A stretch of DNA of 64,000 bases, taken from contig QPMI01000572.1 of NCBI GenBank assembly GCA_004431415.1, positions 248,001 through 312,000 on the forward strand. Reading direction: 5' to 3'. This document shows, piece after piece, positions 1 through 64,000 of the stretch. The stretch is from Cyanophora paradoxa CCMP329. Lineage: Eukaryota; Plantae; Glaucophyta. The notes under the pieces are model-generated. The model did no database searches and was not told where the DNA came from. It saw nothing but the letters and a program-made list of their open reading frames with translations. The stretch's first letter is position 1; each line of letters starts with the position of its first letter. Both the position numbers and the translations under genes were made by a program.

Positions 1-1670
1 CCCCGAGGGCGAGGGCGGGCGCACATTGCCTGTGGCAGGGGCTCACGCCCCGCAGGATGCTCTGCTGCAGGTCCAGCTGCGACTCCCCCGGGGCCGCCAG
101 GATCGCCACCGGCTCTGCCCCCGCGCCCCCTCAGGTCGGGACGCCGGCCCCCCGGGGCCTCGGCGGAGGGGGGGGGGTACCGTAGGCGAAGTCGGGGATC
201 TGGCGGACGCGGTTGCGGCAGAAGAGCTCTCGCGCCTGGGGCGGGATGTCCATCCCTGGGGCCCGCCCGCCCGCCTCTCAGCCGAGGAGGGCGAAGAAGG
301 GGGGGCAGAGGGGGGCGGCGGCGGACCCGGGAAGGACATGCCGAGGTAGCGGGCCTTGCAGGGGCTCGTCGCCCGCACCGCCTCCGCGACCACCTCCCCG
401 TCGTGCAGCGCGTCGAACCGGTACACCCTGGGGGGGGGGGAAGTCAGGGGGGGCAGTCGGGGGGTAGAGGGGTAGAGGTGTGGAGGGGGCGCGGACATGA
501 CGCGGTCCATGCGGATGATGTCCGAGACCTCGTCGACGAAGCCCTGCGGGGGTACGCCGTCACGGGCGGGGTACGGGGGATGGGGGGGGGGGGGGCGGCG
601 GGCCTGGCAGAGGGTCTCGAGGGTGCCGGCGGAGTGGACGCGGGCGGCGGCGCGCCCCGTCGCGATGTAGACGGCTCCCGTGTCGGCCTCCTACAGTGGA
701 GGGGAGCGTCAGGAGGGGCGGGGCGGGGCGCGGAAGAGGGGCGGGCGGGCCTGGATGCGGTCCTTCTTCTCGAGCTCGATGACGATGCGGGCGACGGGGG
801 CGCCCTCTACCAGCGGGCTCCCCAGCCACCCGCTCACCGTGACAGCCGCCGACGAGGCCGTCAGCCCGTGCCCAGGCTCCACGCCCACGCCCACGACAGA
901 CGGCCGCCGCTGCTGCTGCTGCGCCGCCGCCTCCGCCACCTTGCGCGCCGACGAGGGCGGCACGTGCACTGCGCCCCGCGTGAGCGCCGCCCCGCCGGGG
1001 GCCCCGGGCGAGAGGGAGGGCGGGCGGGCGCACGGGCTCCGTTCCACTTGCGCTGCGCGCCGTTGGGGCCGCGCGTGAAGAACTTCATGGGCACCGTGTC
1101 CGACTCGGCGAGGTGCGAGGGGCGCGAGATCTTCGCGAAGACCGTATCGCGCACGTTCTGCACGGCGCGCCGGCCCGGGTCAGCCGGAGTCGCAAGAGCT
1201 CCGCGCGAATGCGGCGGGGGCGGGGGCGGGGGCGCGCGCACCCGGTAGCTCTCCGGGGCGAGGAGGTCAGCGAGGTCGCGACCCAGGCAGTCGCCGGGGG
1301 GCACGCCCAGCTCTTCCCCCACGTTCGCCGACACGTGCGTGACTGTCAGGTCCTCCCGGACCGCGATCAGCACGCCGTGCGGCTGTATGTGCCCGATCTG
1401 CCGCAGCAGGTAGGGGTCTGCGGCGCGGCGCGGCTGTGAGCGGCGCCGACGGAGGGGCACGCGGCGACTCCCGCGCGTCGCTCACCTCTGTCTCCTTCCG
1501 GGAGAGCTTCGATCCGTGCCTGCGCAAGCGAGGTCGGCTGGGGATGGATCGCGGAGGTCTCGTGCGCGGGTCGGCCTCACCTGTTCGGCCTCCAAACGCG
1601 CCCGCTTGCTGCGGGCGTTGCTCTCTTCGTCATGGGAGGAGCGTCGCCCCGCGCCCGAGTGCGGGAACAT
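1..1670 (-). CDS. Phytochrome, 5' part (N-terminal extension, PAS, GAF); multi-exon, continues beyond window start
   Basis: Spliced translation from ATG 1670: MFPHSG...EAEQ|ARIEALPEGDR|DPYLLRQIGHIQPHGVLIAVREDLTVTHVSANV (phytochrome PAS_2 signature IQPHG...S.N). GAF: MDRVM|VYRFDALHDGEVVAE...YLGMSFP|GMDIPPQARELFCRNRVRQIPD...LDLQQSILRGVSPCHRQ, with the DIP motif and the Cys-His chromophore site at ~31-36. Confidence 0.93.
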
Positions 1671-2369
1671 GTTCGGCGGCGCCAGGGCGCGCGAGCTCCG
1701 GCACGCGTCGCTCGTGAACGCGTGCGGCCGCGGTGCCCTTCGCGCGTCCTCTACTCCGAGATCGCTGACTTCGCCAGAGTAAGCAATGAGCTTCAGCAGC
1801 CTAGAACGCGCGAGCGGATACGGGCTCGCTTCGCAAGCTTTGTGGCGCACCCTGACTGTTACAGTCGGGGCTCCTCTACTGCAACCAAGATGCGCCGCTG
1901 TCCGAAAGAAACCGGTGCTGATCGGCTGCGAAGGCGGTAAGGATGCTGCGGAGCTCCCACTCAGGATGTTTCGCCACTCAGACAGCGCATTCAGGCGTGT
2001 GCCGTGCGCGGTTGATGAACAGCTCGCGTCGTCTAAGACTGCTGTGCAAGCCAATGCTAACTGTCCCTGAAGTCACCTAGCCGGCTGAAACGCGGGCGGG
2101 GGGCGCCACCGCACGTCGATCGGCGATTGCGAATCGAACCCGCAGATCTTATAGCTATAGCTATAGCTTATCACTGCCGAAGACCATACGTGATGCGGTC
2201 GCCCTAGCTCTGCGCGCGGCTTGCGGGTCCGATCCGCCGGCGGGCGAAGGACTCGCAGTGTCTGCGGATGTCTGCGGAGTCTCAATCGAAGCCGACGGGG
2301 GGGGGGGGGGGGGGGAGGGGGGGGCACTTGGGGTACACGTCATACACTCTTGCCATCCAGAATTTCGCC

Positions 2370-4632
2370 ATGGGCCTGCTGCCGCGACTCTCCGCCATAA
2401 AGGATCTCTTCACCTGGACCGGCAGGTGCGCTAGCTCTCCGTTTTGACCACCGGTTCTATCAATTTCTAGGCTCTTGCGGAGTCGGAGCAGTCCGAAAAA
2501 CCGAGCCGAACACAAGCCTAGGCCTAGCGAGCCGAGCTGGTTCCGCATAGAGTGCCTGCTTAATCGAAGTCAATACGAACCGGTTGCTACGTGGCCCCGC
2601 GTATAGCGACCCCGCCGCCGCCTTGCTGTGCGACGACGTACGCTGACAACGCGTTCACTATTAGCGTGTACAAAAATACGTTGTTTGAGGTAAGACACGC
2701 GCGCCTGCCACCGCAACAGCCGCTGACCTCCGCCCGCCGCGTACTTAAGGTGGCCCTGTGGGCGTTCGTCGGCTGGTTGTACGTCTTCATCTTCAACAGA
2801 TTCGACATCAGCTACGCCACTACGGGAGGTTACGGCCTTGACTCCATCACCCACTCGCTGGTGCGTACGATCAGGACGCGCAGGTAAACTGAAGGCCTTG
2901 ACTTGCTCCGGGCAGGCTGGCGGCCTGCTTTCGTTCCTCCTCGTCGGCCGGTACTCTTCGGCCACCGATCGCTGGTTCGTCCCATCCGTTAAAGAAATTT
3001 GATCCGACGCTTATCTCGCCCGACTGATCCGTTTCATGGAAACAGGTGGAATGTGAAGACTAGGTGCTCCGTTCTGACTCCGGGCATGGAATCGCGCTGA
3101 CGGTCCTCGTCCCCTCCCTCTCATCGCAGCCTGAACGGAGTCGCCGGCGGCATCGAGAGCTTTGGTGCGTGCCGCCACGCCCGCCGCCCGCCGCCCCGCA
3201 GCGCCTGAGCACCCCTCCCCCAGTCTCGATCCTGTACTCGTACGCGGCGGGCAAGCGGGAGAACTTCCGCGCGAACCGCCAGCTCGCCCGCCTCCTCTAC
3301 GGCTTCTACACGGTCGGCGTGCGCACGCTCGGCGGCTCGGACGCCTCGACCCTCCACGATCTCCCGCTCGTCCTCTCCACTGTGCGCCCCGCCCCGGCCC
3401 TGCCCGGCCCGATCTCGAGTCCGAGTCCGAGTCCGAGCGCAGAGCGAGCTCAACGCCATCCGCAAGTACGAGGGCGGCAAGCCCAACATGCTGTCCGCCC
3501 TTTCGCCTTGAGTAATAATGATCCTTCGCGGGATTCGAACCGGCGTCGCGCCCCGCAGGCACGCCATCGCCCGCCGGGAGCTCTTCTCGCGCACCCCGCT
3601 GGACTGGTTCGCCCGCAAGGAGGTGCGCCGCTCGGGGAAACGCTCCCGCGCGGGTTCGAACCCGCGTCCCGCGCAGGCCGACAAGGTGCTCGAGGGCATC
3701 ATGGGCAACATGGCGAAGATCTCGGAGTACTCGACCACCCGCATCCCCCTCCCCGCGGTCCGCCCGCGCCGGCGCCCTCAAAGCTTAATTCGCGCCAGCG
3801 CGCCGCCCTCGCCTCCGTTGACGCCGGGCGGGCGGGCGTGCGTGGGGGCGCGCAGGTCCAAATGCTGAACGTGGCGCTCACGGTCTACTTCGCAACGCTC
3901 CCCCTAGTCCTAATGCCCACATTCAAGGCCACCTGGGGGTACGTCGCCCGACTTCCTCGCGAGGGCTGCGGGGCGCGGTACCCGTCGCCGAGGCCCCGCC
4001 CCCCCGCGCAGGCTCCACGTCATGGTCCCGACTGCCATGGGCGCCCTTGCCTTCATGTTCTACGGTCCGCGCTCGTACCCCCGACCGCTTCTCCCCTCTT
4101 TTTTCCCATTCCAACTCTCCCTCCTCCCTCAGGCGTCAAGAACGCGGCGGAGGAGATGGAGTACCCCTTCGGCAGCGGTGGGCGGTCCCCGTCTCGCGAT
4201 CGGCGTACCCCCCTCCCGGCTCACGTACCCCCCAGACGACAACGACGTGAACACGTTCGCCGCGTCCCGCGCGCTCCACAACGGCCTCCGCGCCGTTATC
4301 TCCCTCCACGTGCGCCGTACCCCCCTCCCGCCCCTTCCGGCGCGGCCGTACCCCGCCGACCTCGCCGCGCCTCGCAGGAGGGCGGCTCGATCCCGCTCGG
4401 CGGTGCGGCCGGTCCCGGCCCCGCCCCCCGCTGCGATTAACGCGTACCCCCAGAGGCCCCCACCTTCTGGCTGGACCTCTGCGAGGTCGCCGACCGCGAC
4501 GTCTCCGCCCAGACCTTCGTCCCCGGGTTCGAGTCCCTCCGGGCCCCCTTCTTTCCTCGCCGGCGCTCACCAGCGCGGCCGCGCCCCCCGCGCAGGACCT
4601 CTGGCCCCTCCCCTTACACCAAACTCGTCTAA
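2370..4632 (+). CDS. Bestrophin-family (YneE/VCCN-like) anion channel, multi-exon
   Basis: ATG 2370 (MGLLPRLSAIKDLFTWTG). Hydrophobic helices VLKVALWAFVGWLYVFIF and VALTVYFATLPLVLMP; RIPLP; C-terminal GVKNAAEEMEYPFG|DDNDV matching the bestrophin E-(I/M)-E-x-P-F-G-x-D-x-N-D motif. Last exon DLWPLPYTKLV* ends 4632. Confidence 0.78.
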
Positions 4633-5135
4633 ACAACGAGGGGCGCGCCGCCGCCGGCGCCGGCGGGCCCCTAGAGTACTCGCAAATCTATCTCGTGGTC
4701 CGTGTAGATCTAAGGAACGTCGTACAACATACTGCATAAGCGCAGCTGCACACACCGGATTATTTCGTTTCGTTATTCTTCCCGCTTATCCTTTCGAATT
4801 TCGGGCAGGGACAGCTGTCCGCGTATTCCGACATATTTGCTTGTTTTCTTATGTCATAGTATGTGTCGAATCGCAACACAAATCACGCTTCAGGAGTAAA
4901 TCAGTGGCGGGCAGGAGATGCACTGCGGCACATAACTAGATGCCGTTCTAACGCTGCGCCGAGCCACGTGCATATATGCGTGCAACATGCACGACTGTAC
5001 TAGCTTAGATTTTAAAGATTGTATATATAGTCAATCTGATCGTAAAATAATGAACATAATACACTCAGTGACTTATCCTTGATAGAGCGGAAGTCCTAGC
5101 ACTGCGCGAAGTACGCTTCGCGACCGGAGCCATTG

Positions 5136-7870
5136 CTAGATACACTTGAAGTTGTGAGAAATGCTGCCTTGTGAAAGAGGCGGGTGGAAGAGGGGGAAAC
5201 GAAATGAGAAAGAGACTGCCCGCCGCGTCGGCGCTTGGTGGAGCGACCGGCGCGGGCTCAGCGCGGGGTCGGGAAGTGGTTGCAGCCGGAGCCGGGGCGG
5301 GCTGCGCCAGTCATAGCGACGGGTACCAGCTTCCCCTCCGCCTCCGAAATGTACACCGCGATGCGCAGGCTGTTCCGCAGGACCTGCCGGGGGTACACCG
5401 GTTTCAGCTGGGGGGGTACAGGATTTCAGAGGGGGTACAAGGAAGCGCGCCTCGATGACGCGCGGTGCGGCGCGGGCGGCGGCCATCTCCCAGTGGGGTA
5501 TCGTCATCCGGCCCGACGCGCTCGGCCTGTGCCCCTTCGGGAAGACTGCCGGGGGATCAGCCGCGCGCGGACGTCGCCTAGGGGGGTACACGTGCAGTGG
5601 TAAGTGAAGAGAGAGCCGACGGAGCCGCTGGAGAAGCTGCGGGGGTACGGCATTGGGATCATTCCGGGACGCTGGGGTGGGAGGGTGCGGCTCACGTTGC
5701 GTAGAGAACGTGGGGGCAGGTCTTGTGCAGCTGGAGGGCGGAGTGAGCGTCGCGGGCGATTTGGGGGGAGGGTGGGGGAGCGAGGCGGGGTACCAGCTGC
5801 AGAAGCGCGATGCAGTCGTCGCCGGGGGTCCAGTCCATCTCTATCGCCTGGAGCCTGTACCCCCCAGGTGAGCGTTCCTCCAGGTGGGCGTCGCAGGCGC
5901 GCTCGCCTCCTGAGCTTGTGCACGGCGGCGCAAAGGCCGCCGGCGGTCATCTGGACGGGCGAGTCGTTGCCTGCGCGCCGGCGCCGGGGGCCGCCCGCGT
6001 CAGCCGCGGCCGCGCTGCCCGGCGGCGCGCGGAGCGCGCGCTAAGGCACCGAAGAAAAGGCCCGCCTTGACCACGAGCCGCGTGAGGCCTGCCGGCGGGA
6101 CGAAAGGGGGCGGTCAGAGGGGCGGGGGCGGGGGCGGGGGCGGGGGCGGGCGGGGGGCACCGGGGCAGCGGTCGGCGAGGGCGCGGATCCAGGGGTCGTC
6201 GATGGGGGGGCAGGCCCCCCCCGCGGGGCGCTGCACCTCCCGCACGGCCAGCTCGCGGAGGCCCCGCCCCACCCCCGCCAGCACCTGCGCCGCACAGCTA
6301 AGCGTAGCTTGCTTTGCTCAGCTTGCTCGGCTCAGTGGATAAGGACCTGGGCCCAGACGGCGGGCTCGACGGCGCCGCCGTAGACGAGCCCGTGGAGGGC
6401 CTCGGGCCGCATCGCCGCGAGCCGCCGCGCCGCCGCCTCCCCCAGCGCCCCGTCCGACGCCAGCGCCGTCGGCTCGAACACGAGCTGCCCGGGCTTGAGC
6501 TCGGCCGGGGGGGCGGGGGGGGGGGGGGGGGGGGGGCACCTTGCGGACGCGGGGGGCGAGGATCGTCTGCGTCAGCGTCTCGGGGGCCTCCGCGGGCTCC
6601 GGGGGGGTACCCGGGGCCTGCTCCAGGGGTACGGGCGGCACGTCGTCGGTCTGCGCCTCCGGCGCGTAGAAGACGAAGCTGCGCGGAGGGGGCGTGAGGG
6701 CGGGTCGCAGGGGTACGGGGCCCCGGCGCACGTCCGGCGGCCGCCGCGGTAAGTGTCGGAGGGGGAGGCCCGCGGCGCGGGCGCCTCCGCCGACTCCTCC
6801 CCCTCCCGGGGGGAAGAGATCTCGGCGGGGTCGCCGTACCGCAGCATATCCGCCACGGAGCTCACGCGCAGCGCGCCGATCTCGCGTACCCCCGCGAGGG
6901 CGATGGCGGCCAGCAGCGGCGAAGCCATGTCGAGCTCGCTGCGGGGCCGTGAGCGGGCGCGGGGGGGGGGGGGGAAGACAAGGGGGGTACGCGCCTGCTG
7001 GCGTCGAGGGAGCGGAGGTTGGGGAGGAAGGGCGAGAGGGCGTGCCAGGCGCCCACGGGGCCGTTCCTCACGAGCGTCGGCGCGACGAACACTGCGGGGG
7101 CGGAGGCGAGGCGCGCGCGTTAACGTTCAAGACGCCGAGATGGGGAGGGGGGGGCGAAGGCCCGGGGGGTACCGTTGTGGTCCCAGACGAGGCCGCTGAG
7201 GGCGAGGTGCGTGATGCGGGGGAAGCGCGAGAAGATGTAGCGCAGCTCAAACTTGTCGAGGAACGGCGCCAGCGGCTCCTTCTCCCGCCCCCGCAGCACC
7301 CGCGCCTGCGAGGCGCGAGGCGCGCGCGTCAGCGGCGGAGCGGCGCGGCAACGGAGCGGGGCGCGCGGGCGCACCTTCTCGGTTATGGTGAGACGCTCGA
7401 CGGTTGCCGGCGCGTTGCCGAAGAAGTAGTGGCTGCGCGTGCGCGCGCGCGGGCGTCGGCGTCGGGCGTCGACGTCGGGTGCGAACGGAGCGCGCTGGGC
7501 GGGGCCCTGGGCACCAGAAGGCCTGGTCGCCGAAGTCGGCGGGGGCGTCGTGCCAGAGGACGAGCTCGAGGGAGCGAAGGGCCTTGAAGCGCGGCTGCGC
7601 GACGACCTCCACCGCGCGCCGCCGCCCGAAGGTCGGCACGCCGGCGGGGAGCCGCGCGAACTCCTCCCCCGTCGGGTCCAGGTAGTCGGAGGAGAAGAGG
7701 AAGACGGAGCGCAGGTTCTGCTCGAACACGTCGAACCGCACATCCGTCCAGAGCGCCGGGTCGTAGACGAGCTCCCGCCAGGCGCTGTTCACGGCGGCGC
7801 AGCGGCCCCGGTCCGCGCTCCCCAGGAAGCCGAACACGGCGGTGAGGAGCTCGTTGGGCAGGGCATCCAT
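5136..7870 (-). CDS. F-box protein with probable degenerate LRR-like C-terminal region, multi-exon
   Basis: N-terminus MDALPNELLTAVFGFLGSADRGRCAAVNSAWRELVYDPALWTDV is a clear F-box. Downstream exons carry LxxLxL-like segments (ALRSLELVL, FPRITHLALSG, GLRELAVRE). The 3' end is uncertain. Confidence 0.75.
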
Positions 7871-9069
7871 CCCGCTGGCTCCTCCCGCAGGCTGCGTGGA
7901 CGGTCAGCGTTGTTTGGAACGCCCAGGGCGGCGGCGCAGCGTCCTCTCCTCGCGCACGCGCCCTAAGGTGAACTCCACGTGCGGGGGCTCTTGCGAATTG
8001 AACGCCGGCGCTCCTAGGGCGTGGGCGCGCCGCTGGTGTGATCCATCGTGCACGGTTAGGAGATGTAGAGCTTCCGTGCAACTCCGCGCATTGCCGGTTG
8101 GGTCCGCAGCCGGCTGCTGCTGCTCCGATCAAAGCCGCCCACTTTTGAGCACTTCCGCCCGATCACAGCCACGAGCTTGAGCCGCGGCGCGCAGCTGTGG
8201 GCGGCGCGGGTGGTTCGGCCCGATTACACTCGTACCCCCGCCGGCAGTTCTGACGGGCTTCGTGAATCAAGGCTCCCGAGCAAGCAAGGCGACCACGATC
8301 GGCTCTGCCGGCTCGTCGGGGAGCCGCCCGGCTCCATCGACAACTCATCGCCGAGTCATCGGCGCAGCCCAGCCGCAGCGAGCTCGTCCGGGATCCCCGG
8401 AGACGCGAGCGCGATCGAGCAAGTCGTTTCTGCTGCTTCGTCCTGGTCCAGAACCGGTTCGTCGGGCGCCGTTGAGCAAGTCCTTGACCCGAAGCGAGCT
8501 ATCATTGCCGGCCGTCACGGCGTCACGGGCCGGGCTCGGCCGGCCGACTCGGCGAGCAGGGTGCTTCTGATCTACTCGCTTGCATCCGCTAAGCTTTCGT
8601 ACCAACTCCTTCCCCCGGGCGCCAGGGCTGTTCTATATCTAGAGCTGTCGACCCCCGTGCCGCGCGCGGCCGCGGCCGGCCTAACGAGTCCGCGGCCGAG
8701 CCAATGATGCATGCACATGCGCAGGCCACGCTGCTAGCGCTGTGCGGCACAGGAGCGGCGGCGAGCGACGCGCGAGCCTCGGAGCTCGGGCAAGATCATC
8801 CGAGCTGGCGCTCCGGTCCGACGGTCCTAGGCCTGCAGCTGCGCATGCTGCTTCGACCTGTCTCGAGCTCGCCGGCCGCGGGTGCGTTCGGCCTACTCGG
8901 CTATGCCTAGGCTTCCAACGAGCGCGATTGCGACTTGCGGGACTCGGGATGGCCCTGTTAATATAATAATTAATGTTAAAATTAGTGCCCTAGATCAAGA
9001 TCTGGCACCGCGGCCGGCCGCTGGCCGGCGCCCAGCTGCAGGCCGGGACCGGATGTGTGTCACAGTGTG

Positions 9070-9573
9070 TACCGTGTAACACTATATTATGACGGTCAAA
9101 TTTATGTCGTTATAAAACCCGACCCTTCTTTATGAGAAATACTGTAGGATTGCTTTTTTAGCCGATGTTTTAAATTGCCGTAAATTGCCGAGAGGCCGAA
9201 TTCGGCAATTTAGAGCCGCGGCAATGCTCAGGGGGTAGGCGTAAGCAACCGCTTTTGTGTGGCGCGGGATTGGCGCCATAGAATTCGAAGAAATCTAGCG
9301 TTTCGGCAATTTATCGCCATGGCAATTCCGGTTTTGGTCGAATTCGGCAATTTAACTACGCGGCAATTTAAGCATTCCTACAGTATGACGTCCCCAAATT
9401 ATGTCGTCATTAACTTTTCAGGCTTGTATGGGGACGGTAAATTTGGGGGGATACCACTGAACGTACCCTACTATGACGTCCCCGAATTATGTCGTCATGC
9501 CAAGTTTTCGGCGACATAATTTGGGGATGACATAATAAAGTGCGTACCTTAATATAGTGTTACACGTGCACGG
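9070..9573. mobile_element. MITE (TA-CCGT termini, Tc1/mariner-pogo-like), host of a nested MITE
   Basis: Left TIR taccgtgtaacactatatta (9070); right TIR taatatagtgttacacg[tgcac]gg (9550-9573); internal repeats aattatgtcg/atgacgtccc; no coding capacity. Confidence 0.8.
9140..9385. mobile_element. Nested MITE with TA target duplication
   Basis: TA-ctgtaggattgctt ... aagcattcctacag-TA; many internal aattgccg/cggcaatt units. Removing it restores the host motif aaatatgacgtcccc. Confidence 0.8.
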
Positions 9574-9734
9574 TTCATATACGTACGCGTTTGCTTGCAA
9601 TTGTTTAATATCGCGCCGCGGCGATCGCAAGGGCCTATTATAAAAAAGGCGTGCTTATTAAATTGCAAATTTTCAGTTGATCACGCGTATACGTACACGT
9701 ATGCAATCACCGCAGTTCGATCGGTGCCAGATTG

Positions 9735-12700
9735 ATGGATCCGGAGCTCGAGCTGGGGATCGAGGGCCAATCAATGGCTACTCGAAATCGGCCAGGCAAT
9801 GCTTCGCCCAGTCCGGTTGAGATGGAGCTCGACGAGTCAGCTAATGCTGCACGATCAGCATTCTCGAGTGCTAGCCCCGTTGACACCACGTCACCCATGG
9901 CCATCGAGTCTGGCTCGCTGCTTTCACAGCCGATCAGCAGCGCGGCTCCAGCTATGGATCCAGATCTAGATCTAGATCACCTCGTCGTCGATCTCTGCAT
10001 GGATCCGGACGGCACAGACAGCAATAATCGAAGCTGGATTGATTTCAAAGAAGAGCTCGAAAAGCGCGGAGTACAGCTTCGTCCTCTAAATCTGTAAGCA
10101 CCGCGAGCGCGCCGCGCTGTCTATAGATCTTTTCGTCTTCGAACTCTTCTCATGACAAATGCAGGCCTGACAATGATCAGGAGGGCCAGGTACAGCAGGC
10201 GGGACCTTCTGATGCCGGCGCACCACTCGTCTTTCTCGCATCTGCTCGGTCGGTACAAAAAGAAGATCTTGTGGAAATTCTATTGTCAAGTTCGTGCCAT
10301 GCTTCACGCCTTATCCATCGGCGCCCCGCCCAGCGGCGGTCCTGAACTGTAGTTTTGTCGGCGCAGAGGTCTACCGCGCCTCAGTGTTTGTCGTTCTGCT
10401 CGACACGTTCGAGCAGGTGTTCAACAGCGGCCTTCGCATGTGCCTCGGTGGCATTAATGTACGCATGCTCAGCGGCTCATGCTCATGATTATTGCAAATA
10501 TGAGCTCATTATCACTCACACAGGTCGAGAAGCTCTTTCTTTTCGGAAACCCCCGCGATCCCGGATACGGCGGTCGAATCGATGCTTTCAAGAAGGCGCT
10601 CGAGCGCATCAAACGTCCTTCATACCGGGAGCCCCATGCCGAGCTCACGCTGGCGCCATCAAGGGTTGGCAGGCCGAGGCCGCCTCCGGACTCGGGCGGT
10701 CAAACGTCCAGCCGCAGCTGGCCGATTGAAGATCCGACTGCGATTCGAGTGTTCGTCAGCTACTCGCGGTCGAACAAGTCCGCAGTACAGAGTATTCTCA
10801 ATGAACTGAAAACGCTTACTCGAGATCGAAACATTCATTTCTGGTGCGCATGCTACGTATACACCGCAAAGAGCACGTCTACGAAATATATAATTATAAC
10901 GCAAGCGCGCACACTGCAGGGTGGATTTTGAGCAGCTGTGGGCCGGTACGTCCTCTATGCAGGCCAGCGCCCCCTCCACGCGAGCTCCGTCTAACAAATA
11001 CATCCACTCTGCAAGGTGTGCGCTGGGTGGATGAAAGTGAGCACTTTGTATTGGATACTGCCTTTCTCGCGTTCAGCTCTTTTATTTCGGTACATGTTCG
11101 CTCATGGATTCCATGCGTAGTTGCAAGGGGTATTGAAGGAAGCACGCACTTTCTATTCTTTGCGTCACAATGCTCTGTAGAATCACAGTTCTGCAGAGGT
11201 GCGCAATTTGCTTATAGCGTATACGTCCTTAATTGGAACGGTAATTATAACGTCGCCTGCGCAGAGGAAATCGATTATGCCTACGTTCAGAAAAAGCGCA
11301 TCCTCATTTGTTATCTGGAGGAACGCTCTATTATAATGAGCTGCCTGAGCTCTCAATCGGCCGTGGGCTTGCGGATGCGCTGGCCATGGCCTTGCGAACA
11401 AAGGGAGAGTCAAGCGAGCGCAGCCGAAGTTATCTCTCGACTGCTGGGCCATGCGCATGTATCTGGCCAGCTTCCCGCTGCAGTGCGTGTTTCGTTGTAT
11501 ACGTGACGATGGCTTTAAAATTACCTGAGCCGCCCTGGATGTTATTGTGTTTTCCAATCGATCTGGCAGAGCGCAATCTGCGTAAACTGTGCAGTGGAGA
11601 GAAGGCCCAAGTGTGAAGCTCGGGGTGATGTCGCCTCCCAATGCGACAGCTGCGCAGATGCCGTTCTCATCCGCGGCGACCTTCATTTGTTCAATGAGCT
11701 CTTCGGTCCAGACGCAAGGGCCGACGAAACTCAACAGCATCTCATCATGCAGAACCGCGAGGTGTGCACGTTTCTCATATTATGACGGAAGACCATGCAT
11801 ATGATGACTAATGTAATACTAATCCTACTACTCGGTTGCAGTACTTGCCGTATGACATATGTCGGCGACATGTGAATGGATCCGGAGCGATATTCAATGT
11901 TCGACGCGTGCTGCCTCCGACGTCGACGTCGACCGACCGCGACATGACAACACCTGCGCTCGAGTTGGAGGTCTTTGAGCGGCACCCGTGCAGCGGTGAT
12001 GCCTCGTGGAGGGCGGCGCAGCGGGCCCTCGCCCATGCGGCGTGGTTTCGCTGCTACGGCGTCCCGACACTATGGGACTCTTGCGCTGCGCGCAAAGCGA
12101 TCGTGAAAACCCGTATATGCGGCCAAACGTCAGTTTTGGTTTTATAATTAATTCTTTCTTTCGGCCTATGATAAAATAATGACAATCTTCCACGGCCAGT
12201 GTTGAGCAGGACCTCAAAAGAGGCGGTGAATACGAAGTAGAACATGTGATCGATTTCTTGGAGCAGGTGCACGCTTTGGAATTCCAATTTATATCGCGCA
12301 ATGCAATGTTACAAAACAAGGTTTTGCAGATGTCCTTGATTTTTCACCACATTCACACATACGCCAAGCTCGCTCACCAGCGCATTTCAACTTCTGCTGT
12401 CCTTGTATCTGGTCGCTATCGTGATCACGGCATTCCTACGTTCGTTCCTGAATTTCTATTGCTTGTCATAGCCATCAGTCATTCTGCGGTCAGATTTATG
12501 CTCGAAGACCTTGGACTTGCCAGACGACTCCGAAGCACGCCGCCGCCAATTTTCGATAGCGATAATGATCGTGACGTGCGTCTGTGCACTCGCCTCGGAC
12601 GGTCGGACCTCATGACGACTGACCTCTGCTCTTGCAGGCCGCTCCGGATCCATTGAGTGCTCAGCATGAAGACATCGCAGGCATCGGAATCGTGGCTTTG

Positions 12701-15700
12701 TCGATGCTGTCAGGGTCTTTTCCCCGGCCCGCTGAAAAGAATGAAAAATGCAGCTGCAATCTGATAAGGATGATGTTTCCGCAGGGAATCCATTGGAAGA
12801 AACGACGCTCATTCTGCGTTCAGGGCGTTACAACCGACATTGATGCATGAGAGCTCAATGCTTAAAGTTTTAGACATAATTGCAAGAATTTTGGGGGTGC
12901 AAAACTCCCTCTGAAATGCTTAATTTCATACCGATCCTGCCTCCGTGTCGCACAGATTAGCACCGCGTCGTCACCCACTATAATTATCAAATCAGCTGTG
13001 GAGCTGTGGTCGTCCCTTCAGAAAGCCCAACTCCTTCGGCCTGAAAGAGGTGTCGTTCGAGCTTTATGATTATCAAGCTCGAGGTTCAAGCTTACGAAAT
13101 AGCAGACTTCGCGGCTTCCGAGAGCCCAGCAGTTCGAGCATCTGTATGGGGTCTACGAGCGAAAATGAGGGCCGCAAGCGCAGCCATTCATTGTGAATCT
13201 AGCAGCTCTAATACTGATGTGCGCCAAGAGGTAAGTAGCAATTTGCAACGTCAAATGTTTCATGATTACGTACACATGTACATACTCACCTTAAGCTTGG
13301 CTTCGAATTCACGGTCGATTAATCACCTGTGACTCTTCTTCCAATTGCGTAGATCGTGGACGTCTCCGTGAAACTAAGGGGCTCACCTTCTCTCGTCGAC
13401 CCTTTCGGCGTTCTAGAAGTGATGTTAGGTTTGGCAACGGCATCTCTACTGGTCCGGCAGGCCCTGAGGCCTTTGACGCCACGTCCGCCAATTTAAGCTC
13501 ACAGAGGGAGCCCCAGGCGCAGCACCAGTCGACGCCTGGATCGATTTTGCTCCTGCAGCTGATTCAAAGCCTCACAATCTCCAGTTTATCCCGGGTACGT
13601 ATACTTTCTTGGGCGTCAAATTCAAGTTATTGAATACATGTTTGATTACAGACAATTCAACGAATCTCGTCGGGTTGCGTCGCCATCGATCTCAAAATCC
13701 CCTCCTGGGTCGTTGCGGGGCTCAGACTTCTAGATCTGGACGCCAAGGAAGCCCTCAAACAGTGCGGCGTTCAAACCCTGTCGACGGCGTCGGAGCCGAT
13801 CCTGGAGATTCAAGGATCTGCAGATGAATTCGAAGGTCTGATCATCATTTGAGGGCACCCTCACACATGTACACAATCTGCAGCTTACTTCGTCATCAGA
13901 GGCAGTTCCAGCTGCAGATCTCAAGAACGGGTTCTGTCCGATAACTTGGGGCTCAAATGCATTCGTCTTGAGCGGATTTCAAGACAAAGATGGTTTCCCG
14001 GAGCTGCAAATGTCTTCTGTGGTTGAGCCCGACAGCGATGCCATTGCTGATCATGAGGCGAGGGCAACTCCTATAGTGGAGCTCGAGTGCTGCATGAGCA
14101 TTAACGAATTGATTACAAGCCAGGGGTCGGCTGCAGCCATAGCTGCAGCCGAGGTCATATTTACGGCGCTAGCCGCGGAGGAGACATGTTTCGCTGGAGC
14201 ATCGAAACCAGATTCTAATTCGTTTATTCACGGCAGCTCGCTTGCATGCGCAATGGCCACGACCCTCGCCCCAGCGGCAGTCACGTCGTGGACTGAACCA
14301 GCGTCTGCACGTGTCCAGAAGCGACCACGCACACCAACCGCAGACTCGGCAAACTCTGGAAATGGAGAGCAGCCAAAGGCCAAGCAGCCGCGCCGCGAGC
14401 TGCGCATTTTTATCTCTTCTACATTTCGTGCGCCCTTTAACTATTACTGTTACTCAGTGACTCTTGTCCCTGATGTTCGGTCCTTTGTCCGGGTCATGTA
14501 TGCGCAGAGGACATGGCGGAAGAGCGCGACGAGATCCGCTCCGTGGTATATCCGAGGCTGCGCGCCCTATGCGCCGAGCGCGGCCTCTTCCTTCACATCA
14601 GCGACCTCCGGTGCGCTGGCCACGGCCATGCTAGCGCTACAGGTCGATATCCTGCTGTTTAGATCTTTCACCGTTTGAAGTTGCAGTCCTATATATGTCC
14701 AGTCCTGATTTATCTGGCTACTTCTGGCTCATTAAATCTGCTCATCGCTGCATGTCCACGCAGTTGGGGCATTCGCGACGAGGAGGTTGCGAACGGCGAG
14801 GTGCGGCTTGCAACCGGGCTTTTAGAAGAATCAAACGTTCCGGAATTTCTTTCGATTGCAACACTTTGATCGCGACAGGTCATACGTCTCTGCCTCCGGG
14901 AGGTGCAGCGGAGCTCATATTTCGTTGGATTGATCAAAGGTACGTTAACACCCTTTGACGTTAACACCCATCCCGACTCAAACGTTAACGGTTGCGCAGG
15001 GCGATACGGCTGGCACGTGAACCCAGCGGCCTCCATGGTAGACGACGCTGATGTACTCTACAAAAGGTGCATACACAAAATTTCCGCATTCGCAGTCATA
15101 ATATCTGAATAGGAAGGAATAGGAATTCTAGCCATAAGTACTAGTGTGAACAGGAAGGAAATTCGTGCAGGAATCTGCGGGTAGCCGCCAAGGAGTTTCC
15201 CTGGGTGGAGGCTTGGCACGACCGCTCAATTACCGAGCTCGGTGTGGTTTCTGTTATTGGTTTACTCTGATCATGATTCGCACTGGAGGATTGTGCTTCG
15301 TGCAGCTGCACGCCTCAATTATAATGACATTCATTTCCGCAGAGATCCGTGCAGGGGCCCTTCGCAATCTGCCGGTGCCATCGATTGCATTTAAATTTCT
15401 CTAGCTCTCAGCCTGATTCGAATTCTTTTCCAGGCTGCACGAGACAAGAGTTTGTTTTACCTCGCAGAGGAGGAGACGCGAGGCGCAGCCGAAGGATCTC
15501 ACGCAGCGATGCGTCTGGAAGAGCTGCAGAGTGAAATTCGAAGCTCCGGCCTTCCTGTAGCACGCTTCAAGGGTGCAGAGCAGCTCGCGTTGACCTTGCG
15601 CGATTCCCTTGCCGAGGTCCGCTTCTGCTTCTGCACACAACACAGCAGCTCAGCGCTATAGCTAGCTGACACAACAGCTACCATAATGTTTGTTTGGCTT

Positions 15701-18700
15701 AATTTGAATCTTTGGTGCGCAGATGATTGAACGCGACTACCCCCTTGGTCAGCAACAGACGTGGCTGGAGAAGGAGCGGGCTGCGCAGGCGGCGTTTGCA
15801 GCGGCGCGACAGAGGACATTCGTCGGCGACCCGCACGATGCAACTGCCCTCGATGCCTACGCTAAAGCGGACGGGCCGGAAATCTTCGTGCTGCACGGGG
15901 CTGGCGGGTGCGGGAAAAGCGGTGCGCATGCGCTATGCTATTGGGTTTAAATTATATTCTCCTCGAGCTCACGAGCGGCGATCAGCTGTGCTCGCGAACT
16001 GGTCGGCGCAGTGGAGTGGCAAGCATCCTGAAGATCTCACGATCGCCCACTTCATTGGAGGATCGCAGAGCAGCTCCTTCCTCTCTTCCGTCGCCCGGTG
16101 AGAACACGTGCCGGGCGGCAGCTAGCGCTGGAGATATATACATTGCTACTAATACGAATTCGAAGGCGCCTCAGCGAAGAGGTCAAGCAGAAATGGCCAC
16201 AAGAAGATGGCTTCAAATGGCACGGAAGCGATGCCGAAGTGGCGGATCAGCTCAAGGCTTGGCTTGTCAAGGGTGCACCATGGTTGCCAGGGCGACTGGT
16301 GCTGGTTATCGACGCGCTCGACCAGCTGCGGGGCGGCCCCGCCGCCCGTTCGCTCAGCTGGCTCCGGACCGCTGCGAGCCCCAGGCTTCGGATCATCGTT
16401 TCAAGTGCCCCTGGTGCGGTTCCTGCCGCGTCCTGCGAGCTATCTTTTAGTGACCTCTCCTAATTATGATCATGAGCAGGCTTTGCCCTTAGCAGAGCGC
16501 TCGCGTTGCCCCACACACAACAGCGAGAGCTAGGAGCTCTTACTGAAGACAGACGGCGTGAGATCTTGCGGCGCATTTTGCAGGAGCAGGGTCGAACGCT
16601 CAGTGAGAGGCATGTCAATCGCATTGTTGCTGCGCCCGCCTGTGCAAATGCGTAAGTTCTTCATTTCACGATTCAGCCGTAGCTCACTTCGTCTGAATTT
16701 CATTCTGATCATGATCAGACTGCACCTGCGAACGCTGCTGGAGGAGCTATCAGCAGTGGCTGTGCACTCGACATTAGACACTGTCCTTTCTTCTTGCCTC
16801 GCTTGCCAAGGGCCGCGGGACCTCTTTCGCCTTGTCCTCCGCCGCCTGGTGCAACAGCACAATTACAGCGCCAAGGAAGGAGGCGAGAGATCCGTGGCGC
16901 CGGCATTGTTCGCCGGCGCGGTCGTCTGCTCGCGCCATGGTATGGCGGAAAGCGAGCTGTCCGAGTTCCTCGAAGTTGGCGAACACGGGTCGCTGACGCA
17001 GGTGCGTGCAGTATGATCAGGATTTTTAAAAAGATCCAGATCTAGAGCTATCTATATGTGGTTTTCGAAATTATATGCTCGGATGGTCCAATGCTCGGAA
17101 ATTATATGTAATTATAATGACGGCTTCTTTTATAGGTCCAATGGAGCCTGTTGTGGTACGGCATGCTTCCTATGCTTGTTGACCGAGGTAATGCACTCTT
17201 CGCGCCCAATGCGTTCTAACTATATTTTGATCTGCACTGAGAGTAGCTAATTCGGTTCAGATGGTCTATTCGGGTTCTTTCACCGCTGTGCTGCTGAGGC
17301 GAGTCAACGTTCGCGGGCAGTTCCCTGCATTTGTAACCCTGACTCTCGACCAGGCAGCCGAACTTGAATTCGGATTGTCGAAAGAGGGGTCGGATCCGGA
17401 AGGTCTGCTGGAAGAGGCCGCGTGCATCGAGCGCCGACGGATGCTGCATGCTCGGCTTGGCGAGTTCTTCATCGCGAGAGAGCCGACACAGCGTCGCGCG
17501 GATGAGGCGCCGTGGGCGCTTGCGCAGGCGGGAGCCGAGCACGGAAACAGCCTCGCAAAACTTCTCTGCGACGCGGACCTAGTGCAACGGCTGGACGAGT
17601 ACGAGCTCGCGTCGCTCTGGCTCAAGAGCGGGAAATCGCAGGAGGCGGCTGCGCGTTATGCGGAGCGCCTGGGCCTCTACACCGCGAGCACCGTCCACCA
17701 CGCTGTCGGCCTCGAGCGCGCCGCTGAAGTGCTTCAAGCGATGGGTCGATCAAAAGAAGGGTTTAGATTTCTGAAGGTATGTGCGCATGTTAACGTTATA
17801 ATTAGTGAGCAGGCTTTTAATTTAGCTCTAGCACAAGTACGTCTAGATCTTAAATATTGAAATTAATCCGTCGCTTCTTCAAGTCCATCGCGATCGCCTT
17901 GCCTTATAAATCGTTTTACGTGTAAAGCGGTCCCTGGAGATCAAGGAGGAGGCCTGCGGTTCCGAGCATCCAGACACGGCAAAGACGCTCCGCAGTCTGG
18001 CAGATATACATCACGAGATGGGCGAGTATGCCAAAGCGCTGCCGCTGTACGAGGTGCGGTGTTATGTAATTAATTAATTGATTAATTATAATGCATACGC
18101 ATTCGTACTCTGGCCATTCAACAACGGCCAGCGTACTCTGGCCATTCAAGAAAATTCGAGTGCATGCGGTCCGGAACATCCTGAAACTGCGAAGACGGTC
18201 CATAATCTGGCGAATCTGTACGACAGTATGAGAAACGACTCAGAGGCTCAGAAGCTCTACCGAGTGCGTTCAGATCTCGTAATATAACGGTGCAACAACG
18301 ACGGCGTGATATATCGATGTCGCAGCGGGCCTTGGTGATTCAGGAGAAGGCATGCGGTCCCGAGCATCCAGACACGGCGAAGACACTGCAAGGCTTGGCA
18401 TTTCAGTACAGGGAAGCAGGCAAGTACGCAGAGGCACTGCCGTTGTTCGAGGTGCGTTGAATTTTGATTTGCAAGCTATCTTGGCCTTCTAATGCAAAAT
18501 CAGGATTCTTTGGCGATTGTGGAGAAATTATTTGGCCTCGAGCATCCCAAAACAGCGACTGCTCTGCAAGGTCTGGCAGGGCTATTCCGGGAGATGGGCG
18601 AGCACTCCAAGGCGCTGCCATTGTACGAGGTGCATAATGATTGGAATTACGGGCTGATTTTACAGGCGGGTCGGGGTGGCTGGCTAACATGCGGGCTGGT

Positions 18701-21700
18701 CATGGTTTTCTAGCGATCCCGTGCAATCTCGGAGAAAGCTTGTGGACTGGAGCACCCTGCCACAGCGGCGATTCTGCTGAGCCTGGCAAGACTCTACGAG
18801 GACATGCAAAACGACGAGATGGCTGTGCTGCTTTACACGGTGCATCCAATCGATGTTAATCATAAGCTCGAGGGCTCTTCGGAACGAAATCTGATTCTGA
18901 AACACGCATCCTGCATTAACATTGTGCAAAATGCGCAGCGCTCTCTTGAGATTTTTGAAAAAACGTACGGCCCCGAACATCCTGAAACCGAGGCGACTCT
19001 GCACGGCCTTGCAAGAACGTACGAAACGATGGGCGATTACTTGGAAGCGCTACCGCTTTTCAAGGTAGCTACAGCATTTATCATGCGGGTGGCCCATTGA
19101 GTATTGGGAGGCCATTGCGGGGCCGCCGCGAAGGCTGATTGCATATGCATGTACAGCGGAGCCTCGCGCTCAAGGAAAAGGCGTGCGGACCCGAGCACCC
19201 AAGCACGGCGAAAATGCTGCGCCGCCTCGCAGATCTGTACGCCGAATTGAGCGATCACGACAAAGCAATCTCTCTTTATCAAGTGCGGTGACGATTATAT
19301 AACAGATGATCATGAATAATCATTATTAGAAGGACCATCTGCGATGCGTATGCTGATATATATATATATCCACTGCAGCGGTCCGTCGAGATCACCAACA
19401 ATGCGTGCGGACCCGAGCACCCAGACACCGCAGAATCGCTGCACGGCCTAGCGGGGCTGTACCGAGACATGGGCGACTATGCTAAGGCACTTCCTCTGTA
19501 CGAGGTGTGCGGCTCCCGTGCACGCAGTTGCTGAGTTGTTGTTGACATTTTTACTTTGGTTGCCGGCCAGCTAATTCTAATCATTATCATACATTTAAAT
19601 TCCGGGTGTGCATGAAATTCCGGGCCGGGGCTGATAGGAAGCGGGACGGCGCCGCGCAGCAAGAGCTTGATATCCACAAGAAAGGACCCCTCTGCGAGGA
19701 TCAAGATTACAACATAGCTGGGACGCTACAAAGCCTGGCGAAGGTGCACCAGGGGATGTCAGAGTACGCCAAGGCGTTGCCATTGTTCCAGGTCCGCAAT
19801 TGCAATCGTGAAATCGAATTCGAACGCGATCTAAATATACATATGTCCCTATATCTACGATTTTATCATCAGATCTTGCCGATTTCAAACGCTAGCTGTG
19901 GGTAATATAAGTGTGTGTATATAGTATGATTTTAGACTTTTTATTTTCAGTCAGAGCAGCTGGTTTCTAAAACAATCTAGAGTTGACCAGATGATGGTGA
20001 TGGTGTTGACAACACGCAGCGGAGCCTCGCGCTCAAGAATCAGGCGTGTGGTCCCGAGGACCCAAGCACGGCGCGGACTATGCACGGCCTCGCCGATCTG
20101 TACGTCGATATGGGCGAGTACGCCGAGGCGCTTCCACTGTACGAGGTGCACGACCTCAAGATTCCTCGGGGGGGGGGGGGGGGGGGGGGGGGAAGGGGGA
20201 GGGGGGTACCGGTCCTTCTAAGAGTTCTGTACAGTGCGTGCACATCCACTGGTCCATCACCCGTCTAGATCTTGCGGCTGCAGCTGCGGGCTGCACCGAC
20301 GTCCTTTAAACTCTTGAGCTCTTAAGCTTAAGCTGTTTTAGTGATGCATAGGGCAGGCGGTATTTGTAAGCTGCTGCTTTTTCAAACCTCTATCGACGCA
20401 GCACTCTCTGAAGATCTGTGAGGAGGCTTGCGGCGCGGAAGACGATGACACGGCTGCGACACTGTACGGTCTGGCGGAGCTCTACCGGGAGACGGGCGAA
20501 TTCGCGAAGGCGCTGCCGCTGCACCAGGTGAGTCTTTTGTGCAGTACATGAAAAATCAATGGAGTACTATTTCTGACAGTGAAATGCATCGGGGCTTGCG
20601 TTGCAGCGGTCGCTCGCTATCTCGGAGAAGTCCAAGGCGTGCGGACCCGAACACCCTAACACGGCGGTAAGTTTGGAAGGGATGGCAAGGTTGTACCGCG
20701 AGACAGGTGATTTTGCAAAGGCGCTGCCACTACTGGAGGTGCGCGACTTAATATATGTACTAGTATTGCAGATTGAATGAACTGACCGGAGGCTGACCGC
20801 GATTCTGCACAGAGGTCCCTCGAGATCACGGAGAAGACGTATGGTCCCGAGAGCCCCGGCATGGCTTCGACGTTCCACGATATGGCCGTCTTGTACCACG
20901 TGATGGGTGAAGATACGAAGGCGTCGCCATTGTACGAGGTGCGCAGCGTGCGGGTCTCGCGGCGAAAGTTGCATGTAGCAGATAAGGACATGCAGCGCGA
21001 GCTATCGCTGATCATGATCATGACCGTCGGACGGGGGCATGCGTGCGGCGCATCTGACTAATTAATCTGACTACGTAGAATTGCTCTCGCGCAATCTAGA
21101 AGAGCAAAAGCGGTATACTGATTTAGAGCTGCTTTAATCTGATTATTTTAGCTCGACCAAATGTTATTGGACGTGCCAAAATCTGATCATAATCAGAGCT
21201 AAAATAATCAGATTAATTATATAAAGCAGCTCGCCCTGGCCATGGACGTGCTAGCGCTGATCATGATCATAACCGTCGACGGGGGCATGCGGCGCAGAGA
21301 TCTCTCGAGATCAGAGAGAAAGCGTGTGGCATCGATCACCCGGACACCGCGGAAACTCTCCTCTGGAAGGGGCGCCTGCTGTCGGATCGCGGGGACCTTG
21401 CTGGAGCACGCCCAATCCTGGAGGTGCGACGACCGCGATATCAGAGGATATTGCACACAGGATTCACCTAATTACAATATAACTGCAACGCAGCGGTCGC
21501 TGAGGATCCTGCGGGAGAAGCTCGGGGGCCGGCACCCGCGGGTCGCGCGGGGGGCGACGTCCCTCGCGGAGCTGCTGGCGCGGGCGGGCGAGCACGCCGA
21601 GGCCCAGCGGCTCCTCGAGGCGAGCGCCCGCCCCCGCTAAGCTTAGCTTCTAAGCTAAGGCGCCCTGCCTGCAGGAGGCGATGGGGATCTGGGAGGCCGC

Positions 21701-21985
21701 GCGGGCGGCGTTCGCGGTGGGCCGCGTGCACCCCGACGCGGCGGAGACGCTGCACGCGATGGGCACCCTTGCTGCCGCGCGGGGCCGCCCGCACGAGGCC
21801 CGCGCCCACTTCGAGGTGCGGCTTGCACTTGGCCCGGATTCGGGTATACGTATCGAAGGCAATTAATGTACATTGACGGGCCGTCGGCGCCGGGACCGCA
21901 GGGGGCGCTGGCGATGCTGCGGGAGCGGCTCGGGGAGGGGCACCCCAAGGCGCTCCGCACCGCCGCCGCCGTCGCCGCCCTCTGA
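9735..21985 (+). CDS. NLR-like STAND protein: TIR - unknown region - DUF4062 - NACHT (NPHP3/TEP1-like) - TPR array; may be one gene or two adjacent genes
   Basis: Same-strand exons from ATG 9735 to TGA 21985, with the domains listed separately below. Exon 13652-14427 links the upstream region to DUF4062 if a single extra T near 13850 is discounted. Exons between ~11.6 and 13.6 kb were not fully resolved. Confidence 0.6.
10742..11330 (+). other. TIR domain (TIR_2-like), 5 exons
   Basis: Spliced: IRVFVSYSRSNKSAVQSILNELKTLTRDRNIHFW|VDFEQLWA|GVRWVDE|IARGIEGSTHFLFFASQCSVESQFCR|EEIDYAYVQKKRILICYLEE. Matches F(I/V)SYS...W.D...G..W...I..GI..S...S.(W/F)C..E(L/I)..A. Confidence 0.88.
14395..15070 (+). 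other. DUF4062 domain
   Basis: Spliced: RELRIFISSTF|DMAEERDEIRSVVYPRLRALCAERGLFLHISDLR|WGIRDEEVANGE|VIRLCLREVQRSSYFVGLIK|GRYGW. This is the FISSTF.DM..ER...DLRWG...CL.EV...F.G..G.RYG signature seen N-terminal to NACHT in TEP1/NWD/NPHP3-like proteins. Confidence 0.88.
15723..17001 (+). other. NACHT/STAND P-loop NTPase domain
   Basis: RTFVG; Walker A VLHGAGGCGKS (~15888-15920); AVLANW; IAHFIG; Walker B LVLVIDALDQL (~16296-16328); RIIVS; CAN|LHLRTLLEEL; SRHGMAESEL. Confidence 0.88.
17928..21985 (+). repeat. Array of 16 complete TPR (42-aa, kinesin-light-chain/TPR_10-like) repeats plus a terminal partial repeat, one repeat per exon
   Basis: Exons: 17928-18053, 18132-18263, 18326-18451, 18504-18629, 18714-18839, 18939-19064, 19157-19282, 19379-19504, 19660-19791, 20020-20145, 20402-20527, 20607-20738, 20813-20938, 21298-21423, 21494-21619, 21675-21815, 21902-21985. 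Consensus RSL.I.EKACGPEHP.TA.TL..LA.LY..MG.Y.KALPLYE. Confidence 0.95.
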
Positions 21986-23159
21986 AACAAGTGCACGCGC
22001 GCCTCATCGAATATCGAAGAGAGCCCGCGGTCGAAGAAATGTTAACGTTGTTAGAAATCAGCGGGCATGTGTTGCAAGAATAATTCAGGGTTTATATATT
22101 TACATCCAGCAGACGCTGTCTCCTCTTGTGAGCTCCTGCAGCTGTCGTAGAGTGTTTTGTCTGCTGTGGAAATTCGTTCAAATTCCATTATCCTTTCACA
22201 TCGTCTCATGCAGTGTATACCGTTACACTTGAAACGTTCTGGGCTCAACTTTGAAACTGGCAAGATCTAGAGCGTCGTGTCACAACTTGAGTGCAGTACT
22301 AGTATACGTAAAGCTCGCGATTTGTATGTGTACATGTACATGTAATTATAAACGCATTTGCGCAATTTCCAATTGCGCCCCGTGGGCCCAGCGGCCGTGC
22401 CGGCGTGGCATGCGCACGTGCCACGCGGATATATCGGACGTCGGCGTATGCCGCGGTACGCGTCGGCGGATATATCAGCTGATTCGGATCTAGACTCTAG
22501 ATCTGCAGCTGAGAGTCCAGTAGATCTAGATCTAATCTAAAGTCGCCCGCGGCCGCCGGCTCGCCGCCGACTAGTACAGTGACTACTACATGTACAGTCA
22601 CTGAGCCTCGACTCTCTCGAGCTCGGATCCGGAGTAGTATACGTAGTACCGGACCGTCGGACCGGGAGTCACCGGACCGGCGCAGCACTGGTACCGGTAA
22701 TCGCCGCCGAGTCAGCGCCGACTAGTACTCCGACTCTAGTCTCCGAGGCGCCCTGCCGCCGGCTCGCCGGAGTCGCCGGCCGAGGCGACTCGCCGCCCGG
22801 CGGGCCGGCGGCGGCGCGGCCCTCCGCGGCCGGACGATTAACCGTGTGTTGAACGTTCAACGGCCGGTTGCCAAAGTTGGTGGTACCGTAGTACCGGTTG
22901 GCCCAGTGGGGTTCGGTCCGGCCGCCGGCCGCCCGGGCAGGCGGTGCCAGGCGCGCCCCGCGCGCGCGCCCGCGGCCGGCCGGCCGCGCGCGGGCCGCCC
23001 GGGCGCCGCCGGAGTGCACGTGGGCGGCCGGACCCGGCCGGCGGCCGCGGGAGCGCCGGGCCGGGGGATCCGGCCGGGACCGGCCCATCATCCGGGCCCG
23101 GGGAGCTTCCCGAAGCTAAGCCAATTAATATTGCAAGGCCCAATTTTGGCCAAGGCAGC

Positions 23160-26100
23160 AAGCCGGCCCAACGACCCCATCAACTTCGACATCATCTTCC
23201 CGTGGAAGGAGGACCTGCAGCGCGCTGCGCAGGTTCGCTTTTGCAATTCGTACTCTCGATGGCCTCATGGCCTTTTCCGGCCTCATGGCCCGCCCCTCGC
23301 AATCGATCCGATCTCCTCTCTTTCTCTCTTGCATGACTTTCTCGATCTTGCAGGCCGCTGCTGCGTCCACCTCGGGATCGGCGTGAGGCGTTCGGGCCCC
23401 CCATCGATTCCCGCTGCGTTTCGCGGCGGGGTCGATCCCTCGGCCCTCCCCTCGCCCCCGGCCCTCGTTTTCTCTTCCGGCTCTTGGGCTTTGTCCCTCG
23501 AGCTGTACCACCCCCCGTAAATGACGTTTAGGTTTCTTTCTCTGAACGTAGCAGGCAAACTAGATCGAGCTTTTCATGATGTATTAGGCAAATCTTATCG
23601 TTCTTTTCTCTTTGATTGCCTCCGCGATAGCGCGCGGCATTCAGCTGTGTTCCTGCAGGAGACTCATGTTTCTTCTTCCTCATTATCCAAGCGCCTCGCG
23701 CGCGCCTGGGGATCGGCCCCTCTTTTTGGTCTCATAACCCTAGTGGTCAGGCCACTCAGGGGGTTGCCGCTCTCTTTCCTGGTGATTCCCTTTTCAAATT
23801 CGGTTGTTGACTCCAGCTGATAGTCCTCGACTTCAACTTTTCTTGTTCGAGACCAAATTTGGTCCCATTTATTTTTGCAATGTATATGCTCCTACAGATG
23901 ATTCTGAGCGTCGCGGTTTCTATGAAACTCTTCTTTATACTCTCGAGTCCGTGGTTCCTTTCGACAGCCGCCTCATCTTAGGAGGAGATTTTAATTTCCA
24001 CGAGCTCCCCTCTGATGCTCCCGGCCCTAGTCGTGGAACCCCTCCCCCGACGCCTTTGAGTTGATCCGAGCTCGTTATGGCCTTTTCGATGCCGGGCCTC
24101 ACACTAGAGCGTGCTTTAAAACCTGGAGCCGGCCGCGGCCGGCGGGCGGGACGATTGAGTCCCGGCTCGATTATTTTTTCCTCTCGTCCTCCCTCCGCGA
24201 TTGGGCCGTCTCGCTTCGGCCGTGGACGGCTTACTCTGCAGTTGGCGAGCCACGCAATTCTGATCATATAGGCATCTATCTCACACTTAAAGCCCCGGAA
24301 TCTCTCGCCGTGGCCCCGGTCGCTGGCGCATGAACTGGGCGGCGTATGGGACATGCCCGGAATATTCTGGTTTCATTTCTACTATAATTCGTGACTGGCG
24401 CGCCGCGTGGCCATTAGTTACAGATCGCGTCCGTCGGTGGGACGCCCTCAAATCCGAGCTCCAGCGTCGTGTTCGGGCCTGGGAGCTTGATGAGAAGCGC
24501 AGGCGGAAGGACGCTTACATCTCCGCTGTTCGAGCTCTCGAGGCTCTCATCCGTCGCCACGCCGCTGGCTCTATTGATGATGTCGCTTTCCGTACACTGC
24601 GCACTTCTATGATGCGCAGCTTGAATTCGCTTGTGTCTGACTATGCCAGACAGCATTCACGCAAAGAAATTCGTTTCGCCGCAACTCAAGATGGACGGTC
24701 TAGTAAAGCTTTTTTTGAGCATTATTTACCGGATTCTCATGCTCAGTTCCCGGAGGGGCTTCGGGCCCTCGACACCGAAGGCCCAGAGGCCGCGTCGGAC
24801 GACCCCCGCACTTTGCTCGAGCTTTCTTCCGCCTATTACGCTCAACTATATGACGGCGCTGCAGCTCAGGCCGCGGTTGATCGGTCGCTAGCTGAGCGGT
24901 CTGGCGTTGCCTCTCTCTATTCCCCTCACCGCCTGCTCCCTACTGAGTCTGCTGATCTTGACTCTGACTTATCGTCTGGAGAACTATTTCGTGCTTTTAA
25001 GGAGATGTCTGGCGGAGCCAAGTCTCCTGGCATCGATGGTCTCCCTGCTGAATTCTACGTTCACTTTTTTGATGAGATTGGCCCCGATTTCTGTGCTTAC
25101 ATCGCTGCTATGTATGAGTCTGGGCAGCCGTCCGAGTCTTTGCGGCACGTCCTCATTACTCCTATTACTAAACCGGCAACGGACCCTACTTTGATTGCAA
25201 ATCGCCGCCCAATTTCTCTCTCTAATGTCGAAGAGCGTGCAGTCGAGCGCGCCCTCTCCAACCGCTTAACGCCACTCATGTCTGGTCTTGTATCCCGCTT
25301 TCAGTCTGGCTTTATTCATCGTCGGTCCGCAGTGCACCAGGTTATGCTTGTTTATCTTCTCATGCATTACGAGGGCGGTAATCCTGCACTTGAACAGCTG
25401 TGCTTCGGATTTCTTGATTTTTCAAAAGCCTATGACCGCGTTAACTGGAGCTTCCTTTTCTGGTCGCTCGAACAGTTCGGTTTCGGGTCCCAATTTATCA
25501 AGTGGGTCCGCCTGCTCTACTCTGATCTGCAGGGTTCTGTTCACATTAACGGCTGGACCTCCGCCCCTTTCCCCATTCGATGCGGTGTACGTCAGGGTGG
25601 CCCCTTTCGCCCTATCTATATAATTTGTGCACACACCTTTTAGCCCTTTTGATTAATGCTGATGCTCGTATACGAGGTGTCCGCTTGTCCTCTAGCTCTC
25701 TTTGCAAGGTGCTCCAGTTTGCAGACGACACGGTTCCTTTAATCTCGTCTTTTACCGAATTGCCTTTCTGGAAAGAGTGCTTTGATAAATACTGCCGGCT
25801 CTCTGGAGCTCTTATTAATCTCGAGAAATCTAGCCTTCTTCCACTCCGCGATATCCCGCACATGCCTGGCCTAGCGTCGAGGACTGCCCCTGGCGGCGTC
25901 TTCAGGTGACGGATCTCCCTCCCGCTGAAAAAATTCGAAAATACCTGGGCTTTCCACTAGAGCCCGATCTGTCTCGGTTCTGGCGGAAAAAGACCGCTGC
26001 TCTTGATATCCGTGTCCAGCAAGCGAAGACTTATCGCATGCCGATGCGTTCCGGCGTTCTCCTTGCCTGGGCTGTATTTATTGGGTCCCTACATTATGCT

Positions 26101-29100
26101 CTATATTTGCTTGACCCCCTGATGCTCAGTATTCGACATGGCAAGAGAAGCTTCGCGCTTTTGCTGGCGTGAGCGGGCAGCTTTCGAAGTATATTTCTCC
26201 TCTGCCGTGGCGTCAAGGTGGTCTCAACTGCCCGGATATTCGAGCTTTTTCGTTATCGCTGAAAATGAAGTGGGTGGCCTTGCTCGCTGACCCCTCTTGT
26301 TCAGCTCCTTGGAAGGAGTACCTCTTGAGCAAACTGGACGCTCAGCTGGCACCTTTTTCCTATGGCCCCGCCTTGTCTCGCTCCGCCTCCCACTTGACAG
26401 ACTTGACTTGCCTCCTATTTGGAAGCGGACTCTCTCCGAGTGGGCTCAGCGCCAGGGCGTGTGTCAACCTCGTAACTCTCCCGAAGTGTTATCCCAACCT
26501 CTTTTCTTCAATCCTCTGTTCAGTACTCCCGGCGACGAGGTCGACTGGAGTCGCTGTGCACGGTCCGGCTTGCTGCGGGTCTGCGATATCTGGGATTGTG
26601 CTGCCGGGGGTTCCGGGCTCCAGCAGCTGCCTCCTCCGCCCTCCACTCCTTTTTCCCTAGTCTGTGTTCTGCGCTCCCGGCTACTTGGCGCCAGGTTCTC
26701 GAGGCCCTGCATCGCCGCCTCAGCATCTCTGGTGGTCCGGACCGGACGCCTCGTTTGCTCTCCTTCGAGGCCCAAGTGGTACTTTTGTTGCCTTCCCTGT
26801 TCGCGATAACCAGATAATTCCACGGGTGCTGGACTACATACCGCGCGTTCCTTGCCGCCCTGCGGCTTCCCACCCTGTGGGCCTATCCTCGAGCTCCAAT
26901 TCAATTCTGTCCGTTTGCTCCCGCTGCATGTTTGCTTCAGCGCTGTCTTCCTCTCTCTTCGTCGCGGGACCCTGCCTGGCCTTTTGTTCTTGGCGCAGGC
27001 CCTTCGGCCTTTCTTTCTCTTGATAATCTTGCGTTCACTTTCGCTCGTATGCTCCCTCTCCGCCTCTCCTCTGTTCGTCGCTTCTACTGCCTTGAGGTCC
27101 AGCGGCTTCGCGATGTGTCTAGCCACGCTCAGATGCCCGATGCTAAGTGGGGGTTTCCCGGCGCCTTGTCTCCGTCCGTCTTCCTAATCTTGTCGTCCTT
27201 CAGTGTTTCCCGATGCTTTGGATCGATGCTCTTTACCGTTTGCATTTCAAATTGTATCGTTTGGGCGAGCAACAGTCGCCCGCCGTCGTTTCTGTCGGGT
27301 TTGTAATGACGGATCTGCTCGCTCTCACGCGCACGTTTTCTCTGAGTGCCGCTTTCTCGTTCGTTCTGGGATTTCATTCGTGAGCGCCTGAATTTCTGGG
27401 CTTCTACTCTTCACCGGATGAGCGTGAAGAGGTCGCAGTGCCTGAGCTCTCTCTCTTCCACATCCTCTCGGTTCCGGATTTATCTGGGCCCATTTTGCGC
27501 AGTAAAGTTAACCCCGCCTTCTGCCTTCGCTCACTTGGAGCGATCCTTGCTGGCGTATTTTCCATCCAACAGGTTGCTCGCGCTCGGTGCGATCTTGAGG
27601 AGGCTGACATTGATGCGCCTTCTTACAACCGCGCCGCGCTTGTTGCCGCCTGGGACAGAAATATGTCGTACCTCGAGTTCACCCTTTCGCAGGCTTCGGC
27701 CTTGTTGGAGGAGCGGCGCGCTCGCTTGGCTGCTGCTGACGCTGATGATCAGGCTGCCTCGGATGATGACGCACATGATTCAGAGTCTGGTACCGGTTCT
27801 CATCGTTCTAGTTCAAGCTCTGATTCTGACTCGTCCGGCGCTCCTTCTTCGGGCGGTGCTGACAACCTCGTCTCTTCGCGTGACATCGATTCTGTCCTCC
27901 GGAATCCTGCGGAGTTTGCCGTTCGTGGGAATGTCCCGTTGGGGATCCCTGGTGGTCGCCCGCCTCCTGCGCCGTCCCCTCCTGCTCTGGCCCTGTAGTG
28001 ACCCTTGGGCCCATTCCTATTCCTGCTCTCGCTGCCCTCTCGACGCTCCTTTCCCCCATTCCCTGCGGTCCCGATCCTGTGCTCCTTGGCCCTCTGGCCC
28101 GCCTCTGCCTCCTCCTCCTTACAACTTGCTGTCACGGGCCTCTTCACTTGCCTGTTCCCCGGCAGGTCCCTGGTCATCTTGCAGCTCCATACCCCTTCTT
28201 ACCTCTTCCCTTGCTCCTCCACTTCCGCCCTGCGAGGCCCTCTTTCTGACGTCCTCCTGGTTCAGCCCTCTTCAGCCCATCCTTCTTGCCCCGCTTCTGC
28301 AACTGTGACGCTGGGCGGCACTATCTTTTTGCATGCCCTCCCGCCTCTACGTCCCGGTCTCTTTGCGTCTGCATCCACTTTCCCGGATCCGCTTGCAGGC
28401 CCCTCGCCTCCAGAGCTCGCCATCACTTCGGCCTCCCTCGCCTCCGCTCTCGATTCTCCATACCCTTCGAATAGCCGCCTCCTCTCTCCTCCTCCGCCTC
28501 CCTCCCCCCTCGAGCTCCGGGTCCTCGGCCTCTGCCCGCTTCCGAGTGTTGGCGAGACTGTCCTCTTTTCGATCTCCCCGTCATTCCGGCTCCCTGCTCC
28601 CCTTCGGCGCCTCGGGTCCATCTGCGGGTCCTATCCCGCTTCCTGGCGCTCGTGAGATTCGCCGCCGGCGCCCTCGTCGGGCCCTTGCGCCCTCGAGCTC
28701 GTCTCTCTCTGCACCGCCCATGGCCATGACCTCCGTGTCATCTGCTCCGGCGCCACCCGACCTTTCTCCTGCTTTGCTGCCCTCTCTTCGGCGCCGGCAG
28801 CGATCCCCGTCACCTGCTCGTGGCCCTTCCCCTGCCTCCGACCCTTCCTCGGCCCCTCCTCGCCTCTTCCGTCTCGTCGGCCCCGCCGCATTCCGTCGGC
28901 GGATCTCTCGATCGACCCTGGACTCTCCGCCTGCCACTGTCTGCGGGTACCTCCGCCGCCGTGTTCGGCGCCGGCTGTCAGTACTTTGCTCGGTAGCTCC
29001 CCCGTCGTGGCTCCTCGGGGCCTCTTCGTCGTCGTCGTTCGCTGGGTTCCGGCTCCGGGTCAGATTTCTCGCCGGGCTTACCTTCTCCTGGCTCTGCTCC

Positions 29101-29973
29101 TGGGCCCTCAGCTCCGGGACCGGCTTCCCCGATCTCCTTCCGGACTCGTGGTCGTACCCGTCGCCGGCTTGCGAGCCTGCGGCTCCTTCTACTTCCCCCG
29201 GCGGTTTGCCGGGCCGGACCCTCCGGCCTTTGTTCTTGATACCGGACTACCGCCTTTGTCCTTGTCTTCTGCTTCGCTGGTCGCGATCGTATCCCGCCGG
29301 CGCCGGCGTACTTCTTCGTCTTCTAGTTTAGTTCGGTCTGGTTCGGATTCTGATCGTAGTGTTGATGCTAGAGTTAGTTTCAATACTAGCTATAGTCCTC
29401 GTGCTCGACCTGTTGTTCGCCGTCGTTTGCAGTTCGATTGCCCGCCTCGACCCGGCCGCTTTAGTGATTCCTTTGACTGTTCTTTGCCTGCTCTTGATCC
29501 GCCTGCTCCGCCTCCTGTGTCCTCCTCGACCTCGTGCCGTAGCTCTGCCCTTTCGCATCGTCCTGCTTCGCCTCCGCCTCCATGTCGTCTTGTTGTTCCT
29601 CTTACTTGTCTTCTTCCTGTTATTTATCTTTCTCAATTTTGTCCCCCGCTTCTTAGTGATGTAATTCCTTCTGATATTGATGGTATCTCTAGCTCTGGCT
29701 CTTCTTCGTGTCAGTTATCCTCTAGCTCTGGCTCTTCTTCGTGTCAGTTATCCTCTGTCCTAGATCTGCTCGATTTATCGTCTCTTCTCGCAATCGATCT
29801 GTCTCGAGCTCTGTGTCTTTCCTTTTTTATTGTCGTTTTTGGCTCTTTGTCTTATCTTTCTTCGTGCTCTTGTCTTAGTTATTTTGCTATTTTGTCTCTA
29901 TGCCCCCTGGGCAGCCCCCGCAGTGCTGGTGTCTAGAGACTGTGGCCGGTAATTCACCAAAAAAAAAAAAAAA
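23160..29973 (+). mobile_element. Non-LTR retrotransposon (LINE, L1/Tx1-like), 5'-truncated within ORF1, with poly(A) tail
   Basis: APE-RT-zinc knuckle ORF2 (see next feature); T/C-rich 3' region; ends ...ggccggtaattcacc followed by A15 at 29959-29973. Possible degenerate TSD: aaggcccaattttggccaaggcagc (23135) vs aaggctgccaagcttagccaaggcagc (29972). Confidence 0.92.
23521..27998 (+). pseudogene. LINE ORF2 (AP endonuclease + reverse transcriptase + CCHC zinc knuckle), frameshifted in this sequence
   Basis: APE motifs: FLSLNV, FLQETH, NVYAP, LILGGDFN, SRLDY, SDH. RT motifs: KSPGIDGLPAEFY, RPISLSN, QSGF, LDFSKAYDRV, GVRQG..PLSP, QFADD, INLEKS, KYLG. Zinc knuckle CRVC...SHAHVFSEC at ~27290-27350. 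Confidence 0.92.
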
Positions 29974-30500
29974 GGCTGCCAAGCTTAGCCAAGGCAGCTT
30001 GCGAAACTGTATAATACTGTATCCGGGATCCCCCCAATTCGGCCAAGCATCGATCGCGATCGCGAAGGCTGGCGAAGCCCTGGACAGTTTTTTTCCCCAA
30101 TTCCCCGGGTAACCCCTCGTCGGAGTCCTCGTCCGGACTACGGAGGGCGCCGCGGCCGAGGAAGCTTAGTAAGTCGCAGACAGGCGATCGACCGCCGGCG
30201 CGTTCCGCCGAATTGCGCGAACTTGGGAAAGGCTTCGAGCTTCGGTGCTGGCAGGCACTGGCAGCAGCACCGCGCGGCACGGCAACACGCCCGGTGGCCC
30301 CGGCGGGCCCGGCCTTCGCCCGACCGCAGCCCGCATGCCGGTCATCTTCCAGTTGATTGCCATCTTGCCTGCCGCTTAGCGCGCGCGGGCCGCGGCCCCA
30401 GACTTGGCAGCTTCATTTGCCCGTCGCACCGCCACCAGCAGCGGCACTCGCTGCCGGCTCGGTGGATCTGCGTAATTCACGTTCGGAAGCGGATCGTGAC

Positions 30501-33500
30501 ATGTTTGCAGAGCTGGCGCCTGCGGCCATCATCGAATCCGGCGGCGGTCATGGCGGGACTGCCCTGCGCAGCTCTGCGCCTGCAGCTGGATCTGCAGCGG
30601 GGAATGAGGTACACCGTGCGAGTCCGCCTGAGCTGCCAGGTCAGCCCTCGTGGATATTGCTGGAGGTGAAGAAATTGCCGCGAGCCGAGGCGCCGGCGAT
30701 CATGGTGCACACGCACACGCGCACGCGCGCTTTCGTGGGATCTCTCCGGTCCCTGATTGCTGCGTTAGGATCAGGAGTGGGTCCAGCCTCCGGCCTCGCG
30801 CCTGGCAAACGGTGCACAGCTCGGCGTCCAGGACGGCGTCCAAGTCTACAGCTTGAACCCCGGCCGGTGCGCCGCGCCCTTCGGACGCTCGCCCCCGCGC
30901 CGGTCGCGAGCGGCGCCGCCGCGCGCGCGCGCAGGCCCTACCGCCTGGCCCTGCACCCGGAGGACCCGGCGCGGCAGAAGTGGACGGGATCGCGGCTGCA
31001 TGTCCGCCTGCACTTCGCCGGTGAGCAGGCGGGCCCCCTCCCGAGCCCGCCTCGCGCCCGAGTGCTAGCGCGGCGCGGCGCTGACGGGCGGGCGGCAGAC
31101 GACGGCGCGGTGGTCACGCCGGACGCCCTCGCCGCGTTCCCGATCGGCGCGCGGAGCACGCTGACCTCGTGGGAGGTCAGCCTGCGCGTCAACCGCCTCG
31201 GTTTCACCGACGAAGTCTTCGGGATCGGTCCGCCCGCCCGCCCGCCCGCCCGCCGCGGCACCGTTCGCCCCGCCGCTCGCCCGACGCGCCCCCGCCCCCG
31301 CCCCGCCCCGCCCCGCCCCGCCCGCCGCCGCTGCCGCAGCTGCGACGACGGAGCAGCACAGAGGGCGGCTCTTCAGGTGCGGCCCCGGCGCGCGCTCGCC
31401 CGCCCGCGGTCGCCGCGCGAGCTGGGACCGACCGAGGAGCTTCGCCGCGGGCGCGGGCGCAGGATTCGAGTACTCCTCGCGGTCGGCGATAGCGATGCCG
31501 GCTCGGTCTGCGTGCAGGTCGTGAGGGACCAAGACGGGGCCGCCCGGGGCCGACAGGCGCCCGCCGAGGCGAAGCCCAAGCGCCCCTGGCGGCCCCGGCG
31601 CGGAGCCGGCCCCCCGCTCGAGGCGGCGCCGGAGGCTTCAGCGGGAGGCGGGGCCGCAGGGGCCGGCGCCCTCCTCCTCGCCCGCCCGTTCCGGTCGCGA
31701 GGCGCCGCCGCCGGCCTTTGCCCTGCGGCCGGACACGCACGCCCCCGCGGCGACCCTTCGCCCGCACCCCGTCGACCCCGCCTCCGAGCCGATACCGCTG
31801 TCGCTCCCGCGGCGCCGGGGCTGCCGCGCCGGCCCTGAGCGACGCCGCGCTGGCGGTGGTGATGGCGGCGGCCGAGGCCGAGGCCGCCCGCCTCCCGAAG
31901 CCGCCGGCCGCGCCCGAGGCGCTCCAGCCGGCCTCGCCGGCGCCGCAGGACGCCGCCGCAGGCAGCCTTCAGCTCGTGCCCGCCTTCCCCCGGAGCCCGG
32001 CGCCTGCCCTGTCCGCGCCGCAGCTGCCCGTCGCCCCTTCGCTCGGAGGCCGGCCCCCGCCGCGCGGGCGCCGCCGGACGCCTCCGTGGACGACCTCGTG
32101 TCGATCTTCCGCGAGCTCTGCCGCTTCGACCCTCCCTGCCGCCCAGCCTCCCCGGCCGCCCTCCCCGCCCCGCTCGAGCCCGGAGCCCTCCGGGCCCCCG
32201 AGAGCCGCCCTGCGGGCGCCCGACGCGGCGTGCGCCCTACCCCCCCCCCCCCAACCCCGCCCCGCCCGCCCGCCCGCCCCTCGCGCGACGCCGCCGCCAC
32301 AGGCCGCCCGAGACCGACGCGCTCGCGATCGCCGGCCCTTCGCTCGTCTCGCCGAGCGGTGCGCTCCCCGCCGCCCCCCGCGCGGGACGCGCCCCCGCGA
32401 GCCCTCGGACCTGGCACGGCAGGCCCCTCGGCCGGCGCGGCGCCCCTCCGCCCTTCGGCTTCGCCTTCGATCGCGAAGTCCAGGTCCGGACCCCCGCCCA
32501 CCCCGCCGCCGCCGCCGCGGCCGGCGCCGGCGCCGGTCGCCTGAGGGCGGGGCGGGGACGGGCGCCCTACAGGCGCCCTACCTGCACGCGGCGGACTCGG
32601 CGCGGCTGGGCGCGCTGGAGCTGGTGCAGGCGGCGGCCGCCGCCGTGCGCGCCGCCGCGCAGGCCGCCGGCGTCGGCCACTTCCTCGCCGCCCGGCCCCG
32701 CCGCCCCGCGCCGTCGCCGACGCCTGCGCCGACCTCGCCACCGTGAGCCCGCCCGCTCGCACCGAGCGAGCGAGCGAGCGAGCGAGCCGGGCGGGCGGGC
32801 GCCCCGCAGGCCCTCTCGTCCCCGCCCTCTTCGACACGCCGCTCTTCACGACGCGCGACGGTGCGCTCGGCCCGCCCGCCGTACTGGCGCCGCGACGCGC
32901 GGGGGCGGGCGGGCGGGCAGGGCGCTACCGCACGCGTCAGCTCATCGACGAGCTCCGCTTGAGCGGCACCTCGGAGCTGGTGCGCGGGGCCGCGGCCGCC
33001 GGGGCGCCGCGCCGCCGGGGCCGACCGCGAGACCTCTCTGCCCGTCGCCCAGGTGGACGGGGTGCTATCGAGCTGGCGGCAGGCCCTCCTCAGAGTCTCC
33101 GTCGAGTCGTTCCTCGCGTGCGCTCGCCCCGCCCCGCCCCGCCCGCCGCGGCCGCCCCGCGAGCGAGCGAGCGAGCCTGATGCGGGGGGCGGGCGGGGGG
33201 CAGGCGCGACGCGGCGGCCGTGGCGCAGCACATTTGGAACGCCATCGAAGTCGTCGTCGGCCACGTGCGCCCCGCCCGAGCCGCCCCTCCCGCCCCGCCG
33301 GCGCGCCCCCCGGCTGAGCGCCCCGCCCGCCCCGCCCGCCCGGCCCCGCTCGCAGCCGCACTCGATCAAGACGGTGGACCTGGTCCCCGTGGACCGCGAG
33401 TACATCTTCTCGCTCCTGAACAAGGTCGACCAGGTGCGCGGCGCCTCGCTGAGCGCGCGGACCGGCGCGGGGCCGGGGCCGGGCCGGGGCCGGGCGGGCC

Positions 33501-35702
33501 GCGGCGAGCCGGGGCGGGCGGCCGGGGCCAGGTGCTGGCGGAGCACCGGGCGGGGACCCGGAGCTGCACGTGCGGGCCCTCACGCGCCGCGCCTGGCTCA
33601 TGGCCCAGGTGCGCCGCGCGCGCCCGGCCCGGCCCCGCGCGCCCCTCCGACCCCGGTTCCAGTACGGCGACGTGGAACAGGCGCTCGAGTACTGTGCGCC
33701 CGCCGCGCCGCGCCGCGACCGGCGCGCGCGCGCGCGCGACGCCGAAGCTGAGCTCTCGTCTGCCTCCGGGCGCAGACTTCTCGGCGTGGAGCGACGTGAT
33801 CCGGCACGGGCTGGCCCTCTCGCGCCTCGAGATCCAGCTCCTCTGCGAGCTCGTCGAGATCTCCGTCCGCCGCCCTCCCGCTGGCCCCATCTGGCCCTCG
33901 TCTGACCTTATTCCTCCCCCCCCCCCCCCCCCCCACACCCCCACCCCCTCTCCCAGTGCTGGTGCCCTCCAAGTGGGAGCTCGCCGACCACATCTGCGGC
34001 AAGGCGCGCGGGCGCCAGCCAGCCAGCCAGCCAGCCAGCTGGCGAGCCAGCTGACGAGCCGAGCCGGGGCCGCGCGGGCGCAGGTCTACTGGTTCTCGTC
34101 GGGGGACGCGGAGGACCAGTACCTCGAGGCCTACGCCTCCCGCACCATGGGTGCGAGGCCATCGGACCCGCTCAGCCGCCCCCGCCGGCCCGCTCAGCCG
34201 CCCCCGGCCTCAGGGATGGTGGCGATGGCGTTCGGGCGGTGGAAGGCGGCGAAGCACCACCTCGGACGCTCCGTCGAGCTCGTCGAGCTCCTCCCCGTCG
34301 GCTACCGGTCCGCCCGTACCCAGGGAGGGGGGGGGAAACGGGGGGCGGGGGAGGGGAGAAGGGGGGCTACGGGGGCGGCGGCCGCCCCGCCCCCGCCGCT
34401 TCTGAAGGGAAAGAGAGGGAGGCTGCGCACGAAGAAGAAGAAGAAGCTGACGCGGGCGCTGCGCGCGGGCACGCGGGGGGCGGGCAGGCTGTACGCGGAG
34501 CGGGTGTACAAGAACCTGGGCCACCTCGCCTACCACACCGGCGACATCGTCACCTGCCTCCGCGTCCGCCCGCCCGCCCGCCCGCACCAGCGCCGCAGCG
34601 GCTCGCCCTCGGCTCGCCTGACGGCGTGAGGGGGCGGGGGCGGGCAGTACTGCCGGAAGATGAACGACGCGCTCTCGCGCTACGCCGGGCTCGCCTGGAA
34701 CGAGGTCGACCTGGTGCGCGCGCCCGCGCGCCACAAGCAGTGTCGAGAGCTGCGCAGCCGCGTGTGTCGCGAGAAGCCGCACATAGAGCCGCCGCTTAGC
34801 ATCGAAACGTAGTCGCGCGTCCGCTCCCGCCCCGCACCCGCCCCCGCCCCCGCTCTCTAGGAAGGCACTCTCGTCGCGGGTCCGACCGGGGGGGGGGCGG
34901 GCCGGGGCGGGCTGCAGTTCTCGTACAGCCTGCGGGCAGCGAAGGCGATCTGCGACTCGGACCTCCGCCCCGGGCGCATGAAGCGCAGCTACACCATGTG
35001 CCCGCCTTCACCCGCCCGCTCGCCGCCGCACGCGCCGCCGCCGGACCGCCGAAGGCTGACGGCGGCGGCCGCGCGCGCGCGCAGGGCGGACTTTGCGAAG
35101 ACGCTGCGGTGGACGACGGTGCTGACGTCGTGCGCGGGGGGCGGCTCGGGGCCCTACCACCAGGTGACGAACGCGCACAACACGTACCAGCTGGGCCTCA
35201 CCACCGCCTGCCTGGGGGACTGGCGCGCCGCCCTCGACCACTTCGAAGAGGCCGAGCGCTTCTACAGGTACCGCTTCGCCTCCCTTCCCTCCCTCCTTCC
35301 TTCCTTCTCCTTTCTGTTGTTCCTCACGCGGGGGCCTCCGCCCCGCCGGGCGCGCGGCGCAGCCTGCACCCGGCCTACTTCCCGCCCCACCTGGGGCGCT
35401 GCCGGGACGTCTCGGAGGCGATCCGCGTCTGCCGGGAGAACCTCCGCCTCGCGACGCCCGAGGCGGCCCGCGTACCCCCGGCCCTGCTCGACCCCGCCCT
35501 GGCGATGGTGGACCCCGGGAGCGCCTGGCCGCCCTCGTGGCCCGTCCCCTGCTACGAGGACGGCCGCAGCGCCCTCGGGCCCTTCGCCCCCCCTCCTTCC
35601 GCACCCCCCCTCCCTCGCCCGCCGCCCCGCACCGACGGCCGCGGCCCGAGCCCGAGCCGGCGCCCGGCCCCCTCCTGGTCCGTCCCTGGCTCCTCCAGGT
35701 AG
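30501..35702 (+). CDS. Hypothetical multi-exon protein with a C-terminal helical/TPR-like region
   Basis: Regular exon/intron alternation. Helical-repeat-like exons: YGDVEQALEY, AYASRTMGMVAMAFGRWKAAKHHLGRSVEL, VYKNLGHLAYHTGD, YQLGLTTACLGDWRAALDHFEEAERFY. Stop at 35702; start uncertain. Confidence 0.6.
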
Positions 35703-36904
35703 GGCCCGCGCGAGCTACTTCTCGCGCGCCCGCCCGCCTCGGCCGTCCCTTTTTCTCGGCGGCCGCGGCGTGTTAACTTACATAAGTAGCGCAAGTGCCA
35801 GTGGCGCCTTGCACACGTAGCTGTAGCGTAAGTAGCGCAATCTGCCTTCATCAGAACTGCCCGGCTAGTACTAGTGCGTTTTCCATTCGATCTTGTAAAT
35901 AGCTGCAGCTGCAGGCCTAGAAATACTTGCATTGTGTGGTGATCTGAGGCTCCGTCGACGTTCAGTACTTGCAGCTGTCTCATGGTATCGATTAACACTT
36001 ATATATGTTCAGTATGATCATTATGATAATTACATGTGGCAGCCCCAGTAATCAAATAAGTGGCCTGCAGCTCCGTGGCCTTAGCTTGGAGTCTGGGGGC
36101 TTCAGCTTGGCAAGACGCGAGGGTGGGCCTCTGTAGCTTGATCTTCTTTCCCCAAGCTAAGCTTAAGCTAAGGCCGATATACACCGATCGCGATATCGAT
36201 CCGATGGCGAGCTCGAGATCGAGACCCGCATGCGCACGACCGCGATCGAGATCGCGCATGCGAATATTAATTCGAAGCCGTACGTGTACTACGGTAGTTA
36301 TAGGTGCATATATGACTATGCGTGTGTGCGTTGAAAAAGCTAGATCTAGAATTCGAAGAACTCAAGGTTACGAATTTCGAATATACACCGTGACACGAAA
36401 ATGCAAATCATACTATGCTCCAAAAAAAGAACCGTTGAACAGATCTAGCATACAGACTCTGATCATGAGAAATTCATTACCAAGTATCACTCAGTGACTG
36501 CACATGCAAAAGCAGAACTTGCCAATTTCCTCGGGCCCTCTTGGAACTAATTATATAATGTTTAAAGGGTCGAACTTCATCGATTTCAATCTGCATGCGC
36601 AGCTGCAGCTGGCGTTTCGAATCCGCTGGTCGATATCCGAAGATTTGCGCATGCATCCTCATGATAGCGACCGCCTGCGCGCGGATACTCTGAAATCAAT
36701 CCGATGATCCGAAGGGGAGGCGAGAGGGAGATTGCTTACTGGCCAGCTAGCCCGCTTTCGCTGGCCGGCTCGTACAACCTTTCGAACTGCTCGGCTTTGA
36801 TGACGTACTGCGGATCCCGGAAGGAGGTCATGATCAATTGCAAGCGCGGGCGGATGAAGATCTAGAAACGAAAGGGAGATTTAGATTCGGAGGTCCACAC
36901 AAGC

Positions 36905-39900
36905 TTAATTATAAGGCTGGGGCCCGGGGGAGATATATGTAAAGTTCTCGCGGCCGGCAGCGGGGCCCGGCCGGCTCGCCTGGTCGAGGGTATTCTCTGG
37001 CAACTTGTTGTCCTCGAGCTCGGCGCATGACTGGCACAACCAGTCCCCTTCCCTGCGGCGATTGCGAATCAAACCACTGGTCACGGGTGAGATGATCATG
37101 AAGCACTGGTGATGTTATTTATGACGGCATCGCGCAGTTGCCCGGCGCACCGCCCACTACTGTTTCCGTGGTACGTCATCTGTTACCAATTGCAACAAAG
37201 GCGAGACCGCATTTGCAACCAATTCGAATTCCGGAATTCGACAAATAATTACCACGTCAAAGCTGCCCTTCATTTTTGCTGCCCAAATCTGCGGGCCACA
37301 TTAAAAACTTGGACTAAAATTCTGAGGGGCTCTAGATCTGTAGCACTACCTTTTGGACCTTTTTGTACAAGTGTCGCTCGCCGGGAATGGCTTGGTAAAG
37401 CTGTACATGTGACCCGAGTGAGCAAGCGCGTCACGGCGTCGCATGCAGCTGCGAGCGCGCAGCTGCGAGCCTCAGAGCGCGCGCGTGCACGTGCATACCT
37501 TGGCGAAAGTCTAGAGCGTCATGGCATTGCATGTCGCGGCGCGGAGGGGAAAGACGTTGCAGCGTCAGACAGCTGCGGGGAATCGACCGGCTGCAGACCT
37601 AGGCGCGAGCCTCACCTCGTCTCCTGTCGTGCCGAAACCTCGACGCGATTAGCTGCAGCCGTCGCACGCGCGAAAATCGAAGCGGCGGGGGCCGGGCCGG
37701 GGCTGACCGACGGGGTAGATGTCGGCGGGCTCGCGGGGGTTGTCGTCGCTCGCAATCGCCATCACGACCCAGTCTGCGGCTCCAGTGAGTTTCAAGATAT
37801 CCTTTAATTATAATTTTCCAGCGCACCGCCTTCCCGGCCCTGTATATGTACGAGAACGACGTCACATACAATCGCAAGCTCGAGCTCGAGGCCGTGCACG
37901 TGGCAGTTATAGCTAGCTGGAGCTCGTGTAGTAGAGCAGCGCGAACCTTATTAGCTCCAAAAGTGGGCGCTTCTTTCGACTTGAATGCGAGGACAGGCAC
38001 CTTTTTCCTGCGCAGGCGCCAATTATTATCCGATTGTAATCATGAGACGCTTGACAGCTTGAAAGCTTGCGGATGGCATGTGCTTAAGCATACTTCGAGC
38101 GCAGTGCGCCTGTCGTCGCCTCACCTGTACAACTTGGCGTGTTTCTTGAAATATTCCTGCGACGCAGACGGGTGATTGTGATCACAAGAGGAGCGTCGAC
38201 GGCGCGAGACGAGCTCGAGCGCAAGACGGAGCGACGAACCTGCGTCTCGCGGTCGCCGCACTCCTCGCCTCTGGCGAACCCTTCCAGGCGGCGCATGCTG
38301 TCGAGGACGTGCTGCGCCGACGGGCGGTCGCTCCCGTGCAGCGCCACGCACGCCTGGGCCAGCTGCGCACGCAGAACCGCGTCGCGTCGCGCTCGGCCAT
38401 CGAGGCTCACTGGATATGTGAGCCGGTCCGGCGGCGGCCGCGCGCGGGCGGGCGGCCGGGGCCGGCGACGTGATCGTACAATGAGAAGACGCACCGCGAA
38501 GAGGAAGTTGAGGACCTGAGGGGGGCAGACGCCCGCCTCGGGCCGCTTGTCGGCGACGTCTCCCGCGGAGGCTTTGCCGACGTTCGCCTGCATGCGCGGC
38601 CAAAAAATAGATTTCAGCGTCCATATAAAGACATGCTGCAGACGTCAACAACGAAAGCGCATACGCACGCTCAGCGTGTTGACGAGCGAGCGCTGCTCGC
38701 GCTTCGGGGCGAATCCCACGAGCCCCGTGAGCATCTCCAGCACGATCACGCCGAACCTGGGGTACATACACAACGCGGTCTGTCAGCCGGGGCAGGACAC
38801 ACGCAGGCCTAGGGGCCCGCGGCCGGTGGCGCAATCGCGAGGGAGATGGCTCGCGATCGAGCTCACCCGAAGACATCCGAAGTAGGAGTGTACTGGCCAG
38901 TGATGACTAGGGGACAGAATTCGAAGGGGTCAGGCGCCCGCACGAGCGCAGGCAGGATGAGGCCGGCGCGGGCTCAGTCGACTCACAGAACTCGGGGTCC
39001 GTGCAGCCGATGGGAAACGAGTCAACTCGAACGCTGCGAGCGTCTGCGAGGCAACGTCGACCGGCGCGGGACCGCTCTCATGATCAGGGCGACTATTTTC
39101 TTTCTGTCGAAATCAAAGCAGGCCGCACCGGGGGCGGTGCAGAATGCAAGGCCGAAGTCGACGATGACGGCGGAGCAGCGGTCGCCCCCGTCGGGCTCGA
39201 CGATGACGTTCGCGCTCCGCAGGTCGCGGTGGATCATGTCGTGCTGGCGGCGCCCGCGGCCGCGGGCGGGGAGCCGGTCAGCACGAGATGGCGGCGGCGT
39301 CATCGCGTCTAGACGGGGCGTTCTGGATGGAGAGGTCCAGGGGGCGCGCGGTCTAGACGGTCATCTGAAGGGCCGGGGGTGTTTCCGGTTCGTCTAATCA
39401 TGACTCACCTCGGCGAGGTGAGCCAGGCCCTCGCTGTGGCGCGCGCGCTCAAGCATCAGCTTCTCATCGGGCGGTGCGCCGCTGCGCCCCGGCCGGCCGT
39501 GGCCGGCGCATGCGCGCGCACGCGATGTGGATGAGGACCTGCACGCGCTGCGGCCACGTCAGGACCCCGCGCTGGCTCTCGTCGTCGGGCTTCTCGCGCA
39601 GGTACGACTGGGGAGCGCGGGTCGCGATCAGAGCAGCGCGGGGGGTGGGGGGGGGGGGGGGGGGGGGGGGAGGGGGGGGCCGTTGGGCACCTCGAGCGTA
39701 CGGGTCCCGAGCTTCTTGTAGACGACTACGAAGGCGCCGGCGGGGATGGTGCCCTCGAGCCGCGTGCCGCACTTTGCGTCCGTGTAGCTGTAGGGCACGG
39801 GCCGGGGCACGCGGGTGCAGCCGATGTACTCCGCGATGCGCCTGTGCGCGGGGAGTCGCTTCAGGGCCCTTACCTCTGCCTCCTCGGCCGAATTCGAATC

Positions 39901-40654
39901 CGGGTACACCCGCTTGTACACCTTCGCCGCGATCTCGATCTCGCGATCCCGCCTGAGGACGCCTTGGTACACGATCCCTGGGCGCGCGCGCGCAGCCGCG
40001 GCAGCCGCGCGCGCAGAATCAGATCGAGTGCTAGTGAGCCCTGGGGCACGACTAGCCGCGCGCACGCGCGTCGCCGCGTCCGCGCACCGAAGTTTCCGGA
40101 CCCTATGATGTTGCGGCTCGCGTACTCCCTGCGGGGATATCGACGGCGTCAGGCGTGCGACGCGGCGATCGCGAGGTCGCGAAAGGAGCGCGCACCCTGT
40201 CGCCCGGAAGATCTCGTCCGCAGTACACGAGCGCGTAAGCTCACCATGGCTAGCCGCGGTATCGCGCGCCAGATCCGAAACCTCAGCTGCGCGAGCAATT
40301 GCAAGCAAGGAAGATTACGTAGACGCCGCGGCCGCGGCCGGCACCCGACCCGCGAACACGAACGGCGAGCGGGGTTCGTCCGACGACGGCGTACGCACCG
40401 GCATCATGCATATGGCCATGGCCAGCGCCATGGGCGCCAGCAGCTGCAGCTGCAGCGGCCGTGGCCAGCGCCCCGGCAGCTGCGGCCGGCTGGCCGGGAT
40501 CGCTGTCCGCTTTGAGCCTCTTTCTGCTGGACTCCTCATTCTCTTGCACGCGTATACGTACGCGCGAAGGACCAGCCGCGGCCGAGGTTGACGCTGCTGC
40601 GCCGCTGACGTCAACGTACTTCGGGCTCGACGCTCCAGATCCATTCGAGGCCAT
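36905..40654 (-). CDS. Cytoplasmic Ser/Thr kinase of the RLK/Pelle/IRAK type, with a C-terminal extension (3' end uncertain)
   Basis: Spliced: TADEIFRATG|EYASRNIIGSGNFG|IVYQG...IAAK...LTWPQRVQVLIHIA|EGLAHL..|HDMIHRDLRSANV...IVDFGLA...|GCTDPEF|FITGQYTPTSDVFG|FGVIVLEMLTG...ACV....DRPSAQHVLDSM. No signal peptide or TM segment before the kinase domain. Confidence 0.88.
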
Positions 40655-41307
40655 TGCTGCACTGCCAATTTCACTGCCAACCGATCGCGAGGGATCTGTG
40701 CACGTGGCCCAGCGATCAACGCGCGAATTGGAACATGAATGGGAATCATGAGCGGCGGGCCGCCGGCGGTTACTACGGAAACTGATGCGTTAGGACTGCG
40801 GCAGTTACGAGAGAGTTGGGCGTACGAGTACGAGCCGGACGATGCGGAAGGGGACCCGCTTGACAACTTGCCGATGTCGATGACGTACCCCCCCCGGCAG
40901 CTCGGACAGCTCCAAGCGGCTAACGCCCGCTCTCCCGGGCCCGCCTTCCGGCCATCATAACCGGAACAGACCGCCTACTCGATTTTCTCCGTGTCAGCGC
41001 GCCTGGCGGGGTGTGCCCAACTTAGTCGGTTCGGCCCAGCGGCCCAGGCGGTAACCGCAGCCGGGCGAGGCCCGAGTCGGGACTCAGGAGCTCCATTGGC
41101 CACTCAGGCGACGTAGCTAGAGCGTCCGGCCCGCCCCGAGGCCGCAGTCTGATAGCTTGCGGCACTGCTGCTGCGGGAGGCGCTGGCGCGCTCATCAACG
41201 GTAGAGCCTGCTCGTTAGCGGCGGTGCGGCCGGCAGCCCACCCCCCGGACCCGCGCCGCGAGCTAACCCTCGCGACGCGCAGCCGACCGCGCAGCTAGCA
41301 GCCGGCG

Positions 41308-44300
41308 ATGGATCTGCGCGAGGCGCTGCTGCTGGTGCGGGCGGGGCAGCTGGCGCCCGACGACGCGTCGCCGGCGCAGACGCCGGGCTCCTCCATGCGC
41401 CGCCGCAAGAGCATGGCCCGCAAGTCCGTCTTCTTCTCCGAGGACGGCGAGGCGGCCGGCAGCCGCCGCGAGAGCCTCCAGCTGCGCCGCGACTCGGTGC
41501 GCTGCGCCCCTGCACTCCGCCCCGCCCAGCTCGGCTCCGCACGCGCGCGCGCGCGCCGGCGCCGACGACGGGGCGGGCGCGCAGGAGGGCCGCGGCTCGT
41601 CGGCGGCGCCGGGCGAGGCCGTCGGGAGCCGGCGCGCCTCGACGGAGGCCGGCGGCGACGCGGTGCCGCCGAGCCGCCGGCGCGTGAGCATCGCGCCGCC
41701 GCCGGACGACGCGGCCGGGGCCAGCGGCCGGAGGAAGATCAGCCTGACCATGAACGCCGAGGGCGAGGGCGGGCTCCGGGAGGCGGCGGAGGCGGCGGCG
41801 GCGGGGGAGCAGGCGGCGCATGAGCGTGCTGGCGCCCCCGGGAAGGTGCGCCCCGCTTGCTTGCCCGCCGCCGCCGCTGCCGCCGGGGGGCGAGCGGGGG
41901 GGCGGGGCGCAGCGCCGAGGGGAGCCAGCGGCGGGTCTCGATCATGCCGCCCGGCGAGGGGGCCACGAGCCAGCGGCGCATGTCCGTCAAGCTACCGCCG
42001 CCACCCGCCGACGACGATGGCCCGAACATCACCGTCGCGCCCCCGAGCTTCGGCGGGCCCAACCGCCGCCGCAGGCCCGCCCCCGCCCCCGCCCCGCCGC
42101 CCCGTCGCTGCTTCCCTTTTGCTTATCGCGTACCCCGGCAGCATCCAGCAGTTCCTTCAGCCGCTCCAGCCCCCGCCCCGCCCCGCCGAAGAGGAGGTGC
42201 GCCGTACCCCTAATCGAACGGGACGCGCGGGGAATCGACCCGAACCCGGGGGCAGACCGCGGCGAAAAAGGCGTGGTCCAAGGCCGGCGTCAAGCTCTCC
42301 CTCGCGTGCGCCGAAAATGGGGTTACGGGGATCGGGCGCGGCCTGAGCTCGGGGCGGGCGCAGGACGAAGCTGATGCTGGTGGCCAAGAAAAGGGGCGAG
42401 GAGGACGAGGACGAGATCGCACGCAAGGCCCGCTACGAGCAGATCAAGGTAGGCCCCAGCCAGCCCGGGGGTACGCCTTTTCCGCAGCCCGGGAACGCGT
42501 ACCCCCTGCAGAAAGGGATGAAGCTGGATCTCCTCCCGGAGGTGAGGGAGCAGCTGGCCGAGGAGTGCGTAACCCCACTCACCCGCTTTCCAACTCCTTT
42601 CTCTTCGATTCGCTCCGCCGCTCACCGCCGCCCGCGCGCGCAGGTGCATCGGTGCGCCTGGAATTCCCCCCCCCCCCCTCCCGCCATCCCCTTTCAAACT
42701 CGTACCCCAGTGGCGCTGAAGAAGGAGGCGGACGAGCGGTCCGACTCGGACCTGCGGAGCCTTTTCACGCTCCTCTCCACCCTCCGCTTCTTCGACCAGC
42801 TCCCCGTAAACACCCCCCCCCCCCCCCCCCCCCCCCCCCCGAGCTATACTCCGCGCTCGCTTCTTCTTTCTTTTCATTCTCGGCGCAGTCGGCGCTGCGG
42901 CTGGAGCTCTGCTCGGCGGTCGCCTGGTGCTCCTTCGTCCCTGAGGAGCAGCGTGCGCCGTACCCCCGCTCTTTTCATCCCCCCCCCCTCTCCCGACCGC
43001 CGCCCCGCGGCAGTCTTCGAACAGGGCGACGACTCGCGCTCCGCGTACGTCATCCTCACGGTACGCCCTCCCCTCCCCCCCTCCCCCCTCCCTCTCACCC
43101 GGGGGGCCAGGGGCGGGTGGAGGTGGCGGGGGAGGGGAAGGCGGCGGTGGAGCTGGGCCCCTTCGGCGTGCTGGGCGAGGCGAACCTCGAGCGCCAGCGC
43201 CTGCGCTCCGCCACCGCCACCGCCCTCGACGAGGCCCGCCCCCGCCCCTACCCTCCCCCCCTCGGCTTCCCGGGGACCCCCTCTGACGCGTACCCCCCCC
43301 CCCAGGTGGACTGCCTCGTGCTCGAGAAGTCCGACTACGACCGCGCCCTCCGCGTGCGCCGTACCCCCCTCCCCGACGCGGCTTCTTCGTACCCCCGCCG
43401 ACGGCGCGGGGGCAGACGTGGCGGGAGCGCGAGGCGCTGGGCACCGCAATGATCCTCAAGGCCTTCGCCCCCCTCCAGGTGCCCCCCGTACCCCTTTCCC
43501 CCCGCCCCCCTCCCCCTCACCTGAGCCTCCTCACCTGAGCCTTCTCCTCCCCCCCCTCCCCCCGCAGAAAAAGACGACGGCAGAGCTGGTGAGGATCGGC
43601 TACTTCGCGCAGCGGCGCGCCTTCCGCCCCGGCACGGTCATCGCCCGGTGCGCCCCGCTCGCTCTCCCCTGCCGTCCCCTCCGTTCGCTTGCGAGGGCGG
43701 GCGGGCGGGCGGCAGGGAGGGCGAGGCGGCGCCGACCTTCGCCTTCGTTCGCTCGGGAGTCATCCGGGTGCGCGCGCGCGCGGCTCGCCTGCCCAGGGGC
43801 TAGAGACAGGGGCTCCTGCACGGGAGTCTGGCTCCGTTCCCCTTGCGTCCCTCGCGCGCCGCCCCCCCTCGAGCTGAACGGGGGCGGCGGCAGCTGGTGA
43901 CGGACGTGGCACTCTTCGACGACGCGGCGGCGGGGCGCGACGCCGCCGTCTCCGGCTGGCGCACCGTCGAGGCGCGCCCGCGTGGGGGCTCTAGAGCGAG
44001 GCGGCAGAGGCCGGGGTCGGGGCCCAGGGAGCTCGCGAGCTAACGGGGGGGCGCAGGTGGGGCTCGTGGCGGCGGGGGGCCACATTGGCTGCGACGAGGC
44101 CTTCGACGATTGCCCCGTGCGCGACCCGAACCCGAGCTCGAATTCGATCCGATGCGAATTCGATCCGACGCGAATTCGATCCGCTGGGGCCTGCAGGGGC
44201 GGGGCCGGCGGCTGTACACGTACGTGGCGGCGGAGCCCTGCGAGCTCCTCTTCTTCCACCCCAAGGACGCCATCCGCACGTGCGCGCGCGATCCCGAGGG

Positions 44301-44950
44301 CGACTCCTTCGAATTTGATCTGCGCCGTACCCCCCTTTGGACGGCGCGGCCGTGGGCGGCGCGGCTCAGTCTTTTTTCGCCGCAGGTTCGGCCACGAGGC
44401 GCTGAAGCAGATGAAGGAAGGCGCCCGCCTCGCCCACGAGTGGCGCAACGAGCGCGTCGAGATCCTGGTTCGATCCCCGCCGGGTCCGCTTTCTTTCCCG
44501 CGCCGGGCAACCGACGCGGCGCCGCAGGGCCGCCCGCGGGTGCCAGCCCTGGCCGGCCTCACTCGCGCCTCGCCCTTCGCCGCCGCCGCCGCCGCCGCCG
44601 CCGCGCCGAAGGCTCCCCCAAGTCCCCGAGCCGCCCGTACCCCCGAGACCGCCCGCCCCCAGAGCTCGCATACCCCCCGGGACCGCCGCCTGCGCCGTTT
44701 CCTGGACAAGGTGGCGCCTAAGGTACCCCCCCTGGCCCCGCCCCGCCCCTGGGGCGTGCCCAGGCCCTTCCCCCCGCGCGTCGCGTACCCCGCTTCGGCC
44801 CGGGGTACCCGCGACTCGGGGGCCAAGCCCCAGGCGCAGCGCGCGCCGCAGCCGCCGCCCAGGACAAAGGCGGCTCCGCAGGCGCCCCGCATCTCAGTCG
44901 AGGCGCGGGACTCGGGGTTCGCGAGCCTCCAGCCGCCCGGGCTCTCCTAG
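41308..44950 (+). CDS. Tandem cyclic-nucleotide-binding domain protein (CNBD2-like)
   Basis: ERSDSDLRSLFTLLSTLRFFDQLP; CNBD1 VFEQGDDSRSAYVILT|GRVEV...LGEANLERQRLRSAT..|VDCLVLEKSDY; CNBD2 FRPGTVIAR|EGEAAPTFAFVRSG...YTYVAAEPCELLFF. Low-complexity N- and C-termini. Confidence 0.82.
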
Positions 44951-45382
44951 CTCCAACTCCCCCGCCCCCGGCCCCGGCCCGCTTCCCACCGGGCCTGTTG
45001 TAGAACTTGCCCATCTCCGATCTGTATTCAAAGCGCCAGAGTAAGTAAGTATACCAGTGAAACTATGACTATGATATTGAATACCACTAGAACTGCACAG
45101 CCTGCCTTTTTCGTCCTACCCGCAGCTGGGGGGCCCCTGGCCTGGCTTTTAATTATAGCTACAGGCTCAAGCTCAAGCTTCGAGGCTTGATGTTCTATCT
45201 ACGCGCGCGCGTCCCCCGATGTCAACCTCGAGCTCTGGATCCGGTATCCGGATCCCCAGCTAGCCGGCGCCAAGCTCCCAGGGCCGGGCCGGGCCGAGGC
45301 TCGATCATCGGATCATCGGATCATCGGATCCTGGCTCCACCCGGCCCTTGGCCAGCTAACGCTCCGAGCCCATGGCAGAAAT

Positions 45383-45479
45383 CGCATTATTATTTAATTG
45401 GTACCGCATTAATGAAGTGCGCGCATTACTAAGTAACTCATGATCATAATCATGATATCGATCACGTGTTTTACGGTAC
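45383..45479. mobile_element. Right-end remnant of the AATTAATGCG-type MITE
   Basis: cgcattatt...ccgcattaat..aagtgcgcgcattactaagt[insert]gtgttttacggta aligns with the right end at 57083-57140. Confidence 0.65.
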
Positions 45480-45489
45480 TACGGTACCT

Positions 45490-45877
45490 GTCTGCTTCCT
45501 CAGGCTGTTATTTATCTTTCTCACTTCTGTCCTCCGCTTGTTACAAAGTACTACGGTAAGTGATGTGGTTCCCTCATGATAAGCTGTTGATGGTATACCT
45601 ATCTCTAGATCTAGTGCTTCACTATGTCTGTCATCCTCTGTCTCAGTGACTCGCTATAGAGATGCTCGGGCTCGTTCGCTCATCGATCGTCTCTTCTCGC
45701 GCTCGATTTGTCTCTGTGTCTTTCGACATCCTTTTTTATAGTCGATTTTGACTTTTTGTCTTGACTTGTCGTTCTTCGTGCTCTTTTCTTAGGTATTTTG
45801 TTTCTTTGTCCTTGAGCCCCACGAGCAGCCCCCGCAGTGCTGGTGTCTAGAGATTGTGGCCGGTAATTCACCAAAAA
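45490..45877 (+). mobile_element. 5'-truncated 3'-end copy of the same LINE family
   Basis: Aligns to ~29610-29963. Shared terminus gcagcccccgcagtgctggtgtctagaga(c/t)tgtggccggtaattcacc followed by an A-tail. Confidence 0.88.
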
Positions 45878-46029
45878 GAAGAACTAGCTCAAGTGACAGT
45901 GAGACTGAATTAAAAGAAAAGAGTGGTACGAAACGACTCAAAGAAACTAATACATGCGTATAAAAAACATTAAAAAATACTGGGCTATTCAGAAGCTCAT
46001 CGAAAGCCTCAAGGCGTAGCCCCCGCGAC

Positions 46030-47865
46030 CTACGCCGTCTCGTCCACAGAAGAGAGCGGCCGCATGCGCACTGCGGCGGCGGCGGCGGCGGCGGCGGCGG
46101 GCGTGCCCGGGCTGTCGAAGTGGACGCGGCCCGAGGCGGGAGGGGGCGGCGAGGGCGAGCGGGCGTCCCTGTACCCCTCCCCGCCGTCGGAGGCCTCCCC
46201 GTCGCCCTCCGCCGCCGCGTCCGAGGGCCGCGCGGGCAGCCCCGCCCCCGCAAGCCTCTTCTCCAGCTTCTCCGCCCACTCGAGGAGCTTGTCCACCTGT
46301 ACCCCCCTGAGAACAGGGCGACCCGGTACCCCGGGATCTCCCCTCCCCCGCGGCACCTTCTGAGTCACGTTCGCCACGTCGGCTCGCACCGCGCTCACCT
46401 GAGAGCGGGGCGGGGTGAGGCCAGGGTCACGCGAGGCGAGGGGGGGTCGAAGGGCCGGGAGGGGGGTACGCGAGCCTCGATGTCGACGGGGCGGGCGCCG
46501 CCGCCCTCGAGGCCGAGCTGCCGCCCGAGCCTCCGGAGCTTGCGCCAGTCCCTTATCTTCACGTATCTGCCCTCCCCCGCCCAGGCTCGGCTCGGGCCCC
46601 GCAGCGGCAGGGGAGGGAGGGGGATGGGGAAAATGGGGTACGTACACGTCTGCCGCGTGGTGGCCGCCCTCGGCGACGGAGCTCGAGAGGGGTACGCCGT
46701 GCAGTAGGTCCCCGGGTACCGCCCTCGACTTCTGCAGAGGAGAGAGGGGGGAGAAGTTCAGGCGGCGTCCGGGGGTACCGAAGGCTGGAGGATTCCGGGG
46801 TACCGAGTTGCGGGCGGAGCGCCAGGCGCGCTGGATCACAGCCGCCGCTTGCTGCACGGAGTACGTAGTTACTTTGAATCCAAGGACAACGCGGCGCGGC
46901 CTGCGCCCCGGGGCGGGGTACAGACGCGCCTGGCGGATGGCGGACTTGTATTTCGAGCGCTCGAGGTACGCCATCACCTGCGGGATGAATGTACCCCATC
47001 CAGAATCGGAAAGTGGTCCAGGGAGATTCGAACCAGGTTCTCGGAGCCGGAGAGCATGAGCTCCTGGGAGATGACGGCGACGAGAATGGCCGTCAAAACC
47101 GTCCCCAGCGCGCTACGGGAAAGGATTAGGGGAGGGTACACGAAAGCGAAATGGGGGCCGGGGGGCACCTGTCGATGACGGCCATGGCCCGCCCGAGGGG
47201 CGTCACGGGCGAAACGTCGCCGTAGCCCCTGCGCGCGCGCGCCAGGGTACCCGTCAAGAACCGAAGGCGCCGCGCCGCGGGTCCCTCCACGCCCTCTGGC
47301 GCGCGGGGCGCAGCAAGGAAAGCGCAAGGCCCGGCCCGCCCTCCAGGTCGTTGCCGGCCACGTGCGACCCCACCCCCCCCTCTTCCCCCCCGGGGTACAG
47401 GCGCACACGGTGTAGACGGTGATGAGAGTGAGGTAGAGGCAGCTCCAGAAGTCCGCCAGCTCCGACTCCCCGTCCACCGCCGCCGGGATCCTGGAGGGAG
47501 GCGGGGGGGGACCGTCGGCGCAGCGGAGGGGAGGGCAGCGGAGGGGCGGGGCCGCACCACCGCTCGAAGATCCAGGTCTGCTCGAGGCGCGGGGCGGACC
47601 GTCGGCGAGGGAAGGCGCGGGGGCGCCGGGCGAGGCGGGGCGGGTGCGGACGAGGTAGGCGCAGACGAGGACGGTAAGGAAGAAGAGGGTGAGGAGGACG
47701 CGCATCGGCCGCGCCTTCAGCGCGATCTTGAACGCTGGTTCGTCCGTCCGTTCGTCCCTCGATCAGAAGGGGAGGGACGGAAGGAGGACTGCGGGCACGC
47801 CCGCACCCAGCATCGAGTCCAGCTTGCAATTCGTCAGGGACGCGATCTGGCGGGTACCGGGTCAG

Positions 47866-47897
<32 letters not shown>

Positions 47898-49311
47898 TGG
47901 CGCACGAAGCGGCCGTGCGTCGTGAAGAGGTCCGAACGGAGGTAAAGGAGGCCTGCGGGGGGGAGAGAGACGGGGCGTGAGGCGCGGGCGGCGGAGACGG
48001 GCCGGACACCCCATTCGAGGGGGTACGGGGACATGCGTGGGAGTGGAGAGGGGGGGGAGGGGGGTACGGGCGCACGGACGAAGAGGTAGCAGCGGGCGAT
48101 GGTGGCCGAGCAGAGGAGGCCCTCCGTATACAAACCCCCTGGGGGGTACGCGGGCTCCCGGTGAGGGGGGGGGACGCAAGGGGTACAGGAGGCGGGGGCG
48201 CACGCTCGGGGTTTGTGTTCCAGAAGGGCGGGGCGTGCACGGCCAGGATCAGCATCTCCAGCACCGCCCGCCTCCCCATCCCGCTCGAGAGCACCCCCGT
48301 CCCCTGCCGCGCCCCCCCCCCCCCCCCCCCTCAGGTTCGGGTCGGGCGCCCCGGGGACGGAGGAAAGAGGGGTAGAGGGGGTACCGGGGGTAGCAGGTTC
48401 TGGTGGATCAGGAACTGTACCCGGGCCGAGAAGTAGGCGAATGTGATGGCGACTGGGCGGGCGGGGTACGCGCTTCGGAGGCGGTTCCGCGGGGAGGGGG
48501 GTACTGCGGTGCGCACCGATGAGGGCGGTGAGAAGGGAGTTCGCCAGCTTGATCTGACGGGGCGGGGGCTTCGGACAGGGGTACGGGGCCGGCGCCTCGA
48601 AGCGAGGGAGGGTACCATGTTGCAGGCGAACTCGCCGCGCTCTGAGAAATTGGTGCGGTACCGGACCTCCAGCTGGGGCGTGACGGATCAATGGGGGATA
48701 CATTAGGGAACCATAGATCGGGCTACCAGGGCAACGGAGAGGCCGATATTAAGCACCGCGATGAGGCACTGGAGGGTGATGCAAGTGCGCATCCTGGGAA
48801 CATCGGCAGTCAAGCCCGGGGCGAGAGAGCAAGCGCTGCGAGCGCGCCTGTGCATCGATTCGCGCAGCGCGAGCGTCGCCGACGATTCCTTCGCGATGCG
48901 CCCGCGCTTGATGATCTCAGACGCGACTGCAGGCAGCCGGTCCACCTGCGGCGGCATCGGCGCGGGCAGCGGGGCAGCGCAGATCGATGCGGCGAGGCCG
49001 ACCTTCAGCCTTGTCCAGTTGTCCGCCATGTTCACGAAGCGACTGAACGAAGCGCGCGCCTTATCTCGAGTGCTCTGGCGCCGCGGCGCGCGCAGGTTAG
49101 CCTTCAGAGCCCCCGGCCCGGCCCGCGGCTGGCGGCCCCTGGCCAGCAGTTCGCTGCAGCTTACCTGGGTCAGCGACGCGCTCTGCAGTGGCGCTCCTGC
49201 TGCCGCGGACGGGGTCGCCCTTGCCTGCAGCGATTTCCAGGCGCGGCGGGCGGCGACGCTGTTCTCCTGCTCCTCTTCGGACGCGGCCGGCTTAAACGTC
49301 GACTCCTCCAT
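46030..49311 (-). CDS. Small-conductance Ca2+/calmodulin-activated-type K+ channel (SK/KCNN-like)
   Basis: TM helices; LEMLILAVHAPP; IARCYLFVR; IASLTNCKLD; FKIALKARPMRVLL; pore FWSCLYLTLITVYTV|GYGDVSPVTPLGR (TVGYGD filter); S6 GTVLTAILVAVISQELML; CaM-binding-like AAAVIQRAWR; C-terminal coiled coil. Confidence 0.9.
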
Positions 49312-49677
49312 CCGAAGATCGCGTGGGCAGCTCTGATATGGCTGTCACCCGCTGCCCGCTCGCAGGCTGCGCTGCTCCGACAAGGTCGCAAGTCAAGGGG
49401 GATCAAGTTGAGGGGGTTTAAGCGAGTCCCGCGTACGCAGATTGCTAGCAAGAAGCCGCGCTTGTCAATCGCGTTGGACGCTTGCGAGCTTGCCAGCTTG
49501 TCGAGAGGCACAGAGCGCACGCATCTGGGCTGGACGGGGCTGGCCCGCCAGATTTAGAGGCGGCACCCCGCTTCATCGGCAAGCGGAAATCGTCGGCAAG
49601 CACCCGCTGCGGCGCGAGCAAGTCGTTCTGCAGGCAATCAGCCCCTGAGGCGCGAGAACAGGCGTAGCTAGCGCACC
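49312..49677. promoter_or_regulatory. Probable bidirectional promoter region between divergent SK-channel and CFAP52-like genes
   Basis: Only 366 bp separate the two divergent ATGs (49311 and 49678). No specific motif was identified. Confidence 0.4.
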
Positions 49678-52600
49678 ATGGCGGAGGAGGACGCGCCGGC
49701 GATTGAGCTGGAGCACGCAGTCGCTTATAGTACAAACGCGCGTCGCTCGCTATACCTGCATCCAAACGGGCGCGATGCAGTGTTTGCGGCCGGCGGCTGC
49801 GTGGGCAAGCCAGTTTTTGTGAGCGCCCGTCGCTTTCGCCCGCTGAGCCGTTGCGCAGTGATCAGCGACCTGGAGGACCCGCACAACCAGACTTTCCTGC
49901 GCGGTCACGACGACAGGATCACTTGCATGAGCCTTTCGAGAAGCGTGCGCGGCCGCAGCTAACGCGCTGCGCAACGCCCGGCCAACTCCGCGCGCAGGGC
50001 CGGCTCCTGGCCTCGGGCCAGGTCGGGAAGAACAGCGACGTCTGCGTGTGGTCGCTGGAGACGAACAAGCTGCTGTACCGGTGCGCGGCGGGCCCCTCTC
50101 GCGCCGGTCCGGGCCGCGCCGGCGCGCCCCCTTCCGACCGGCGGCGCCCGGCAGGCTCTCGGAGCATGACCACGGGATCAAGGGCGTGGACATAACGGAC
50201 GACGAGGCGCGCCGGGGACGGGGGCGCCCGCCGCCCCGCGCGCGCGGGCCGCCTGACGCCGGCGCAGGCGCTGCTCGTGACCATCGGCGACGAGGTCGAC
50301 AAGAAGATGTACTGCTGGGACCTGAGCACGTGCGCGCGCGCCCCGCGGGGCTGTACCCCGCCAACGCCTCCCGCAGCGGGTACATCGTGTCTTCGACGCC
50401 GATGCCGGAGCCGGCGAACTGCGTCGCGTGGGGCGGGCGGGAGAAGGGTGGGCCCCCCACTTTCGCGCCCCCTCGAACTTCTCATCCCTTCATCCAGACA
50501 TAAAGAGGAGGCCCACGGCGAACTACGTCATCGCCACGGCGGGCAGCAGCGTCCTCCGCCTGTGGGTCCTGAACCCCGCCAAGGGCGAGCTCACCTCCGA
50601 GAAGGTGCCGTACCCCCCTCACCGCTGTACCCCCTCCCGCCGCCGCCGCCGACGATGACGTCCTGAACCCTCAACCCTTCTCCAGTGCGGCGTGGGCTCG
50701 CAGAGGAGGGAGTACAGCTGCCTCCAGTTCTCGGCGGACGGGGATATGCTGTACGCCGGCTCGAGCTCGGGCGACGTCTCCGTCGTCTACGTGCGAACGA
50801 AGCTCGTGATCGCGACTGTCGTCGCCTGCGCCGGCGGCGTCCGGTGCCTGCCCCGCCCCGCCCCGCCCCGCCCCGCCCCGCTGAGCTCTGGGCGGGGCAG
50901 GTGCATCGGGCTGGCGGAGACGGGCGGGGCGCTGGTGCTCGGGGGCGGGGACGGCACGCTGACGACGCTGGCGCCGAACGGGAAGGACTTCACCGTGCGG
51001 AAGAAGGTCCAGCTGAGCGGCGCCCTCACCGACGTCCACGTCGACCGCGAGGGCGGCAGCCTCCTCGCCGGCACCGCCTACGTGCGCGCTCAGATCTGAT
51101 CAGATCGGATCTGACCCGACCCCATCGGATCTGATCTGAGCGGGTCGGGGCGGGGCGCAGGGGCTGGTGTACCGCGTGGGGCTCCCAGAGGGCCAGCCCC
51201 GCGTCTGGGTCGAGTCGCACTCGGCCGCCGCAACCGCCGTCGCGTACCCCCCCTCCGTCTCCGACCGCTTCGTCACTGTATCCCTCGACGGCACCGTCCG
51301 GTGCGGGCCGGCCCCCTCCGGCGCCTGGGTACGGCGATCGAGCGGATCGGGCGCAGGCACTGGGACGCGTCAACGTACGGCGTGATCGGCACGGGCTCGA
51401 TTCGGGAGGGCGCCGCCCCGACCTGCGCCGCCTTTGCCGGCCCTGATGTGCGCGGGGCGCCCCGCGGATGCGAGGCCCGGCGCTGTGTACCCACCTTCTC
51501 CTTGCCCCGCCCCCTCTGCAGGTCGTCCTGGCCGGGGCGAGCGACGGGCGGCTGCGTAGCTTCGAAGCCGACACGGGGGAGCAGCTCTGGTGCGGCCGGG
51601 CGGCGGGCGCGGCCAGCCCCGTACACCCCGCCAATGCGTACCCGGCAGGTCGATCGACTACTGCCACACGGGCGGCGTGCACGCCGTCACGCTCTCCAGC
51701 AACCTGGTACCCCCACGCCCTCGCGCCCCTTCCCCCGCGCCTTCTGACGGGGCGCCGGGCCGCAGAAATTCGTGCTGACGGGCGGCCAAGAGGGCGAGAT
51801 CCGGCTGTGGGACTTCAAGGCACGCGAGATGGTCTCCAACATGAAGGTACCCCCCCTCCCTCGCTCCCCCCCCTTTCCCCCACCCCCGCCGACGATGGAG
51901 CCGGGGGGCCCCGCCCCGGCAGCTGCACACGTCGCGGGTGACGAGGCTGGCGCTCTTCAGCGACGACGCCCACGCCGCGAGCTGCAGCCGCGACCGCACC
52001 TGGCGCCTCTGGGACCTCCCCGTGCGCGCGCGCGCACGAAGCCGAAGCCGTACCCCCCCTGGGGCCGCCTCGGGGGCGACGCCGGCCGCAGAAGGAGCAG
52101 TGCGTGTGCATGTGGAGCCAGCGGATGGGGGGCATCAACGGCATCGCGATCGGCCCCGACCAGCGGCAGGTCCTCACCGTCGGCCAGGACAAGAAGATCA
52201 CGTGCGTCTGCGCGGGCCCGGGCGGGGCCGAGAGCGCGCGCCGGCCCGAAGGGGCGGGCGGCAGGTACTGGGACCTGCGGGAGCAGCAGCCGACGCAGGT
52301 CGTCTCGGGCGCCCACGACGAGGAGGTCGCCTGCCTCTCCGTGCGCGTACCCCCCCCCCCCCCCCGCCCCGCCCCCGCCCCCCCGTAGCCCACCGCGCCG
52401 CCGCCGGCAGCTCTCCGCGAGCGGCAAGTACTTCGCCACCGGCGGGCGTGAGTACCCGTCGCGCCGGCCCGATGGGCGCTGCGCGTGCCGACACCCCCGC
52501 CCCCTCCTCCGCAGACGACCAGCTGGTGAAGCTCTGGTCTTTCGCGGAGGGACGCCTGGTGGGCACCGGGGTGGGCCACTCCGGCGCCGTCCTCGACGTC

Positions 52601-52726
52601 GCTTTCTCCCCCGACGAGCGCCAGGCGCGTACCCCCCTCCCCCCCCGCGCCGTCGCCGGCTGACCCGAGCAGGTGGTCTCGACTGGCGCGGACGGCGCCG
52701 TGATGATATGGAACGTGTACACCTAG
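49678..52726 (+). CDS. WD40-repeat cilia/flagella-associated protein, CFAP52/WDR16-like (possibly a paralogue)
   Basis: IELEHAVAY...LYLHPNG...AGGCV|VISDL....QTFLRGHDDRITCMSLSRS|GRLLASGQVG..SDVCVW; RREYSCLQFSADGDMLYAGSSSGDV; multiple GH/WD repeats; ends GHSGAVLDVAFSPDERQ|VVSTGADGAVMIWNVYT*. Confidence 0.82.
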
Positions 52727-54203
52727 CCCGGCCCTAGCTGCCCGTGTGCGATGCGAGTTCTCGAATTCGATGTCTGCAGCTGGAAGCGCGAGGCCGACGG
52801 GGGCACAGGGCGCCCAGCCAGGGCGCTGGGACGGCCGCGCCCGCATCTCTGATCCATGCAACAATAAATTAAGCTCTACAGGTTGAAATAGCAATACACT
52901 GTACATCGTGGGGGATGTTCGATACAATTACGCCCGCCCTGGTCGTGCGGGGTTCGGCTCCACTGGCCTGGGAAGGAAAGAGGCCGAATCAGCGAGTGCG
53001 TAAGGCTTCGGGGGGTTGGAGAGCGCAGGTCGGGCGGAAAGCGAAACGGGACCGTGGCAAGAGATGATGTGAGGGAACGGACTCACGCGAGAACGGATCT
53101 AAGGGACGCTGGCCACGGCAGCCCGAGGGCCGCACGCAGCCAAGCGTCCACGCCGCGGCCGCGCTTAAGAGTCCCCTAGTGTTTCATCTTCGCAGAAGTG
53201 CCCATCGCGGTCCCATCTACACGTCGGCGCCCGCAAAGACTGCGGGCAAGACGCTACACGGGAACCGCAGGCGGACCTCGGCAGGAAAGAGAGAAGCCGG
53301 CGGGAGAAGCGGTAGGGGATAGGGGGGAGTGTGCGCAAGCTATCAGAGTGAAACTGACGCACTCTGGGTCGGCTCGTTTCCGCTTGGACGGGGCGGAGCG
53401 TATGGGCGAGGCAGAAGGCATGCGGGACCCGAGCAGCACGAGCCGATTCGGCGATGCGGAGGACCCCGTCGCGGCCGTGGGCGGGATGCTGCTGTGAGCT
53501 GCTGATGGCGGCGCCGTCCGCAGCCGTTCCTCATTTGCGGAGGATGACGCTGCCGCACTCTGCTGCTGCTGTGTCGGTTGCAACGCTTCACACGAATCCA
53601 AACGCCTCTGGGGAATACTCTGGTGTGCCCTGTGCGTGCTGGTCGGCTGCTGCGCCGAAAGTCTACTGCGCGCTCGTGCGAAGAACGCGGGGAGCCGGCG
53701 AGAAGAGCCCATGTCGGAACGCATTGAAGCAGTCACTGCAGAAGCAGATTAGGGAGCTCAGGCGGCCATTGAACCATAGCGAACCTTCAGATGGCTGAGG
53801 AAGGTCAGGAAGTTCAACGCGGTGGTTGGAGGATGAAGGTGGGGCGGGAACTGACGTAGAGCTCTGCCGGGGCAGGGCAGGAGGCCGTTGCTTCGCGAGA
53901 AGTTGCCTGACTACGGGAATGGTCGCATCGCAGGTGATGAGCGCAGCAGAGGCTGCGCGACCATCACGAGGGCGAAAAATCGCGCTCCGGGCTGGTTGAC
54001 CTTCTAACGAGGAGCAATCAATGTAGATGGATGGATTTCTGCAACCGGCAGATCCCGAGATAAAAGCGCCGCGGCGCTCCGGCCACGGGCGCTCCATCTC
54101 CCGGAGTCCGGTAGAAACTCTCAATCTTGCTGGCAAATTGATGCTGACGATCTCGGGGCCCGTCTGTAGTTATCGCTCCAGGCCGCCGCGAGTGGAAACT
54201 GTC

Positions 54204-54302
54204 TCCCTAGCTTGTACCCAGAAAAGGAAGCATCCCCTCCTACATCCCTAGCTTGTACCCAGAGAATGGAAGTCCCCCCCAGTCCCTAGCTTGTACCCAG
54301 AG
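54204..54302. repeat. Short tandem repeat, ~40 bp unit, 3 copies
   Basis: tccctagcttgtacccaga at 54204, 54245 and 54283; the intervening sequences are related (..ggaag..cccc..). Confidence 0.8.
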
Positions 54303-54432
54303 TACGCGTAGTACTCCTACGTAGTACCAGAGTACGCGTATATAGACTCCTACTAGGCTAATACGTCCCTAGCCGCTGAGCTAGTCAGCTTGCCAGTTGC
54401 ACGTGTACGCGCGCGCGCCGCGCCGCATGCGC

Positions 54433-55352
54433 ACCGTGTAACACAATATTAATTCGCACGATATTAATATTACTAAGTTAGTTCCGAAGTTCGTTTTTAG
54501 ACTCTGAGACCCGCCGGGCGCCGGGGTCCCGGATCCCCCCGGACCCCGACCAGTACTAGTACCGGACCATCATGGCATATGCATAGTAATTAGTTAACGT
54601 TCGGTCTCAAATTAGTTCGCGCGATCGTTTTGGAGCTTCATGCAATTGCAAGGGCTTTCATTCAGATCGAATTGTACGGGGGGTACATTTTACTGAAAAT
54701 TAAACCTTTGGACGTCGGACGCCAGCTCTATAGCTAGCGGCGCCGGCAGGCTCCGGGCCGGGATCCGCGCTCCAAGCTCGAGGCTCTGCTGATCATGCAT
54801 ATGACCATATGCGCATGCATGATCATGAGGGGCGTCGCGCTTCTGAGCCGTCGCGATCGCTAAGGCCGATCGCGACCGTCGGACTATAGCTAGCGCGGGT
54901 TCAACTCCGGTCCGCGCTAAGCTTAAGGGAAGACCGTTGCGATCGGACGGTCTTCGAATTCAGTATACGTATACGTAGCTATAGTTCGGTCTCAAATTAC
55001 CGTGTAACACTTAATTAATGCGCCCGATATTAATGCGTTTTTGGACCCGAACCCCTCGCATGGGAAATAATGCGCGCCCAAATTAATGCGTTTTGGACTT
55101 TCTGCCTGCGTTAGGGGGGTACATACCGCAGTTTTCTTAGCGTTTCGATATTAATGCGGTCCCAAATTAATGCGTTTTGCCAGCAGAAAACGCATTAATT
55201 AGGGGGCGCATTAATTAAGTGTGCGCATTACTTAAGTGTTCTACGGTACTAGCAGTGCGTTTTCACGGCAAAATTAAAAACGCACTAATTTGCATGCATG
55301 GTACCGAACTAATATTATGCGCGAACTAATATTCTGTCTAGATCTTACGGTA
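54433..55352. mobile_element. Older, expanded MITE (AATTAGT(T/G)CG type) hosting a nested MITE
   Basis: Left end accgtgtaacacaatattaattcg; right end cgaactaatatt...tacggta; internal caaattagttcg/cgcactaatttg units and a central gggggggtacat; interrupted by palindromic blocks. Confidence 0.62.
54998..55248. mobile_element. MITE (AATTAATGCG type), TA-flanked
   Basis: TA-ccgtgtaacacttaattaatgcgc ... gcgcattacttaagtgttctacgg-TA. Confidence 0.88.
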
Positions 55353-55428
55353 TAGCTAGTGACACGTACAGTGACAGACTGACGTCGACACAGTCTGACA
55401 CATGCATATGTACAGTCAGACTGAGTCA

Positions 55429-55670
55429 CACAGCTCGTTGTTTTTCCTAATCGACTCGACATGCCCGTTGTATGGGCAAGGGTAGCCGGCGATCGCGATA
55501 ACTTTTCACCCGTCGCAGAACGGCTAGTCTCCTCGCAACAGCTTGTAGCCGGCAAGCTACCGGGTAGAATGCACTAGCTTGCGCCGGGGAATTCCGAACA
55601 CCCGAGGGGAAATTGGTCAAAAACCGGATTTCGGCCGTGTCGGGTCGACCGGTAAAAAAAACGAGCTGTG
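55429..55670. mobile_element. Small TIR element of a different family (CACAGCTCG termini)
   Basis: cacagctcgttgttttt ... aaaaaaaacgagctgtg. Its right half recurs, diverged, at ~56295-56511 and ~57727-57943. Confidence 0.65.
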
Positions 55671-56879
55671 TCACTGAGTCAGTGTCAGTCACTGAGTACT
55701 AGTGTCGACGTCAACGGTCGTGATCATAGACAGATTCATGCATAGTGCTAGCAGCTAGCTATAGCTATATTAGTGTGTTTACATCCAGGGTACAACGTTG
55801 ATGATGTAAAAAAAGAGAGTCTGCCAATGTAACACGTCGACGCATGGGGCCGGCCGCGGAACGGTTTACAAGCCTCCGGAGTCCGGACTCCGGATCCGGA
55901 ATCCGGCTCCGGATCGATCGGATCGTTCACAAGAATTTGAAACGAATCGTTCATCAACATTATACATTGTATACCGGTAATCATTGAATGGTCCGGTATA
56001 TCGTGATTCTGAAACTAGCGGCACGTCTGGATCCGGAAGTTGGACGTCCGAGTCGCGACTCGCGAGTCGCGACCGACCGGTACCGTCATAACGGCGTCAT
56101 TAAATTACTGCGTACGCGTTCCGTCGGCCTCGAATTTGCTCGAAAACATGTTATTTGTTAGCAAAGGGGGTAATACGTATACTGCGCTAGTAGCAGCGCT
56201 ACCAAATTACTACGTTCTACAAATTTTGACCGCAGTACTACTACGTACGTATACTACGTATACGGTAATATGGTAGCGCAGTACGTACTAGTACGGGTAG
56301 AATGCACTATAGCTAGTAGGCTAGTAGTACTAGTAGCTACGTACTGTAGCTTACTAGTTAAAAGCTTGCGCCGGGGAATTCGAAAAACAAATTCCAAATA
56401 CCCGCGGCCGAGCTCGAGGACTCCGGGATATCCGGAGCGATTAAAATATTTCGCTTTAGCCGATTTCAATTTGACCGTGACTTGGGTCGACCGGTAAAAA
56501 AAACGAGCTGTGATTGCAGCTGCAGCCTGCAGTCAGACTCAGTCAGAGTCAGTCTGCGTGTCGATCACAGACAATCATTGAATGTGCCACGATTTTAAAA
56601 AACACTGAGTAACAGAAAAAAAAAGAGGCGAGTTTTTTATGCGCTTGACATTAATTAGAGTCATAATTGGATTCACTTTGCCCCGAGGGCTCGGACCGTT
56701 CGGAGTCTTCGCCGACTCTTCGGACGCGTCGAACGTGCACGAAGATCCTTCGTCGACGACTCCGCCGGGCGCGGCCGTCCGGCCACGCGTACCGCGGCGT
56801 ACGTATACGACGACTATACGTACGGATCCCGGTCCTTCCCGGAGTCCCGGACTCGACTCACTCGAGTCGACTCGACTTA

Positions 56880-57140
56880 TACCGTAAAACACTTAAGTAA
56901 TGCGCCGGTAAGTAATGCGTTTTTGGACCCGGACCCCCTTCACGGATAATTATGCGTCCCCGAATTAATGCGTTTTGAAGCCTTCTAGCAGCGTGAGGGG
57001 GTACATGCCGCAGTTTTCTTAGCGCCGGCTTGGCGCTTCGATATTAATGCGCCCCAAATTAATGCGTTTTGTCAGCAGAAAACGCATTATTTCGGGACCG
57101 CATTACTTAAGTGCCCGCATTACTTAAGTGTTTTACGGTA
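56880..57140. mobile_element. MITE (AATTAATGCG type) with perfect 25-bp TIR including TA
   Basis: taccgtaaaacacttaagtaatgcg ... cgcattacttaagtgttttacggta. Confidence 0.92.
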
Positions 57141-57344
57141 ATTACTCGCGATCGATATCGAGTCAACGATCGGACTCGACGTCGACGTCAGTGGCCCAGT
57201 GGCACGGAGTTGCCACGGACCTCGCGGTGTAAATGAAGGTGTACCCCGCGCCGGCGGACCGCTGGGCTTTGGGCGGCTTGAAATCGCGGGCCGGGCGCGC
57301 CGGCGGGCTGGGGCGGCTCGGCGGGCCCGGCCGGCCGCGGGCGG

Positions 57345-57579
57345 CCGTGTAACACTTATTTACTGCGCCACAAATTACTGCGTTCCAAAACTTCTGCGCC
57401 GGTAGGCGCTTTACTGCGCTACCAAATTACTGCGTTCCGTCGGCCTCGAAAACATACTATTATTTGTCAGCAAAGGGGGTAATACTGCGCTACAAAATTA
57501 CTGCGTTCTAAAAATTTTGAGCGCAGTAATATGGTAGCGCAGTAGTTATGTCAGCGCGGTAATTAAGTATTACACGGTA
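57345..57579. mobile_element. MITE (AATTACTGCG type)
   Basis: ccgtgtaacacttatttactgcgc ... gcgcggtaattaagtattacacgg-ta; internal aaattactgcg repeats. A degraded relative lies at ~56081-56290. Confidence 0.85.
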
Positions 57580-58309
57580 GGCTGAGAATTATTCACAACT
57601 TGGCAACTTAATCACAAGCGCATCATGGGCATGCATATGCCGCAGTGCGCGCGCCCGCGCGCGCACTGCGGCATACGTACGTATACTACGTATACGGTAA
57701 TATGGTAGCGCAGTACGTACTAGTACGGGTAGAATGCACTATAGCTAGTAGGCTAGTAGTACTAGTAGCTACGTACTGTAGCTTACTAGTTAAAAGCTTG
57801 CGCCGGGGAATTCGAAAAACAAATTCCAAATACCCGCGGCCGAGCTCGAGGACTCCGGGATATCCGGAGCGATTAAAATATTTCGCTTTAGCCGATTTCA
57901 ATTTGACCGTGACTTGGGTCGACCGGTAAAAAAAACGAGCTGTGATTGCAGCTGCAGCCTGCAGTCAGACTCAGTCAGAGTCAGTCTGCGTGTCGATCAC
58001 AGACAATCATTGAATGTGCCACGATTTTAAAAACACTGAGTAACAGAAAAAAAAGAGGCGAGTTTTTTATGCGCTTGACATTAATTAGAGTCATAATTGG
58101 ATTCACTTTGCCCCGAGGGCTCGGACCGTTCGGAGTCTTCGCCGACTCTTCGGACGCGTCGAACGTGCACGAAGATCCTTCGTCGACGACTCCGCCGGGC
58201 GCGGCCGTCCGGCCACGCGTACCGCGGCGTACGTATACGACGACTATACGTACGGATCCCGGTCCTTCCCGGAGTCCCGGACTCGACTCACTCGAGTCGA
58301 CTCGACTTA

Positions 58310-58572
58310 TACCGTAAAACACTTAAGTAATGCGCCGGTAAGTAATGCGTTTTTGGACCCGGACCCCCTTCACGGATAATTATGCGTCCCCGAATTAATG
58401 CGTTTTGAAGCCTTCTAGCAGCGTGAGGGGGGTACATGCCGCAGTTTTCTTAGCGCCGGCTTGGCGCTTCGATATTAATGCGCCCCCAAATTAATGCGTT
58501 TTGTCAGCAGAAAACGCATTATTTCGGGACCGCATTACTTAAGTGCCCGCATTACTTAAGTGTTTTACGGTA
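58310..58572. mobile_element. MITE (AATTAATGCG type), duplicate of 56880-57140
   Basis: Same perfect TIRs; part of the tandem duplication. Confidence 0.92.
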
Positions 58573-58776
58573 ATTACTCGCGATCGATATCGAGTCAACG
58601 ATCGGACTCGACGTCGACGTCAGTGGCCCAGTGGCACGGAGTTGCCACGGACCTCGCGGTGTAAATGAAGGTGTACCCCGCGCCGGCGGACCGCTGGGCT
58701 TTGGGCGGCTTGAAATCGCGGGCCGGGCGCGCCGGCGGGCTGGGGCGGCTCGGCGGGCCCGGCCGGCCGCGGGCGG

Positions 58777-59011
58777 CCGTGTAACACTTATTTACTGCGC
58801 CACAAATTACTGCGTTCCAAAACTTCTGCGCCGGTAGGCGCTTTACTGCGCTACCAAATTACTGCGTTCCGTCGGCCTCGAAAACATACTATTATTTGTC
58901 AGCAAAGGGGGTAATACTGCGCTACAAAATTACTGCGTTCTAAAAATTTTGAGCGCAGTAATATGGTAGCGCAGTAGTTATGTCAGCGCGGTAATTAAGT
59001 ATTACACGGTA
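58777..59011. mobile_element. MITE (AATTACTGCG type), duplicate of 57345-57579
   Basis: Same sequence; part of the tandem duplication. Confidence 0.85.
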
Positions 59012-59412
59012 GGCTGAGAATTATTCACAACTTGGCAACTTAATCACAAGCGCATCATGGGCATGCATATGCCGCAGTGCGCGCGCCCGCGCGCGGCGCG
59101 GCGTCGGCGCGTCCGACGGTCGGCGGCGGCGCGCGCGGGCCGCGCGGCCGCCGGGCCCGCCCCGGCGGCCGCGATCGATCGACTCGCGAGTCGCGACGTG
59201 CGCGTACAGCGGCGTTACGCCGGCGTACTGTATATGCATGCGGACCGATGATGCGGTGCGCATGCCATGCGCATGCATTAATATTCTCAGTGACTGCCAG
59301 GCTGGTATGCGCAATGCCGCAGTGCGCAATTGCAAATTTGGCCCCTGCGCGCAGGGCCGGGCCGGGGCCGTGCAGGCTGCATGCGCAGCCGCAGTGCCAC
59401 GGTGCAGCCAGC

Positions 59413-59685
59413 TACCGTGTAACACTTAAGTAATGCAGCCAGCATGCGCGCACTTAAGTAATGCGGTCCCAAATTAATGCGTTTTTCGCTGGCAAAACGC
59501 ATTAATTTGGGACCGCATTAATATCGAAACGCTAAGAAACTGCTGTATCTACCCCCCTACTGGCATACTACTGCAGCCAAAAAGCTTCAAAACGCATTAA
59601 TTCGGTGCCGCATTATTATCAAAAGTAGGGGTTCGGGTTCAAAAACGCATTAATTTCTGGCGCATTAATTAAGTGTTACACGGTA
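59413..59685. mobile_element. MITE (AATTAATGCG type), inverted relative to the 54998 and 56880 copies
   Basis: TA-ccgtgtaacacttaagtaatgc ... gcattaattaagtgttacacgg-TA. Internal cgcattaatatcgaaacgctaagaaactgc is the reverse complement of ~55128-55158. Confidence 0.9.
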
Positions 59686-60212
59686 GCTGGGAGGGCCGCC
59701 GGGAGGGCTGGGAGCCTGTGGCCCAGGCTGTGGGCCCGGGACTCCTGGCCGGCCTGGCAGCAGCTGCAGCGGCAGCGGCCGGCCCGGGCGCCGGCAGGTG
59801 CCAGCCTCAGAGCCTGGCAGTGTGCCACGCAGCCAAGTGCACGCCGTGACGGTGAGCAATTCCGAAGTTCGCGAGCCCGGCCCCGGCCCAGCATTGCGAG
59901 CCCGGCCCGGCCCGGCGCGGCGCGGCGGTCCGACGGTCGCGGGCCTCGCGGCGCGCAAGCGTACGCGTACGCGTACTGGCACGGTACTGCGGTACCGGTA
60001 CTACGGTACAGCGCGGAAAGCTTCAAGACGGCCGGGCGTCATCCGATTCCTTAGATTCCTTACACTCTGGCAGCAGGAGCATCGATATCAGCGCGACGTA
60101 CCGGTACCTTGCCGCTTACTGCGAGTCGCGTGTTTTTGTCTCGTCCGGCCGGCGCCGTCGTGAGCTCGCAGCTCATCTCTGGTGTAGACGGTGAGCCCGC
60201 GCGCGCGCCGTC

Positions 60213-61545
60213 ATGGATGAATGCTGCGAAGATCGCTCACACCGCCGCGGCCGGGCCGATTCCAGCAAGCGCGATATCGATGTGCATGTTGCGCGACTGG
60301 CATTCTTGCCGGAGCTCAACGAAGCGCATCTCCCAAGTGCGATAGCAGCCGTGATGATCATGAGCTGCAGCGGCGGCACGGCGCAGGCCGCGCAGGCTGC
60401 GGCGCAGCACCCTTTCTGGTACCGTTCAAGCCCGGGGCCGGAGGGTCTGGCTCCACACCCAGGCGCAATTGCGGAGCGCGATGAGCAGCCTACCCCAATG
60501 GATATCGACCCTCCAATTGCACGACCGTGCGCAATCGAGTCCGGAGCCCTGGGCCAGTTTTGACTTTCTTGGATGCGCAGGGCCGCGCCGGCGATATCTG
60601 TACATGTGGACGCCGTGCCCGCATCCCAAGCGACCGCAGGGAACGTCCACGCTCACATCCGGCCTGTCAGCCCAGCCTTCCGCGACCGCTCCGCCTCTGC
60701 CCCGGCCGCGCCAGCGGACCCCCCTCCAGCTTCCCTCCACGTGCACCCTGTTCCCGCGCCGGCGTCGCCCGGGCATCCGGGGTACCGGAGTTCCTCCCTC
60801 CCCAGCCTGCCACAGCCGCCGCCGGGCGGCGCCGCCCCTTCCTCACAGGGCACCGGCGGGCCCGACCGCCCTGCTTCGGGCCCCCTTCCGTCGGTATGAA
60901 TAAAAATTCGAAAAGATCACATACAATTCGAAGGGTCGCTGACTGGTTCGCCAGGCCTCGGTGCTGATAACGTTCGCGGGCTCGATGGCCGCTGCGAAGC
61001 CGCCCTCGCCCGGCCTCGCCGGCCTCGCACCGGCCTCCCCGCCCTACCGCGGCTCGCCCCGCCTCCCCGGGGCCCCCTCGCTCTCCGACCCGCGCCTCTA
61101 CTCCCTCGTCTCGGACCCGCAGGGCGCGGCCGCCGCGAACGAGGCCCTCTTCTACGGGCGCCGCGCCTCCGCCAGCGTGGCCGGCGGGGACCCCGGCCCC
61201 GACCACGGCTTCCCGGGCGCCTGCAACCCCTGGGAGGGCAGCGGGGGCGGCCTCGCGCCCCTGTGCCTGCCCCCGCCCGCCGCCGCCGCCTCGGGCTCGT
61301 CGGCTCGAGCTCCGGATCAACCGGCGGCCCCGCCGGCCGCCCGAGCGCCGGCGGGGCAGAGCGCGGGGCCCCCAGCAGGACCCAGCGGCGCCGGCCCCAC
61401 GCAGCGCTCTTCTTCCCTAAGCGTCCCATCGCCCGTCTACCACACGGCACGACCCCGCTCCTTCTCCACAGTGACCCCCTCCGCCTCCGCCGGCCCCGGG
61501 CTCAACGGCCAGGGGCCCGACCCCGGAGGGTGTGCGCTGCAGTGA
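60213..61545 (+). CDS. Hypothetical Pro/Ala/Ser-rich protein (3 putative exons)
   Basis: ORF segments 60213-60563, 60573-60899 and 60961-61545 can be joined by plausible introns (e.g. gtatga...cgccag 60894-60954). GC3-rich codons in the last exon; no recognisable domain. Confidence 0.4.
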
Positions 61546-62501
61546 GACGCAAGCGTTGTTAATTACGCTTTCGCTCGCACCCGCTGAGCGAGCTCTTTCA
61601 AGCCTTCGTTTGCTCACGCAGCAACGTCGAAGTAGATGTACGTTTAATAGGAACCTGTTGTACACATGTCCCCGACTCCAGTAGCACGCGTCTTCTTTTC
61701 TGCTTTGGAGTGCGAGATATATGAAGTGCTTGTTTTTGATATTGCCTGTGCCCGTAAGGTAGCTCGCCGAGTTCGATAGTATGATTCTTGCGAGTGCCGA
61801 GCCTCAGAGTGACTATAAATCTTTGATTTACTATGAGCCACGCGCGCCGTCGGTCCTATTCACTGCCCTGAGTATTACTTAGTTGCATAAGCTTAAGTAT
61901 GTATTTAGAGTTCGAAAAGCAGTATCGATATTTACATCGCAGTGTCAGCAGCTACTTATACGTACAGTGACCATGCTTCGGTCTTTTTTCAATTCGTACC
62001 CGTCTTCATATAGTTAGTCGAAGGACCACCTGATCGTATCTGCCACTTGTATCGCCGATCGCAATCGCTTTCCCTCTCCAAGTTCGTACTTGTCAATTGC
62101 CAACCATAGTGTGTGCGTGCAGTGTACATGTGTGCGTGATCCGCGCATATATATGCATGCCATGATAGCCGCAGCAAATTCAGACGTATAACAGCATGTA
62201 CAGCATGCGCATGCACTGCGGCAAATGCATCATGGCCCTGTCAGCGGGCTGGGTCGAGCTCAGAATCCGAATTCGAAGGCTGGCATTGCAATTGATATCG
62301 GCATCCCATATATATATTAAATCCATCGCAACCACAGCGCTAGCTCGAGCTAATAAACAGCGGCTCCGCCGAAGCAGCAGAAAGATTAAGAAGAGAAGGA
62401 CAGGTGGGATCCGGACGGTGTCGGCGTCGGCGTCGGCGGGGCTCTCGGCGGCCCGGCCGCGGCCGAGGCCAGAGCTCGAGGCCGGAGGCTCGGAGCGGCC
62501 C

Positions 62502-64000
62502 TCAGGAGAGGCGGCCCCCGCGCTCGAGCACGTACGCTTTCCACCTCTGCGGGGGGCCTCGTCGGCGCGCGGCCCCGGCGGGGAAAGGCGGGTACAGGCT
62601 GTGCGGCGAGCCCGCACCGAGTGGTCGACCTCGCCCAGGTTCTCGTTCGCCTTGGCCACCATCAGCAGGTACTGCGGGGGTTCGTGAATGGGGCAGAGAG
62701 GGTGGGGGTGGGGGGTGGGGGGGGGGGCGGGGGGGGGGGGGCGTAGGGGGGGTAAGAACCTGGCCGAGGTACAGCAGCTCGCGGTCGGTCTGGCCCATGA
62801 CGCGCGCGTTCTTGAAGGCCGCGATCTTGAGCCCGTTCTTCGGGTTCTGGGGGGAGAGGGTGAGGAAAAAGGGGTACGTCGCATCGGAGGGGTTCGAAAA
62901 GAGGGGGGTACGAGGCGCGCACCATGGCGAAGTTGCGCGAGAGGTCGTCCACGTGGACGGTGTTCTTCGCGTTCCAGCGGTCTGTGAACTTGGCCCAGAT
63001 GAGCTCCAGCGGCTTCACCTGTACCCAGGTGAGCGACTCGGGGGTGCGCAGCGCCGGGGGGTACAACGCGCGCGCCTCGTGCGTCCTGTGCTTGCTCTCC
63101 ACGCTGAACATGGAGGTGCGGTCCAGGACTGATGGGGGTGTGAAGGTTAGGGGCGGCAGGGGGGCCGGAGGGCGCCCTGCGGGGGTACCGAAGCAGATGT
63201 GGAACGCCTCGCTCGTCAGCATACCCAGCTCCGTGATCTGAGCGGCATTCGCGCACCCTCCTCCGCATGCGGACCAAGGGGGGGGGGGGGGGGGGAGGGA
63301 TACGGGCCCGCACCTTCATCTCGAGCCACTTCCAAGATGTCTGGGACCAGATCACGATGTCGTACTCCTGCGCCGGCGCCGTGTGTGGTACCCGGCCGCG
63401 TCAGAAGCGGGTGTAGGGGTACGGGATTTGAGCGAGCGCGGAGGCACGCGGACCGTGTAGCAGGCCGCCAGGAAGTCGTCGAGGCCTGCGGGGTACGTGA
63501 GCACTCGGTCGAAGGATGAGAGAGGGGTACGGCGCGGGGCGCACCGGGCCGCTTGAGCTGAGCGATGGTGTCGGCGTTGCCCCTGCGGCGATGCGGAGGG
63601 GCGCTCGGCGGACGGAATGCGAGACGGGCGGGGGGCACAGGGTCGCCCGGGCGCACTTGCAGTCGCTGCGGGCGCGTCAGGGGGCGCGAGGGGCCGAGGG
63701 AGGGGGGGGGTACGCACAAGAGCGTGTAGTCCAGATCGAGCACGAGCAGCTTCTTCCCGTCCCGCGGCGGGTTGATGATCCTGATCTCGGTCTGGGGTAC
63801 GGGTGTCAACGGATGGGCGCGGGGGCGGGACGGGGTACGGACGGTCTCTATCCTGTGCTGCAGCTTCTTCCTGTTTTCGGGCCTCAACCGGACGTCAAGG
63901 TCCAGATCCTGGGTACGAGGATTCAGAAACGGGTGCCGCGCGGAGCCGAGCTTCCGGACCTTCGTCTCGATGTCGAAGTCCACGATGACCTGCGGCGACC
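62502..64000 (-). CDS. UBLCP1: Ubiquitin-like domain-containing CTD phosphatase 1, 3' part; 5' part lies beyond the window end
   Basis: EIRIINPPRDGKKLLVLDLDYTL (DxDxT HAD/NIF motif), LKRP|GLDDFLAACY, YDIVIWSQTSWKWLEMK, ITELG, VKPLELIWAKF, NTVHVDDLSRNFAM|NPKNGLKIAAFK, TDRELLYLGQ|YL...DHS|RWKAY. Confidence 0.92.

Follow-up and report, generated by a model that had tools for sequence, protein, structure and literature searches.

The locus that we analysed in Cyanophora paradoxa, within a stretch of 64,000 nucleotides (the window), probably comprises two separate neighbours on the + strand, a TIR gene (gene 1) and, 2.5 kb downstream of it, an NLR-like gene (gene 2). Gene 1, at about 9.7 or 10.5 to 11.5 kb, would have four or five exons and encode a protein of roughly 240–370 residues, the C-terminal half of which would be a divergent, TIR_2/SARM1-type TIR domain with the glutamate used by TIR NADases; the product may act as an independent TIR enzyme or adaptor. 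Gene 2, from 14.0 to about 21.9 kb, would encode a STAND receptor-like protein in which an N-terminal DUF4062/NIR domain (a TIR-like NADase) is followed by a NACHT NTPase, an NPHP3-type helical domain and a TPR array. Fusion of the two into one receptor is not supported, and the locus is therefore most likely a notable neighbourhood and no new receptor design. Because no transcript or gene model was retrieved, the splice sites and gene ends given below for both genes are predictions; their expression, enzymatic activity and mechanism we infer.

The downstream DUF4062-NACHT-TPR gene on the same strand, recognised already in the initial annotation, is firmly supported by the sequence comparisons. 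A profile built from an alignment of 22 relatives (profile A1) matched it exon by exon, with 12.8, 49.9, 9.9, 26.2, 7.6, 23.2 and 46.6 bits, plus 48.5 bits for the linker and P-loop, and the matches were colinear from 14364 to 15929, amounting to about 225 bits over eight pieces including the next exon. Together with tblastn of the relatives, these matches place the gene's own ATG exon (N1) at 14010–14427 and the DUF4062/NIR and linker exons at 14508–14610, 14764–14800, 14879–14939, 15000–15066, 15171–15241, 15343–15374 and 15434–15616, so that the first eight exons span 14010–15616. The NACHT exons, followed by the NPHP3-type helical and first TPR-like region, occupy 15723–17776, as judged by Pfam on each exon and colinear tblastn matches to paralogs. 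The stretch singled out in the initial annotation ends at 17776, where the non-repeat part of the gene stops; beyond that point the gene continues, according to tblastn of the relatives, as a TPR array with one TPR per exon (17900–21900), the presumed sensor.

Coverage by tblastn of 91 relatives was confined to 14.2–21.5 kb. The relatives share the architecture DUF4062-NACHT-NPHP3_hel-TPR, with DUF4062 starting at residues 2–168, and gene 2 is colinear with, and 37–85% identical to, paralogs scoring above the threshold for NACHT; the best paralog, P0023, reaches 85% identity within a single exon. Pfam detected DUF4062 (PF13271, E 0.02), NPHP3_N (E 0.005) and NACHT (PF05729, E 0.01) on single exons, and NPHP3_N, NACHT and TPR_NPHP3 remained below threshold on individual window exons while exceeding it in the relatives. 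Walker A (GAGGCGKS, at about 15900–15921) and Walker B (LVLVIDALD, at about 16296–16322) motifs are both present. A search with the paralog P0002 (672–2138 aa) returned paralogs and bacterial relatives, and not the window's own gene model.

The relatives' family profile matched the structure of the TIR-like NADase domain of human TEP1 (11gz_A) with an E-value of 1e-42. In the window, the sequence DRSITEL|EIR supplies both glutamates of the SxTExE motif, the first encoded at 15235–15237 and the second split across G15241 and AG15343–15344; in the alignment, E134 never varies and conservation of E136 is at least 90%. The second glutamate hinges on the predicted splice 15241|15343, as the pairing 15243|15345 would give glycine instead. 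We regard this domain as NADase-type, with catalytic-motif glutamates and predicted activity. The background given in the initial annotation, that TIR domains with this Glu are NAD+ hydrolases in plant NLRs, SARM1 and bacterial defence and that DUF4062 has a related fold, is correct and now stands on stronger ground: three 2026 preprints demonstrate that DUF4062 is a TIR-like NADase.

Gene 2, as judged from its sequence, is an already described type of receptor, with a DUF4062/NIR NADase, a NACHT switch and a TPR sensor. NLR-like proteins with an N-terminal NADase domain of the DUF4062 ("NIR") type have been described across eukaryotes, and in vitro human TEP1 is active as an NADase while human NPHP3 and NWD1/2 are inactive (bioRxiv 10.64898/2026.05.01.722283, 10.64898/2026.09.04.749371). 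Like the eukaryotic NIR-NACHT proteins TEP1, NWD1/2, TTC41 and NPHP3 and the bacterial NIR-Avs2, it combines an N-terminal DUF4062 carrying the Glu motif with a NACHT, a helical domain and a repeat sensor, the last being made of TPRs as in NPHP3, TTC41 and Avs2. It differs from the described proteins in belonging to a family of glaucophyte paralogs in which each TPR has its own exon and in having a probable canonical TIR gene directly upstream, an arrangement not found in either of these preprints (bioRxiv 10.64898/2026.05.01.722283, 10.64898/2026.09.04.749371). The likely mechanism, drawn from what is described for TEP1 and the bacterial Avs/NIR systems, is that a ligand would bind the TPRs, the ligand-bound TPRs would drive oligomerisation of the NACHT, and this would gather the NIR domains and switch on NAD+ hydrolysis.

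Upstream, a TIR identity is probable from the sequence. The tentative first coding exon of gene 1 (E0, 9735–10093), delimited by ATG 9735 and donor GTAAGC at 10094, could be spliced in frame to E1 at 10505 and has a weakly positive codon score of 0.10 bit per codon, above that of the other frames; it matched no family in Pfam or in the NCBIfam/PADLOC searches. Alternatively, the gene may start at ATG 10479, 10485 or 10500 inside E1. E1 (10505–10843; donor GTGCGC at 10844) would encode an unassigned N-terminal stretch and then TIR strand A, helix A and strand B (IRVFVSYSRSNKSAVQSILNELKTLTRDRNIHFW). E2 (10920–11017; donor GTGCGC at 11018; VDFEQLWAG...KYIHSAR), placed from reading frame and splice sites, would contribute the BB loop and helix B; we prefer it by inference to a shorter form ending at 10945 with donor GTACGT. 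E3 (11121–11198; ARGIEGSTHFLFFASQCSVESQFCR), reading ...STHFLFFASQCSVESQFCR, would supply strand C and the first part of helix C before the donor GTGCGC at 11199, and the last exon, E4 (11265–11506; EEIDYAYVQKKRILICYLEE...), carries the candidate catalytic Glu codon GAA at 11267–11269 and ends in the stop TGA at 11504–11506. Transposable elements lie at 9.07–9.57 kb and at about 24–26 kb, and a repeat search found no second copy of the 9–14 kb stretch within the window.

The string SQFCREEIDYA, with its Glu, had been reported from an intron-containing TIR_2-like domain. It does exist, but only after removal of a GT-AG intron of 66 nt (11199–11264) that splits it, and the match to Pfam TIR_2 (PF13676) reached 15.9 bits (E 0.019, profile positions 45–92) against a curated cut-off of 28, on the unspliced in-frame read-through of E3, intron and E4 alone (11120–11332). 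Feature neighbours in the ESM-Atlas were TIR_2 clusters for the E3/E4 piece (0.90) and TIR_2/SEFIR clusters for E1 alone (0.86–0.87), scores that shuffled sequences reach 4–10% of the time. Against a bacterial TIR_2/SEFIR profile of our own making, E1 ranked first among 124 stop-free stretches (7.9 bits, positions 3–32), and hhalign gave it a probability of 60% (E 8e-5). When a bacterial SARM1-like TIR (L012), the nearest of the bacterial comparators and itself closest to the TIR of SARM1, was used as the query against the 124 stretches, E4 and E1 were the top two matches, in colinear order. In SQFCR|EEIDYAY the Glu lies in helix C with an aromatic residue four residues before it, and phmmer pairs the second Glu of EEIDYAY with the Glu of CAWEVELAY in L012. 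Based on this alignment and on known SARM1/TIR motifs, the second Glu is a candidate for the catalytic position and would correspond to SARM1 E642.

Other searches with the TIR pieces gave little: phmmer against the PDB yielded nothing meaningful, NCBIfam and PADLOC were blank, a metagenome scan found no relatives, and a word-index protein search with the E3/E4 frame (128–408 aa) had no match, nor did a mixed query of E1, E3/E4 and the first exon of gene 2 (gene model or transcript ORF of about 80–330 aa). Comparison of E3/E4 with a bacterial SEFIR-like profile by hhalign produced a spurious 12-column match alone. The idea that E1 is a diverged copy of the first exon of gene 2 was dropped, as BLASTP detected no similarity, and the DUF4062 profile did not match the TIR exons.

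Compared with SARM1-type/TIR_2 NADases and the TIR-only proteins of plants and bacteria, gene 1 shares strand A (VFVSYSR), strand C-helix C with its Glu (S..S.FC..E) and strand D (K(K)RI..(I)). Unlike them, it scores below the Pfam cut-off, the C-terminal third of its domain is unrecognised, the model chosen for E2 gives it either a 16-residue insert or a shortened helix B, and the roughly 230 residues before the TIR gave no sign of a SAM, LRR or other partner domain.

We consider it unlikely, while giving it some weight, that the TIR-like exons belong to a pseudogene, decaying or no longer expressed, beside an intact NLR-like gene. Besides the sub-threshold Pfam score and the nearby transposable elements, this reading draws on the codon score, which does not rise above zero in E1's TIR core or in E3, where codon-usage support is nil; this scoring was trained on the exons of gene 2 and is too weak to decide the TIR exons. 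The acceptors before E3 (TAG) and E1 (GAG) are atypical, and the 59 in-frame residues between strand D and the stop, corresponding to the C-terminal third of the domain, are matched by no profile. Moreover, an out-of-frame stretch, ELPELSIGRGLADALAMAL (frame of 11314), looks as TIR-like as the in-frame one, which might point to a frameshift. Against this, all the exons stay open and in consistent phase until one terminal stop is reached, the strand-A motif of E1 and the Glu are intact, and the three in-phase donors are exactly GTGCGC, GTGCG being the local donor consensus with a strong strand bias (30 on + versus 7 on −). No database protein holds the TIR exons, but the intact-looking neighbour is missing from the database as well, and the absence of gene 1 there thus says little.

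The initial annotation had also offered a single NLR with two nucleotide-processing domains. One gene of the order TIR-DUF4062-NACHT-TPR, with two NADase-type domains, would need a splice, constitutive or in an isoform, from near the end of E4 across a 2.4 kb intron into an exon at 13.88–14.4 kb. The two parts share a strand with no recognisable gene between them; if a consensus-like phase-0 donor (GTGCGT, 11483), seven codons ahead of the stop, were joined to a phase-0 acceptor (ctgcag|, 13884), the frame would run on uninterrupted as far as the DUF4062 exon; three more GTGCG sites lie within the spacer, and one relative (P0017) has an N-terminus of 630 residues without an assigned domain. 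However, local introns measure 60–410 nt, the TIR reading frame closes at the TGA, and the ATG exon of gene 2 has an in-frame stop ahead of it. The codon score is −0.09 per codon before ATG 14010 and becomes positive, at +0.12, only in N1, which starts there; 13842–14009 scores as non-coding. Paralog N-termini match 14.2–14.4 kb and begin nearby, and the approximately 130 residues that gene 2 has before DUF4062 fall within the paralog range of 39–168. A search for the same architecture in relatives found TIR or TIR_2 combined with DUF4062 in 0 of 91 (19 scanned with Pfam, 72 with precomputed Pfam lists). The TGA, the ATG exon that gene 2 has to itself, the exon colinearity and the lack of a fusion in relatives are observed directly, and we hold a single gene to be quite improbable.

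The spacer itself (11507–14009) shows no detectable coding and has a TGTAA at 11812. Coding-like exons had been reported in it, and this did not hold up: 11.5–13.97 kb matched neither Pfam nor any of the 91 relatives, and its long open frames are expected from local composition (Markov simulation, P = 0.11 for at least 233 codons). A DUF4062-linker-like match at 13105–13269 scored 3 bits, the level of noise.

The other proposal, a linked effector gene and sensor gene, agrees with the anatomy of two same-strand genes 2.5 kb apart, while cooperation between them is conjecture and their adjacency could be chance. We think it quite improbable that the canonical TIR and NIR-NACHT-TPR work as one unit, be it through an isoform with two different NADase-type domains in tandem before one NACHT or as a pair of co-regulated genes, one NAD-processing domain producing a signal and the other executing or amplifying it.

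Finally, it is very unlikely that the TIR likeness arose by chance, from short motifs in the non-coding DNA that precedes gene 2: every single score is weak (E about 0.02 and the atlas scores above) and the region had been chosen by eye for this likeness, but two exons, independently of each other, match neighbouring and colinear segments of TIR profiles that come from different sources, in-phase consensus splice sites connect these exons, and they lead the ranking for an unrelated bacterial TIR.

The two separate neighbours that we favour recall plant TNLs, TIR-NBARC-TPR proteins (TNPs) and paired or clustered NLR loci in bringing a TIR-type effector, a STAND NTPase and a repeat sensor to one locus, and the TPR sensor of gene 2 resembles that of TNPs. 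Here, however, TIR and NTPase apparently belong to separate genes, and the NTPase is a NACHT, unlike the NB-ARC of TNLs and TNPs, already equipped with a NADase-type domain of its own. A TIR protein encoded beside a protein with an NAD-degrading domain also occurs in bacterial Thoeris, with its TIR sensor ThsB and NADase effector ThsA; in contrast to Thoeris, the present locus is eukaryotic and spliced, with no SLOG/SIR2 effector and no operon, and any signalling between its two proteins is conjectural.

As it stands, the locus adds one further paralog to a family surveyed across eukaryotes in 2026, and one further probable TIR gene, and its chief practical value is the corrected exon map. Should gene 1 and gene 2 act together, the locus would unite, in a eukaryote, TIR and NIR/DUF4062, two related immune domains that cleave NAD, and would help to show how signalling through NAD was set up at a time when plant and animal lineages had yet to settle on designs of their own.

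The DUF4062-NACHT-TPR architecture reported downstream of the TIR held up well, and the NLR-like gene, as read from the DNA, is a solid identification of a DUF4062-NACHT-helical-TPR gene. Its predicted ATG exon (14010–14427, plus strand, ending ...RRELRIFISSTF) is followed on the same strand by seven short exons with which a DUF4062 domain and a linker are completed, a P-loop exon FVLHGAGGCGKS (15723–15921), NACHT exons at 15986–16097, 16166–16413 (with LVLVIDALD) and 16480–16651, a helical region up to 17776, and a TPR array of one TPR per exon extending to about 21.9 kb. Scanned exon by exon, all Pfam matches were below threshold (DUF4062 0.02, NPHP3_N 0.005, NACHT 0.01, TPR_NPHP3 0.02), as expected of single exons, which are fragments. 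All-against-all HMMER with a 209-aa query (17231–17857) gave 22 relatives, the best 52% identical, and the 19 scanned with Pfam have the order DUF4062, NACHT/NPHP3_N, NPHP3_hel and TPR_12/TPR_NPHP3, with DUF4062 starting at residues 2–168. A profile of the N-terminal regions of the 22 relatives (A1) matched the exons at 14364–15929 in perfect colinearity, with about 225 bits summed, and matched the crystal-structure sequence of the TIR-like NADase domain of human TEP1 (11gz_A) with an E-value of 1e-42.

Our findings favour the TIR gene and the NLR-like gene being two separate genes, and the anatomy of the linked-genes reading in the initial annotation is thereby borne out: the TIR frame is closed by a stop at 11504, and after about 2.5 kb the first exon of the NLR-like gene opens with the ATG at 14010, ahead of which lies an in-frame stop. 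Codon scores are negative before this ATG and positive beyond it, paralog alignments begin at 14238, and the N-terminal length ahead of DUF4062 is about 130 aa, with 39–168 aa in the paralogs. The coding-like exons proposed between TIR and DUF4062 were not recovered, as the 2.5 kb after the TIR stop had no Pfam match and no similarity to the 91 fetched relatives, and the lengths of its open frames do not exceed those given by second-order Markov simulation of the same DNA (P = 0.11). A fusion or isoform made by splicing could in principle use the consensus-like phase-0 donor GTGCGT at 11483, seven codons ahead of the TIR stop, and the phase-0 acceptor at 13884, which keeps frame with it; however, the required intron of 2.4 kb compares with local introns of 60–410 nt, and we consider such a transcript improbable. 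The combination of TIR_2 with DUF4062 is absent among the relatives, whose list holds a single TIR_2 match, a bacterial TIR-ATPase-TPR protein without DUF4062 (P0064), and with the stop at 11504 and the separate ATG at 14010 this makes a double effector in one NLR unlikely. Taken as a whole, the initial observation is partly confirmed.

As read from the DNA, the plus-strand TIR gene comprises E1, ending at 10843 (...IRVFVSYSRSNKSAVQSILNELKTLTRDRNIHFW), E2 at 10920–11017 (VDFEQLWAG...KYIHSAR, or a shorter form up to 10945), E3 at 11121–11198 (ARGIEGSTHFLFFASQCSVESQFCR) and E4 at 11265–11506 (EEIDYAYVQKKRILICYLEE...), which closes with TGA at 11504. The motif SQFCREEIDYA is present with its Glu after predicted splicing but is not contiguous in the DNA, being interrupted by a 66-nt intron (11199–11264) that is in frame, stop-free and directly before the Glu codon. 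If retained, this intron would add 22 residues to helix C without truncation. The three internal donors share the sequence GTGCGC and are in phase, and GTGCG occurs 30 times on the plus strand vs. 7 on the minus strand in 9.57–22 kb, mostly at NLR-like exon ends; from this strand bias and position we take it to be the local donor consensus. As the dominant coding-strand splice donor in 9571–22000, GTGCG(N) could serve for orienting and delimiting genes in the Cyanophora paradoxa genome.

These upstream pieces probably encode a TIR, an identification weaker than that of the NLR-like gene. The model was searched exon by exon, so that scores are those of partial domains, and TIR_2 on E3, intron and E4 reached only 15.9 bits (E 0.019) vs. 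the Pfam cut-off of 28, the 66 residues spanning only 48 TIR_2 positions (45–92), so the intron acts as an insertion in the alignment. Language-model neighbours of this piece were TIR_2 clusters (0.90), and those of E1 alone TIR_2/SEFIR clusters (0.86–0.87). With a profile of 14 bacterial TIR_2/SEFIR domains, E1 ranked top of 124 plus-strand stop-free stretches in 9.5–17 kb (positions 3–32, 7.9 bits), and hhalign gave a probability of 60% (E 8e-5). When the bacterial TIR L012, whose nearest PDB entry is the TIR of SARM1, served as query, E4 and E1 were the two best matches, in colinear order, with its helix-C Glu aligned to the second Glu of CREEIDYAY. The pieces had no matches in PDB, NCBIfam or PADLOC, the last 59 residues were recognised by no profile, no protein containing the exons was found in protein databases, and codon-usage scoring was uninformative for them. 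That the gene is intact and expressed is rather likely. Read in the frame of 11314, which is not that of the exon, 11314–11400 gives NELPELSIGRGLADALAMAL immediately after the strand-D residues ILICYLEE; this resembles the usual TIR continuation and may be the trace of a 1-nt frameshift that arose long ago in the last TIR exon.

The window is eukaryotic with a GC content of 65–83%, except at 9000–30000 (50–58%), an island that contains both genes together with transposable elements and may be due to low recombination, to a recent insertion or to a region rich in TEs. A 494-bp MITE-like element (9073–9566) immediately precedes the putative start of the TIR gene; its terminal inverted repeats are perfect over 17 nt (CGTGTAACACTATATTA / TAATATAGTGTTACACG), and its interior holds further repeats, both direct and inverted. 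The NLR-like gene is followed downstream by a retroelement in a T-rich, skewed stretch at 22–30 kb, where a plus-strand open frame of 437 aa (24330–25640) encodes a reverse-transcriptase domain (RVT_1, E 2e-17).

Three 2026 preprints show DUF4062, renamed NIR, to be a TIR-like NADase that possesses a catalytic Glu and acts both in several antiphage systems and in the human protein TEP1; a EukProt-wide survey found NIR to be N-terminal in most of the eukaryotic NLR-like proteins that have it. Both Glu residues of the S-x-T-E-x-E signature are present in the NLR-like gene, reading DRSITEL/EIR across a predicted splice; in the A1 alignment E134 does not vary, and conservation of E136 is at least 90%. 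The second Glu codon is split by the intron (G/AG, 15241–15345), and splicing shifted by 2 bases (donor 15244, acceptor after 15344) would leave the frame intact and give Gly in place of Glu, conceivably a splice-level on/off switch of the catalytic residue, though it may mean nothing. Because Cyanophora-type paralogs are abundant (a dozen or more in protein searches), the side-by-side position of the TIR and NLR-like genes is weak evidence of a functional link. As NLR-like proteins with DUF4062/NIR have already been described in eukaryotes, the NLR-like gene, by its predicted domains, is a new paralog within the described NIR-NACHT type.

What the first reader, a model, noticed from the sequence alone, without database searches (positions are those of the whole stretch)
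17928..21985. NLR sensor domain built from one-repeat-per-exon, phase-0 TPR cassettes with a hypervariable binding face
Seen: all 16 complete TPR exons start and end at the same repeat position and are flanked by phase-0 introns. Twelve are exactly 126 nt, three are 132 nt and one is 141 nt, so any exon can be skipped, duplicated or swapped without frameshift. Scaffold residues (SL.I, GPEHP.TA, LA, ALPL) are conserved. The positions that are N-N in the usual SLNNLA of this TPR class differ in nearly every unit (RS, HN, QG, QG, LS, HG, RR, HG, QS, HG, YG, EG, HD, LW, TS, HA), as do neighbouring residues. Exons 7 and 10 share an identical first 18 nt (cggagcctcgcgctcaag) and then diverge, hinting at conversion or mosaicism. 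Known: exon-per-repeat shuffling is described for brown-algal ROCO-LRR and NB-ARC-TPR genes, and repeat shuffling changes specificity in fungal NLRs. Inference: this is a diversifying non-self receptor in a unicellular alga/protist, varied by alternative splicing and/or exon shuffling.
Basis: partly seen in the sequence, partly recalled or inferred. Interest (0 to 1): 0.9.

Follow-up and report, generated by a model that had tools for sequence, protein, structure and literature searches.

The report
Old repeat-per-exon TPR sensor, Cyanophora
This is a real, spliced gene of an alga (very probably Cyanophora paradoxa) for an immune-receptor-like protein whose sensor has one repeat period per in-frame exon, a design already known from brown algae; here it looks like an old, mostly fixed array with one clear past recombination event rather than an active diversity generator.

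Summary
The anatomy is confirmed: 16 TPR exons (12×126, 3×132, 1×141 nt) plus a terminal exon, with 17 consecutive phase-0 introns at one repeat position. Upstream lie TIR, DUF4062 and NPHP3-type NACHT regions. Low-depth RNA contigs join exons 12-13-14 and 14-15 in order; exons 1-11 are uncovered, so skipping is neither seen nor excluded.

The variable positions are the generic TPR groove positions. They evolve about three times faster than the scaffold (omega 0.5-0.8 versus 0.16-0.28) but never significantly above 1. Repeats are only 37-74% identical, introns are unrelated, no spare or inverted exons exist, a 2024 DNA sample is identical, and most exons have no close copy among the contigs listed.

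The 126-nt exon design is published for Ectocarpus NB-ARC-TPR genes, and this scan has already noted it on several other loci of this genome. What differs is the lineage and the TIR/DUF4062-NACHT scaffold. Function is untested.

The parts
10731..11329 (+). TIR domain spread over several small exons; predicted splicing gives C-x-x-E-I with the usual catalytic Glu
   Evidence: Pfam TIR_2 E=0.05 on a piece with in-frame introns; Atlas nearest clusters all TIR_2, best 0.89, lead only; sequence. No RNA laid here.
12199..12888 (+). Possible degenerate kinase-like region (HQR and DLG where HRD and DFG would be); by eye only
   Evidence: Sequence; no support from Pfam, Atlas or PDB
14400..15066 (+). 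DUF4062 (TIR-like NADase family) over five exons, with FISSTF, DLRWG, CLREV and GRYG motifs
   Evidence: Pfam DUF4062 E=0.026 on one 21-aa exon; junction reconstruction
15723..15921 (+). Exon ending in Walker A (GAGGCGKS) of the NACHT/STAND NTPase
   Evidence: only weak Pfam NTPase matches, E 0.1-0.3
16166..16414 (+). Exon with Walker B (LVIDALDQ)
   Evidence: Pfam NPHP3_N E=0.012, NACHT E=0.13
16720..17001 (+). NPHP3-type helical domain exon
   Evidence: Pfam NPHP3_hel E=1.5e-5; 55% identical paralogue P0002 in EukProt
17354..17776 (+). Long exon before the array, ending in a degenerate TPR; its donor is in the array register
   Evidence: Pfam TPR_NPHP3 E=0.012; junction
17928..18053 (+). TPR exon 1, 126 nt
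   Evidence: TPR_12 above cut-off
18132..18263 (+). TPR exon 2, 132 nt
18326..18451 (+). TPR exon 3, 126 nt
18504..18629 (+). TPR exon 4, 126 nt
18714..18839 (+). TPR exon 5, 126 nt
18939..19064 (+). TPR exon 6, 126 nt
19157..19282 (+). TPR exon 7, 126 nt; first ~90 nt share recent ancestry with exon 10, last 36 nt do not
19379..19504 (+). TPR exon 8, 126 nt
   Evidence: TPR_12 above cut-off
19660..19791 (+). TPR exon 9, 132 nt, degenerate first half
20020..20145 (+). TPR exon 10, 126 nt; 81% like exon 7 over nt 1-90, 86% like exons 1 and 4 over nt 91-126
20402..20527 (+). TPR exon 11, 126 nt
20607..20738 (+). TPR exon 12, 132 nt; spliced to exon 13 in RNA
   Evidence: X20 record 9
20813..20938 (+). 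TPR exon 13, 126 nt; whole exon in an RNA contig
21298..21423 (+).
   Evidence: X20 records 9, 10
21494..21619 (+). TPR exon 15, 126 nt, GC donor, GC3 1.0
21675..21815 (+). TPR exon 16, 141 nt, GC3 0.96
21902..21985 (+). Terminal exon: partial repeat (capping helix) and stop codon
   Evidence: a paralogue has an intron at the same place

Best explanation
A functional, weakly expressed NLR-like STAND gene whose TPR sensor grew long ago by tandem duplication of one symmetric (phase 0-0) exon carrying one 42-residue period. Shown: the layout, intact frames, purifying selection, correct splicing of exons 12-15, and one old intragenic exchange or partial duplication linking exons 7 and 10. Inferred: the introns let unequal crossover or conversion add, drop or patch repeats without frameshift, so the family diversifies slowly in the germ line. 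This copy is now largely fixed and probably makes mainly one all-exon mRNA. Also inferred, by analogy with NLRs and TEP1: ligand binding in the TPR groove releases the NACHT switch, oligomerisation follows, and the TIR and/or DUF4062 domain cleaves NAD+.
For: 17 in-register phase-0 introns versus mixed phases upstream. Overall omega 0.20-0.34, far below 1, with no stop or frameshift. Exons 37-74% identical, introns without detectable homology, no hidden exons on either strand. RNA junctions in genomic order, 0 mismatches. 2024 DNA run identical over the array; no listed copy at 80% or more for most exons. Exon 7/10 breakpoint near nt 90, family-wise P=0.002 by permutation and 0 of 800 no-recombination simulations. 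In Podospora, length polymorphism was perfectly correlated with high internal conservation (PMC13449251), which this array lacks.
Against: RNA covers only 3 junctions at depth 2.5-3.2 and contigs drop rare isoforms. The DNA run may be the same strain as the assembly. The youngest pair (7/10, codons 1-30) has groove omega 2-2.6, not significant. The GC-rich exons 15-17 may have come from a paralogue. No biochemical or phenotypic data.
Confidence: 0.62

Rival explanations
1. [quoted passage not shown]
For: Layout permits it. Significant 7/10 mosaic. Groove omega three times the scaffold; M7-M8 LRT 3-9 with a small class at omega 1.05-1.6. Many similar loci in the genome according to earlier notes.
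Against: No skipped junction, no reservoir or inverted exons, no near-identical exon pair, no DNA difference, M1a-M2a LRT 0, groove omega not above 1. PHI test not significant.
Confidence: 0.2
2. A non-immune scaffold or signalling protein of the NPHP3/TEP1 type (ciliary or vault-like role). The exon periodicity is a relic of how the array grew, and groove variation only reflects different repeats touching different parts of one fixed partner.
For: Best Pfam matches are NPHP3 domains. Human NPHP3, TEP1, NWD1 and NWD2 have DUF4062 next to NACHT (bioRxiv 10.64898/2026.05.01.722283). Groove variability is generic to TPRs.
Against: An extra TIR domain with a catalytic-looking Glu; a lineage-expanded, divergent family (paralogue only 55% identical); loss of the backbone-binding Asn that kinesin light chain keeps in five of six repeats.
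Confidence: 0.13
3. A decaying gene drifting under relaxed selection.
For: Low GC over the gene (about 0.52 versus 0.65-0.8 in much of the window), very low RNA, several degenerate repeats (2, 5, 9), a nearby degenerate retroelement.
Against: Omega about 0.2-0.3 across deep divergence, all exons and splice sites intact, spliced RNA present.
Confidence: 0.05

Closest known systems
Ectocarpus NB-ARC-TPR genes (Zambounis et al., PMC3341825; Teng et al. 2023 Plant J, cited in PMC13449251, not readable here)
   Same: TPR sensor built from 126-nt, 42-residue phase-0 exons behind a STAND NTPase; candidate immune receptor.
   Different: Here a DUF4062-NACHT (NPHP3-type) NTPase with an extra TIR, in a glaucophyte. 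No inactivated exons in introns and no significant positive selection, both reported for Ectocarpus. Whether the intron sits at the same repeat position was not tested.
Fungal NLRs with high-internal-conservation repeats (Podospora HNWD and NB-ARC-TPR; PMC13449251; structures 4Y6W, 4Y6C)
   Same: 42-residue TPR-like repeat class, effector-NTPase-repeat order, repeat exchange as a source of novelty.
   Different: Repeats there are near-identical (80-100% in the HNWD WD40s; threshold Psim 0.70) and length-polymorphic; here 44% mean pairwise amino-acid identity, about 0.62-0.66 to consensus, and split by introns.
NPHP3/TEP1/NWD DUF4062-NACHT proteins (bioRxiv 10.64898/2026.05.01.722283)
   Same: DUF4062 adjacent to NACHT, NPHP3-type helical domain, TPR tail as in NPHP3.
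   Different: Additional upstream TIR and a 3-kb unexplained region; one period per exon; part of an expanded family.
Kinesin light chain TPR domain (PDB 3NF1 and others)
   Same: Same 42-residue period and HP linker; best solved-structure match, E=2.5e-47.
   Different: KLC mostly keeps Asn at TPR position 6; here it is Gly or Ser in 11 of 16.

Membership tests
Brown-algal-type exon-shuffling NTPase-TPR receptor | One 126-nt phase-0 exon per 42-residue TPR period | tested here: met
   definition in PMC3341825
Brown-algal-type exon-shuffling NTPase-TPR receptor | NB-ARC NTPase | tested here: not met
   Better matches are NPHP3_N, NACHT and NPHP3_hel; NB-ARC only E=0.3 at the P-loop
Brown-algal-type exon-shuffling NTPase-TPR receptor | Inactivated spare TPR exons inside introns | tested here: not met
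   Protein and DNA profiles find only the 16 known exons, both strands
Brown-algal-type exon-shuffling NTPase-TPR receptor | Traces of intra- or intergenic recombination among exons | tested here: met
   One old event, exons 7/10; array-wide PHI not significant; intergenic exchange not testable
Brown-algal-type exon-shuffling NTPase-TPR receptor | Positive selection on repeat sites | tested here: inconclusive
   Groove omega 0.5-0.8; M2a no gain; M8 extra class 1.05-1.6; youngest pair 2-2.6 but not significant
Brown-algal-type exon-shuffling NTPase-TPR receptor | Alternative splicing of repeat exons | tested here: inconclusive
   Three consecutive junctions only, depth about 3, contigs not reads
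Fungal HIC NLR | High internal conservation (Psim 0.70 or more) | tested here: not met
   Identity to consensus 0.62-0.66 by my own calculation, not T-REKS
Fungal HIC NLR | Repeat-number polymorphism among strains | tested here: inconclusive
   One 2024 DNA run identical, may be the same strain
NLR/STAND protein, NPHP3/TEP1 type | NACHT with Walker A and B, followed by helical domain | tested here: met
   Motifs present; NPHP3_hel E=1.5e-5, NPHP3_N E=0.012 on single exons, below curated cut-offs
NLR/STAND protein, NPHP3/TEP1 type | DUF4062 before NACHT | tested here: met
   E=0.026 on a 21-aa exon plus motifs over reconstructed junctions
NLR/STAND protein, NPHP3/TEP1 type | All domains in one transcript | not tested
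   The single read-laying run covered 16100-22050; no own-gene RNA contig lay 5' of exon 12
NLR/STAND protein, NPHP3/TEP1 type | Ligand-triggered oligomerisation and NADase activity | not testable with these tools
   Needs biochemistry

The most novel reading that the evidence does not exclude
A unicellular glaucophyte independently evolved a combinatorial immune repertoire, in which TIR/DUF4062-NACHT receptors vary their TPR groove by in-frame exon skipping or exchange, with selection on groove residues after each exchange.
Probability: 0.17. Interest if true: 0.75.

Novelty: new variant of a known kind. Interest (0 to 1): 0.3.

Why it matters
It shows the period-per-exon TPR sensor on a different NTPase and in a different lineage from the brown algae, which points to convergence; I found no paper on it in Cyanophora. 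A culturable unicell with such receptors would make the old question of whether algae diversify receptors by exon shuffling directly testable. This copy, however, gives evidence only for slow past remodelling, and the scan has already recorded the same design at several sister loci.

Tried and rejected
Hidden or inverted TPR exons: none. Intron homology as a sign of recent duplication: best local scores about 20 (roughly 10 matching bases), so none. The 18-nt run as proof of conversion: not significant alone; the synonymous-site and breakpoint tests are the real evidence. The top MaxChi triplet (exon 13 with parents 9 and 14) was rejected because exon 9 is degenerate in its first half and exon 14 in its second; I therefore repeated the test without them. 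Positive selection: not supported by M1a-M2a or by fixed-site tests. My codon models are home-made, used one tree despite mosaicism, and fixed relative branch lengths, so treat them as approximate. Similarity does not fall with distance along the array (rho -0.04). Kinase-like region: no tool support. Homologue searches with single exons gave little: nothing, one paralogue fragment with no contig on record, two generic TPR fragments. My errors: the single large HMMER job was submitted one base out of frame, so its result and hit P0001 are void; three Pfam queries were also out of frame and were redone.

Full report
Observation. Reading the region and enumerating AG...GT intervals gave 16 open exons between 17928 and 21815: twelve of 126 nt, three of 132 nt and one of 141 nt, then a terminal exon 21902-21985. 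All introns (52-359 nt) are phase 0 at the same repeat position. The donor of the preceding exon (17776) is in the same register, so there are 17 such introns in a row, whereas the upstream introns I reconstructed have mixed phases. This is not chance. Exon 15 ends at a GC donor. Pfam places TPR_1 positions 1-25 on exon residues 18-42, so each exon is one period offset from the structural repeat; dropping one still leaves whole repeats.

The gene. Upstream on the same strand lie a TIR region, an unexplained stretch with kinase-like motifs, DUF4062, Walker A and B exons and an NPHP3-type helical domain. DUF4062 is a TIR-like NADase family that sits next to NACHT in NPHP3, TEP1, NWD1 and NWD2 (bioRxiv 10.64898/2026.05.01.722283). 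The one good homologue found is a 55% identical EukProt protein with a 'tig..._g...' identifier, which from my own knowledge is the Cyanophora paradoxa gene naming; earlier scan notes name the same organism. The repeat class is that of kinesin light chain and the Podospora 42-residue repeats.

Expression and splicing. All strong holders of this stretch are DNA runs; one RNA-like run holds 5% of the words. Laid on 16100-22050, that run gave two contigs that fit wholly with no mismatch: one joins exon 12 to exon 13, the other exon 14 to exon 15. The first has 39 further bases; the depth in the exon 14 bin (1.7) equals 75 nt at 3.2 plus 39 nt at 2.5, so it most likely continues into exon 14. The gene is thus transcribed and spliced in order at these junctions. 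Depth is about 3, exons 1-11 are not covered and contigs lose rare forms, so skipping is untested for most of the array. The other two RNA runs showed only paralogue pieces.

Stability and copies. A 2024 DNA run matches the window without a difference over 16100-20159, 20214-21757 and 21791-22050; it may be the same strain. At 80% likeness, depth is flat over most of exons 2-10, with only short extra pieces near exons 1, 7, 8 and 11. Exons 15-17 have paralogues at roughly 85-92% identity. These three exons also differ in composition: GC3 0.96-1.0 in exons 15 and 16 against 0.50-0.81 in exons 1-14. They are either a conserved cap or an import from a GC-rich paralogue; I could not decide.

Age of the array. 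Exons are 37-74% identical in DNA and 44% on average in protein; identity to the consensus is 0.62-0.66. Introns show no homology and no spare exons hide in them on either strand. Ectocarpus NB-ARC-TPR genes have the same 126-nt exons but also inactivated exons in introns (PMC3341825). In Podospora, NLR repeat-number polymorphism was perfectly correlated with high internal conservation, threshold 0.70 (PMC13449251). By both yardsticks this array is of the old, quiet type.

Variable face. The most variable columns are 6, 16, 19, 22, 26, 29 and 30. Columns 19, 22, 26, 29 and 30 are TPR positions 2, 5, 9, 12 and 13, the positions most variable in all TPRs and lining the groove (PMC1261162). So the mapping to the groove is right but not special. 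Position 6, usually Asn, is Gly or Ser in 11 of 16 repeats: a shift more than a hypervariable site. With groove positions fixed in advance, omega is 0.50 against 0.16 elsewhere (LRT 37), and significantly below 1 under F3x4; under other codon frequencies it is 0.70-0.82 and not distinguishable from 1. M2a gives no gain over M1a. M8 adds a small class at 1.05-1.6. Synonymous sites are near saturation, so episodic selection could be hidden. Overall omega of 0.2-0.3 with no stop codon argues against a pseudogene.

Mosaicism. The 18-nt run is not significant alone, and PHI is not significant. But exons 7 and 10 share 17 of 20 synonymous codons in codons 1-28 (median over pairs 0.39) and 0 of 3 afterwards. 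Exon 10 is 81% like exon 7 over nt 1-90 and 86% like exons 1 and 4 over nt 91-126. The breakpoint statistic of 25.9 has family-wise P=0.002 by codon permutation after leaving out the two half-degenerate exons, and was not reached in 800 no-recombination simulations. It is old (19% divergence since). In the shared part, groove omega is 2-2.6 but not significant.

Verdict. A real NLR-like gene with a period-per-exon TPR sensor, built by ancient exon duplication and touched by at least one recombination, with no evidence here of ongoing combinatorial variation. It works like the brown-algal design in layout but is not a member of that family, having a different NTPase and no exon reservoir. Follow-ups of sister loci in this scan mostly reached a similar reading; those are unchecked notes and I had stated my reading before seeing them. 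Interest 0.3.

Noticed in passing
window:12199-12888: Between TIR and DUF4062, exons read like a degenerate kinase C-lobe (HQR, DLG, then a DIAGIGIV stretch). If real, the protein is TIR-pseudokinase-DUF4062-NACHT-TPR. Pfam, Atlas and PDB gave no support on the unspliced pieces.
   Followed up: partly
window:21494-21985: The last three exons form a GC-rich island (0.75) in a gene of about 0.52 GC and are the only array exons with 85-92% paralogues; possible exchange of the 3' cap between genes.
   Followed up: partly
window:20998-21285: Intron 13 holds a 39-nt direct repeat 249 nt apart enclosing a perfect 21-nt inverted repeat with a 41-nt spacer; looks like a small fold-back insertion.
   Followed up: no
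window:18104-18152: The first 21 nt of exon 2 are duplicated 28 nt upstream in intron 1 (95% identical), without an AG in front.
   Followed up: no
window:23900-27300: Downstream lies a broken non-LTR retrotransposon-like region (endonuclease-like fragments and a 437-aa reverse-transcriptase-like ORF at 24330-25643); identified by eye.
   Followed up: no
window:861-1460: Minus-strand ORF with a phytochrome-like N-terminal motif, by eye; fits a glaucophyte.
   Followed up: no
window:57098-58995: Tandem-repeat hits recur at a 1432-nt offset, i.e. a local tandem duplication.
   Followed up: no
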